IMG/VR virus record: IMGVR_UViG_3300023214_000238
Coordinates: 1-47,268 of that record
Length of the DNA: 47,268 bases
Direction: 5' to 3' (one strand)
From: a virus
Taxonomy: Duplodnaviria > Caudoviricetes
Below the pieces are notes generated by a model. That model had not been told where the DNA came from. It worked only from the letters and a program-made list of their open reading frames with translations, and did not search any database. Both the position numbers and the translations under genes were made by a program. Below, piece by piece: positions 1-47,268 of the stretch. The number at the start of each line of letters is the position of its first letter. The first letter of the stretch is position 1.

Positions 1-873
1 GCCTTGTACCGGACATCGACAAGCGACCGTTCGTTTTTCATTACTTACAGTCAGTCCGTCGATCGCTTCCGATTCGTCGTCAGTAGCGACGGCGTCAATA
101 CTACAGTCCTTACCGCTGACACATTGGGTTCTCCCGAAATTGGGACCACATACACGTTACTGGCCTGGTACGACAAAGCCGCCGGTACGATCAATCTCCG
201 AGTGGATGACCTGGCCGCCGATTCGGCTGCCCACACAGGCGGCGCGTTCGCCACCAGCGCGCCGGACTTTCAGGTCGGCCGAGACGATAATGGCAACTTC
301 TTGACAGGAGGGGTTGGCGAAATCGTCACTGGCAAGCCGCCCACGCCAATCGCCGGCCTTATCGACGATGTCCACAACTGGTATTTCAACAATCACGCGA
401 TCAATGTTCAGCCCTGGAATGTTCCTGTTTGGGGCCTCACGAATCTCTGGCCGATCGACGAGGCCGCTTCGGCGGACGCGGTCAATTACGCCCTTGGCGG
501 GACAGACTTGACCAACAATGCGTCATCTTTCGGCCCACGTTCAACGCGCGTATTCGGCAAAGGCATCGGCGCGCTGCAGACAGGCGAGATGTTTTACACC
601 AACGGCCGACTGTTCTTTATAGGACGATATCGCCTTGCGAGCGAATGGATGGTCAATGCGATCACGTACACAGATGATCCAACAGCCGACGTTCCAACGT
701 GGGCATTCCCGATCACGCTCAGCGGCGCCGACCCCAATGTCAACAATGACGCAGGATACATGACTGGAACGGCCATGAACGACAACTCACTGCGTCTGTA
801 CGGATACAATGGCACTACACAAGTTTCAAGTATCTTTCAATATGATGTGCCTGGAATCGTGCCAGGGGCCTGA
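1..873 (+). CDS. 3' part of a virion/tail-fibre-like protein with LamG/concanavalin-A-like beta-sandwich character (5' end outside window)
   Basis: Frame open from window start; beta-rich, Thr/Gly/Asp-rich; LamG-like pattern (YTLLAWYD...INLRVDD...FQVGR...G.V.EI); lies upstream of tail genes. Confidence 0.55.
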   Translation, partial: ALYRTSTSDRSFFITYSQSVDRFRFVVSSDGVNTTVLTADTLGSPEIGTTYTLLAWYDKAAGTINLRVDDLAADSAAHTGGAFATSAPDFQVGRDDNGNFLTGGVGEIVTGKPPTPIAGLIDDVHNWYFNNHAINVQPWNVPVWGLTNLWPIDEAASADAVNYALGGTDLTNNASSFGPRSTRVFGKGIGALQTGEMFYTNGRLFFIGRYRLASEWMVNAITYTDDPTADVPTWAFPITLSGADPNVNNDAGYMTGTAMNDNSLRLYGYNGTTQVSSIFQYDVPGIVPGA

Positions 874-883
874 CATCAACACC

Positions 884-1351
884 ATGGCCCCCGATTGCGT
901 TGCAAGGGCGAGAGCCCTCGCTAAAACCATAGCAAAGACTCGGTCGGCGACTAAGCACATTGACGACCTGGTGTCCTCAGCGATCCTTGGACTTATTGAG
1001 GCCCTTCAAGCATATGATCCAAGTGTCGGAACAAAACCCTGGACGTTCGCACGGCATCGCGTCAAAGGCGCGGTCCTTGACGAGTTGAAATTCTTGCGAA
1101 GTCACCCCCAAAGCCTTGGTGATTACGAACCAGAATGGAAATCGGGCCGTGTGGGGTGGGAGATAGAATCGCAAGACGAATACGAAAAAATGACGGAAAT
1201 TCTAACTGAAAACGAAAAGGCGGCCTGCGATGCGTTTTATATGAAAGCTGGAGATAGGAATCAGCCCGAGGGATGGACTCGCGGGTATGCGATAACATGC
1301 AGGCACACGGCCATCCGTAAGCTCAGAAATCATTACGGAGTAATGGAATGA
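884..1351 (+). CDS. Sigma-70 family (FliA-like region 2) sigma factor-like protein
   Basis: DDLVSSAILGLIEALQAYDPSVGTKPWTFARHRVKGAVLDELK matches sigma region 2; degenerate region 4 (LTENEK...AIRKLR); ATG 884 chosen because it follows the upstream stop. Confidence 0.8.
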   Translation: MAPDCVARARALAKTIAKTRSATKHIDDLVSSAILGLIEALQAYDPSVGTKPWTFARHRVKGAVLDELKFLRSHPQSLGDYEPEWKSGRVGWEIESQDEYEKMTEILTENEKAACDAFYMKAGDRNQPEGWTRGYAITCRHTAIRKLRNHYGVME

Positions 1352-1716
1352 CTTCGACTTACAAAACGATATTCGACGCCGAACCTGGGGTCGAATATGC
1401 TGCAACCGCAAGGCTTGCCGATGGTAGCTGGCTATCGAATGCCGGGAAAAGGCTTTCGGAGCCCTTCGAGGATCAATCCGCGATTCACACTGTAGCTCCG
1501 ATCGAACGATTTTGGATTAACTCGTTTGAAGCCGCAATCACAGTTGATTCCTCTATTGAGTATCAGTGGATTGAAGTGAGAATCCATCGCATCCTTGAAA
1601 ACGGAAACCTAGAAGAACCTGAGCCCTTCTATTCGGGATTCTTTCATGATCCGTTTGGACGTTACTTGCACAGACCGATTTACACAAGAGAGCCACTTCA
1701 CTTCGCAAAAGCCTAA
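1348..1716 (+). CDS. Hypothetical protein
   Basis: ATGA overlap with upstream stop; fills operon. Confidence 0.65.
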   Translation: MTSTYKTIFDAEPGVEYAATARLADGSWLSNAGKRLSEPFEDQSAIHTVAPIERFWINSFEAAITVDSSIEYQWIEVRIHRILENGNLEEPEPFYSGFFHDPFGRYLHRPIYTREPLHFAKA

Positions 1717-1721
1717 GACTA

Positions 1722-2183
1722 ATGTCTGACACTATAGACAAGATCATCGACGTGCTTTCGGAAGACGCGATTCTCACGTCTCAGTCGGGCCACAGCGAGG
1801 GCAATCCGAGAATCTTCTCGCACATTGACACGCGACAGGGTTTAACCGCCGCTGAAAGATACCCCTACTGCGTTATTTCGCAGGTTCGCGGCGATTCGGT
1901 TGGCCGAAATTCTTCGGGAAGGTATTTCGACAGGCTTTGGTACGACATCATATGGAACGACATTGATGAAATCCGCGCTAGGTCGCTGAGAGAAAGGTCG
2001 TCGGTCGTGCTCGTCGCAGCCTCCCAGTTGGGCGACCTTGATTCCACTGAAGGATGCGTATCCGACCTTTGGCCGACATCCAAGAACCAGTTCATATCTG
2101 AAAATACAAGAGTCGAAGACGGGGCTGGGACCGTGGTCCATTCTATTGTGACAATCCAAGTTCTAGAGTCCAGGTCCGTCTAG
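1722..2183 (+). CDS. Putative tail terminator/completion protein
   Basis: 153 aa; YPYCVISQV motif; position just upstream of neck and tail-tube genes. Confidence 0.55.
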   Translation: MSDTIDKIIDVLSEDAILTSQSGHSEGNPRIFSHIDTRQGLTAAERYPYCVISQVRGDSVGRNSSGRYFDRLWYDIIWNDIDEIRARSLRERSSVVLVAASQLGDLDSTEGCVSDLWPTSKNQFISENTRVEDGAGTVVHSIVTIQVLESRSV

Positions 2184-2545
2184 TGGGGCTTCGATTTAAG
2201 GGGTCGATTACTGTCCGGGCCATCAATCGCGAAGTCAAGTCGCGAATTCGCAAGGCTTCCGGAAACATAGGGGTAAGCCTTGTCACTCAGATGAAAGACA
2301 AGGTGGGCATCCAGGGGCCGCCACGGTCAGAGCCGGGCGAGCCCCCAAGAAAAGACACCGGTGAACTCTTCAAGAGCATCGACTGGTCTTTCGAAACATC
2401 CACAATGACCCTCATTGTCGGCTCGACATCCGATCATGCGGTGTTCACGGAATTCGGTCTCACATATCCCGAAAGGCCGTGGTTCAGGGACACAATCGTT
2501 GAAAATCTTGACTCGATGGGCCTCGAATACGTGACCGCGTTCTAA
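2183..2545 (+). CDS. HK97 gp10-like tail completion/neck protein
   Basis: RSEPGEPPRKDTGELFKSI...HAVFTEFG...PERPWFR matches the gp10-family pattern. Confidence 0.8.
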   Translation: MGLRFKGSITVRAINREVKSRIRKASGNIGVSLVTQMKDKVGIQGPPRSEPGEPPRKDTGELFKSIDWSFETSTMTLIVGSTSDHAVFTEFGLTYPERPWFRDTIVENLDSMGLEYVTAF

Positions 2546-2554
2546 GGGCGAGAC

Positions 2555-3088
2555 ATGGCGAAAGTAGCTTCCGCAACAATAACGATCCTGGCCAACGGAA
2601 GCCTGGTCGTCGATGACACAACAAACTTTACAGGGAAAGTCAACTTCCCTGTTACGATGACCGACTCCCGGTCCTTTGTTAATGGCACCACAGGCCCCGG
2701 AGAGGTAAACCTTGTAGCCAGGGTCAAGGACATAATCACGGCTGGCTCGCCCTCAACTGAGGTTGTCCACGATCTAGACTCCATAGAGGACGCCGCTGGC
2801 GACACCGTTGGATTCGACCACGTCCGCGTAGAAGCTCATCACTACGATGTGGCGCAGGCCGGAGACACCCTCTCGGTGGGGGATGCCAGCACGGCCCCAT
2901 TCACACAGCGCTGGATGCTGGGCACCGACCCAAGGGTTGTGATTCCAGCGGAAGGCTCTTTCATCATCACAAGGCCGATTGACACTCTGGGGTGGACTGT
3001 TGACTCTTCAAACAAAAACGTCAGACTGTTCGCTGGAACTATCGCAGCCGATGTCGAAGTCATTAGCTTCTATGGAGGCGACGGCTGA
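2555..3088 (+). CDS. Putative structural (tail) protein
   Basis: 177 aa beta-rich ORF tightly packed in the tail module. Confidence 0.6.
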   Translation: MAKVASATITILANGSLVVDDTTNFTGKVNFPVTMTDSRSFVNGTTGPGEVNLVARVKDIITAGSPSTEVVHDLDSIEDAAGDTVGFDHVRVEAHHYDVAQAGDTLSVGDASTAPFTQRWMLGTDPRVVIPAEGSFIITRPIDTLGWTVDSSNKNVRLFAGTIAADVEVISFYGGDG

Positions 3089-3350
3089 TATTTACAAGCT
3101 TGAGGCGTCTTTTCAGCATCTTGAGAAGGAATATGGAGCCATCAGAGAGAGGGAAGTCCGCCCGATGGGCCTCGGGTGGTACGCCTACAGGGCTCCCGAC
3201 AAGCATCAGAGTGGCAACACGCAAGAAGTTGTCCTTTTCATGAGAGAGGATGTCTTCCTCAGAAGATTCGGATTTCTGCCTAACTGTTTTACCATAATCC
3301 AAGGGAGTGAGCGATGGCCGCGACCGACCTTCTCGTTAATTCGGCAGTAA
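3072..3350 (+). CDS. Hypothetical protein
   Basis: Fills the gap between flanking structural genes with short overlaps; start uncertain. Confidence 0.45.
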   Translation: MEATADIYKLEASFQHLEKEYGAIREREVRPMGLGWYAYRAPDKHQSGNTQEVVLFMREDVFLRRFGFLPNCFTIIQGSERWPRPTFSLIRQ

Positions 3351-3742
3351 ACGCCAAAGTCGAGTTTGACCCGGAGAACAACCCGGAGTCGTCTGGCGAC
3401 AAGGTGACGTTTCCGTCCACAGATTGGACGATCAATGAAGAGCCTAACATCGTCGAACTCGTCAATAGTCGAGACGGCGTGGTGCGAAAGCCGTCCTTTA
3501 AGGACGTGCCTACAGTCACCGTGAACTTCATCCCTGACGAAGTGGACGTGGACCCTGGGGTTGACGTTGTGATTGGAACAAGGGGAGTCCTTCGCCTTTT
3601 CTACACAGCCACGAAGTACCGGGAGCTCACGGCCGTTCTTGGTCCGATCAATCAAGGCTCCGGGAATCCAGGAAACCCGCAAACTGTCTCCGCAACGTTC
3701 ATGTTAGCGAGCGGAACGATTACCAACGGCGAAGTTGTCTAA
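3314..3742 (+). CDS. Probable major tail tube protein
   Basis: 142 aa; GGGAG RBS; immediately upstream of chaperone and tape measure genes. Confidence 0.65.
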   Translation: MAATDLLVNSAVNAKVEFDPENNPESSGDKVTFPSTDWTINEEPNIVELVNSRDGVVRKPSFKDVPTVTVNFIPDEVDVDPGVDVVIGTRGVLRLFYTATKYRELTAVLGPINQGSGNPGNPQTVSATFMLASGTITNGEVV

Positions 3743-3775
3743 CAGTCGCAGTTTCAACTAGAGGAACGAATCCCA

Positions 3776-4285
3776 ATGGGTATCCCGTCCGCATCGGCCA
3801 GCGCGGCCAGTATGAACATCGGTGGAAAACACGTCCGCTACGGCCCCATCAATTACAAAACTCGGGGCGAGCTTGTCCGTATCTACCTCGAAGCCATGCC
3901 CGACCCGGTGGCCAAGTTCGAGGAGAGCTTAAGCTCGTTCACGAACGAGGAATTGCAGCGCCAGGCCGACAAAGAGGGCTTCGCCACAGTCGAAGACTGG
4001 AAGAACGCCTCCCTTGAAAACTGGAAACTCGTAAGAACCGCAATGCAAGGCCCGTCGTACTTTGAGTCCGCCGGCGGCGACGACCTATTCCTCAAAAACG
4101 TCGGCGGCGACGATGAGAGGGGGAACTACACCCGCGAATTCCTGTTCATCGTATTAAGCCCGTTTAATAAAGACCTCAAGTATGAGGAGATTGATGGAAT
4201 CATAGACGGCATGACGAAGGGTCAACTTCGGGAAATATGGAACATGGCTCTTGAGTTAGGCCCTTACCGCCCAAAATCCGAGTAA
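3776..4285 (+). CDS. Tail assembly chaperone (lambda gpG-like)
   Basis: Between tail tube and tape measure; ends with in-frame slippery site C CCA AAA. Confidence 0.75.
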   Translation: MGIPSASASAASMNIGGKHVRYGPINYKTRGELVRIYLEAMPDPVAKFEESLSSFTNEELQRQADKEGFATVEDWKNASLENWKLVRTAMQGPSYFESAGGDDLFLKNVGGDDERGNYTREFLFIVLSPFNKDLKYEEIDGIIDGMTKGQLREIWNMALELGPYRPKSE

Positions 4286-4527
4286 GTGGAGGTCGGGGCA
4301 ATGTAATTCCCTGGGTCCATAGTGTCTATCAAGTGTACGATGGCACTATGGGCAACATCGACCCTGTACGCCTTTCGGAGATGACCAAGGGCCAATTCGC
4401 GGTGATAGCCCACTGTGGACAGGTCGCATTCTTTAATGACGAGGTTCCCGCTCCGGCCAAACAAAAACAAAGCACAAAAACATTCTCCTCAATAGGAGCG
4501 GCCGTCAGGGCGAATAAACGTGATTAA
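4270..4527 (+). CDS. -1 frameshift extension of the tail chaperone (gpGT-like)
   Basis: The -1 frame is open from CCCAAAA (4270-4276) to TAA 4527 and contains ORF 4333-4527. Confidence 0.7.
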   Translation, partial: PKIRVSGGRGNVIPWVHSVYQVYDGTMGNIDPVRLSEMTKGQFAVIAHCGQVAFFNDEVPAPAKQKQSTKTFSSIGAAVRANKRD

Positions 4528-6943
4528 CGCACAGGTAGCCAAGCTCTTCGGAACGCTCACGCTCGACGATCGTGACTTCCAGAGCAAGATGAACATCGTT
4601 GAGCAGCGGCTTCAAAAGCTCCGCAAGGGAATCCCCGTGCTCAAGGTGCGCCTTGACCTGGGAGCTTCCTCGCAACAGTTAAAGACGATCCTCGATCTAG
4701 TCAACAAAATCGGAAAAGGATTTAAGGGCCAATTCAATATATCCAATCTTACGTCCGCCCAGCGGGCGTTTGCCTCAATGGCCCGAAGCTCAAGCAGAAT
4801 AAGATCGGCGACCGGGGGAGCGGGGGCGCGAAACCCCCTTGCCTTCGGGGCGGGGACTGGAGGGCTTGCCGGGTTCGGAACTGGACTCTTTATTGGCGCT
4901 GGAGGGCAGTTCGCGCTCAACCCCGCAATGGCCGCTGGCATCCTGGGAGGCCGAGGCGCGCTAGGGGGCATCAGGTCCGGCATTAGAACGCAATCGTCTA
5001 TTGTTGACATCGGCAGGGTCGGAGAACTGAGAAGCCAGAGCCAGATTGACGCTGTACGGGAGGGCCTTTTCGGCATAGGCCGAAACATTGGAGTGGACCA
5101 AGAACGAATCTTCGGGTTCGCCGCTGGGGCCGCGCGCCAAGGCATTCAGGACCCCGAAGAACTCATCAAGTTCACAGAGGGGGTCGCCCGCGTCGGCCGC
5201 ATCATCACTGATATTGGCGACGAACAATTAGCGACATCCCTGTCCAGACTTGTCAGATTTTTCGATCTTGGAATCGAGAATATTACTGGCCTGGGATCCG
5301 CAATCGCCAAGCTCGACGAAACGTCAACGGCAAGCGCAAGTTCTATCGTGAATCTGTCAACCCGCCTTGGCCGTACTGCGGCAAACCTCGGGTTGACCCT
5401 TCCAGAGTCCCTTGCCATCTCCACAGCCGCCCTTGAGGGCGGACTAAGGCCAGAGCTCGCGTCCACGGCCATCATCCGGATTCTGTCGAACCTCCAAACG
5501 GACCCCGCATCATTCGCGGGCGCCCTAGGGCTAGACCCGCAAGAATTCGCCCGAACACTAAGGGAGGACCCCCTGGAGGGGTTCCGCGCTATACGTTCGG
5601 GCATCGAGGGAGCGGCAGACGAAGGGAGGGCCGCGTCGTTCATTAGGGAAGACCTTGGGTTCTCAAACATCCGCGACTTCCAAACCCTATTGAACTCTGT
5701 TATCGACAAGCTAGGAGAGTTCACGGAACAGGCCGAACGGGAAATCAAAACCCAAGAGGCCCTCAATAGGGCAGACGAAATCCTCTCGAAAACGGCGCAA
5801 GACAACCTCACAAGGCTAGGCAATGCCTTTGGGGAACTGGCTGATGCCTTCTCTCGATCCGGTGTTATCGGCAACTTGACAGAATTCGCAAACCAACTGA
5901 GGGCCACTATTAATGCTATAAGCGACAGTCAAAGCGAAGGCAATAGATCGCCCGCGTCTCAAGCCGCTCGTGGGCTTTTCGGAGTGGCCGGCAACGCCCT
6001 TAACGCCCTTTTGGGGGGCGCCCCCGCGCAGAATCTCGACGAAGCTCGGGGCTTTTCAAGAAATGTTGGCGGCACCGGCGACGCAATAGCAACGCTTGCA
6101 GGCGTGTCTGCCAACCCACTGCTTGCAAGAGGAGCGGTATCTACTGGCGCAAACCTAGCGTCGGCAGTACGGGCCGGCGGGACAACCACAGCCAGGGGCG
6201 GACGCCTTGGCGGTCCACTAATAGCCGCCGCCAGCGTAGCGGCTTCCGCGTTTGCCGACATCCGCCGATCCGCAATTGCCGCCGATATCATCAACAGGGA
6301 CACAGAAGAATTAAACAAACAGATAGACAACGTAAGATCAATTGCGGAAAGGCGGGAGGAAATTCTTGCCAATGATAGATCAGTGCAAGCCGGGCGCAGG
6401 CTCTTAGCAGATCAAGGCCTTACTCAAGAACAAAGGTCGCGCATTGAGACTGAAATCAGTTTCGCAAGAGGTTTCGCACAAAGGGTCGCCGAAATAGAAG
6501 CATCGGGAACAGACTTGTCTCCACAACTTCAAGGATTCCTTGACTCTGGAGCGATCGTACCGCGACTTGACCCCGCACAGTTTGCCAGACAAGCCGAAGA
6601 AGAGAGGCAAGCCGAACTGGCAGCCAGACCACAGGGGCCAATCTCTGGGATAGGCGCACTCGCCGGCGGTGGCATCGCTGGAGTCCTTGGAGACCTTGCA
6701 TCGAGAGTCGTTGACAGGGCGGCAGCGGCCACACCAGCCGTTCAGCCTGAAACCTTCCGGTCCCAATTCGTCGCAATCGACGACATCAGGCGGAAGATCC
6801 AAGAAGACGCGCTGAGCACCGGAGAAGTCCAGAAGGAAGAACTCGGAGTTCTCAAGGAAATTAGGGACGCGATCCGCGCCCAAACCAACGAAAGGAATTC
6901 CGACATAGCTGCAGCGATTCTCTCAAGCGCGGGGATATTTTAA
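4520..6943 (+). CDS. Tail tape measure protein (TP901-type core)
   Basis: 807 aa, Ala/Gly-rich helical; core motifs AAGAARQGI...LIKFTE and LGSAIAKL...A; follows chaperone pair. Confidence 0.92.
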   Translation: MINAQVAKLFGTLTLDDRDFQSKMNIVEQRLQKLRKGIPVLKVRLDLGASSQQLKTILDLVNKIGKGFKGQFNISNLTSAQRAFASMARSSSRIRSATGGAGARNPLAFGAGTGGLAGFGTGLFIGAGGQFALNPAMAAGILGGRGALGGIRSGIRTQSSIVDIGRVGELRSQSQIDAVREGLFGIGRNIGVDQERIFGFAAGAARQGIQDPEELIKFTEGVARVGRIITDIGDEQLATSLSRLVRFFDLGIENITGLGSAIAKLDETSTASASSIVNLSTRLGRTAANLGLTLPESLAISTAALEGGLRPELASTAIIRILSNLQTDPASFAGALGLDPQEFARTLREDPLEGFRAIRSGIEGAADEGRAASFIREDLGFSNIRDFQTLLNSVIDKLGEFTEQAEREIKTQEALNRADEILSKTAQDNLTRLGNAFGELADAFSRSGVIGNLTEFANQLRATINAISDSQSEGNRSPASQAARGLFGVAGNALNALLGGAPAQNLDEARGFSRNVGGTGDAIATLAGVSANPLLARGAVSTGANLASAVRAGGTTTARGGRLGGPLIAAASVAASAFADIRRSAIAADIINRDTEELNKQIDNVRSIAERREEILANDRSVQAGRRLLADQGLTQEQRSRIETEISFARGFAQRVAEIEASGTDLSPQLQGFLDSGAIVPRLDPAQFARQAEEERQAELAARPQGPISGIGALAGGGIAGVLGDLASRVVDRAAAATPAVQPETFRSQFVAIDDIRRKIQEDALSTGEVQKEELGVLKEIRDAIRAQTNERNSDIAAAILSSAGIF

Positions 6944-7839
6944 TGGCCGAAGCTCCAGCTACCATCGATGAGGGGCTTGAAAACGGCGTCTATAAACTCA
7001 TTCATCACGTCGGCGGGCAGGGCGAAATAGCGGGCGGCAGTGATGAAAACGGCGAGTTCTTGAATCTCACATATCAAGTCCCCTGGGAATTCAAGAGAAA
7101 TTTCCTCGATAGCCTTCTGGGTCCAAGTAAGCTTGAAGGCAGCGACGAAAATTCGCTGTGGACAATCAGCCTGCCCCACCAGTGCCCTATTGAGGGGTTC
7201 GGGGGCCTCAGGGCATTCACTCAACAGTGGCGATCCTGGGGCACACTGGAGATCCCTTCGGGTATCGAGTATACAGACTTTATCGTCACTGTTCAGTACA
7301 GAACCCCCTTCTTTAATGCGAATCTCGGATTCGACATAAATAGTATAACAAACGATCCGGCCGAGCAGGAAAAACTCCTATGGGCGACCCAGAACGTCGA
7401 TTCGCATCTTGAGACGACAACAATAGGAAAAGGCGAGTGGATGGTCTCCGAAGGGCCAAACACTGGAGAAATTGTTTCAAACGCCCCGACTACCAAAACG
7501 GTGGTCATTCTCGACCTCATACTCACATTTCAAAGGCTCCCGTTCTTCCCAAGGGCGACGATGCTTCTAGGAGCCGATGACGCGGTGAATGACAAGCCCT
7601 TTTTGGGATTCCCATCGGAAACAGTCAGATATGTCGGAATGTCCACAGAGCTAAAAGCTTGGGTCGGCGGCTTTCGAACGAGGGCTCTGACTCTTAAATT
7701 TCAAGTGAGGCCGGAGGCACCCTGGAATTACATGTTCCACAAAGGCATATGGTCTCTTGTGGAGAACACGGAGGCGAATCCCGGAGACCTGTTTAAGCCG
7801 AAAGATTTCACCCCCCTGCTACTGCCGACGAGGTTCTGA
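6943..7839 (+). CDS. Putative distal tail/baseplate protein
   Basis: TAATG-coupled directly downstream of tape measure gene. Confidence 0.55.
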   Translation: MAEAPATIDEGLENGVYKLIHHVGGQGEIAGGSDENGEFLNLTYQVPWEFKRNFLDSLLGPSKLEGSDENSLWTISLPHQCPIEGFGGLRAFTQQWRSWGTLEIPSGIEYTDFIVTVQYRTPFFNANLGFDINSITNDPAEQEKLLWATQNVDSHLETTTIGKGEWMVSEGPNTGEIVSNAPTTKTVVILDLILTFQRLPFFPRATMLLGADDAVNDKPFLGFPSETVRYVGMSTELKAWVGGFRTRALTLKFQVRPEAPWNYMFHKGIWSLVENTEANPGDLFKPKDFTPLLLPTRF

Positions 7840-8258
7840 TGCCCACTGGCCGCGAAATACCCAAGTTCCAGCCTGGAAAGCTCACAAAAGAAGACCTAGA
7901 CAGGCTCGTCGATGGCCTCAATCAGATTTTGAACCTTCGATTCAGCGGGGCGGTCAAAGGCGAAACGTTCTCAAACGCCGGGGCCGTCATGCACGTTGAT
8001 GAGTGCACTGAATTCATCCCTATTAGGCTTTCCGGCGGGGGGACTGACGGAAAGTATTCATGGGTCGAGGTCGAGCCAATTAAGGAAGTTCCGTTCTGGC
8101 AAGACTTGACCGGCGGAAGATCGGGCGACGCTGGAACAAGGCCCGCTATCGAGGATAACGGGAACGCCAACATCGCAATGGAAGCCCCAGGGCCGTTCGT
8201 CTTCGCAAGAATCCTTGCGGGCGAGCGAACCCCGAGATTCCAGTTGGGCCAGTGCTAA
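7839..8258 (+). CDS. Tail-associated protein, paralogous to the N-terminus of the next gene
   Basis: TGATG coupling; shared motifs with 8258-10114. Confidence 0.6.
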   Translation: MPTGREIPKFQPGKLTKEDLDRLVDGLNQILNLRFSGAVKGETFSNAGAVMHVDECTEFIPIRLSGGGTDGKYSWVEVEPIKEVPFWQDLTGGRSGDAGTRPAIEDNGNANIAMEAPGPFVFARILAGERTPRFQLGQC

Positions 8259-10114
8259 TGGCGAGCATCCCTGGATTCACCGACGGCGAAATAGTCGGCC
8301 TCAACAAAGGAGGGGAAACATTCATAAGCCGGGCCTTCGCCGACAAGCTTAACAAAATAAGGGATGGAATCCGAAATGTGCGAAAGGCCTCCGTCTCCGG
8401 AAGGCTTTCCCTAGATGCCAGCGGCTTTTCCGCCGAAGACGAAATCCCAGAAATGTTTCGAGCTGTTCTCACTAGCGATGAGAACCCCTATGAATGGGAA
8501 ATGATCGACAGTGATGCAGACGTGGTGCTGCCGGGGCCAAGCGGCAAAGACAGCGCGGTAGAGTACAACAGAATCGACGGACTCCAAGACGAAGTCGTGT
8601 GGATGCAAAGGTGGCCGGGAAACCACTTTAGATTTCAGTTCCACAGAGAGGGCATCACTGAACAGGATCCCCCGTGCACTGGAAACACCGTTAAAATCAC
8701 AGCGACCAGTATAGTATTCGGCACATTTGATTCGCCTCCGGTTTCCGGCGTATCAGTCACGCTAAAGGACGATCTAGACCAGACAGTTGATTCATGCACT
8801 ACAGACTCCCAGGGCATGTGCGAACTTTCGTATGGGTCGCCCGGCGAGTTTACAGTAGAGTGGGAATATACCTGGAGCGGCGGTGGTGGTGGAGGAACAT
8901 GTTCGGGAGAACTGCCACTCAGTATTGTGTCCTGCGTCAACCCAGAAGTGAATCTCACAATATGTTGCGGCAAATCATGTGTCCAATTCATTGACTTCGA
9001 TACCGGACAGCCCGTGGACGCCGTACCCGGAAACCCAGCAACAGGTCTACCCGAGACATCCCTCTGGGTGAAAGAGGGGGTGGGGCTGTGGTGTAGAGAG
9101 TGGAGTCAATCCACAGGCAAGACGGACCCAACAGCACCCGGCCCTGGGTTTGCGACCGGACTATTAGATGGATACTGGTGCTCCACCGGATTGATAGCGT
9201 CCGATTGTTTTACGGAACAAACAACGACAGTCAGGATGTACAACAAGGATTGCTGGCTCCTCAATCCCTGTATTGCCTGCGGTCGATGCACGAAAGGCGA
9301 CATAGCCAGAGACCCTAAAGTTCTCCCGAGAACCCTTTTCGCTATTGCCTCTGGCGGCGGTCTTGATCAATATAACGGGCAAGAACTTAGGTACGACCTT
9401 GTGGATGATGGGGGCTATGATTGGGAAACCGGATGCCTGAGAGACAACACCTTCCTGAAGTGGAGCACGGGGAAGCTGGCCCCGCTTACGAGAGTGCAAC
9501 AGGACATAGAAGCTGGGCCAGGCTGCACGCCTAGCCCAGCTTGCGGCTGGCGCGCCGAAATATGGCTCAGGGAGACGCCTGGAACCCAAAAATGCTCTTG
9601 CACTGCGCAATGGTTCGCTGGAAGTATGCTTCAATTCCTCAATTTTCAAGGCGAACTAGCATGTCAAGACACCTTATTTGCAACCAAGAACGATAACTTT
9701 GATCCGTGCACCCAACCACCCACTTGTTTCTTTTTCCCTTGGGTGCATAATACTGAGGGCTGCGCCACTTCATTTCTGAATTGCAGGAATTGGGAAGACC
9801 CGGCGACAGGCGTCACAATGTCGGGTCCCGTTGACCTAGAAAACATCCCGGTCTTTCTTGTGGACTTCTATAAATCTGTGACCGGGTGCAACAAAGGCTC
9901 GGTTGAGGGCACGCCTTGCGACACATTCGTCGATACTTTTGTGGACGTGTTTGAGAAGTCATGCGACCTTGGAAAGACGCCGCCACCCGCACCACCGCCC
10001 ATTCCATTCGGCGCATTCTTCGCGGGAGGCGATTCCGGCAGTGCGCCTCAAGCGGCATCGCAGCCCGGCTTGCCGCCCGATCAACCAACCGGACCACCAC
10101 CGCCGCCGCCCTAA
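8258..10114 (+). CDS. Cysteine-rich tail tip/receptor-binding-like protein with Pro-rich C-terminus
   Basis: TAATG coupling; 28 Cys by manual count; prealbumin-like motif VSGVSVTLKD...TTDSQG; position in tail module. Confidence 0.6.
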   Translation: MASIPGFTDGEIVGLNKGGETFISRAFADKLNKIRDGIRNVRKASVSGRLSLDASGFSAEDEIPEMFRAVLTSDENPYEWEMIDSDADVVLPGPSGKDSAVEYNRIDGLQDEVVWMQRWPGNHFRFQFHREGITEQDPPCTGNTVKITATSIVFGTFDSPPVSGVSVTLKDDLDQTVDSCTTDSQGMCELSYGSPGEFTVEWEYTWSGGGGGGTCSGELPLSIVSCVNPEVNLTICCGKSCVQFIDFDTGQPVDAVPGNPATGLPETSLWVKEGVGLWCREWSQSTGKTDPTAPGPGFATGLLDGYWCSTGLIASDCFTEQTTTVRMYNKDCWLLNPCIACGRCTKGDIARDPKVLPRTLFAIASGGGLDQYNGQELRYDLVDDGGYDWETGCLRDNTFLKWSTGKLAPLTRVQQDIEAGPGCTPSPACGWRAEIWLRETPGTQKCSCTAQWFAGSMLQFLNFQGELACQDTLFATKNDNFDPCTQPPTCFFFPWVHNTEGCATSFLNCRNWEDPATGVTMSGPVDLENIPVFLVDFYKSVTGCNKGSVEGTPCDTFVDTFVDVFEKSCDLGKTPPPAPPPIPFGAFFAGGDSGSAPQAASQPGLPPDQPTGPPPPPP

Positions 10115-10126
10115 TAGGAAAACGAA

Positions 10127-10591
10127 ATGGCACAAAAGGTCTTCTCGATCGAATTCACAGACGTCACGGTCAACGCCGGAGCCACGAAGACGGTTGCAGC
10201 CGTCATCACCCCAACCGACCAAGGCGTCGCCCTGTTGGGGGTCAACGTCGGTGGAGACTCCACGTCCGGGTCCGTCAAGCCCACAGACGTTAAAGTCTTC
10301 GTGGGAGCCAACGACGGATCGGCCACAAGCAAAACACCGCGCCCTCTTAGGCCCGGCCTGGGAAACCTGCGTTCCACAGCGAACGTCAACTACACAACAG
10401 AACCGACATACGACACGGCGGAGCCTCTTTTCGAGGGCACGATCCATCCCCAGGTCCCCCGCGAGTGGGTTTTCCCGCCAGGCTCCGGGCGGGAGATATG
10501 GACAGAGAATCAAAAGATCATAGGACTCGTTCTCACAAACAAAGCCGCCGCCGCATACGACTTCAGCGGAAGTCTGCTCTTGGTTGAATAA
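10127..10591 (+). CDS. Putative structural protein
   Basis: AGGA RBS; beta-rich 154 aa. Confidence 0.6.
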   Translation: MAQKVFSIEFTDVTVNAGATKTVAAVITPTDQGVALLGVNVGGDSTSGSVKPTDVKVFVGANDGSATSKTPRPLRPGLGNLRSTANVNYTTEPTYDTAEPLFEGTIHPQVPREWVFPPGSGREIWTENQKIIGLVLTNKAAAAYDFSGSLLLVE

Positions 10592-10983
10592 TGCCGATTC
10601 CCATTGAGACGATTCGCCAGAACGCCGAAGCGGAAAAGGCGAAGCCGTGGCAAGGCGACCATTGGAGACGCCGCCTTGCGGCCCTTGAGGGCGGCGGGTA
10701 TCGCCCGGCCGCTAAGCCGAAACAAGAGGCCAGAAAAAGGGAGAATTGCTCTGGACACAGGAACGAAAATAGTGTAGAATACAAGCGTCCCTCAGATCGG
10801 ACCGTCGTCGAGAACGCGCGGGCGATCAAGAGAATCAGGCAGTGCCCGTTCCTGGAACGGCATTCTTGCACCTGGGGGACATGTCGTTTCTGGGAGAAAC
10901 AAGTGGGGACGAGAGAATGCTTGGCGTGCTTAGATGGATCATTGGCGTTGGAAGATTCACGATCTTCTATGCCCCAATCGTGA
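10591..10983 (+). CDS. Hypothetical Cys-containing protein
   Basis: TAATG coupling; C-terminal CPF...C...C...CLAC cluster. Confidence 0.55.
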   Translation: MPIPIETIRQNAEAEKAKPWQGDHWRRRLAALEGGGYRPAAKPKQEARKRENCSGHRNENSVEYKRPSDRTVVENARAIKRIRQCPFLERHSCTWGTCRFWEKQVGTRECLACLDGSLALEDSRSSMPQS

Positions 10984-11153
10984 TCGCGGCGGTCGGTGTC
11001 AATGCCTTCGTTACCGAGTACAGAGAAAGGATCAACTCATGCCTCTCGAAAATGAACCAAACGATCGAGAACAACGAGAAGCCGTTCGATCCGGACAAAC
11101 TCTGGAGGGAAGGCAAGATATCGGAACGTATGCGGCGTGCACTGAAAGGCTGA
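10917..11153 (+). CDS. Possible small membrane protein
   Basis: N-terminal hydrophobic stretch (FTIFYAPIVIAAVGVNAFV) then polar tail; overlaps neighbours. Confidence 0.4.
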   Translation: MLGVLRWIIGVGRFTIFYAPIVIAAVGVNAFVTEYRERINSCLSKMNQTIENNEKPFDPDKLWREGKISERMRRALKG

Positions 11154-11401
11154 ACGCTCTCGCCTCATGCCATCAGGCCCTAACAGCGTCTTATTGCACG
11201 TCAACCGATCCCGAGACACTGGAAACACTGGACACAATTAGGTCCGCAATGGCCGATATCGCTCGGTCCGAAACGCCCCTCTCAGTTGAAGACTACGAGG
11301 AATTGACCGATGCCGAAATCGCCGACATCGAACGGGAGCTCGAAGCTGAGGCGGACGAATCCATCGACCAATGCGACGTCGAGCAAGACGGTGAATCATG
11401 A
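11039..11401 (+). CDS. Acidic hypothetical protein (start uncertain)
   Basis: Acidic helical C-terminus; stop overlaps next gene start. Confidence 0.4.
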   Translation: MPLENEPNDREQREAVRSGQTLEGRQDIGTYAACTERLNALASCHQALTASYCTSTDPETLETLDTIRSAMADIARSETPLSVEDYEELTDAEIADIERELEAEADESIDQCDVEQDGES

Positions 11402-12314
11402 GACGATTGAGGACATCAACGCGCAGCCTCCCCACGTGAGCAACGCCAGGGTCGCCGAAAGAGTCGGCGTCTCCAAAGCGACAGTGCACAAGTACAGGAA
11501 AAGAAGCCAAGTTCTCCACAGGCGGGATAGGCCATCGGCCGTCTCGCCTAATCTTTTCATTGAGACGTCTCGACCTGAGAGGGTTCTGTTCGTTTCGGAC
11601 TTCCATGTGCCCTTCCATTGCAAGGACTCGTGGGAGGCTCTTGTGTCCGTCGTTAAAAGCAATGACTTCGACATGATCGTCCTTGGGGGCGATCTTTTTG
11701 ATTGCTACTCAGTTTCGAGCCACGAAAAGGACCCTTCGAGGGCTCGGACGATCCAGGATGAGTTTGACGAAGGACGCGAGCTATGGAGGGAGCTCGACGA
11801 AGTTGCACCGAACTCGCGAATCTACTACATTGAGGGGAACCACGAACAGAGAATCCGCCGGCTTCAGTCGCAGAATCCAGGGCTATTCAGTCTAAGATCA
11901 ATGGAGCTTCCGATTGCGGCGGACATGCCGAAGCGATGGAGGTTCTTCAAGAACCAATCGCGAATCAAGATAGGGCCTCTATCTATTCTCCACGGCGACA
12001 TTCGCGGAAGGGGCGGTGGCGGAAAGCACGTCGCCAAGAATGTGCTCGAACAGCTTAGAACTCCCGTCGTATTCGGGCACCATCACCAATTCCAGGATCA
12101 CTACGAAACGCACGCCGATGGCGAAATTCGAGCCGCGTTCGCGACTGGATGTATGTGCGTTCCGGCGTCGATGGACTACATCACGATGCCGAATTGGCAG
12201 AACGGATTCAGGACCATCGAATTCAAGTGGCCTGATGGGATATTCGCCATGCGAAGCCATCTCATCATCAATGGCCAGACCCTTTACGAAGGTGAGTGCC
12301 ATGGGCGAGCATAG
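11391..12314 (+). CDS. Calcineurin-like metallophosphoesterase with N-terminal HTH
   Basis: SDFHVP, GGDLFD, GNHE, HGD and GHHH motifs; HTH SNARVAERVGVSKATVHKY. Confidence 0.88.
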   Translation: MNHETIEDINAQPPHVSNARVAERVGVSKATVHKYRKRSQVLHRRDRPSAVSPNLFIETSRPERVLFVSDFHVPFHCKDSWEALVSVVKSNDFDMIVLGGDLFDCYSVSSHEKDPSRARTIQDEFDEGRELWRELDEVAPNSRIYYIEGNHEQRIRRLQSQNPGLFSLRSMELPIAADMPKRWRFFKNQSRIKIGPLSILHGDIRGRGGGGKHVAKNVLEQLRTPVVFGHHHQFQDHYETHADGEIRAAFATGCMCVPASMDYITMPNWQNGFRTIEFKWPDGIFAMRSHLIINGQTLYEGECHGRA

Positions 12315-12990
12315 TCGCGCCTCGGAATTGATCGACGGGATTGCCGAGGCCGGGTGTGGAACAGACGTGAATCTTGTCGGATCCGGGCCGTCACTGGATG
12401 CCGAACCGCCCCCAGAAGCCGGCGGCGGAATCACCATTGCGATCAATCACTCGATCCGCGTCGTGCCAAGGGCGGACGTCTGGATGGCCTTGGAAGACAA
12501 GCGAAGGTATTCCGGGCTTGAGCAGTTCACGTCCAGCCCCGACATCGCAAAGGTCATCGATTCGCGCAAGGCGGGGGAGTGGCGGGCGGACGGGACGACT
12601 TATGCGGCTGAAGTACATGGAATCGCCGATCCGGGGACGTATCTCTTGGGAGACGACTTGCCAAGAAGAGTTGATAGGCCGGAGTCAAGCTGGGTGTATG
12701 CAGACTCGTTCCTAGCCGCCTTCAAGTTGTCTCTTCTAATAGCCAAAGCGGGCACAGTTCGCCTTTATGGAGTCGATATGGACGCACAGGACGGGGCCGT
12801 CTATTCTTCGGCCGTAGATGGCGCTAACCCAGGGCACAGGGAGCCAAACGAGATAAAGAGAAGAAACAAAAAATACAAAGCAATTCTCGGCTTCCTTGAG
12901 GATGTCGAGCCGGAAATCAAAAGCTGGGGAACAACAGTCCTTTGCTGCTCCCCGAAGAGCGCCATAATCTCAAGGGGCCTCTTTCATTGA
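12301..12990 (+). CDS. DUF115/MptE-like (Maf or sialyltransferase-like Rossmann fold) protein
   Basis: LVGSGPSL, TIAIN and VRLYGVDM motifs in the expected order. Confidence 0.6.
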   Translation: MGEHSRASELIDGIAEAGCGTDVNLVGSGPSLDAEPPPEAGGGITIAINHSIRVVPRADVWMALEDKRRYSGLEQFTSSPDIAKVIDSRKAGEWRADGTTYAAEVHGIADPGTYLLGDDLPRRVDRPESSWVYADSFLAAFKLSLLIAKAGTVRLYGVDMDAQDGAVYSSAVDGANPGHREPNEIKRRNKKYKAILGFLEDVEPEIKSWGTTVLCCSPKSAIISRGLFH

Positions 12991-13008
12991 GAGAACGAAC
13001 TAGGCTCC

Positions 13009-13647
13009 CTAAATCCCGAAAACGGTACACAGAAAGGCCATCGCCTGAAAGATGGGCGCGATGCTGTCATCATAAGAGTTGCCGATGTGTTTCGCCTCAA
13101 ACCCAATGCAGCCGACGGAGGCTTCTTCGAAGTAATGGCGAATGTCCTTCTCGGATTCATGGCTGGCGAGGCGTTCGTGATCTTCGAGGCTCAAGCCAAG
13201 CCTGGCTCGCCTTACCTTTTTAGGCGCGCTGACGTAAAACAGAACGAAATTCGATCCGGGGCGTCTGAGAATCCACTCCATCTCGTTCTGGAAGCGGACG
13301 TCGGGGATGATAAAGAGGTCGGGGCGGTGCCCGGAGTTCGTCCTTGCTTCATTTTTTATGAATTCCTCCATCTTGAGAATCCAGTAGTCGGGGTTCTCCG
13401 CCCGACGCTCCATTCCTCGTTTCTGAAGGGCCTTCCTCACTTCCGGGGGCGTAGGCTTGGCTCGCAGACTGAGTAGGCTTTTTCCGGTGTGTTCGTGTTC
13501 TTCCCGCCGGACGTGATCGCCAAAACCGCAGATGTGAATGGCCTCGAAATCGCCGTAGTCCCCAAGAAGCCCGGCGATGTGTTCTGCCAAGTAGCTTTTG
13601 CCCGACCCCGACTGGCCTGCGAGCCCGATGATGTAGTTATCTCCCAT
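13009..13647 (-). CDS. Deoxynucleoside monophosphate kinase (P-loop)
   Basis: IIGLAGQSGSGKS Walker A; LQKRGMERR, IIPDVRFQNE and HESE motifs; AGGAG RBS. Confidence 0.85.
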   Translation of the reverse strand: MGDNYIIGLAGQSGSGKSYLAEHIAGLLGDYGDFEAIHICGFGDHVRREEHEHTGKSLLSLRAKPTPPEVRKALQKRGMERRAENPDYWILKMEEFIKNEARTNSGHRPDLFIIPDVRFQNEMEWILRRPGSNFVLFYVSAPKKVRRARLGLSLEDHERLASHESEKDIRHYFEEASVGCIGFEAKHIGNSYDDSIAPIFQAMAFLCTVFGI

Positions 13648-13873
13648 CGATTTCGCTCCTCTCAGTAATTCCTGGTTTGGCGAAAAGTGTTGCGTGATAT
13701 GTGAGTTCGCCGTGATCGAACACATCAAGGCCAAGCATCGCCATGTAGTCGTTGACCTTTCTGAGTGCCTTCTGAACAAGGGGCGACGACTCAGTGACGC
13801 CCTCAGATATCAAGCATTGGTGCCTTTTCGCGTTGCTTCGGAGCCGTGTCAAGTATATTTTTCGCTCGCTCAT
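13637..13873 (-). CDS. Hypothetical protein
   Basis: Fills the leftward operon between kinase and DUF4406 gene. Confidence 0.5.
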   Translation of the reverse strand: MSERKIYLTRLRSNAKRHQCLISEGVTESSPLVQKALRKVNDYMAMLGLDVFDHGELTYHATLFAKPGITERSEIDGR

Positions 13874-14390
13874 TCTGTCTGTCCCCAATGATCCTTCTGT
13901 GTTCTTGGGTCGCCCAGACATGGCCGAAGACGAGCCAGAAAATGTCTGACCAGTCGCCAAGATTGAACTTGAGGCCCTTCAGGGCATACGTGAGTTGCCC
14001 GTCCTCTGTGATCGTGAATGGATGGAGGCCCACCATCAGAGCGGCGGAGAGTTCACACGACGCCCCGACAGAAGATTCCCACTCTGGGAGAAGGACGATG
14101 TTGTTGCACTGCGAGAGATGTTGAAAGTCTTCTCTCAAAAAACAGGCCCGCTCCAACGGAGTGCATTCGCCACTTCCCAAGGGAGTAAGCCCCTCGTTCT
14201 TCGGAAGCGTGTGAGGATTGATGACGTGTGTGTCGTATGTCATCGCCAGCCAGATTGAAACGTCCTTGAACTCATCCTTGTTCAAGTCTGGCTTGCCGCT
14301 CATTGGCCCCGAAACGTAGATTCCGCCTGAAAGGGAACCCGTGTAGGTGTACGGACGTCCGAATATCTCAATTTTGCGATCAAGGATCAT
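13803..14390 (-). CDS. DUF4406 (nucleoside 2-deoxyribosyltransferase-like) protein
   Basis: IYVSGPMSG, VINPH and LSQCNNIVLLPEWESSVGASCE motifs. Confidence 0.85.
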   Translation of the reverse strand: MILDRKIEIFGRPYTYTGSLSGGIYVSGPMSGKPDLNKDEFKDVSIWLAMTYDTHVINPHTLPKNEGLTPLGSGECTPLERACFLREDFQHLSQCNNIVLLPEWESSVGASCELSAALMVGLHPFTITEDGQLTYALKGLKFNLGDWSDIFWLVFGHVWATQEHRRIIGDRQNERAKNILDTAPKQREKAPMLDI

Positions 14391-14405
14391 AGGAGAACCC
14401 CCATC

Positions 14406-14777
14406 TTAGGGAAAGATGTCGTTATTGTGGTATCCGAACCTCCACAGTTCCGTCTGCACCGAGTGGGCGCGATGCCAGGCATCATCGGCGAGACGGACGG
14501 CTTCCTGGAGGGCGAGAATTGACGCACCTGGATTCAACCTCGGTCGCCTCACCTGCGCGTCGCGGAGACGGCGGTGAGCGTCCCACGCATCAGCCAAGGC
14601 CCGTTTCATCTCTCTGTCATACTTCTCCCTTGCGTCCTTGTCCTTTTGTTTCAGAAGAGAATGAACGTAGCCCACCTTGAAGGTGGCGGACTGGACGTCG
14701 TTGTGAGCCTTGTAGGCAAGAGCGTCTTCATAGACGGCGGTAAGGAAAGCCACTGAAGCGACGATGGCGGAAATCAT
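14406..14777 (-). CDS. Hypothetical protein with hydrophobic N-terminus
   Basis: First ORF after leftward promoter; GGAG RBS. Confidence 0.6.
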   Translation of the reverse strand: MISAIVASVAFLTAVYEDALAYKAHNDVQSATFKVGYVHSLLKQKDKDAREKYDREMKRALADAWDAHRRLRDAQVRRPRLNPGASILALQEAVRLADDAWHRAHSVQTELWRFGYHNNDIFP

Positions 14778-14826
14778 TGGGCTGGCGTCTCCAAACCAAA
14801 GGTGGTCGGCACCCCGAACATCTCAA

Positions 14827-14855
14827 AGCATACCCGAAATCCGTTCCCATGTCAA
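14827..14855 (-). promoter_or_regulatory. Sigma-70-type leftward promoter
   Basis: TTGACA-N17-TATGCT on minus strand. Confidence 0.75.
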
Positions 14856-14913
14856 TAGGAGTAACCAAGTTTCAAAAATAATTGAATGTCCGTCCGAATA
14901 TTGAGAATGCAAT

Positions 14914-15410
14914 GACCGTCTAATGATAGACAGTCGCTCTACACCATTCCCGTTTGGCAACCGGCGGGAACCGTTGAATAGACGGAAACCCAGAATGGGG
15001 AGTAACTTGGGGCAGAATAGCTCAAAAACAAGGCGCTCGCGTCCCGGCCGACATACCGGGCCGTCGCCTTGGCGGTTTCGTGTGGCTTCCGCGCCCTGTA
15101 TGTTCTTCTCACACTCTGATTCCGTCGCCGGGCGTCTTCCATACAGAAGGCGTTTGCTGCCCTATTCCGGAGGGGCTTCGTCACCCCCAGGGCTGAAACA
15201 TCTGTTTCCTCGCATAATGAAATTCCGGGCTCTGCTGGAGGCTTGCATCCCGGTGGCGATACGCCCACCTCTCGGTGGGGAACTATTCGGGGAAACAGAG
15301 GCTTCGCCGGCTTCCGGCTGGACTTCCAGCTAGAAACAACGCAACGGAGAGCACAGAAGACTCGCCTCCGGATACGTACTAGTATCGCCGGAAAGCCGAC
15401 GGTATGCGCA
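14914..15410. ncRNA. Candidate large structured non-coding RNA (unassigned; + strand favoured)
   Basis: Dense hairpins plus long-range helices 15008-15015/15157-15164 and 15201-15212/15288-15299 with G-U pairs on +; no convincing ORF. Confidence 0.55.
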
Positions 15411-15476
15411 GTGGGAATAGTGAAATCATGCGAAAGTTCATCAACTTAGTGAAGATTAAAAATCCCCAGCTTGGGG

Positions 15477-15505
15477 TTGACATGGACTTGGAGTTGGTGT
15501 AGAAT
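15477..15505 (+). promoter_or_regulatory. Sigma-70-type promoter
   Basis: TTGACA-N17-TAGAAT upstream of radical SAM gene. Confidence 0.8.
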
Positions 15506-15548
15506 GCCCTCAATCGAAAACCGAATGGCTTCTCGGGGAGGCAAAGCA

Positions 15549-16997
15549 TTGAGGATTCACAACCTGAGGTTCGGTCTTGCGACGAATTCGTCATCGACGC
15601 ACTCGCTGATCTTTCTAGAGCCGGGAGCTGAGCGAAAGGCCCACGACGACTGTGAGAGCGGAAACTACGGGTGGAAATACTTCACACTCAAGAGTCAGGG
15701 TGAAAAGGCGAAATATCTTGCAATCATGGTTCGCGACCAGCTTGTCGATCAGGTTCCCGACGGATACATTAGGGTGCTTCTGAACGACTGGTTGGGAACA
15801 GACGTTTCCGACGTGGCCGAGTCCGGCTATGAGAACTACACATATGTCGATCACCAGTCGAGATACACCTTCCCGCTTGCATACGGCCACAGAGTGATCG
15901 ACGAAGAATTCATCAAGGAGGTTTCGGCCCTTCTAAGGAGAAGCGACGTGGCGGTCCTCGGGGGGAACGACAACGACGATCGAGATCACCCCCTTTTAGG
16001 CTCCGGCTCGACGTTCAGCCTTCCGCTGCCCCAGGATTCGCGGGACACCCTCGTTTGCCGCAAAGATGAGAAATACGGCTATTGGGCGGTCTTCAATCGC
16101 GACACGGGGACGAAGGTCCGGTTCAGCTTGTCAGCCGACTCGCCGGAATTCGATTTGAGCCCGGAGAAGTCATACGCACCGGAACTGGTTGATCTCAAGA
16201 TAACGGACTATTGTCCGATAGGATGCCCGTTCTGCTATCAGTCATCGACAACCGAAGGGGGTCATTCCAAGGTCTTGGAGTCCGGAATACTCGAAGCTCT
16301 TGGAGAGGCGAAAGTTTTCGAGGTCGCCATTGGCGGCGGGGAGCCGACTCTTCACCCGGATTTTACTGGCATCTTGAAGGAATGCCGGAAACTTGGAATG
16401 GTTCCCAATTTCACCACGAAGAGCCTCCTTTGGCTCAAGAAGCCCGATCGGGCTAAGGTCGTCCTTGAGAATTGCGGGGCGTTCGCGTTCTCGGTCTCCA
16501 AGTTGAGCGAGGCGATCAAGCTCATGAAGCGCCTCAGCGAACTTGGGGTGGACCCAAGGAAGGTCAACCTTCAGCTTGTGATGGGCGTCGTGAGCCGCAA
16601 TGAGTTCAAAGGCATCCTCTCGCTTGCTGAAGATCGCGGAGTTCGCGTCACCCTCTTAGGATTCAAGCACGTTGGATTCGGGGCGGAATATGAGCCCGAT
16701 CATCTTTTGGACTACTCATGGTGGCTCGACGTCGTTCAAGAACTGAAGGAGGCCTATCGTTGTCCGCCCATTGGCATTGACACGGCCCTTGCGTCCGATT
16801 ATCGAGAGGAGCTAAACAAGAAGGGGGTCTCCCGAATGCTTTACGAAACTCAAGAGGGGAAGTTTTCGTGCTATATCGACGCTGTCACGAGGAAGATCGG
16901 CCCGTCCTCCTACTGCAATCCGAGCCTCATGAAGGGGTTGCACAAATCCAAATGCTGGCTCGAAGAGGACATCTTGGAGAAATTCGCCCAATTTTGA
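15549..16997 (+). CDS. Radical SAM protein with N-terminal TNSSS-motif domain
   Basis: CPIGCPFC (CxxxCxxC), GGGEPTLH, C-terminal SCYIDAV...PSS; TTG start after GGAGG. Confidence 0.9.
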   Translation: MRIHNLRFGLATNSSSTHSLIFLEPGAERKAHDDCESGNYGWKYFTLKSQGEKAKYLAIMVRDQLVDQVPDGYIRVLLNDWLGTDVSDVAESGYENYTYVDHQSRYTFPLAYGHRVIDEEFIKEVSALLRRSDVAVLGGNDNDDRDHPLLGSGSTFSLPLPQDSRDTLVCRKDEKYGYWAVFNRDTGTKVRFSLSADSPEFDLSPEKSYAPELVDLKITDYCPIGCPFCYQSSTTEGGHSKVLESGILEALGEAKVFEVAIGGGEPTLHPDFTGILKECRKLGMVPNFTTKSLLWLKKPDRAKVVLENCGAFAFSVSKLSEAIKLMKRLSELGVDPRKVNLQLVMGVVSRNEFKGILSLAEDRGVRVTLLGFKHVGFGAEYEPDHLLDYSWWLDVVQELKEAYRCPPIGIDTALASDYREELNKKGVSRMLYETQEGKFSCYIDAVTRKIGPSSYCNPSLMKGLHKSKCWLEEDILEKFAQF

Positions 16998-16999
16998 TC

Positions 17000-17028
17000 T
17001 TGACACAGGAAGCGAATCCTGTTACAGT
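17000..17028 (+). promoter_or_regulatory. Sigma-70-type promoter with internal palindrome
   Basis: TTGACA-N17-TACAGT; ACAGGA-N6-TCCTGT inverted repeat across the spacer. Confidence 0.65.
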
Positions 17029-17076
17029 ATCACAAGTCCGATTCACAACCCTTCCGTCTACAGAGGAGCAAAGCTC

Positions 17077-17208
17077 ATGAACAATGAAGACGAGTTCGAT
17101 GGGTGTTTTCTGGCGTCCCTAACCGGCATCGGCGTTCTTTCCATCGCGTCGATCGCGTTTTTCGTCTGGGTCGTAGTCAAGCTCATGGCTCACTTCGGAG
17201 TTTTGTAA
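17077..17208 (+). CDS. 43-aa single-pass membrane protein (not in ORF track)
   Basis: GAGGAG RBS; MNNEDEFDGCFLASLTGIGVLSIASIAFFVWVVVKLMAHFGVL. Confidence 0.7.
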   Translation: MNNEDEFDGCFLASLTGIGVLSIASIAFFVWVVVKLMAHFGVL

Positions 17209-17214
17209 CACCAA

Positions 17215-17253
17215 GTGCACTGAAAAGCTGAAGCGTTCAGTCTTTCAGTGCAC
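17215..17253. other. Long intergenic stem-loop
   Basis: GTGCACTGAAA...TTTCAGTGCAC perfect 11 bp plus inner CTGAA/TTCAG stem. Confidence 0.7.
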
Positions 17254-17286
17254 GCACAAAAGGCGAGAAAGCGAGGCAGGTCGATA

Positions 17287-17883
17287 ATGGAGGCGACTCA
17301 GGAACAGATCGATGAGCAAGTCAAAGACGCAATTATCCTCGTCAGGTCGATGGCGGCGAAATGGTCAAAGGTGGGACAAGGAATTCCAAATTATGAGGAC
17401 TACGAGTCGGCAGGCAATGAGGTCATAGCGGAAAGCCTCAAAACGTTCGATTCCTCAAGGGGGGTCACATTTGCGGCCTACTGTCACCGGGCTCTTGTCT
17501 GGAAATTCACCCAAGAAACGAAACGCCTAATGACGGGGGGACTTGCGTGGACCGGAGCTTGTCGCAAGAGAATAACGGACCTCATGATCAAGGAGAAATT
17601 CAATGATGCGGAGTATGAAGAGTTCCTTCGGTCAGTTGAATCCCGAGAGACGAATCACGAAGACTACATCGACTTCATCGACGCCAAGGAAGAACTCAAA
17701 GCGGGAATGACACCTGAAGAAAGAGGCGTGTTCGAGGCTATTGTCCAAGTCGCTCCACAGTGGCTTCTCAATGCCGATTACGCCAAAGAGGCGGGCCTTA
17801 CGTACAATGAGGTCAAGTACATCAAAGAACAAGCACGAAGAAAGGCGAAAGAGAATGCAGGGCGAATTCGTTTCGGAGCTTGA
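17287..17883 (+). CDS. Second sigma-70-like protein
   Basis: LVRSMAAKW...YEDYESAG...SLKTFDSSRGVTFAAY (region 2); MTPEER...YAKEAGLTYNEVKYIKEQARRK (region 4-like HTH). Confidence 0.75.
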   Translation: MEATQEQIDEQVKDAIILVRSMAAKWSKVGQGIPNYEDYESAGNEVIAESLKTFDSSRGVTFAAYCHRALVWKFTQETKRLMTGGLAWTGACRKRITDLMIKEKFNDAEYEEFLRSVESRETNHEDYIDFIDAKEELKAGMTPEERGVFEAIVQVAPQWLLNADYAKEAGLTYNEVKYIKEQARRKAKENAGRIRFGA

Positions 17884-18859
17884 GCGATTGTCCTTGGAGA
17901 GCGCGGCTGATATTGAGGCCGGGTGCTGCGAAGGTGAATCGCCGAACTGCGCTGACGCTGAGGACACAAGCAATCGTATTCTCGTCGTGAACAAGCACGA
18001 CGTTGAACAGTATCGAGTCCTCGAAAAGGACGGCATTGCGGGGATCAACGCGCTTTTTTCCAAGTGCGACTTCCATACGGTGGACCGCGACAGAGCGGAA
18101 AGGAATACTCTGCTGCTTCAAGTTGTCCCCTACGTGGTCGTATTCGCTCCCGTTGACGGCGAAACGAAGGTGCTGGTTTACAACAGGGGCGAAATTGAAT
18201 CCGAGGGACGGCTTCACGGGAAAACGTCAATTGGCGTGGGAGGCCACATCGAATGGGAAGACCTGGACGCCGCCGACGGAAGCGCCCTGCGGGCCCTGGA
18301 GGTTTGCGCGCAAAGGGAACTCTATGAGGAGTTTGGGATCTATTACCCGCACACGACCCAACTCTATTATGATTCGCTGATCTATGACGACTCCAATGAC
18401 GTTGGCAAGGTTCACCTTGGTGTTTTGATGAAGGTTTTGACCTACAGGCCGGAGCTTTTATTTTCCAGGTTCGATTACAATTGGGAAAGCCAGGCGAACC
18501 TTTCAAACGCCCTTGATAACATGGAGCCCTGGTCTCGGGCTGCCACCGTTAGGCTTGGGAATCAGCGTGCTGTTGAAGAGCCGTCACTGTTTTACGTCTC
18601 CTACGACGGTCCGGACGGCTCGACGAAAGTCGATCTTGCTTGGGCGGCGAAGGCTGCCGACGTCTTGAGCAAACTTAGGGAGTCTGAACTTCGGGACAAT
18701 GGCAAGCCACGCCCGAACGCCGGCGTCATCGGCGTTGCGCCCAGGGGAGTCCTTGAGGGGATTTCTCCCTTGAGGCCGGAGCGGGGCTCCGCCGTGTTTG
18801 AGTGGCGGCGCGCGGTGTACTGCCGGGTCTTTTCCAACAGCAACGAGGAGGCCAAGTGA
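17855..18859 (+). CDS. NUDIX-fold predicted phosphoesterase (COG4112-like) with C-terminal extension
   Basis: QVVPYVV, EGRLHGKTSIGVGGHI, RELYEE and VGKVHLG motifs. Confidence 0.8.
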   Translation: MQGEFVSELERLSLESAADIEAGCCEGESPNCADAEDTSNRILVVNKHDVEQYRVLEKDGIAGINALFSKCDFHTVDRDRAERNTLLLQVVPYVVVFAPVDGETKVLVYNRGEIESEGRLHGKTSIGVGGHIEWEDLDAADGSALRALEVCAQRELYEEFGIYYPHTTQLYYDSLIYDDSNDVGKVHLGVLMKVLTYRPELLFSRFDYNWESQANLSNALDNMEPWSRAATVRLGNQRAVEEPSLFYVSYDGPDGSTKVDLAWAAKAADVLSKLRESELRDNGKPRPNAGVIGVAPRGVLEGISPLRPERGSAVFEWRRAVYCRVFSNSNEEAK

Positions 18860-19635
18860 TGCCAGAACCGCAAGAACAGAACAAGAGGGACGAGACCTGC
18901 AGGAAGTTCAGCGAGCTATACAGGGAATTTCCCAAGGAGGAGATCAAGTACAGAGAGGTTCGGGGCCAAAGCCTGGCGTACATTACCGCAAGGTCGGTCA
19001 TGAACCGCCTTGACGCCGTCTTCGGCCCGGAAAACTGGGAGGATTACTACCAGGTCACTGAGTCCGGTAGATGGATATGCCGGATCACAGTCCACCTTGA
19101 CGACGGCCGCTCCGTCGTCAAGTGCGGGGCCTCGGGCGAAAACCTGAACATGAGCGATCCGTCCGACATCCCAAAGTCTGGGGCGACGGACGCATTCAAG
19201 ACGGCGGCGGTGAAATTCGGGATCGGCCGCTACCTCTACAATGATGGAATCGTCAATCTTGAGACGGGCGGAATCACGCACTCTACACGCGAAGAGCCGA
19301 CGCAGGGCAGCGCTAATCAGTCGAAGCCGTCGGCAAGGAGTAGATCGTCTCAAGAGATCAAGCCCGGCGATTGGCATAAAATGCCGTCGCCCAAACACGG
19401 GCGGGCTCTGTTCGCCCGCATCAGAGAGATCGAGGACACATTCAAGGTCAAGTTCCTCAATTCCGTGAATCAGCTAGTCAAGGAGCAATTCGGCGGCGAA
19501 ACGCGCATTGTTGACCTGGCCGACGAGGACGCGGTGTCGCTCTGGCATGGCGTCAAACAGATACTCGATGAACACTTCGGGACAGAAAGCCCGGCCGAAG
19601 AAGACGATTCAGACGACAACTGGCCTAAGTTCTGA
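18859..19635 (+). CDS. Rad52/Rad22-family ssDNA annealing protein (Sak-like)
   Basis: LAYITARSVMNRLDAVFGPENW and KSGATDAFKTAAVKFGIGRYLY. Confidence 0.92.
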   Translation: MPEPQEQNKRDETCRKFSELYREFPKEEIKYREVRGQSLAYITARSVMNRLDAVFGPENWEDYYQVTESGRWICRITVHLDDGRSVVKCGASGENLNMSDPSDIPKSGATDAFKTAAVKFGIGRYLYNDGIVNLETGGITHSTREEPTQGSANQSKPSARSRSSQEIKPGDWHKMPSPKHGRALFARIREIEDTFKVKFLNSVNQLVKEQFGGETRIVDLADEDAVSLWHGVKQILDEHFGTESPAEEDDSDDNWPKF

Positions 19636-19637
19636 GA

Positions 19638-20549
19638 GTGAAACGAGACAGCGAACAGATCGCCTTGAGCCAGTCGGCCGCGCGGTGGTATAGGTCGCGT
19701 GGATTCAATCCACTGCCGAGTCGGCGCGACAGGAAACAGCCTACGCTTCCGACCTATTCAAAGGAAAGAGACGAGGGGATAACAGATGAGATTCTGGAAA
19801 GCTGGGACGGACACAATGTTCAACTCGCCACGGGCGTCAAGTGGGGGCTTCTGGTAGTGGACATGGACGGCCCCGAGGCCGTTCGAGTGTTCACTGAAGC
19901 CGTTCGCGACAGGAAGATCGCGACCTGGAAAGTGAACAGGAACGGTCATGAGAGCGGGCATTTCTATTTTCGCCCTCCCCCGTGGATGGGCAGGGCTCCA
20001 TACCTGACTCTATGGGAGAAGGGCGGAGATAAGATCGAGCTCATCGGGGACGGCAGACTCATCATGGCACCGCCATCAATCCACCCTGAGACCGGAGAGC
20101 GGTACAGGTTTACACATGATAAGTCCGTCAAGGCCCTTGCCAGGCTTCCGCCGTTCGTGTGCCAGAGGATCGAGGCGATTCAAAATGCAAAAAAACAAGA
20201 CTTTTATGGGTCGGCCTTTCAGAAGGTCCACAGGGGTGCATGGGCGGGTTCGGACGACTATCGTTCGGTCATGGGCAAGCTTAATCGCAGGGACGTCATG
20301 GAGATCGCAGAGAGGGTCGGCATAGCCCCCGCGAGGTTCGAGCCGAACAGCCAGGGATGGCTTCCTTGCTACAGAGACTCTGACGATCGAAACCCAAGCG
20401 CATCATTCAACGTTTATTCCGGGGCGTACTGGACGAACAGGGGAGACAAGACGGGCCTTTTTGAACTGCTCGTTTCACGCGGAGAGTTCCCGACAATTCA
20501 AGACGCCATTGATGGCGTCAAGTCAAAATACCTTGGAGGGGCGCAATGA
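19638..20549 (+). CDS. Bifunctional DNA primase/polymerase (Prim-Pol, AEP) protein
   Basis: GFNPLP...KQP, NVQLATG...LLVVDMD, GHFYF and MAPPSIHP..G..Y motifs. Confidence 0.88.
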   Translation: MKRDSEQIALSQSAARWYRSRGFNPLPSRRDRKQPTLPTYSKERDEGITDEILESWDGHNVQLATGVKWGLLVVDMDGPEAVRVFTEAVRDRKIATWKVNRNGHESGHFYFRPPPWMGRAPYLTLWEKGGDKIELIGDGRLIMAPPSIHPETGERYRFTHDKSVKALARLPPFVCQRIEAIQNAKKQDFYGSAFQKVHRGAWAGSDDYRSVMGKLNRRDVMEIAERVGIAPARFEPNSQGWLPCYRDSDDRNPSASFNVYSGAYWTNRGDKTGLFELLVSRGEFPTIQDAIDGVKSKYLGGAQ

Positions 20550-20893
20550 GTGAATGGGCGAGTTTCGGAGAGCCTGAGACGGATGAAGAGAGAAAAGAGA
20601 GGCAATTGAGGGAAGCACTCACAGAGTTGAGCGACATCAGGATTGATCTTGACCACAAGCAGAGAATGGCGTTTGACTCAGACGTGAGCCTTGCGCTTGA
20701 GATTGCCGACAAAATTCGCGAGATCAAGTCCAGTTTCCACTGGCCCCCAGAGCACCCCGGCCGCTCTGGGCGTTACAGGTCAATGGTGTCCATGCTCATC
20801 CGTGCGTCAAACTGGAAGAACTGGAAACTCTGTGGTTGCCGCGACAACCCAGAGTGTGATCTGTGTCGCGGAAGGGGGTATCACATCCTATGA
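20546..20893 (+). CDS. Hypothetical protein with C-terminal Zn-ribbon-like motif
   Basis: ATGA coupling; CGC...CDLCRGRG. Confidence 0.6.
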   Translation: MSEWASFGEPETDEERKERQLREALTELSDIRIDLDHKQRMAFDSDVSLALEIADKIREIKSSFHWPPEHPGRSGRYRSMVSMLIRASNWKNWKLCGCRDNPECDLCRGRGYHIL

Positions 20894-21357
20894 TTCACTG
20901 GTCCTACGGAAACATCTTCAAAACTGAAACGGAAGCCATCGTAAACCCGGTCAATTGTCAGGGGGTCGCCGGCGCGGGCCTTGCGAGGGAATTCAAGAGG
21001 CTCTATCCTGACAATCACGAGGCTTACGCATTGAGAGCCAAGAGAGGAGAGATAAGGCCCGGAGTCTTATACGTTCACGATTGCGGGACCGTCGAGCCCA
21101 GAACCAACCTCTACAGGTGGGTTATAAATCTCCCCACTAAGAGGGAGTGGCACAGCGATTCAAGGCTTGAGGACATTGAAGGCGGCCTTTCCAGTCTTGC
21201 CGACATCATTGAATTCTTGGAAATCCGATCCATCGCGATTCCCGCTCTTGGGTGTGGGCTTGGAGGCTTGAGATGGGAAGACGTAAAGCGAGCCATAGAA
21301 CGAGAGCTTGGCCACCTAGAGGGCGTCTTCATCCAAGTTTTTGAGCCAGCCGACTGA
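20890..21357 (+). CDS. Macrodomain protein (DarG/Poa1p-like ADP-ribose hydrolase)
   Basis: IVNPVNCQGVAGAGLA, INLPTK..W and SIAIPALGCGLGGL.W. Confidence 0.9.
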   Translation: MIHWSYGNIFKTETEAIVNPVNCQGVAGAGLAREFKRLYPDNHEAYALRAKRGEIRPGVLYVHDCGTVEPRTNLYRWVINLPTKREWHSDSRLEDIEGGLSSLADIIEFLEIRSIAIPALGCGLGGLRWEDVKRAIERELGHLEGVFIQVFEPAD

Positions 21358-23036
21358 TGAAGACAAGAGACGAAATACAGGCTGAAATGGTTGACGCCGT
21401 CGCGTTGTGCGTGGAAAAGTCGAACTCCGCTGTCATTGAAGCGGCGACGGGGGTCGGCAAGACGAAGGTCGCCGCAGACGTCGTTCGCCATTTATCCGAA
21501 GCCAAGGGCTGGAAGGCTGTATTTCTCGTCGATGAGGTCAATCTAAGGGAACAGAGCGCCCTGGCTCTCGAACACTGGGGCCTCCGGGTCGCCGTTGAGG
21601 GCGGGGAAAGACGCGCGTCCGATCTTGAGCTATTGCAAGCCGGGGAAGTCGATGTGCTTGTCGCAACGCGACAGACGCTAGCACGAAATGGGACAGGGGA
21701 GGCAAGGTATCGGTCTGCGCTTTTTCGACTCGGATGGCCCAAGGCTCATATCCTCATTGTGGACGAATGCCACGTTGGAATCACGGGTAAAGAACTCAAG
21801 GCTGTTCGCAGTCTCGTTAAGCCGGAGTTCACCCTTGGCCTTTCGGCTACCCCTTATCTTTCCAGCGGAGTTAAGTTAGTTCCGGAGATATTCGATGAAA
21901 CGGCGTACAGATATCCGGCGGAAGACGCCGATGGGAAGCCGGGCGCGATTTCCAACGGGCACCTTGTCCCCCCTTATTGCCTTGACTGCCAAACATCAGT
22001 AGACCTTCGGGGTCTCAAAACGGCAATCACCAGCTTCGGCAAGGACTACAATTCGGGGGAACTAGACAGGCTTCTCGCCGAGCATGTGGGCGAACTTGTC
22101 AATGCGGCGCGCCAGCAGATCGAGTTGAACGGCCCGGCCACGAGGGGGATCTGCTTCTGTTCTTCGGTGGCGCTGGCCGAAGCGTTTGCGTCTGTCTGGC
22201 GATCGGTGGGATGCACGTCTGAGGCAATGCATGGGCAGAGTCCTGACGCCGAAGCCATCAAGGCGAAGTATCAGAATGGGGAGATCCAAGTCCTTTGCGT
22301 CTGTCAGATGGGCACGAAGGGGTTTGACGACCCCCCGACCGACTTCCTCGTGTTGGCCCGGCCGACGAAATCATATCCGCTGGCCCGTCAGATGGTCGGT
22401 CGGGGGCTTCGCCTGTGCCCGGAAACGAACAAAACGAGATGCCTTATCATTGGATTTGCGTGGCAGGCCGACGAAAGCGCGGAGCCCGTCTCTGTCTTGG
22501 ATATCTTCTCCGAGGGCCTTCCCGAAAACGTTCGCAGCATTGCGAAGGGCATATCTTCCCAAGCATCGCGCGACGGCGGGGCTGTCAATCCTCTTGATAT
22601 TATCAACACGGCAAAAATTGAAGCCGAATCCAGGGAAAGGGCTGGCAAAAAGCCATACACCCTGGCTTCCGCTGAAAGAAGAGACGTCGAGCACAAAGTC
22701 AGAATTCGCGACATATTCGGAAACGAATATGAGGTCGCCGGGGTGCAGCCAATCAAAGACGATCTTCCGGCGGAGGAGGCGGCGGCTGAATCTCAGTTGA
22801 GACGACTTGAGGCCATCGGGGTTCCCAAGTCGAGGATTTCAGGGATGACGTCAGGAACAGCCGATCGGATTCTCCACTTCTGGGAAGGGCGCGGAGAAGC
22901 CGGAATGAGCACGTACAAACAGGCGAATCTCATCATGAAGCACAAGAAGGACATGGACATGAAAGCAATATGCGATCTTACAAAAGACGAAGCGAGTCGG
23001 ATTATTTCCAAGATCATGAAAAGGTGGAAGAGATGA
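21357..23036 (+). CDS. Superfamily 2 DExH helicase
   Basis: ATGVGKT, DECH, SATP, KGFD.P and QMVGRGLR motifs. Confidence 0.92.
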   Translation: MKTRDEIQAEMVDAVALCVEKSNSAVIEAATGVGKTKVAADVVRHLSEAKGWKAVFLVDEVNLREQSALALEHWGLRVAVEGGERRASDLELLQAGEVDVLVATRQTLARNGTGEARYRSALFRLGWPKAHILIVDECHVGITGKELKAVRSLVKPEFTLGLSATPYLSSGVKLVPEIFDETAYRYPAEDADGKPGAISNGHLVPPYCLDCQTSVDLRGLKTAITSFGKDYNSGELDRLLAEHVGELVNAARQQIELNGPATRGICFCSSVALAEAFASVWRSVGCTSEAMHGQSPDAEAIKAKYQNGEIQVLCVCQMGTKGFDDPPTDFLVLARPTKSYPLARQMVGRGLRLCPETNKTRCLIIGFAWQADESAEPVSVLDIFSEGLPENVRSIAKGISSQASRDGGAVNPLDIINTAKIEAESRERAGKKPYTLASAERRDVEHKVRIRDIFGNEYEVAGVQPIKDDLPAEEAAAESQLRRLEAIGVPKSRISGMTSGTADRILHFWEGRGEAGMSTYKQANLIMKHKKDMDMKAICDLTKDEASRIISKIMKRWKR

Positions 23037-23389
23037 TTGACTTCAATCAGGTCGAATGCCGCCGCGCCTCGCCGGAACGAGAAGCCGACTACAACATTAT
23101 GAGGGAGCTCCTTGCTCTCTACTTGTGGGCCTACGTACCCAAAGGCTCTAGGGCGGCAATGTGGCTTCACTATGGCTTTGGAGGTCCAGCCAGAACTCCA
23201 CAAGAGGTCGCCGACATACTCGAAATCGACGTTCAGGCGGTTCACAAGAGGCTTTCGTTCGGAAGGGACAAGCTTTTGGAAACAAGCAAGAGCCCCAACG
23301 AAGCAAGGGAAGTTGTCCGCCGGCGATGGACCCGCAAGATTACTAAGGAATTCAGGCGTCCTTGGGAGATTTTCCCAAACTGGGGTTGA
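23033..23389 (+). CDS. Stand-alone sigma-70 region-4-like HTH regulator
   Basis: LHYGFGGPARTPQEVADILEIDVQAVHKRLSFGRDKL resembles region 4.2. Confidence 0.7.
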   Translation: MIDFNQVECRRASPEREADYNIMRELLALYLWAYVPKGSRAAMWLHYGFGGPARTPQEVADILEIDVQAVHKRLSFGRDKLLETSKSPNEAREVVRRRWTRKITKEFRRPWEIFPNWG

Positions 23390-23414
23390 CATGGGGTCAA
23401 GGCTGTGGTATAGT
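23386..23414 (+). promoter_or_regulatory. Sigma-70-type promoter with extended -10
   Basis: TTGACA-N17-TATAGT with TG upstream of the -10. Confidence 0.8.
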
Positions 23415-23470
23415 TTGTGAAGTCGCGGGCGAACACGAACAACGAGGCATTTCACATGCGGAGGCCCCAA

Positions 23471-23881
23471 GTGAATCAAAAAGAAAAAGAAATAGTCTTA
23501 CTTGCATGCGCTGACAAGACCGTGGAACGTTCATTCCTTGATTACCTCGATCCCGATATTTGGTTGTTTACCGTTAATCGCGAGGGCGATTCCGAAGACC
23601 TTGAGGCGTTCGATTTCCGACTTGGGATAGCCGTGGGGGACGTCCTGCCGTCAGTCGTCGTTATCTCCTCGGGGTACGCCGACGACGGCCACGAGGAAGC
23701 GGCCCGCCTTTCCGAGAGGATTCGGAAGTGCGGCTACCCCACTGTGTATCTCTACGATCCAGGGGTGGGGCCGCCCGATGAACTTATCCACATCATGTTC
23801 GACTTAGTCAAAGCCACTCCATTGAACTCAGAAGGCGCTGGAGACATTCTTGAATTAGCCTGCCACGGAGAGCCGCGATGA
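23471..23881 (+). CDS. Hypothetical protein
   Basis: GGAGG RBS, GTG start; first gene after promoter. Confidence 0.6.
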   Translation: MNQKEKEIVLLACADKTVERSFLDYLDPDIWLFTVNREGDSEDLEAFDFRLGIAVGDVLPSVVVISSGYADDGHEEAARLSERIRKCGYPTVYLYDPGVGPPDELIHIMFDLVKATPLNSEGAGDILELACHGEPR

Positions 23882-24117
23882 TTCACAAGAATTCGAATAT
23901 CCCCGAGGACTGCCTGGTTATGTGCCACACTTGCGATGAGGTCGAATACAAGAGCGACCTTAACCTTTGCGTGGCGTGTGAACACAAATACTGCCACGAT
24001 TGCAGCCAGTGGGTGTGCAAACCCGAGGACGAGACTGACGGGGAATACATGTGCCTCGAATGCATCGACGAGGAAGTCCGCCGAGACGGGGAAATCAGCA
24101 TGGGAGGACAATCATGA
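23878..24117 (+). CDS. Small Cys-rich (zinc-finger-like) protein
   Basis: Four CxxC pairs in 79 aa; ATGA coupling at both ends. Confidence 0.7.
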   Translation: MIHKNSNIPEDCLVMCHTCDEVEYKSDLNLCVACEHKYCHDCSQWVCKPEDETDGEYMCLECIDEEVRRDGEISMGGQS

Positions 24118-24857
24118 CCGCCGAGCCCACCAGCAAACTCCCCGAAGTTACGGTGGAGGAGCTGCTCAGTCGCGGCCCGTGCTGGACTGAAAACAAGGTC
24201 CGAGCCGCCCTGAGCGGCCGAGAGCGATGGACAGCGCTGGACATCCTTGCGGCTTCCGATAAAGACATTCCTCACCACGCAAAGCTGTGGGTGATTCTTC
24301 ACCCACAAGCCTCGCCTTCCGGGATCGTCTTACTGGCTGTCTGTTGGTGTGTTCGCCATACACCCTTGGGCGACGGGCGTACTGTTTGGGGCCTGCTCAC
24401 CGATAAGCGATCGCGGCGCGCGGTCGAAGTGGTCGAACGGTACGCTCGGGGGCAGGCGACGCAAAGTGACATTAGGGACGCCTACGCCGCCGCCGCCGAA
24501 GCCCATGCCGCCTACAACGCCGCCTACGCTGCCCATGCCGCCCGTGCCGAAGCCCATGCCGCCTACGCCGCCGCCGCCGCCCATGCCGCCCGTGCCGCTG
24601 CCCGTGCCGCCTACGCCGCCTACAACGCCGCCCACGCTGCCCATGCCGCCTACGCCGCCGCCGCCGCCGATGCCGCCGATGCCGCCCGTGCCGCTGTCCG
24701 TGCCGCCCGTGCCGCTGCCCGTGCCGCCCGTGCCGCCCGCTTAACCTACGTCGCCGCCGCCGATGCCGCCGTTCAGGCGCAAATCCGAGGCATCGAGCGG
24801 CTTATTCGTGAATACGCCCAAACGGGCGAATTGCCTGAGATTGAGAGCGAAACATGA
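24114..24857 (+). CDS. Phage protein with long Ala-rich repeat tract
   Basis: D.RSRRAVEVVERYA.GQAT domain followed by about 100 residues of AAY/AAH/AAR repeats. Confidence 0.8.
   Translation: MTAEPTSKLPEVTVEELLSRGPCWTENKVRAALSGRERWTALDILAASDKDIPHHAKLWVILHPQASPSGIVLLAVCWCVRHTPLGDGRTVWGLLTDKRSRRAVEVVERYARGQATQSDIRDAYAAAAEAHAAYNAAYAAHAARAEAHAAYAAAAAHAARAAARAAYAAYNAAHAAHAAYAAAAADAADAARAAVRAARAAARAARAARLTYVAAADAAVQAQIRGIERLIREYAQTGELPEIESET
24479..24770 (+). repeat. GCC-rich coding repeat tract
   Basis: Reiterated GCCGCC + TAC/CAT/CGT/GAT units. Confidence 0.85.
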
Positions 24858-25285
24858 GATACAAAGAGGCGGCTGCCAACATCGGAAGCAATGTCCAGGC
24901 GCGGACCGCCTATAGCGGCGTCTACACCGGACAACTCGTTGAGGTCTTAAAAGAGCCGAAGAAACCGTGGAGGGGGCTCATCCTCATCAACGGCGTACTC
25001 AAGCCGGCGAGGTTTGAGTATGGCCGTCGAGACCTTCGGGGGTTTCGCCCAGGAACGGTCATCGAAGTTGGCTGCGTTAATATCAGACTGACCGAGGCCG
25101 TCGGCGCGACATATCTTGAGGCGATGGAGCGTGAACTTCGAGAGGTAGATGGGCTGATCGAGATGCTGCGGCCATCCGGTCAAGACACAGCAACACACCA
25201 TGCAATACGCCGCTCACTTCAGAATCGCATCGACGAAGAACGCAGGCTCCAAGAAACCAACCCACAAGAGGAGACCTGGAAGTGA
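24854..25285 (+). CDS. Hypothetical protein
   Basis: ATGA coupling. Confidence 0.65.
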   Translation: MRYKEAAANIGSNVQARTAYSGVYTGQLVEVLKEPKKPWRGLILINGVLKPARFEYGRRDLRGFRPGTVIEVGCVNIRLTEAVGATYLEAMERELREVDGLIEMLRPSGQDTATHHAIRRSLQNRIDEERRLQETNPQEETWK

Positions 25286-25566
25286 TTGATAACCCCGTCA
25301 TCGTCGAGTCGAAAAGCCACGACAGACTTTTCTTCGGATGGCTCGTCGAGTGCGGCGAAGAGGGCGTCGTTTTACGCGACGCCAGGGTGATTACTCGCGT
25401 TGGACGGCCGAACGATCCTGAAGGAATCGCAATGGCCATCGAAGGGCCTGGCCCATACGCAATCGCCAGCCCCGTTGTTCCGATGATGGCGGCGAAGGGC
25501 GTCACAGTCATGTGCCAGCTACAGCAGTCTGTGGCCTCGGAATGGGCGAATTACCCTTGCTCTTGA
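25282..25566 (+). CDS. Hypothetical protein (DUF6948-like)
   Basis: VIV...LFFGWL...VVLRDAR...GIAMAIEGP pattern; GAGGAG RBS. Confidence 0.55.
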   Translation: MIDNPVIVESKSHDRLFFGWLVECGEEGVVLRDARVITRVGRPNDPEGIAMAIEGPGPYAIASPVVPMMAAKGVTVMCQLQQSVASEWANYPCS

Positions 25567-25629
25567 TTGCGCCGCCCAACCCTCATTCACAATGGAGCGA
25601 GCGTGGAATCCAACACCATCGGAGCCATC

Positions 25630-27159
25630 ATGAAGTCCGAATCAGGCCGTGTCAGTCGCGTCGTTCGTGTCGGAGAGTCGATCGCCGACGCCATCGAACA
25701 GGCGGCAAACGGAGAACAGATTTTCCTCGCTTCGGGCACTCACGCCCTAGACCGCCCGGTGAAGATTCAAGACAAGCGCGATATTGAGATCATCGGGGCT
25801 GGGCGGACGGAATCGAGGATCAGAGTTTCGCCCGACTTGGAGCCTCCCGAGGGCCAGCAAGACGCGATTGCGTTCGAGATTGGGTCGAACGTCAAGAGGC
25901 TGACGATCAGCAGCATCAGCGCGTTCGTCGTCGATCGCCCTTCGGACAAGAGGCTTCAGTTCATCGGCAGTCGGGGCGGCACAGACCTTGTGTCCGACGT
26001 GATCATCAGCCACCTTCACGTTCAGGGGTTCAGCGTTGGGATATCACTCGCGACCACTCCCCGGCATGATATCCGCGACGTGGCGATCCAGCACTGCCAC
26101 GTCACCGAGTGCCACGGCATTCCCGACGGTCCGAACATCGCACCTGGGAGCGGATACGGGATTCACCTGAGAAACGTCCAGGGTGGCGAGATTGAAGGCT
26201 GCCGCATTGAGGACTGCGACCGTCATTCGATCTATGTCTCCGAAGGGCAAGGCCCCGTCTACGTTTCAGGAAACCTGATTCTTTACCATGACTTTCATGG
26301 GCGCAACGCCCGCACGTGGAATGCGGCGCTACAGGTCGCGAGAACGCAAGACGTTTCGGTTGAACGCAACCTCGTACTCGATTCTTTTTCGGACGCCATT
26401 GGCGTTCATCATGACGATCGGACTGGCGAGTTTGATCCGACGAACACGGCACTGATCGGCAATCAAGCGATCGGTTATCACCACGCCGGGCTCTGGCTTG
26501 CGCTTGATGAGGGAGTCAGCCATGAGTGCAATCGCTACGTCCCCAACATGGCGCCTAGTGACCGAAGGTCGGCGTCAAGGCGGCGGCCTATATCGTGGGC
26601 CAAGGAGCCTTGGGACACATCGAGCCCTATCGACTACCGGGGCTCGCTCAAGAGAGAAACAGAGCCCGAATTTTGGACGGAACACAACGGGGGCATCGCG
26701 AAGCTGGAAGGCGGCGTTTTGGTGGACTCGGCCGGATGGGAGATCGCTTTTGTCCCCAACGCCCTAGGCCTTGCAAGCGACGGGCCTTGGCTGTACGTGC
26801 CAAGCGAGGGCGGCGTCGATCGGCACATGCCTGGCTCGCGTTCGGAACCTGTTATGCCCGGATACCTTGGCCGGCTTCTCTGGCCCACGGTGGTCAAAAA
26901 TCGCATTTACGGCGTGCTGCCCGACGGGTCGGTTGTCGGGTTTCCGACGAGCAGGGAGGCTAATCAGCGGAAAAACGTCGAGTACATCAGAGACCCCGGT
27001 ATTGAGCCGCCCGTTCGATTGAGCAGGCAATTCGATCTCCGGCAAAGTGTCGAGTACATCAGAGACCCCGGTATTGAGCCGCCCGTTCGATGGCTCGGAT
27101 CATGGGGCAACTCACTATTCCTGTTCGACGGCATTAGCATTCAAGAGTTCGGCCTATGA
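25630..27159 (+). CDS. Right-handed parallel beta-helix (pectin-lyase-like) protein
   Basis: SIADAIEQA..G..IFLASGTH cap; IIGAG; GYGIHL...IEGCRIEDCDRHSI repeats. Confidence 0.8.
   Translation: MKSESGRVSRVVRVGESIADAIEQAANGEQIFLASGTHALDRPVKIQDKRDIEIIGAGRTESRIRVSPDLEPPEGQQDAIAFEIGSNVKRLTISSISAFVVDRPSDKRLQFIGSRGGTDLVSDVIISHLHVQGFSVGISLATTPRHDIRDVAIQHCHVTECHGIPDGPNIAPGSGYGIHLRNVQGGEIEGCRIEDCDRHSIYVSEGQGPVYVSGNLILYHDFHGRNARTWNAALQVARTQDVSVERNLVLDSFSDAIGVHHDDRTGEFDPTNTALIGNQAIGYHHAGLWLALDEGVSHECNRYVPNMAPSDRRSASRRRPISWAKEPWDTSSPIDYRGSLKRETEPEFWTEHNGGIAKLEGGVLVDSAGWEIAFVPNALGLASDGPWLYVPSEGGVDRHMPGSRSEPVMPGYLGRLLWPTVVKNRIYGVLPDGSVVGFPTSREANQRKNVEYIRDPGIEPPVRLSRQFDLRQSVEYIRDPGIEPPVRWLGSWGNSLFLFDGISIQEFGL
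26977..27091 (+). repeat. 43-bp perfect direct repeat, 72-bp period, in frame
   Basis: 26977-27019 identical to 27049-27091 (VEYIRDPGIEPPVR twice). Confidence 0.95.
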
Positions 27160-27539
27160 GCGGCGGTGAACAATGCGCTCGATGCAAGTCAGTCGGTGTT
27201 GACCGGAGGACGCTGTGGATGTCGTGTTTATATGACATGTCCGAATTGGACGTGCCGTTCAAACGAGTCACATTCGAAAATCCGGGGTTGCCGCCATGCA
27301 AACGAACGTTCTACACGCTAAGGGTGTGCAAGCGGTGCCGATCCGAGTGGATGGGCGCAGTCCGATGTTGGTTCCATGCGCCGCCGCTGGGGGAGGATGG
27401 CGATGCTGGCGATCCGCAAGATGGATCGGAAGTCGGATCGGGGATTTTCGTTCGGGAGTTGGGGGTCAGCCGTGAGATCACCCTGGAAGAATGGGAGAGG
27501 CGTCAAGAGGAACAGAGCACAAGGGAGGCGGACTCATGA
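27156..27539 (+). CDS. Hypothetical Zn-binding protein
   Basis: CARC and CKRC pairs; ATGA coupling. Confidence 0.65.
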   Translation: MSGGEQCARCKSVGVDRRTLWMSCLYDMSELDVPFKRVTFENPGLPPCKRTFYTLRVCKRCRSEWMGAVRCWFHAPPLGEDGDAGDPQDGSEVGSGIFVRELGVSREITLEEWERRQEEQSTREADS

Positions 27540-28417
27540 GACAGATCGAGGAACGCTACGCCGCACTGGTCTCCAACGTTCTTCGCTACGGCGAAAAACG
27601 GCCGACCACGAAAAAGCTGAAGGACAGCGGCAAGCCTGTCGGAATCACAGAGTTGCCACACCAGTTCTTCACGCTCGACGATATCAATCGGGACTTTCCG
27701 ATCCTTGGGTCAAAGTACGTCGATTTTCACAAAGTCAAAGGGGAACTGCTTTGGTTCTTGAGCGGCTCGACGAACGTTAGGGACTTGCATAAGCACAATA
27801 TCCACTACTGGGACCCCTGGGCTAATTCAATAGGCGAACTGGGGCCGACCTACGGAAAACAGTGGAGGGAATGGGAAGACTGGTGCGTTGTCCTGGGGAG
27901 CGATCCAGATCATATCGACCAGATCAAGAATCTCATTGACGGCATCGACGGCGTAAAGAAATCGCCCGAATCTTCGGATTCGCGCCGGCTTATCGTGACA
28001 GCCTGGAACCCGGTGGACCTGCCCGACATGAAGCTGCCCCCCTGTCATTACGGGCTCGTCTGCCACGTGGATACGGGCGGCAGATTCCTCGATATGCTCG
28101 TCACTCAAAGGTCAGCCGACCTATTCCTTGGCGTGCCGTACAACATCGCGAGTTATGCGCTTTTGACCCATATGCTCGCATGCTTCAATGGACTTCAGGC
28201 GAGGCGGTTGTCTTTCGTCTTCGCGAACGTTCACGTCTACAAGAATCACCGCGACCAATTGGCCGAACAGAAGCGTCGGCTAAGCGAGGCCCAGACCACA
28301 CCCGTCAGGATTCGCTTCACGGGCGGCTGTGCGGATATCGACGGGTTCAAGCTGGAACACATGCACCTTGAAGAATACAATCCGCTCGGTCCCCTGCACG
28401 GGGAGGTCGCGGTATGA
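27536..28417 (+). CDS. thyA: Thymidylate synthase
   Basis: ELLWFLSG, LGPTYGKQWR, SRRLIVTAWN, LPPCH and QRSADLFLGVPYN motifs. Confidence 0.97.
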   Translation: MRQIEERYAALVSNVLRYGEKRPTTKKLKDSGKPVGITELPHQFFTLDDINRDFPILGSKYVDFHKVKGELLWFLSGSTNVRDLHKHNIHYWDPWANSIGELGPTYGKQWREWEDWCVVLGSDPDHIDQIKNLIDGIDGVKKSPESSDSRRLIVTAWNPVDLPDMKLPPCHYGLVCHVDTGGRFLDMLVTQRSADLFLGVPYNIASYALLTHMLACFNGLQARRLSFVFANVHVYKNHRDQLAEQKRRLSEAQTTPVRIRFTGGCADIDGFKLEHMHLEEYNPLGPLHGEVAV

Positions 28418-28977
28418 GTGACCACCCCCGCCGCGTCAACGCCATCTTCGCCGTCGAGCGCAACTTCGGCCTATTCGGGGCCAAGGACAAGGCCGGACGC
28501 TATTACACGCCCTGGCATTGCCGCGATGATCTTCGGCGGTTCGCCGCTATCACAAAAAGCGGCACGGTCATCATGGGGCGAAACACTGCTGAAACAATAT
28601 CCAGGCCACTCAAAGGACGGACGAACATAGTCCTCCGCCGAGAGATTGATGGCTCCGACAGGTTCAGCCGGGTGGGATTTCATCGGGCGGATTCGCTGTC
28701 ATACGCGCTACGGATTAGCGGCGAAAACCCGTTTATTATCGGTGGGGCACAAGTCTTAAAGGCTGCGTTCGAAGAGGACGTCATTGATCGCATTTATCTG
28801 AGTCTTATTCATGGAGGGGGGACTAACATTGAAACTGGGCCTGCCTCTATCTATTTGGATAAAGAGGTCACGATAAAGGCAAGGCTTGGCTATCACTGCA
28901 TTCACCGCGAATCGTGGGGCGACCACGATTTCCTCATCCTCGAACGACGCCGAGAGCCGACAGGCTTGGCGTGGTGA
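28414..28977 (+). CDS. folA: Dihydrofolate reductase
   Basis: PWH..DDLRRF, VIMGRNT, RPLKGRTNIVL and FIIGGAQV; adjacent to thyA. Confidence 0.92.
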   Translation: MSDHPRRVNAIFAVERNFGLFGAKDKAGRYYTPWHCRDDLRRFAAITKSGTVIMGRNTAETISRPLKGRTNIVLRREIDGSDRFSRVGFHRADSLSYALRISGENPFIIGGAQVLKAAFEEDVIDRIYLSLIHGGGTNIETGPASIYLDKEVTIKARLGYHCIHRESWGDHDFLILERRREPTGLAW

Positions 28978-29000
28978 ACCTTAACACAAGGAGAACTCCA

Positions 29001-29441
29001 ATGACGCTGACAATATGGGTCGGCGGGCCGAAAGTCTTGCCAGTGCAGCCCCCAACGCCCGAAGGGGAAATCGAGCAAGCTGTTCGCCGTGTGATACGGG
29101 AAGTGACTGGCGAAGAGCCAGGGGCGGTCATCGTGGTCACTCGCGACACAGAAGACCCGTTCGTCGCCGTGGCGATGAACAGAAAGAGGGCGTACAGGCC
29201 CCTAGGCGTGCAGGGGCAGTTTGCCGAAATCAAGAAATGGATTCGCGACTGCCGGGCGGGCAATCGGCGCAGTTTTCAGTTTTCCATTTCCGAGGGGCTG
29301 CTCGAAGATCTTCGCACAGACCGACATCCCAACCAGCAGGACGACCCAAAGGAGGCGATTGAGGAATGTAAGAGCCAGGCGGTTGAACTTCAACGCACAA
29401 TCGACCGGCTTGAACGAGGAATCAAGGATATTTATCCGTGA
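29001..29441 (+). CDS. Hypothetical protein
   Basis: AGGAG RBS; coiled-coil-like C-terminus. Confidence 0.65.
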   Translation: MTLTIWVGGPKVLPVQPPTPEGEIEQAVRRVIREVTGEEPGAVIVVTRDTEDPFVAVAMNRKRAYRPLGVQGQFAEIKKWIRDCRAGNRRSFQFSISEGLLEDLRTDRHPNQQDDPKEAIEECKSQAVELQRTIDRLERGIKDIYP

Positions 29442-29498
29442 ATCCGCACCAGGAACTACAGTTCCGACTTCACATCCAAGATTTCGCCAGGGCTCCGC

Positions 29499-30074
29499 AT
29501 GTCTCCGAATAAGGCGATCGTGGTTGGAATTGATCCAGGCTCTAATGGTGGGATCGCCGTCATACGCCCAAACGGCAAGGCGGAAACTTACAGGATGCCC
29601 ACTCATGACGTCGAGAGAATCAATAGGCGTTCCGTGAAGGTTGTCGATGGAGACGAATTAAGCCACATCCTTGAAATGACCGCTGCCGACTACATCTTCT
29701 TCGAGGAAAACGAAGCATGGAGGGGGGACGGAGCCAGCGCGTTTACGCATGGTTGGAATTACGGAGTGGCGTTAGACTGCGCAATTCGCCGAACACACCC
29801 ATCGCGAAGGTCGATTCAAGCCAAGCTTGAAATGGTTCGGCCGAAGGCATGGCAGCGAACACTGCTCAAGATCAGGGGGAAGTTTGACAGGAAGGACACG
29901 AAGTCGGCCGCAATCCAATTCTGCCAACAGAACTGGCCCGGCGCAAACCTTACCCCAGGAAGGATGAGGACTCCCCACACGGGGATGGCTGACGCCCTCT
30001 GTATTGCGTCTTATGGGAGAACCGAAGTGCTGAAGATCGGAATTTCGAGAAAATCCCGGAATGGGAGGGGTTGA
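29499..30074 (+). CDS. RuvC-like Holliday junction resolvase
   Basis: VGIDPG, IFFEE, VRPKAWQR and ADALCIA catalytic pattern. Confidence 0.88.
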   Translation: MSPNKAIVVGIDPGSNGGIAVIRPNGKAETYRMPTHDVERINRRSVKVVDGDELSHILEMTAADYIFFEENEAWRGDGASAFTHGWNYGVALDCAIRRTHPSRRSIQAKLEMVRPKAWQRTLLKIRGKFDRKDTKSAAIQFCQQNWPGANLTPGRMRTPHTGMADALCIASYGRTEVLKIGISRKSRNGRG

Positions 30075-30100
30075 AACGTTGCCCTGAGATATGATATAAT
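30071..30100 (+). promoter_or_regulatory. Promoter for the tRNA cluster
   Basis: TTGAAA-N18-TATAAT with extended -10 (TGn). Confidence 0.75.
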
Positions 30101-30110
30101 ACGACGAAAG

Positions 30111-30181
30111 CGGCGTGTAGCTCAACGGCAGAGCGGTCCCCTTATAAGGGATTGATTCGGGTTCGATTCCCGACACGCCGA
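30111..30181 (+). tRNA. tRNA-Ile (anticodon UAU)
   Basis: Cloverleaf: CGGCGTG/CACGCCG acceptor, GCTC/GAGC D stem, GTCCC-CT TAT AA-GGGAT, TCGGG-TTCGATT-CCCGA; CCA not encoded. Confidence 0.92.
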
Positions 30182-30184
30182 TCA

Positions 30185-30256
30185 GGCCCCGTGGTCTAAT
30201 GGCTAGGACACAGGCCCTTCAAGCCTGTAATGCGGGTTCGACTCCCGCCGGGGCTA
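30185..30256 (+). tRNA. tRNA-Glu (anticodon UUC) with atypical C33
   Basis: GGCCCCG/CGGGGCT acceptor, CAGGC-CC TTC AA-GCCTG, GCGGG-TTCGACT-CCCGC. Confidence 0.9.
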
Positions 30257-30258
30257 AT

Positions 30259-30327
30259 GCGGCGCTCTTGGCCAACTCGGCACAGTCCGGGGTCAAACTG
30301 GCCGGTTGTGACGGCCAAGAGCGCCGC
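30259..30327 (+). ncRNA. Rod-like hairpin directly after the tRNAs (candidate small RNA or processing signal)
   Basis: Perfect 15-bp inverted repeat 30259-30273/30313-30327 with inner stems AAC/GTT, CGGC/GCCG and CAGT/ACTG. Confidence 0.5.
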
Positions 30328-30402
30328 TTAATCCACGGGTGCCCTCGGCGGGAGTCGCGGTATCACCACATCGGAGCGAGACCCCAGAACGGAGATAAGA
30401 TA

Positions 30403-30828
30403 GTGCCGTCCGAGAGATCAATCAGACGCAAGGAAGCGATCAACTTCAAGGGGACCATCCTTCCAATTGTCCGAAAGGGTCGGTACGGAAGAGCCTTTGT
30501 CGTTCCAAACCTAATGGGCGACATGGGAAGCGATGCAATCGAGTATGGATACATAATCGTGACTACGGGCAAGAACAATGAGAAAAACATTGAGGCTCTA
30601 TTGCTAGACCCCGACTCTCCAAGGTTAGAGGAGATCGACCGAAGGGAGAAGATGGAAGAGATTCGGGAACTGGCCCTAGAAGCAATCGAGGCGCTGTTTG
30701 CAAACACGGCGGACTTGTTCGAGAGACTAGAGGAAACCGGAATTGACGAATGGTCCATAGAATACGCTCAGAACTATGCCAATTGGGCAGGCAAGCTCAA
30801 GGAGAAGCCTCTTGAACAGATCGCTTAG
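30403..30828 (+). CDS. Hypothetical protein
   Basis: GGAG RBS then GTG; the track start at 30199 lies inside a tRNA. Confidence 0.6.
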   Translation: MPSERSIRRKEAINFKGTILPIVRKGRYGRAFVVPNLMGDMGSDAIEYGYIIVTTGKNNEKNIEALLLDPDSPRLEEIDRREKMEEIRELALEAIEALFANTADLFERLEETGIDEWSIEYAQNYANWAGKLKEKPLEQIA

Positions 30829-31183
30829 GAGCGATGAGAGGGATCGCCTTGCGCTTGTTTTGGCTGGAAGGACTCAACTTGCGAATATCCGCCAAGACGA
30901 AACGCTGATATCCGAGGCTCAGCGTCGTTGTCTCGTCATCCCGATATACCGGCCGTTCTACCCGCTCGCAAACCCGCACAGATTTCCTCACAATCACGAT
31001 CCCACGGGTAAGCGCAGGGAGGCGGCGATAGAGCGATACAGGGCAGAAACGCTCCCCAGAGTAGAAGTCGAAATCGACTGGCCCGGCCTTGTCGGCAAAC
31101 TTCTTGTTTGCTATTGCTATCCTAAGCCGTGCCACGGCGACATCCTTATCGGCGAACTCAAGAGACGGGGGCTCCAAGAATGA
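30812..31183 (+). CDS. DUF4326 family protein
   Basis: ANP...R..AIERY...L.GKLLVCYCYPKPCHGDIL. Confidence 0.85.
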   Translation: MNRSLRSDERDRLALVLAGRTQLANIRQDETLISEAQRRCLVIPIYRPFYPLANPHRFPHNHDPTGKRREAAIERYRAETLPRVEVEIDWPGLVGKLLVCYCYPKPCHGDILIGELKRRGLQE

Positions 31184-32061
31184 GTGACTGCAAGGCAATT
31201 CTTCCCTACTTCGGATGCAAGAGATCACTAGCGAAGGAGATTGTCCCGAGGCTGGGGCGGCACAGCACCTATTGGGAGCCATTCTGTGGAAGCATGGCGG
31301 TGCTCTTGGCCAAGGCGCCATGCCCCACGGAGGTCGTTAATGACCTACACAGGGACCTCTACAATCTTGTGATGGTCATCAATCACTCCCAACTTGGGCC
31401 AAGATTCTACAGAAAACTCCGGCGTGTATGGTTCTGCGAGTCGCTGTTCAACGACTCAAGAGGATATATGATGGAGACGGCGGAGCAAGAGGTCAAAGTC
31501 CCCGACATCGAGCGAGCGACCGCGTTTTTCATAGTTTCATGGATGGGGATAAACGGAGTAGTCGGAACGAAGTCGCGATCGTCTAGCATGGCGAAGCGGT
31601 ACTCTGGAAAAGGGGGCGACCCGGCGTGTCGGTGGAAGCGCGCAGTAAATTCGATACCCCAATGGAGGGAGAGAATGTCTCGCGTTCAGGTCTGGAACAT
31701 GGACGCTCTCGCAATGATAAAGAGGATCAAGGACGAGCGCAGCGCGACAATCTACTGCGATCCCCCATACCTCAAAGAAGGCTCCGCCTATCGGCACGGG
31801 ATGTCCGGGGGCGAGCATTGGGACTTAGCCGAATCGCTCAGTCGCTTTATCGATGCAAGAATTGTCGTCAGCTACTATATGGGAAGCCCCGAGGAAGAGA
31901 CGGCACTAGGGGAGATGTATTCCGAACGAAATGGGTGGGCGACTGTAGAATTGAAAGCGAGGAAGACAATGGCGAACTCGCTGGGCAAACCGGAGTCAGT
32001 CGCACCGGAGGTCCTATTCATCAAGAACGGCGGTGGGTCGCCACCACTGCTCCGCGAATAA
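31180..32061 (+). CDS. D12-class (Dam-like) N6-adenine DNA methyltransferase 1
   Basis: PYFGCK, EPFCGS, VVND and YCDPPY motifs. Confidence 0.92.
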   Translation: MSDCKAILPYFGCKRSLAKEIVPRLGRHSTYWEPFCGSMAVLLAKAPCPTEVVNDLHRDLYNLVMVINHSQLGPRFYRKLRRVWFCESLFNDSRGYMMETAEQEVKVPDIERATAFFIVSWMGINGVVGTKSRSSSMAKRYSGKGGDPACRWKRAVNSIPQWRERMSRVQVWNMDALAMIKRIKDERSATIYCDPPYLKEGSAYRHGMSGGEHWDLAESLSRFIDARIVVSYYMGSPEEETALGEMYSERNGWATVELKARKTMANSLGKPESVAPEVLFIKNGGGSPPLLRE

Positions 32062-32616
32062 GTTTGACGAACGCCAGTACTTGTACATGGAATACCGAGA
32101 GCCTAGGGCTAATATGGTGGCGGTGATGTCTGAATCTTCCCGGTGAATTCCAAGATTAGCGTCGGACATCAAATCTAAAAAGCTGGGTGAAAAGTCGAAA
32201 AATGTGAGAAAAATCCAGATCCAGGGGCGAAGATCAGCCCACAGATGCCAGCCGTGGGGCGTCCGCGAAAGGTCGTCGTAATACTTCATCCCCTGACGGG
32301 TTATCCCTATGACCTTTTCAGATTCGCCCCCTGGGGAGTCCGCAGTTGATTCAAGGGACTCCAAGAGATTCACGTCGATTCCATGTTTTATTGACCGGTT
32401 GAGTTCGGGAGAGAACAGACACTCACCGCTTTTCGATTCAGACCAATCCGAGGGCCCAGGCCGACCGCATGTCCCGGCGAACCGAACAAGAGCATGGAAC
32501 GACTGTGGCCGCATGGGAGACGGGCGAACGGCGGACAAGATATCCAAAATATTATATATATATTTATGGAAGTTTGCGGATGTATATGGATTATGAATTT
32601 TGGAGTTTTTCCCCAT
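32014..32616 (-). CDS. Hypothetical protein
   Basis: 200-aa ORF filling an otherwise empty interval; no motif recognised. Confidence 0.45.
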   Translation of the reverse strand: MGKNSKIHNPYTSANFHKYIYNILDILSAVRPSPMRPQSFHALVRFAGTCGRPGPSDWSESKSGECLFSPELNRSIKHGIDVNLLESLESTADSPGGESEKVIGITRQGMKYYDDLSRTPHGWHLWADLRPWIWIFLTFFDFSPSFLDLMSDANLGIHREDSDITATILALGSRYSMYKYWRSSNLFAEQWWRPTAVLDE

Positions 32617-32781
32617 ACGGAAGGGCTCAATCCGCGCCAGATCGGGTTTTAATTCATTCGTTTGAAAGCAAGTTATACTAGCCTTCCCGCATTATCCAGT
32701 CTTTCTATTTTATCTAGGCTGTAATGTCTTGCCCTCCTTTCCCGGATTGCCCGGATTGCCTGAATTGCCAGGTTTAACTTG

Positions 32782-33125
32782 CATGGATGAATGAGTGCAT
32801 CCATTCACTCACTCATCCACGCAATCACGCCCGCATGGTTGCATGCATGCATTCATCCACCCATTCATTCAACCACTCACGATTGCACGATTGTGTGACT
32901 GAATGGGTGACTGCATGCGTGACTGCATGCGTGACTGCATGCGTGACTGCATGAATGCACGCAACCGCGCATGCACTCACCCATCCGTTCGTGACTGCGC
33001 GAATGGTTGCGTGCATCCGTGAATTCTTGGTTGAGTGACTGATTGGGCTCGTGCAACCGTGATTGCATCCATCCACCCACTCACTCATTCGCGCTTGGTT
33101 GATTGAATCAATGCAATCACGCACT
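32782..33125. repeat. Degenerate 4-bp-register (CATG)n array, left
   Basis: 86 consecutive tetramers in unbroken register, mostly CAnn or nnTG. Confidence 0.9.
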
Positions 33126-33607
33126 TTCCGGACAGCGCCGATTTCGACGCAATCGCGATTAAGCGCATGATTGCATGGATGTGTGCATCCATTGAGTCCC
33201 CGATCGCCCTCCGTTAAGCGGTACGCGCAGTCGGACGGAAGCGGCGGAGAATCACGAAATTCGTCCGACAATTAAACGATAGGCCCACGTGTCCAGGCAC
33301 GGGATTTGCTGCGCGCGCACGCGCGGGCGCGCGTTCTCCTTAGTTCCCGACCGAACCGGCCACGGCGAGGCGGAAAGCGCGCCAGTTTGACACCGCGAGA
33401 GAAAACAGCGAAAGCGCAAACTCTTGCCGCGCAACGACTTGCGGAAGCCCAATGCGTGCATGCATCCATGCAATTGTCGCAAAACCCAGGTGTCCTACTT
33501 GACGGCCGGATTTTTCAGTGAGATTTCCTGAAAAGTTTTAAACCTAGCGCCGGCTTGTGCTTGCGTCGATTACGCCGCGATTTTTCGCGAAATCCAGCGG
33601 CCGGCAG

Positions 33608-33637
33608 TTGGAAATTTCGGACCAGCGCGCCTATAGT
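33608..33637 (+). promoter_or_regulatory. Putative early promoter 1
   Basis: TTGGAA-N18-TATAGT; leader resembles 37052-37128. Confidence 0.55.
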
Positions 33638-33692
33638 TCACCAGCGGCGGAAACGAGACCGAGACCAAACACGCAAGACCGGAGGCCGAACG

Positions 33693-33932
33693 ATGGACAA
33701 TGAGCTTTGGATCGAAATCAGCGTACTCGACGACGAGGGAAGATGGGAGTTTCTCGGGGAATACGAATGGGACGAGGTCTTCAGCGTCACCCGTCGCCAC
33801 GCAGAGCGCGAAGGCGTCAGCCGCGACGTCGAAGGAAACGCGGTCTTCAGACTTCACCCAAACTTCCCAATTTCCGCAATCGAACTAAAGTACAACGCAA
33901 TCGGACACATGACGACGGAGGCGATCCAGTGA
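33693..33932 (+). CDS. Small hypothetical protein
   Basis: GGAGG RBS. Confidence 0.7.
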   Translation: MDNELWIEISVLDDEGRWEFLGEYEWDEVFSVTRRHAEREGVSRDVEGNAVFRLHPNFPISAIELKYNAIGHMTTEAIQ

Positions 33933-34210
33933 CCGAAACCATTAAGGCACTCCGACGGCTTGTCTACGGCGCATGGGAGGCGAGCCGGAGCCTCCCTGCC
34001 GAGCAGACAGGGGAAGCGCGCTACCAAGCGGCAGTAGCGCAGTTCGAAATTGACTTCGCCGAACAGGCGATCGACTTTGGCGACAGCCTGGAGTACGTTC
34101 AGGCGATTGACCGCGCTGAGCGGTCCCTTCGGCTCGCGGCTCGCGAGCTCGAAAGGGCTAAGACCGAAGCCGCCCGCGCGGCGCACCCGCTCGGGCTCGT
34201 GACCGACTGA
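33929..34210 (+). CDS. Small hypothetical protein
   Basis: GGAGG RBS, GTGA coupling. Confidence 0.7.
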   Translation: MTETIKALRRLVYGAWEASRSLPAEQTGEARYQAAVAQFEIDFAEQAIDFGDSLEYVQAIDRAERSLRLAARELERAKTEAARAAHPLGLVTD

Positions 34211-34215
34211 CCTTC

Positions 34216-34273
34216 GCCCCCCGGCGCGTTGCCGGGGGCTCACCACAAGGCCGGCCCCGCGTTGGGGCCGGCC
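34216..34273. repeat. GC-rich intergenic hairpin element copy 1 plus a second hairpin
   Basis: CCCCCGGC-GCGTT-GCCGGGGG; GGCCGGCCCC-GCGTT-GGGGCCGGCC. Confidence 0.8.
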
Positions 34274-34292
34274 ACAACATGAGGAGAACGAA

Positions 34293-34538
34293 GTGACCGA
34301 AACTGGGTACGTCGTCACCACCGACGGCCGGGTGTTAGCCCAAATACCCGCCGCCAACGCCTGGGAATTCTCGCTTTGCGACGGGGAACGAGAGTTCCCA
34401 GGCGGCTTCGGTGCCGCGACGGAGTGGGAGTTGATCGACGACGCCGAAGTGCTCGTCGCCGACCGCGCGCGGTTGCGATGGGCGTTCGAAATGGCCAGGG
34501 AGGAGATTGCGGTTCGCGGCCGCCTTGAGGCCGACTGA
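34293..34538 (+). CDS. Small hypothetical protein
   Basis: GAGGAG RBS. Confidence 0.7.
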   Translation: MTETGYVVTTDGRVLAQIPAANAWEFSLCDGEREFPGGFGAATEWELIDDAEVLVADRARLRWAFEMAREEIAVRGRLEAD

Positions 34539-34562
34539 CAGGCGGCCGGCCTTTGACCCACC

Positions 34563-34584
34563 GCCCCCGGCGCGCGCCGGGGGC
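34563..34584. repeat. GC-rich intergenic hairpin element copy 2
   Basis: GCCCCCGGC-GCGC-GCCGGGGGC. Confidence 0.8.
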
Positions 34585-34604
34585 TCAACAATAGGAGCAA
34601 TCGC

Positions 34605-34862
34605 ATGAACAACCCCTTATCCATCGTCGAGGTCGCTCGGGAAACCGAGAAGCTTCGGCGGAAACTCGAACAGACGAAGCGAGAGATCGCCAAAATTTGG
34701 GCCGGCCATATCGCGGGATCGACCCGCCACCGGCTCGATTCCATCATGGCCCGGCGGTCCGCTATCAAGGCCGAACTCCGGATCCTCGCGATCCGCGCCC
34801 GCGAAGCCGGATGCGATCCGGTCCGAGCGACTGAGGTTCCTCCTCTTGGAGAAGAGAATTGA
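34605..34862 (+). CDS. Small hypothetical coiled-coil protein
   Basis: AGGAG RBS. Confidence 0.7.
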   Translation: MNNPLSIVEVARETEKLRRKLEQTKREIAKIWAGHIAGSTRHRLDSIMARRSAIKAELRILAIRAREAGCDPVRATEVPPLGEEN

Positions 34863-34863
34863 C

Positions 34864-35175
34864 ATGAAAGTACATCCCGATACGTCGAAGGCGCTGACAG
34901 AGGCGCTCCGTCATTGGGTTCTCAACGACGGAGCCGGCCTCGAATACCTCAGGACGATTGTCCGAGAGGCAATCGAGGGCGAACCGAAAATTCCCGGCGA
35001 GCCGGCGGGCGAAATTGGGCGGATGCTCGCTCGGCATCGAATAGAGCGGGATTTCATCGATTCGATCCCCCCTGAGGTTGAGGGCGTTTACCTCAACCTC
35101 TTGGCCACCGCCCTTCAGCTTGTCGATTGGACATATCTAGTTTCAGTCATCCTTGAAACGGAGGAGCGGACATGA
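34864..35175 (+). CDS. Small hypothetical protein
   Basis: Starts 1 nt after upstream stop; W..ND.G and LQLVDW..L motifs. Confidence 0.7.
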   Translation: MKVHPDTSKALTEALRHWVLNDGAGLEYLRTIVREAIEGEPKIPGEPAGEIGRMLARHRIERDFIDSIPPEVEGVYLNLLATALQLVDWTYLVSVILETEERT

Positions 35176-35555
35176 ATGAAATCACGTCGGAAGTCCTCAG
35201 CCACATTCTCAGCGATCGCGAATTTCATCGACGACTGTCGGAGGCGACGCGCTTAGCTCGCCGGACGTCGCGGCGCAAAGGCGCGACACGTGGAGAATCG
35301 CTTATCGGAGCCGCTAAGGCTGTTCGGCCTCATATAACCGGATGGTTATATGAGCAAACGAGCAAGTGTACGGCCGCACACGCGATCGTCAACCATTGCC
35401 TCATAAGAGGAATCGAATGGGTGAGCCTCGCCCGCGAGCTTGTTAAAATCGAACGAATCGGCCGGGCCGAATACGTCAGTCCGGCCCCCGAAACGAACCG
35501 AAACCCCTGGGCTCCGGCCCCGAGAGCGCCCAAGTACAAAGAGGTGAACGCATGA
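35172..35555 (+). CDS. Hypothetical protein
   Basis: GGAGGAG RBS, ATGA coupling. Confidence 0.7.
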   Translation: MNEITSEVLSHILSDREFHRRLSEATRLARRTSRRKGATRGESLIGAAKAVRPHITGWLYEQTSKCTAAHAIVNHCLIRGIEWVSLARELVKIERIGRAEYVSPAPETNRNPWAPAPRAPKYKEVNA

Positions 35556-35845
35556 GCAAATCCGAATACGTTCGAGATGGAATCGCCGTCGTCGAGCGAA
35601 TCGCGAAGGGCTCCGAGTGGGAGGTCGTCGCCGCGTTTTCGGCTCCTAGCCGCGAACGGATGGGTCTCGCCTTCGAGGCGATCGCCCTTGACGCAAGAAG
35701 CGGCCAGTCCGGACCCTGGCGGATTATCTTCCTGTGTCCATCCGGACACATTACGGCCCTATGGTCCGGAACGCTTGCATGGAAGCAAGTTAACGTCGAG
35801 TTTGTCGCGACTGGCTCCGACCTCCGGCGCCTCGCGGATCTCTAG
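35552..35845 (+). CDS. Hypothetical protein
   Basis: GAGGTG RBS, ATGA coupling. Confidence 0.65.
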   Translation: MSKSEYVRDGIAVVERIAKGSEWEVVAAFSAPSRERMGLAFEAIALDARSGQSGPWRIIFLCPSGHITALWSGTLAWKQVNVEFVATGSDLRRLADL

Positions 35846-36000
35846 TTCGTTCGTTCGTTCAGGTTTTCACATTCTCACATGAGGAGATCCAAACATGACC
35901 ATAGTCGAGCGCCTCCGCCTCGGCGAAGGCTGGTAGCGCGAGACATCAAAGAACTCACATATTTTCAGACCCCCAATTTCACACATCGGGAGATTCAGAT

Positions 36001-36390
36001 ATGATCATCGACGTCACCCAAAGGGTAGGTGAACTCCTCCACGCCCCCGTCGCCGTGCTCAGTCGCCAATGGGGACTCGACGCCAAGAGTGCCGCGACGA
36101 ACCTAGCGCTCGAAGAGGCCGAAGAGATCCTTCGGAGGGTCTCCCACGTCGAGCCACTCAAACACTGGAACAACACAGCCGACGAATGCGAGTTTCACCG
36201 GCTCCAGGCGGTCGAACGGGCCTACTGTTCGTTTGTCCAGGCGCTAGCGGAGGCCGAACTCCACGGAGCGGAGCTTAAGGAACGGCGCTCCTTGTGGTGC
36301 CGCCGGAACGACCACGGGGCTCTCGGTTTTAAGGTTGAGCTTCAGCGCGGGCATTGGTCGCGGCATTTCGTGGTCCCCGTCGTCTGCTAG
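36001..36390 (+). CDS. Hypothetical protein
   Basis: GGGAG RBS. Confidence 0.65.
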   Translation: MIIDVTQRVGELLHAPVAVLSRQWGLDAKSAATNLALEEAEEILRRVSHVEPLKHWNNTADECEFHRLQAVERAYCSFVQALAEAELHGAELKERRSLWCRRNDHGALGFKVELQRGHWSRHFVVPVVC

Positions 36391-36414
36391 CCCCCCCCCT
36401 TTCCCCTCTCTCTA

Positions 36415-36442
36415 GCCCTAGGGCGCGGGCGCGCCCTAGGGC
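36415..36442. other. 12-bp perfect inverted repeat
   Basis: GCCCTAGGGCGC-GGGC-GCGCCCTAGGGC between genes. Confidence 0.75.
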
Positions 36443-36465
36443 GCATCCGCAGAATCGGAGAACAC

Positions 36466-36939
36466 ATGAACACTCTTCCATCGGTCCCGTCGGAGCGGAT
36501 TGAAGAATGGCGTTCATTCGGAATCGCTGATTCGTTCGCGATCGTCCTAGGCTCCCGAAGTCGATGGAGCGCGGTCGAAATCCTGGACACCGCCGACTCG
36601 TCGGGAGTCTCGCCCGTTACCGCGCTCTGGCTCGTTCTAAGGGAGGATTTCATCGAATCGGAAACTCTTCATGAGTTTATCCGATGGTGCGACGCCTATT
36701 CAGAGTCTCGCGGCGCTTCGCCGCGCCGCGAGCGCCTCGACCCGTCCGAGGCGAGCCGCGCCGCCGGCCGCGCTTCATGGACTGCGGGCTTTCAGACATA
36801 TAATAAATCGCTGTTCCGTTTCGGGTTCGACGGGCCGGCGTCGAAAAGGCTCGCCAGCGCGGCCGCACGCGCGTGCCTACGTCTGCAAATCTGCACACTC
36901 CGAAATCTGATCCTCAAGAATCAGAGGGAGATCATATGA
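36466..36939 (+). CDS. Hypothetical protein, diverged paralogue of 24114-24857
   Basis: GGAG RBS; RWSAVEIL...LWLVL...WC...LQI..L..LI shared with the Ala-rich protein. Confidence 0.7.
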   Translation: MNTLPSVPSERIEEWRSFGIADSFAIVLGSRSRWSAVEILDTADSSGVSPVTALWLVLREDFIESETLHEFIRWCDAYSESRGASPRRERLDPSEASRAAGRASWTAGFQTYNKSLFRFGFDGPASKRLASAAARACLRLQICTLRNLILKNQREII

Positions 36940-37051
36940 GCGGTTGCCGACGTAAGGCCCAACATCCACTCATGCATCCATAGGTGCGTGCACCCATTCA
37001 CTCACTCACAGCCACGAAAAAACGCGCGCTTTTTTCGAAGAAGTCTGTCAC

Positions 37052-37076
37052 ATTTCGGCCCCCCGTGCGATATACT
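37052..37076 (+). promoter_or_regulatory. Putative early promoter 2
   Basis: ATTTCGG-N12-TATACT, paralleling 33614-33637. Confidence 0.5.
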
Positions 37077-37125
37077 AGTAGAGGCGGACGGGAAACCAGA
37101 CACACACGCAAACGGGAGACGAGAG

Positions 37126-37374
37126 ATGCAAAGCCGAATCGACACGCTGAAGACGATCATGCGGGCCGCCGACCAGCACCCGACGACGACGCAGGCCCAG
37201 ATCGCGGACGTCTTCGCCGACCTGAAGGCCGCCGACGCGAAGGCCCTAGCCGACAGCTTCCTCGGCGTCAAGGTCGCCCGCTCGAAGAAGCATGCGATCG
37301 AGACGGTTGAGCATAAGGTCTTTCAAGTTCAACAGAGCACGCTCCGCAGCCGCGAGATTCTGAGCTTTTCCTGA
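37126..37374 (+). CDS. Small hypothetical protein
   Basis: GGGAG RBS; strongly GC3-biased codons. Confidence 0.7.
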   Translation: MQSRIDTLKTIMRAADQHPTTTQAQIADVFADLKAADAKALADSFLGVKVARSKKHAIETVEHKVFQVQQSTLRSREILSFS

Positions 37375-37407
37375 GCCACAGAAGAGAGGGGAGAGGGGAG
37401 ACGAGTG

Positions 37408-37998
37408 ATGAGCGCCAAGACCATCAAGGCGAAGCGAGGCGAGAAGATGACCACGAACGAAGCGATCACGACTCTCGAGGTTATGGTGGGCGTCGGGCTG
37501 ACCCGGACACAGGCGGAGGCAATCGTCGAGCGGATCGCGGGCCGGACCTTGGCGGCGGACCTCAAGCGAGCGTCCAAGGCGGTCACGGGCAAAGCGGGCC
37601 GCACGAAGGCAGATGCGGCGAGCCGGTTGGTCGATGCCCTGGCGTCCGACGGACTGGCGATCGGGCCGAAGGCTGAGACCGAGACCGAGACCGAGACTGA
37701 GACTGAGACGGTCAACCTGGACCAGGCCATCCTGGACGAGATGCGAACGGTCATCACCGAGCGGTACGGCTGGCTCGGCTACGCCCCGGTGCACGAAGTG
37801 CGGACCGCGATCGCCCGCCGGCTTGGCGCCGACGCCGCCAGCCACGTCCGGTTCGACCGGGTCGTCAAAGACCTAGATCGTCAGGGGCGAATCGTGCTCC
37901 AGCCGATCAACGACATGAGCAAGGCGACCAAAGAGGAGCTCAACGCCAGCATCCCCGGCTACAACGTCACCTGGTACTACCTTGAGCCGGCGGCCTGA
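37408..37998 (+). CDS. Two-domain hypothetical protein with (ET)n linker
   Basis: GGGGAG RBS; GAGACN x6 linker; C-terminal winged-helix-like segment. Confidence 0.75.
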   Translation: MSAKTIKAKRGEKMTTNEAITTLEVMVGVGLTRTQAEAIVERIAGRTLAADLKRASKAVTGKAGRTKADAASRLVDALASDGLAIGPKAETETETETETETVNLDQAILDEMRTVITERYGWLGYAPVHEVRTAIARRLGADAASHVRFDRVVKDLDRQGRIVLQPINDMSKATKEELNASIPGYNVTWYYLEPAA

Positions 37999-38016
37999 GC
38001 GCGACTGACCCAACCC

Positions 38017-38038
38017 GCCCCCGGCACGCGCCGGGGGC
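38017..38038. repeat. GC-rich intergenic hairpin element copy 3
   Basis: GCCCCCGGC-ACGC-GCCGGGGGC. Confidence 0.8.
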
Positions 38039-38152
38039 ACACCTCGCGCTTCGCACACCTCGCGCTTCGCACACCTCGCGCTTCGCACACCTCGCGCTTC
38101 GCACACCTCGCGCTTCGCACACCTCGCGCTTCGCACACCTCGCGCTTCGCAC
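38037..38152. repeat. Perfect 16-bp tandem repeat x7.25
   Basis: GCACACCTCGCGCTTC seven times plus GCAC. Confidence 0.97.
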
Positions 38153-39041
38153 GAATTCAGGATTCGTAATATCAAGATGGGCTCATGCTGGCTTTTTAGC
38201 ACCTACGCGCTCCCGCGCGCGCTCAATTGGGCCAGGCGAGTTTCAGGACGCGCGAAGAAATGGACATGGATGGAACGGCCTTCCCATAAACAGATGCTTA
38301 TGCGTTTCTGATTTGACACCCGCAGGTGCTCAGATTCTCATGTGTCAGGCATGGGCAAATCTTGATATGTTTGGACGCTCATATGAGGTCGCGCTTGAGT
38401 GACACTGACAAGTGTATGATGATGTGAGTGAGTGTCACTTTTGTTCACGCGATGATTCCGTCACATGTGGATTCGAGCATATAAGGGGCCTCGATTGTGT
38501 TCATATGTGGGGGTGAGGGATTGGGCACATGAGGGAGTTTGCATATTAGGGATTGGGCATGTGATTGCGGGTGATCACATGAGAGATCGTTGATTGCAAC
38601 ATCTGTTCAATTAAGGACTTGCGTGTATGATTGTCATGTGACTGATGGGCACATGTGGGATTGCGGATTCGGGAATATGGCGTTACGTCGATATGATGCT
38701 GTGCGTTGGCGACGAGCGGAAAGAGGCGACCAGATCGGACTGAGCGGATGGCGGACGGCGGCTCAATGTCATCCCAATGTCGCCGCCTGGCGGGGCGGGG
38801 GCCGGCGTGTCGCCAGAGTGTCACTGGCCCGGCGACTGGCCGGCGTCCGATGGGTTCGCCTACGACGTTCGGACTACAAGCCAGGCATGGCAGCGACTAC
38901 AGTTGTAGGATGCCCCGATTTTCGACTGCCTAATTTTTGGGCAGTGCTGCCTAATTTTGGGGCAGTGCGTGAGATTGCGTCCATCCACGCATGCACTATG
39001 CACCCATCCACCTTGCGATGCAAAGCCGCCCCCCGCGATTC

Positions 39042-39429
39042 CATCCATGCATGCACGTATTCAGTCGTCCATCCACCCATGCACTCACCCATTGGCTTAT
39101 CAGTGCATCCATCCATCCACCCATTCATTCCCCCATAATTCCAAACATGCATCCATGCGCCCATGCATCCAAACGCTCACGCATCCATCCATCTACCCAC
39201 TCACCCGTGAATGCATGCATGCATGAACCTGCCCATGCATCCATCCATGAATCCATGCATCCACCCATCCATTGTCGCATGCGTCCATCCACCCATGCAT
39301 GCACCCATGCACCCATCCAGTCAAGCACGATCTCATCCATTCACTCATGCATCCATGCATGCATGCATGCATCCATCCATCCACCCACTCATCCACCCAT
39401 GCATGCACCCATGCATCCACCCAAACATG
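39042..39429. repeat. Degenerate 4-bp-register (CATG)n array, right
   Basis: 97 consecutive tetramers in register, mostly CATG/CATC/CACC. Confidence 0.9.
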
Positions 39430-39891
39430 AGGGATACAACGGTAAATTTACATATGTTGATGCGTTGTGTCGCCCACCTCCAATTTTCGTCACTGAACTA
39501 TCGAAATTGAACCTAGGACAAGAGTAGGATGGATGAAGTTGGATTCACGAAAAGAATGTCCTGTATTGATGCTGGGGCACCCTAGCGTGTGTGCGTGTGT
39601 GCGTGTGTGCGTGTGTGCGCGCCTATTAGGAATTAATACTCCCTTCGGTCGTATTAATGGACTCTGGTACTACACTCCGTGTATCTTCAGATACTTCGTA
39701 TCTTCAGATACACTCCGTTCCGTCCCAGAGTCTTTTCCATTCAACGCCTCTCTTAATCCGAAATGCAATGGTTCAGAATGAACCATTTCCATTGTATCCG
39801 TGCGGGCGCGCGAATTTCGCGTGTGCGTGCGTGCGGGCGCGCGTGAGGGACCGGCCCAGAGGCGGACCTGGGTGGGTGGGTTAAATCCACG

Positions 39892-40226
39892 ATGCCGCTG
39901 AGAGGCCCTGAGAGGCTATGTAAGGCCATCCTGGGGGTGTGGTCGATAGATTCGCCACCCAGGTCGCCGCGTGGCCTTACAGAGGCTTCTAGGGGCCTTA
40001 GAACGAAAGGGGGGTGTTCCAGGTGGTCCGGGAATTCAGGTCCCAAGCCTGGACTCCCTAGATTACGTTCTGGACTTCCTAGGTTGCACTTGGGGCGGGG
40101 GGCACTGGGCCTGGAATGCCGCTGAGAGGCCCTGTGTGCCCCTGTGAGGCGATTCTAGGCCTGAGGTCGATATAAACGCCACCTTGGAGTGAAAACGCCT
40201 TACAGAGGCTTCCAGGGGCCTTAGAA
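39892..40226. repeat. Duplicated box pair upstream of terS
   Basis: 19-bp box at 39892 and 40116; 30-bp box (1 mismatch) at 39974 and 40197. Confidence 0.85.
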
Positions 40227-40289
40227 TGGAAATCGCGATTTTTCTACCTGGAAACCTAGATTTAGAGTTATGGTTATATAGGGGGCTTC

Positions 40290-40838
40290 ATGGAAATCGA
40301 AAAAGCTAAACAAGCCGACGGCCAGACTCCGGCAAAGGACGTCGATCCCCTTGAGGGCCTTGACGACGAAGAGCGAAGGTACGTCAACGTTTACCTCAAC
40401 GAAGGAAATCATAATCACCGGAGAACGGCAAGGCTAATTGGACGAAAGAGTCCACTTTATAGGCCCAGGGTTCGCGAGGCGATCGACCTTCTGCTTTCCT
40501 ACGAGTCCCCTTCGGAACAAGAGGTCCTTTCCCGACTTGGGGAGTGGATGTTTTTCGATCCCTCGGAACATGGAGACAGGTGGCGTAAGTACGATCCGGA
40601 CTTGGGGATATGGAAAGCTAATTGGTCTTACATTCGCGAAAAAGGCGTTGGTAGGTTCATCAAGTCTGTGAAGAACGACAGGTCGGGAAATGAACTCATA
40701 GAGTGGCACTCGCAGACTGAAATTGCCCATCTCATCGCGAAGGCGCTCGGTATGACAACGGAGACATCTCGAAGCTTGAGCGTCAATCTTCACACGGCGA
40801 GCGAGGAAGAGCTTCGCCGTATCGTGGAGGGGAAGTGA
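40290..40838 (+). CDS. Putative terminase small subunit
   Basis: LDDEERRYVNVYL...TARLIG...RPRVREAID N-terminus; AKALGM...SEEELRRI C-terminus; upstream of terL. Confidence 0.7.
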   Translation: MEIEKAKQADGQTPAKDVDPLEGLDDEERRYVNVYLNEGNHNHRRTARLIGRKSPLYRPRVREAIDLLLSYESPSEQEVLSRLGEWMFFDPSEHGDRWRKYDPDLGIWKANWSYIREKGVGRFIKSVKNDRSGNELIEWHSQTEIAHLIAKALGMTTETSRSLSVNLHTASEEELRRIVEGK

Positions 40839-41242
40839 TGTCGAAGCCAAAGAGACCAGACTTCTCGCCGTATGTCCGTAAAGTGGCAGACCTTATAAAA
40901 CTGAGGGACTGGTCGATAATCGTCAAGAACAAGGCTGGGGACAGCGACAATGTCGCCGCTGAAGTCTTCATTGACAACTACGCGCGACGGGCCACCATAG
41001 AGATTCGGGATTGCTTCTACGACCTCAATAGGAAACAACAAAAGACAATTGTCATACATGAGCTTATCCACTGTCACTTGGAATGGATGGTGCGGGCCTA
41101 TGAGGACCTCATCCCCGGAATGAAGGGGGAGCAGAACGAAGGGTGGTTGGAGCTGGCGGTTAATTCGATAACGGACATCCTTATCGACAAGATTCCGAGT
41201 CCCAGGATCACAGAGACGGATGGCAAGACGACAGTACGATAA
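40838..41242 (+). CDS. Small HExxH metallopeptidase-like protein
   Basis: TIVIHELIHCHL followed by E.AV. Confidence 0.65.
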   Translation: MSKPKRPDFSPYVRKVADLIKLRDWSIIVKNKAGDSDNVAAEVFIDNYARRATIEIRDCFYDLNRKQQKTIVIHELIHCHLEWMVRAYEDLIPGMKGEQNEGWLELAVNSITDILIDKIPSPRITETDGKTTVR

Positions 41243-42848
41243 ACGGGACAGGGCCGCCGCCGCCCTTGAACTCAAACACCGTGAGTATAAACGCTTGTGC
41301 CTTGAGTGTAAAGGCGACCCCGCAAAATACGTGCGAGATATTCGCGGCGAATGGCCGACGCCCGATCAAGAACGGGCCTTGGGAATGGCGGTCGAGAACA
41401 GGCGTACCGCGTGGATGGCCGCTCACGCCGTGGGGAAGACGCGATGCGCCGCCTGGCTCGCGGGGTACTGGTACGATTGTCATGAGAAGTCGATTGCCTA
41501 TATCACCGCGCCAACCTGGGATCAAGCCCTTGGCTTGACCTTCAAGGAGATTACCGCTCTAAGGCGAAGTGGCTGCAAGGCTTGGCGTGGCGAGATGCCC
41601 GGTCAGATTCTCAAAACGGGCCTCATCCGCGATCAAAACGAGATGCTGGAAGGCTCCCACTATATCAAGGCCATCAACGCCGAGTCGGGGGAGGGATTCC
41701 AGGGTGAACACTCCGCGCCGATACTCATCATTTTCGAGGAAGCTACGGGCGTCCCCGAATACATATGGGAAGCCGCCGAAGGCTTGATGACCCACCCTGA
41801 TTGCCGAATTCTGGCGATTGGAAACCCCACAGATGAGGCGACTCGCTTCGGGATGGCGTGCAAGGACGGATCAGGCTACGCCCGAATGTCCGTCTCCGTG
41901 TTCGATCACCCAAACATTCAGCTGGAAATGGAGGCGAAGAAGCCCCAAGTCCCTGAAGCGGTTCGACTTATATGGCTCAAGGAACAGCTTGAAATCAATA
42001 CGGAGCTGACAGACGGGGATGACATTGAGGGCTTCAAGTTTTGGTCAATCCCGACAATCTCTAAGTCGTTGGCTGGAGTTCCCTTATCAAAAAACCCCGA
42101 AGCCACGGAGTGGCATTATAGGCCAAACGCCATCTTCGAGGGCCGGGCATTGGGGAGGTTCCCAGGCCAAGTCCTCAATCAAGTCATTCCCATGCGGTGG
42201 CTTGAGAGGCTTGAACGGAAGGAACCCCCCGTTGACGAGCTTCCGGAGATTGGCGTTGACTGCGCCCGTTCAGGCGACGACAGAACCGTCATTGTTGTCC
42301 GCCAGGGTCCATGCGCTCTTAGGGCCGACGTACTGCGCCACATGAATCAGGAATACGTCACTCGCCATGTAAGAGAAGTCATTCACTGGGCGGCGTCCGG
42401 CGACGGAAGGGGCTTCGACAAGCATTCTATTTTGACCCGATTCGACATCACGGGAGGCCTCGGAACGGGACCGGTGGACGCTCTGGAGTCAGAGGGCTAC
42501 AACATCGAGGGGGTCAATTCAAGCCAATCCTCTGATGACCCAGACCAGTATCCGAACATGCGGTCTCAACTCTGGTTCACCATGAGGGATCGTGTCCGGC
42601 GCGGGGACTTAGACATTTCCCGGCTGCTTTGGGAAATAAGAAACAAGCTCATGATCGAATTGGCGATCCCTAAATGGGAGCCCGACAATAAGGGCCGAAA
42701 GATCGTTGAGTCCAAAAAGGAAATCAAGAAACGCCTAAAAGAGTCCCCCGACCTGGCCGACGCGCTGAATCTCGCATACAGTGAGCCGCCCGAATCAACA
42801 GAAGTCCGCCCAATCAACTTGGAGAGATTTCGAGAGAGAATCGTCTGA
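41220..42848 (+). CDS. terL: Terminase large subunit
   Basis: AAHAVGKT Walker A, IFEEA Walker B, IGNP motif C, GVDCARSGDDRTV and SPDLADAL nuclease motifs. Confidence 0.95.
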   Translation: MARRQYDKRDRAAAALELKHREYKRLCLECKGDPAKYVRDIRGEWPTPDQERALGMAVENRRTAWMAAHAVGKTRCAAWLAGYWYDCHEKSIAYITAPTWDQALGLTFKEITALRRSGCKAWRGEMPGQILKTGLIRDQNEMLEGSHYIKAINAESGEGFQGEHSAPILIIFEEATGVPEYIWEAAEGLMTHPDCRILAIGNPTDEATRFGMACKDGSGYARMSVSVFDHPNIQLEMEAKKPQVPEAVRLIWLKEQLEINTELTDGDDIEGFKFWSIPTISKSLAGVPLSKNPEATEWHYRPNAIFEGRALGRFPGQVLNQVIPMRWLERLERKEPPVDELPEIGVDCARSGDDRTVIVVRQGPCALRADVLRHMNQEYVTRHVREVIHWAASGDGRGFDKHSILTRFDITGGLGTGPVDALESEGYNIEGVNSSQSSDDPDQYPNMRSQLWFTMRDRVRRGDLDISRLLWEIRNKLMIELAIPKWEPDNKGRKIVESKKEIKKRLKESPDLADALNLAYSEPPESTEVRPINLERFRERIV

Positions 42849-42891
42849 TTTTCTCCAAAGGCGGCGCGATTTAGCTCCATAAGGGTAAACG

Positions 42892-43443
42892 ATGAACCTC
42901 CTAGGCCACCTTCCACAAACGAACATACACAACCTTGGCGATGTCCTGCGGGGCCACACCCAGGGCCAAGAGTGGCATCTTCTAAGGTGCCGCGCGTCTC
43001 AAGACGGAAGGCTGGCTGACTGGCTTGAAAGCCGCTTCTCATTCTACAGAGCCTTGGGTGTTCACCGTCATGGCAAGACGGGCCTCATGTCCACCCAGAG
43101 CCTCTTTCCTGGTTACATCTTCCTCTTGCTGAAGGGTAATTGTGAAGATGTTGGGATTCCAGGGTCTCCGGTTGCCTGCCACGTGGACCCCATAGTGGAC
43201 CAAGAGGAGTTCTCGAAGCAACTCGCCGCAATTGATGCGGAGTCGCGAGTCAAGTCGGGCAAGGAAATGGGGTCGGCCTTGTCCCCTGGGGACGCCGTGG
43301 AGATCGTTTCTGGCTCATGTTGGGGGTTCAGTGGCATTTTAGATCGCATCGACAAAACCACGGCTATCGTTGAAGTTGAAATGATGGGAAGCCGGGTCCT
43401 CATTCAGGTTTATCCCTGGAACCTCGAAAGGTCTTACGTTTGA
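42892..43443 (+). CDS. NusG/RfaH-family transcription elongation factor (NGN + KOW)
   Basis: WHLL.C, SLFPGYIFL, and KOW motif GDAVEIVSG..WGFSGI. Confidence 0.85.
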   Translation: MNLLGHLPQTNIHNLGDVLRGHTQGQEWHLLRCRASQDGRLADWLESRFSFYRALGVHRHGKTGLMSTQSLFPGYIFLLLKGNCEDVGIPGSPVACHVDPIVDQEEFSKQLAAIDAESRVKSGKEMGSALSPGDAVEIVSGSCWGFSGILDRIDKTTAIVEVEMMGSRVLIQVYPWNLERSYV

Positions 43444-43886
43444 TGAGCGTTATTCGCGTTCAGGCTCCGTTGGACGATGCCGTAAAGAAGGTTTACGTCC
43501 AATATCACAACGACGCCCCCAGCGAGCAGCCCCTCATTCTCGGCTCCGTTCTTACCGAGATAATTGCCAGCCTTCTTTTCAGGGTTCTTCGCGAATGCTT
43601 GAGTAGCAGCCCCGCCCGGATTAATCGCCAGGCCAAGCGAATGCTCGCAAACAGATGGTGGGACGTCGTTTCGAGCCTCCGGCTGTCTCGACTAAAGAGG
43701 ACGGCGCTGGCCCATGTCGCTATGCAGTCGGGGACAGACGAGCACGACGAAGCCTCTCATTTCATAGCCGACCACGTTGTTCGGAGTATGCTGGAGGCGG
43801 CTTCAAGGTCAAACACAACGGAGATCTCTGCCGCAATGGCCAGCGTGGCCCACATGTCTCAATCCCAGGGCGGCGGTTTCGAATGA
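43443..43886 (+). CDS. Hypothetical protein
   Basis: TGATG coupling. Confidence 0.65.
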   Translation: MSVIRVQAPLDDAVKKVYVQYHNDAPSEQPLILGSVLTEIIASLLFRVLRECLSSSPARINRQAKRMLANRWWDVVSSLRLSRLKRTALAHVAMQSGTDEHDEASHFIADHVVRSMLEAASRSNTTEISAAMASVAHMSQSQGGGFE

Positions 43887-44470
43887 GACTGAAACAATGC
43901 CCGGTCGTGGCATGGATTGGCCTGTTTGGCCTCGCGGCATCCACGGCAGCCGAAGGGCCCATTGTTGAGATAAGGACGTCCCGGCCGGCCGTTATCCGGG
44001 TCTACCAAGGGGCAGACGGCGAGCTCTGGTATCTCATTGGCCCAACGGACTCTGAGCCGCCAATTGACTCGCCGGGGCCTGACAAGCCGTCTCCGCCCGC
44101 GCCGCCGGTCCCCGAACCTGAGCCTGAACCCGAACCTGAGCCTGAGCCTGATGACCCGGCTGCAAAGTGGGACCAGCGGATCGAACGGGTACTGGACATT
44201 GCGCCGGATGATGAACATGCACGCTTAGTCGCAAAGCTCGGTTGGGCGTGCAAGGCGGTCCATGAGTCTGAAACACAGATGGACGGTCCGGCGACAGCCG
44301 CCGTGCTGGCGACTCGCACACTCGACGCTCTGGCTACGGGAAACGAGCGAATTGCCATGGCTGTCGGCCGAGCGGCCGATTACTTCGCGCCTATTGAAGA
44401 TCCGTCCGAGGCCAAGAGGGAACTTGTGCGCTTTTGGCGAGCGCTGAACCGCTGGGAGAGCCGCCAGTGA
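43883..44470 (+). CDS. Exported/membrane-anchored protein with Pro-Glu linker
   Basis: Signal-peptide-like N-terminus (MRLKQCPVVAWIGLFGLAASTAA); PEPEPEPE tract. Confidence 0.7.
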   Translation: MRLKQCPVVAWIGLFGLAASTAAEGPIVEIRTSRPAVIRVYQGADGELWYLIGPTDSEPPIDSPGPDKPSPPAPPVPEPEPEPEPEPEPDDPAAKWDQRIERVLDIAPDDEHARLVAKLGWACKAVHESETQMDGPATAAVLATRTLDALATGNERIAMAVGRAADYFAPIEDPSEAKRELVRFWRALNRWESRQ

Positions 44471-45471
44471 TTGAGGCCAATCCGCCGCGATTGAGGGCTC
44501 CGTTCAAATACTACGGCGGCAAGGGCCACATGATTGCGAAGATCGTGCCCCTTATACCGGACGGCAAGGTCTATGTCGAGCCCTACTGTGGCGCGGCGTC
44601 CATCTTCTTCAGTAAGCCGCCTCACTCCGCCGAAGTTCTCAATGATCTAAACGGCGATATCGTCAACCTCTTCCGTGTCCTGCAAGACAAGGAGTCGTTT
44701 GAGGAATTCCGCCACAGGATCATGTATACGCCCTATGCCAGAGCGGAATTCGCCAGAGCATTGGAGATGATTTCCGAGCCTGTCGTTAGTTCCGTGAGCG
44801 TCGATCGCGCGTGGGCGTGGTTCGTCGCGAAGAATCAGGGGTTCAGCGGCACAGCAAAATCGGTCGGAGACTGGGGCCGGGCGTTCACCTCTAGCGGCGG
44901 AGTGGCCAAAAACGTCAATTCCTGGCTGATGCGGCAGTCTTTATTGGACGCCTGGCGGCACCGGTTGATGACCACGCAGATCGACAGCCGTGACGCCCTG
45001 GAAGTCATCCGTTATTGGGACAGCCCGGAGACTGTCTTCTACTGCGATCCGCCCTACGTGATAGACACGCGAGCGAAGGGAAGCCGCGCGAAGTATAAGC
45101 ACGAATGCCAAAACGACCATCATGCATCTTTACTTGACGCGCTTCTGGGCTTGAAGGGAAAGGCTGTTGTGAGCGGTTACGATCACGCGCTCTACGAACC
45201 GTTGGCGGCGGCGGGGTGGGAATGCAAGAGATTTTCTACCGATTGTCGCGCTTCCAACAGAGGGAGGGGCTCTAAAGTTCGCGGCCCAGGTAACGGCATG
45301 AAGCACAGCCCCCGCACGGAATGCGCTTGGGTTTCGCCAGGTGCGGAAAGTGAGCCATCGTCAATTCACTCCGCCAATGGAAAGGCTGCCAATAATGGGA
45401 AAGCCCGAATGGCTGCTGACCGGCTTGGCGTTCATCGTTTTGCCGGTCATGATCCTGTTCGATTCGATTGA
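44467..45471 (+). CDS. D12-class (Dam-like) N6-adenine DNA methyltransferase 2
   Basis: YYGGK, EPYCG, VLNDL and YCDPPY motifs. Confidence 0.93.
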   Translation: MIEANPPRLRAPFKYYGGKGHMIAKIVPLIPDGKVYVEPYCGAASIFFSKPPHSAEVLNDLNGDIVNLFRVLQDKESFEEFRHRIMYTPYARAEFARALEMISEPVVSSVSVDRAWAWFVAKNQGFSGTAKSVGDWGRAFTSSGGVAKNVNSWLMRQSLLDAWRHRLMTTQIDSRDALEVIRYWDSPETVFYCDPPYVIDTRAKGSRAKYKHECQNDHHASLLDALLGLKGKAVVSGYDHALYEPLAAAGWECKRFSTDCRASNRGRGSKVRGPGNGMKHSPRTECAWVSPGAESEPSSIHSANGKAANNGKARMAADRLGVHRFAGHDPVRFD

Positions 45472-45589
45472 GCGCACGTGGTGGTACTTCGGCGAACCGA
45501 GTTTGTTCTTTTTCCTTGTATTTCTGGTGCTTTCCGCCATGCCTCTTGTCGGTGTCTACTGCTTAACGCGAGTGTTTAGCCGTGGCTGA
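45395..45589 (+). CDS. Small two-TM membrane protein
   Basis: Two hydrophobic helices; overlaps the non-conserved tail of the MTase. Confidence 0.55.
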   Translation: MGKPEWLLTGLAFIVLPVMILFDSIERTWWYFGEPSLFFFLVFLVLSAMPLVGVYCLTRVFSRG

Positions 45590-46562
45590 TTCACCTGAAC
45601 GAAAACTTCTCGCCGAAACGTACAAGGCGCTTGAGTCGCGTGGCTACGGCGCGATGCTCAATTCGCGCTGGCTGCCTAAAACCTGGACCTCCATGCGTCC
45701 GGCGATCGAAGCCTACGTTCGATTCAATGAATTGGAGCCAGACCAGCCACTTGAAGCGCTGTTTGCGAATCTGAGCCGCCCGTGTTGCGCTCGGCCGGAC
45801 ATCGACTATGGCCGCGACGGCCTTCCCGTCGAAAACGAGAAGGCCAAGCCTGACAAGCGCACCATCGAGGCGGCGATTGAAGACAGGATCGACGTGCTGG
45901 AGCGTGGCGTCACGTTCTGGACTCATGAGCCGATTCGCGTGCATTGGGCATTCGACAGAATCCCGGATAGCAATGATTCCTTCCAGCGCACGCGCACCGT
46001 CGAACAGATTTGGGATCGTCTAGTCCATATCGCGCACAACTTATGCGGGGTGCGGTTCGTTCGGGTTCAGTCGCCGAGCGAGGCGAACCTAACCGGCTCA
46101 AGTCGATGGCTTGGCCCTGGCGTGCTGGGGTTGGCCCAAGTTGCTCAGCGTGGTATGTCGCCGGATGCTCGGCTCTGGCATCGTCTCAATCCATCCTTTG
46201 ACCTCTCGGTCCTCCTCTTCTTATCGACATGGATCCATGAGATATGGCACAGCCTCGGGTGTCCGCATCTTCGCGGCGGCGCAAATTTCATGAACCCCAG
46301 CCATATGCCTCAATTGCGCGTACCCGGCCCGAAGGATCGGGAGTGGTCGTTGCGGCACTACCCGCAGAAGACTAACTTCACGCCAAGCACCGACTTGGCG
46401 TTTGTAGGCTGGGAGCCGGGGGGCGGAGATCAGCCTGATCCCACGCCCGATCCCGAGCCTCCACCGCCACCTAGCCCTGAACCACCCGACGGTCGGGAGG
46501 CGACAATCGCCATCACGGAAAACGGGCAAACCCGAATTTATCGCGGCCGGCGGGTGAATTGA
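45582..46562 (+). CDS. Matrixin (M10/MMP-like) zinc metalloprotease with propeptide
   Basis: HEIWHSLGCPH (HExxHxxGxxH), Met-turn NFMNP, GVLGLA, cysteine-switch-like RPCCARPD. Confidence 0.88.
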   Translation: MADSPERKLLAETYKALESRGYGAMLNSRWLPKTWTSMRPAIEAYVRFNELEPDQPLEALFANLSRPCCARPDIDYGRDGLPVENEKAKPDKRTIEAAIEDRIDVLERGVTFWTHEPIRVHWAFDRIPDSNDSFQRTRTVEQIWDRLVHIAHNLCGVRFVRVQSPSEANLTGSSRWLGPGVLGLAQVAQRGMSPDARLWHRLNPSFDLSVLLFLSTWIHEIWHSLGCPHLRGGANFMNPSHMPQLRVPGPKDREWSLRHYPQKTNFTPSTDLAFVGWEPGGGDQPDPTPDPEPPPPPSPEPPDGREATIAITENGQTRIYRGRRVN

Positions 46563-46563
46563 C

Positions 46564-46920
46564 ATGTATCTCAACATTCCACAGCTCGATTGGCCGTCCA
46601 AGATCATCGCTGCGGTCGGCTCCGCCGCGAATTTCAGCGTGGCGGCGGTCGCCTATGCGGAGAGCCAGCCGCTTTGGGTTGTCGCGATTGCCACGGCGCT
46701 GTCCATCCTGACGCCCGCCGGCGTTTGGTTTGTGCGTGGCTGGGTTGATCACATTGAGAAACGCCACATGCACGCGGTCGAACGCGAAAACGAGCGCCTC
46801 CGCGATAAGCTTAGGGAAACCGAGAGGCAAGCATCGGACGCCAGGCGGGACTACAGCAGGGCGTCCGAGGACTTGAATAGAGCCAAACGACTGCTAAACG
46901 ACATGGGGATTCAGACATGA
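46564..46920 (+). CDS. Membrane protein with C-terminal coiled coil (holin/spanin-like)
   Basis: Hydrophobic N-terminal helices, then heptad-rich ERENERLRDKLRE. Confidence 0.6.
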   Translation: MYLNIPQLDWPSKIIAAVGSAANFSVAAVAYAESQPLWVVAIATALSILTPAGVWFVRGWVDHIEKRHMHAVERENERLRDKLRETERQASDARRDYSRASEDLNRAKRLLNDMGIQT

Positions 46921-47123
46921 AATTCAATCGACGCGACGCGCTTTCGATCGCCGGAACAATCGGCCTTCTGATCGCCCTCTTGGCGGGATCGTTTGGAGGC
47001 GAGCCGAATGAGGAGATGGCTTCCCAAGCCGCCCAATTGATTGGCGTTCTCGCTGCCGCCTTGGGCTATGGCGGCGCGTCCCTGGCTGACGCAGCCGACC
47101 GAGGCAAGGATGCTTCCCCCTGA
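46917..47123 (+). CDS. Holin-like two-TM protein
   Basis: 68 aa, two hydrophobic segments, charged C-terminus; ATGA coupling. Confidence 0.6.
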   Translation: MKFNRRDALSIAGTIGLLIALLAGSFGGEPNEEMASQAAQLIGVLAAALGYGGASLADAADRGKDASP

Positions 47124-47223
47124 GTTCGATATCGTCGGTGTCTTGTGGCTGATCTTCCTTTGCGGCGTGGCGCTCGGGGCGCTCATGACGCTGGCGGCCT
47201 TGATCACCCTGTTTTTTCTTTAA
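47110..47223 (+). CDS. Small single-TM protein
   Basis: MLPPEFDIVGVLWLIFLCGVALGALMTLAALITLFFL. Confidence 0.45.
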   Translation: MLPPEFDIVGVLWLIFLCGVALGALMTLAALITLFFL

Positions 47224-47268
47224 GGGGGCGGGCTCATGCTCGGCAAATCGATCGACCTCTCGGCCTTG

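Follow-up and report, generated by a model that had tools for sequence, protein, structure and literature searches.

A predicted multidomain fold between divergent phage operons as a candidate large non-coding RNA

The candidate element lies in a linear virus DNA record of 47,268 bases with tailed-phage genes and a completeness estimate of 50%, the whole of which was analysed and is here called the window. Domain and profile scans identified genes for a tape-measure protein, a terminase, a Prim-Pol, a helicase, a thymidylate synthase, a DHFR and three sigma-like proteins, of which the sigma-70-like gene at 809-1351 gave a strong match and those at 17248-17883 and 22970-23389 gave weak ones. 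The two tRNAs of the record, tRNA-Ile (anticodon TAT) and tRNA-Glu(TTC), are both located at 30111-30256, behind a promoter-like site. They are directly followed by a 26-pair hairpin domain (30248-30338) that has no Rfam match at gathering thresholds, in a part of the genome where the scan window starting at 30214 folds well.

The element itself sits in the gap 14778-15548, with a minus-strand cluster to the left (a 123-aa orphan, a DUF4406 gene and a nucleotide kinase) and a plus-strand cluster to the right, in which a radical SAM gene comes first. The 123-aa open reading frame that borders the gap (14406-14777, minus strand) has coding-like codon use, and its sole match is its own sequence. 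The radical SAM protein on the other side (15549-16997, plus strand, with an inferred start codon) belongs to a large unnamed family that is widespread in phage records, with 2124 hits among 8000 candidates scored and 71 viral loci; no NCBIfam family reaches the cut-off for this protein. A 24-base inverted repeat (11135-11158 and 17232-17255, 96% complementary) brackets a 6-kb block containing a metallophosphoesterase gene, the minus-strand cluster, the candidate RNA and the radical SAM gene. No inversion joint at this repeat was found in the contigs of two runs, in which rare variants are dropped, and no recombinase was found among the phage proteins scanned.

The DNA of the stretch is genuine and no assembly artefact, since contigs from one run and from a second sample match it without a difference. 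In the first run, a contig spans 14000-16500 with zero differences from the record, as compared to 3 differences in about 19,600 bases elsewhere; this run is a possible source of the record and was hence not counted as independent confirmation. Contigs from the second sample, which belongs to the same study, cover 15041-15479 with zero differences and leave 14756-15040 uncovered.

The phage is an orphan, with the nearest terminase 55% identical and the nearest radical SAM protein 48% identical. Ten terminase-related records share the terminase, once also the thymidylate synthase, and almost nothing more with it, and synteny could therefore not be used for locating homologues. No terminase relatives were confirmed in the genome collection. 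A planctomycete host was considered and is unsupported, a tail-region protein having no match in 301 genomes of one phylum. A possible packaging-site region immediately precedes the small terminase gene, at 39892-40231, where a diverged direct repeat occurs twice with a separation of about 224 bases.

The gap 14778-15548 carries no coding signal: in agreement with the original prediction of a gene-free interval, no credible gene was found in it. The stretch holds two open reading frames, at 14923-15333 on the plus strand (136 codons) and at 14939-15268 on the minus strand (109 codons), and these would be the basis for reading it as a small orphan protein gene. With a codon model trained on 25 phage genes, the plus frame scores -0.192 per codon and the minus frame -0.025, the latter one standard deviation above the off-frame mean (-0.148 +/- 0.122, n=256), which is a point in favour of a gene; but both scores fall beneath those of all 53 in-frame gene segments (+0.152 +/- 0.072, lowest +0.006). 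Neither frame has a match in Pfam or PHROG, no ribosome-binding site was seen at a usable distance before either start, and none of the pattern candidates for the two frames was confirmed (0/15, 0/503 and 0/11). The plus frame, which had been singled out as the place to look for a conserved coding signal, gave 0 matches among 1.84 billion protein representatives and displays neither conservation nor coding signal. An exact look-up of both frames was also empty, but here the radical SAM control was absent as well. The orphan-gene reading is largely refuted, and we consider it very improbable.

Folding z-scores, put forward as a check when the element was first described, are well under zero on both strands. 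For 14914-15422 they are -3.27 (plus) and -4.42 (minus), with 100 shuffles per strand, none of which folds equally well, and a repeat estimate in the genome scan gave -3.65 and -4.22, respectively; for 14914-15410 they are -2.58 (plus, 1/100 shuffles as good) and -3.77 (minus, 0/100). The stretch contains 44 perfect Watson-Crick helices of at least 6 bp, as compared to 25.9 +/- 5.1 in 60 shuffles. The folding excess is concentrated in the 3' half (15195-15400), where z is -4.2 on both strands; the 5' half (14940-15200) has z-scores of -1.5 and -0.9 and is not significant alone (25 shuffles for each half).

We also compared the candidate to the rest of its genome by scanning 92 windows, all 510 bases long, with 4-6 shuffles for each and a phase set from 14914 that favours the candidate. 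By best strand, its window comes about sixth, level with the fifth, and by strand sum it comes fourth; a coding window with a Rad52/Erf-like gene (18994-19503) has a folding excess of -26 kcal/mol vs the candidate's -29. These ranks, and the insignificant 5' half, agree with the view that the stretch is a neutral or decayed spacer that separates two divergent promoters, its fold being due partly to chance and partly to the region having been picked for its structured look, aided by recurring short GC words. This would leave unexplained that no shuffle out of 100 reaches the fold on either strand and that the candidate is the first, by best strand as well as by sum, of the 63 windows that start before 32 kb, in the gene-dense part. 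The five windows that equal or beat it by best strand all lie in the gene-poor, repeat-rich part at 32-40 kb, and two higher-ranking ones (32764 and 33784) contain simple repeats or a repeated GC hairpin. The fold is beyond chance when measured against shuffles, and moderately so when measured against its own genome; a neutral spacer is in our judgement unlikely, though a serious contender.

The repeat-rich part of the genome has features of its own. Long tracts of 4-base words (CATG, CATC, CACT-like) occupy 32780-33200, which has the highest folding excess in the scan, and 39030-39430. A 22-base GC-rich palindromic hairpin recurs at about 34216-34240, 34563-34584 and 38017-38038, in each case directly after short genes of an early-type region and without a U tail; it is possibly a processing or termination signal. 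Directly after the GC hairpin, at 38021-38168, an exact 16-base unit is repeated in tandem in about seven copies, in an iteron-like manner.

The complementary arms named in the original prediction are all present in the sequence, but part of the structure drawn from them is displaced in the ensemble, for which plus-strand pair probabilities were calculated over 14880-15440. Well supported, with mean probabilities of 0.94-1.0, are the hairpin 14914-14935, the stems 15029/15071, 15043/15060 and 15129/15156, the 12-bp helix 15201/15299, and the stems 15345/15370 and 15371/15386. The helix 15008/15164, drawn as closing a domain, and the local GCCGG/CCGGC hairpin (15306-15318) are absent from the pairs with p > 0.3; the hairpin 14947-14970 is seen in the shorter fold (14914-15410) but is absent from the ensemble at the same level. 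The pairings preferred over these displaced helices are 14981/15126, 14946/15418 and 15307/15391. Both arms of GCTGGA/TCCAGC exist, but they leave a 2-base loop, and at most five of the six pairs can form. The 3' limit had been set at 15410, but the structure continues for 12 bases to 15422, where an end-closing helix is formed.

This end-closing helix, which had previously gone unnoticed, pairs 14942-14963 with 15400-15422 and is long and imperfect, with about 20 pairs. It is predicted in the ensemble and in the folds of both strands; a duplex test, in which the arms were chosen after seeing the fold, found the duplex equalled by 23/1000 shuffles for the plus strand and by 5/1000 for the minus strand. 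The helix is positioned where the AT-rich promoter flanks border on the element, and the folded unit fills the space between them, a placement that argues against a neutral spacer. Outside it, a terminal hairpin at 14914-14935 (ensemble p 0.96-0.99, also present in the stem census) has nine unbroken pairs on the minus strand, one of them G-U, and one C-A mismatch on the plus strand.

The end-closing helix is predicted to enclose five or six domains. On its inner side there is a small stem at 14964-14974. It is followed by a long interrupted domain at 14981-15126, which is closed by a 7-bp Watson-Crick helix and carries the stems 15029/15071 and 15043/15060; its middle register differs between the strands, and the 5' half of the element, to which it belongs, is weakly supported. 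Next are a hairpin at 15129-15156 with 11 pairs, including four G-U on the plus strand, and a small domain at 15159-15193 with a 5-bp closing helix, both taken from the ensemble. A three-way-junction domain at 15201-15299 is closed by the 12-bp helix 15201-15212/15288-15299 and contains the stems 15225/15253 and 15264/15279, the latter a perfect 6-bp stem with a GAGA loop on the minus strand that we take to be a GNRA-type tetraloop. The last domain, at 15300-15397, has a four-way junction in the plus-strand fold, with the stems 15316/15331, 15345/15370 and 15371/15386, and in the minus-strand fold is partly rearranged into a long stem. The two strands fold partly differently, with 93 pairs at p > 0.5 on both, of 153 and 160. 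Spare complements of 7-8 bases join loops and junctions at 15096/15146, 15052/15406 and 15255/15389, and these could represent pseudoknots, alternative folds or contacts between molecules. In the first of them, the loop and one stem base of the hairpin 15129-15156 (positions 15140-15146) could pair with the complementary segment 15096-15102, either as a pseudoknot or in a loop-loop contact. Many pairings in the ensemble are mutually exclusive, which would suit a neutral spacer.

The element is flanked by two good matches to sigma-70-type promoters, both of which point away from it. The one at 15477-15505 (plus strand, 11/12) belongs to the radical SAM gene and bears out the separate promoter that had been proposed at 15477, and an opposite-facing site at 14827-14855 (minus strand, 10/12) faces the minus-strand cluster. 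Two weaker promoter-like sites are directed into the element. A plus-strand RNA from the site at 14901-14927 (plus strand, 9/12, 15-base spacer) would begin near 14934. The site at 15425-15453 (minus strand, 8/12, 17-base spacer) stops 3 bases short of the closing helix, and an RNA initiated there on the minus strand would have its 5' end at about 15418-15421, at the first bases of that helix. Sites as good as 8/12 occur about once per kb per strand, with 94 in the window. A terminator-like hairpin with a T-rich tail (15464-15476, minus strand) is situated just upstream of the minus-strand site, although it could alternatively be an operator palindrome next to the promoter at 15477. No strong U-tailed terminator was found at either end of the element.

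The lack of such a terminator and the position at a divergent switch would also fit a cis-acting structured leader, in which a transcript from one of the weak sites runs through the element into the neighbouring operon and the nascent RNA modifies the polymerase or its read-through, by analogy to the put RNAs of HK022. Yet the two strong promoter matches flank the element and face outwards, and hence do not transcribe it, and each operon has a promoter match of its own. Moreover, the put RNAs are reportedly far shorter, and an end-closed fold would suit a released RNA better than a nascent leader. A cis-acting leader seems to us quite unlikely.

The original prediction had also stated that the mismatches are mostly G-U on the plus strand, which fails on a count: C-A mismatches, which are G-U on the minus strand, outnumber those that are G-U on the plus strand. 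Beside helices common to both strands there are 11 rows of C-A (one position occurring twice) vs 3 of G-U, and a fold-independent census of 26 interrupted stems gave 9 C-A, 3 G-U and 14 other mismatches, where about 4 (a sixth) would be expected for each of the first two. In addition to the C-A excess, the better z-score, the GAGA tetraloop, the promoter-like site with a 17-base spacer and the terminator-like hairpin upstream of it point to the minus strand. The 9/12 site, with its 15-base spacer, the hairpin with four G-U pairs and the centroid energy (-198 vs -192 kcal/mol for the minus strand) point to the plus strand. The share of A among the unpaired bases is equally high for the two strands (35% and 34%), and no RNA sequencing run holding the stretch was found among the runs listed. 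Overall, the minus strand is somewhat the better candidate for the transcribed strand.

The stretch also folds in excess when treated as DNA (z -3.2 and -3.5), and its composition is strand-symmetric (C 141, G 141, A 100 and T 99), so that nothing forces an RNA reading. Both observations would be accommodated by a DNA-level element that forms hairpins or cruciforms in unwound DNA, either as a replication or priming signal for the Prim-Pol and the helicase, the genes of which are in the window, or as a protein-binding array controlling both promoters; that most of the strong stems are pure Watson-Crick is likewise in its favour. However, a nested multibranch fold of 480 bases presumably exceeds what such signals are known to need, the G-U-type mismatches are biased to one strand, and there are better origin candidates in the genome, namely an AT-rich tract near 32540-32720 and the 16-base tandem array at 38021-38168. 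We consider a role at the DNA level improbable, slightly more so than a cis-acting leader.

No homologue of the stretch was found by DNA, pattern, profile or covariance-model searches. A blastn search of 50,697 phage records and 72,556 plasmid records was empty at E <= 1, and four exact-motif scans returned 11, 13, 18 and 24 loci, none of which extends past the seed. Searches with nhmmer revealed no homologue in 82 loci, 71 of which are radical SAM loci, in loci amounting to about 1.6 Mb, or in 27 genomic radical SAM loci. Among 36 virus records, 5 had DNA matches of 14-19 bases and nothing longer. In genome samples from three phyla, matches of 21-44 bases were obtained for 10/401, 2/301 and 1/301 genomes, with no homologue among them: the three from the latter two sets were rejected as they are inside open frames of 451-683 codons, and the ten from the first set were judged to be chance by length and model score only. 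Three covariance models were built from the single sequence and thus have little sensitivity beyond a sequence search; the automatic structure of the first was without the 12-bp helix, and it was replaced by the second, which was run on 44 selected loci. Such models gave empty results for 99 and 100 sources and for virus records (0/49 and 0/52), and a 19-bit match in one of 150 genomes was rejected since it is inside a 590-codon open reading frame. There is no second copy of the element within the window, and a literature search, with subscription journals largely outside it, found no paper on the element.

The element does not accompany the radical SAM family: 71 viral and 27 genomic loci of that family have no counterpart upstream of the gene. 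A neutral spacer would agree with this pattern. But the phage has no close kin, and a lack of homologues is therefore expected either way and says little about function. The element is a singleton candidate and not an established family.

We also compared the stretch to known RNA families. Apart from the two tRNAs, no Rfam 15 family reached its gathering threshold over the window, and a lenient search of the element as given (unpermuted) yielded three matches with E-values of 1.1-5.3, all far under threshold; the Rfam check, in which a match would have removed the novelty, leaves the element with no family. The GOLLD model (RF02032, conserved 3' domain) gave 0 candidates at E <= 10, with control genomes detected only under the cut-off. 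For ROOL (RF03087) there was no match in the Rfam searches, and a single-family run was also empty, its controls being silent.

Several other RNAs have a similar size or an end-closed multi-domain layout, namely RNase P RNA, tmRNA, the group I intron and the cobalamin riboswitch. Lenient single-family searches, in which the controls were detected for all four, gave no match to any of them. For RNase P RNA type A (RF00010), 8/14 controls scored over the cut-off; by eye, moreover, the 5 bases between the inner and outer closing stems are too few for the last conserved region of the RNase P layout. For tmRNA (RF00023), ARAGORN finds none either. A group I intron (RF00028) is at odds with the flanks, which are divergent promoters and not exons, and no split gene flanks the element; a cobalamin riboswitch (RF00174) is at odds with the radical SAM gene having its own promoter match downstream of the element. 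A few short stretches resemble motifs of RNase P, the cobalamin riboswitch, group I and II introns, tmRNA and SRP. All of these likenesses were rejected after the model searches, and the motifs of the RNase P, riboswitch, intron and tmRNA types are not in the needed order in the element.

Taken together, the gap, its lack of coding signal, the excess of folding and the promoter matches on both flanks lead us to favour, tentatively and at a little under even chances, the reading of 14914-15422 as a stand-alone structured phage non-coding RNA of about 480-510 nt that would serve as a folded scaffold, by analogy to GOLLD and ROOL. What stands of the original suggestion of a possibly undescribed phage RNA is that the stretch is non-coding, folds beyond its shuffles and matches no Rfam family; the strand argument, part of the drawn structure and the 3' limit do not stand. 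Transcription of the RNA would start at a weak promoter of its own. The minus strand is the likelier template sense, with a start at about 15420 and an end at the hairpin 14935-14914. Alternatively, it might be transcribed with the help of a phage sigma factor, which is proposed because three sigma-like genes lie in the window. The predicted fold would have five or six domains closed by the helix between both ends, and this helix and the terminal hairpin might protect the RNA from nucleases. Free loops and spare complementary segments could make long-range or between-molecule contacts, through which the RNA may act as a stable folded scaffold.

It is more doubtful that the element founds a new class of large ornate phage RNAs that are about 500 nt long and end-closed, comprise five or six domains joined by loop-loop contacts, and have no relation to GOLLD, ROOL or any Rfam family, in a phage lineage without close sequenced kin. 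Such an RNA could self-assemble or carry an undescribed catalytic core. Few bacterial or phage RNA classes of such a size have been described, and large phage RNAs of comparable size without known function are reported (PMC12286853). If the proposal is true, an unrelated 500-nt class would be a new test case for the use that phages make of large RNAs, and it would lend itself readily to probing and cryo-EM because it can be transcribed in vitro. At the singleton stage, the element is a lead rather than a discovery.

Large ornate RNAs are those of over about 350 nt, and the element is of this kind in being non-coding, longer than that limit and rich in helices, as far as these are predicted. 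Among smaller systems, the put RNAs of HK022, which are said to modify RNA polymerase and control read-through in cis, share with it a folded element near early-type phage promoters. They differ in that the present element is located behind both strong promoter matches, downstream of neither, with weak promoter-like sites inside, and is several times longer. The intergenic structured RNA candidates identified in IMG/VR viruses by Fremin et al. are 29-151 nt long and required three or more matching regions (PMC10690425); size and selection rule set them apart from the element, although one of its sub-hairpins could be among them.

The closest systems are GOLLD and ROOL. These RNAs, for which no function is known, are carried by phages and prophages, frequently close to tRNA islands, and assemble into protein-free cages (PMC12286853). 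GOLLD, as described there, is like the element in being large, multi-domain, phage-borne, non-coding and of unknown function, but is often over 800 nt, as compared to about 500 nt here, and its model gave no match. GOLLD is further characterised by a homo-multimeric nanocage and by expression during lysis. Both RNAs are often found by tRNA islands, whereas the nearest tRNAs to the element (30111-30256) are 15 kb away, and both have reported cages (PMC12286853), whereas the element is known here from sequence prediction. ROOL is an established family, marked by a covarying structure with several pseudoknots, and has no match to the present singleton, but it resembles the element in its similar size (574 model positions), its phage setting and the possible pseudoknot-type spare pairings.
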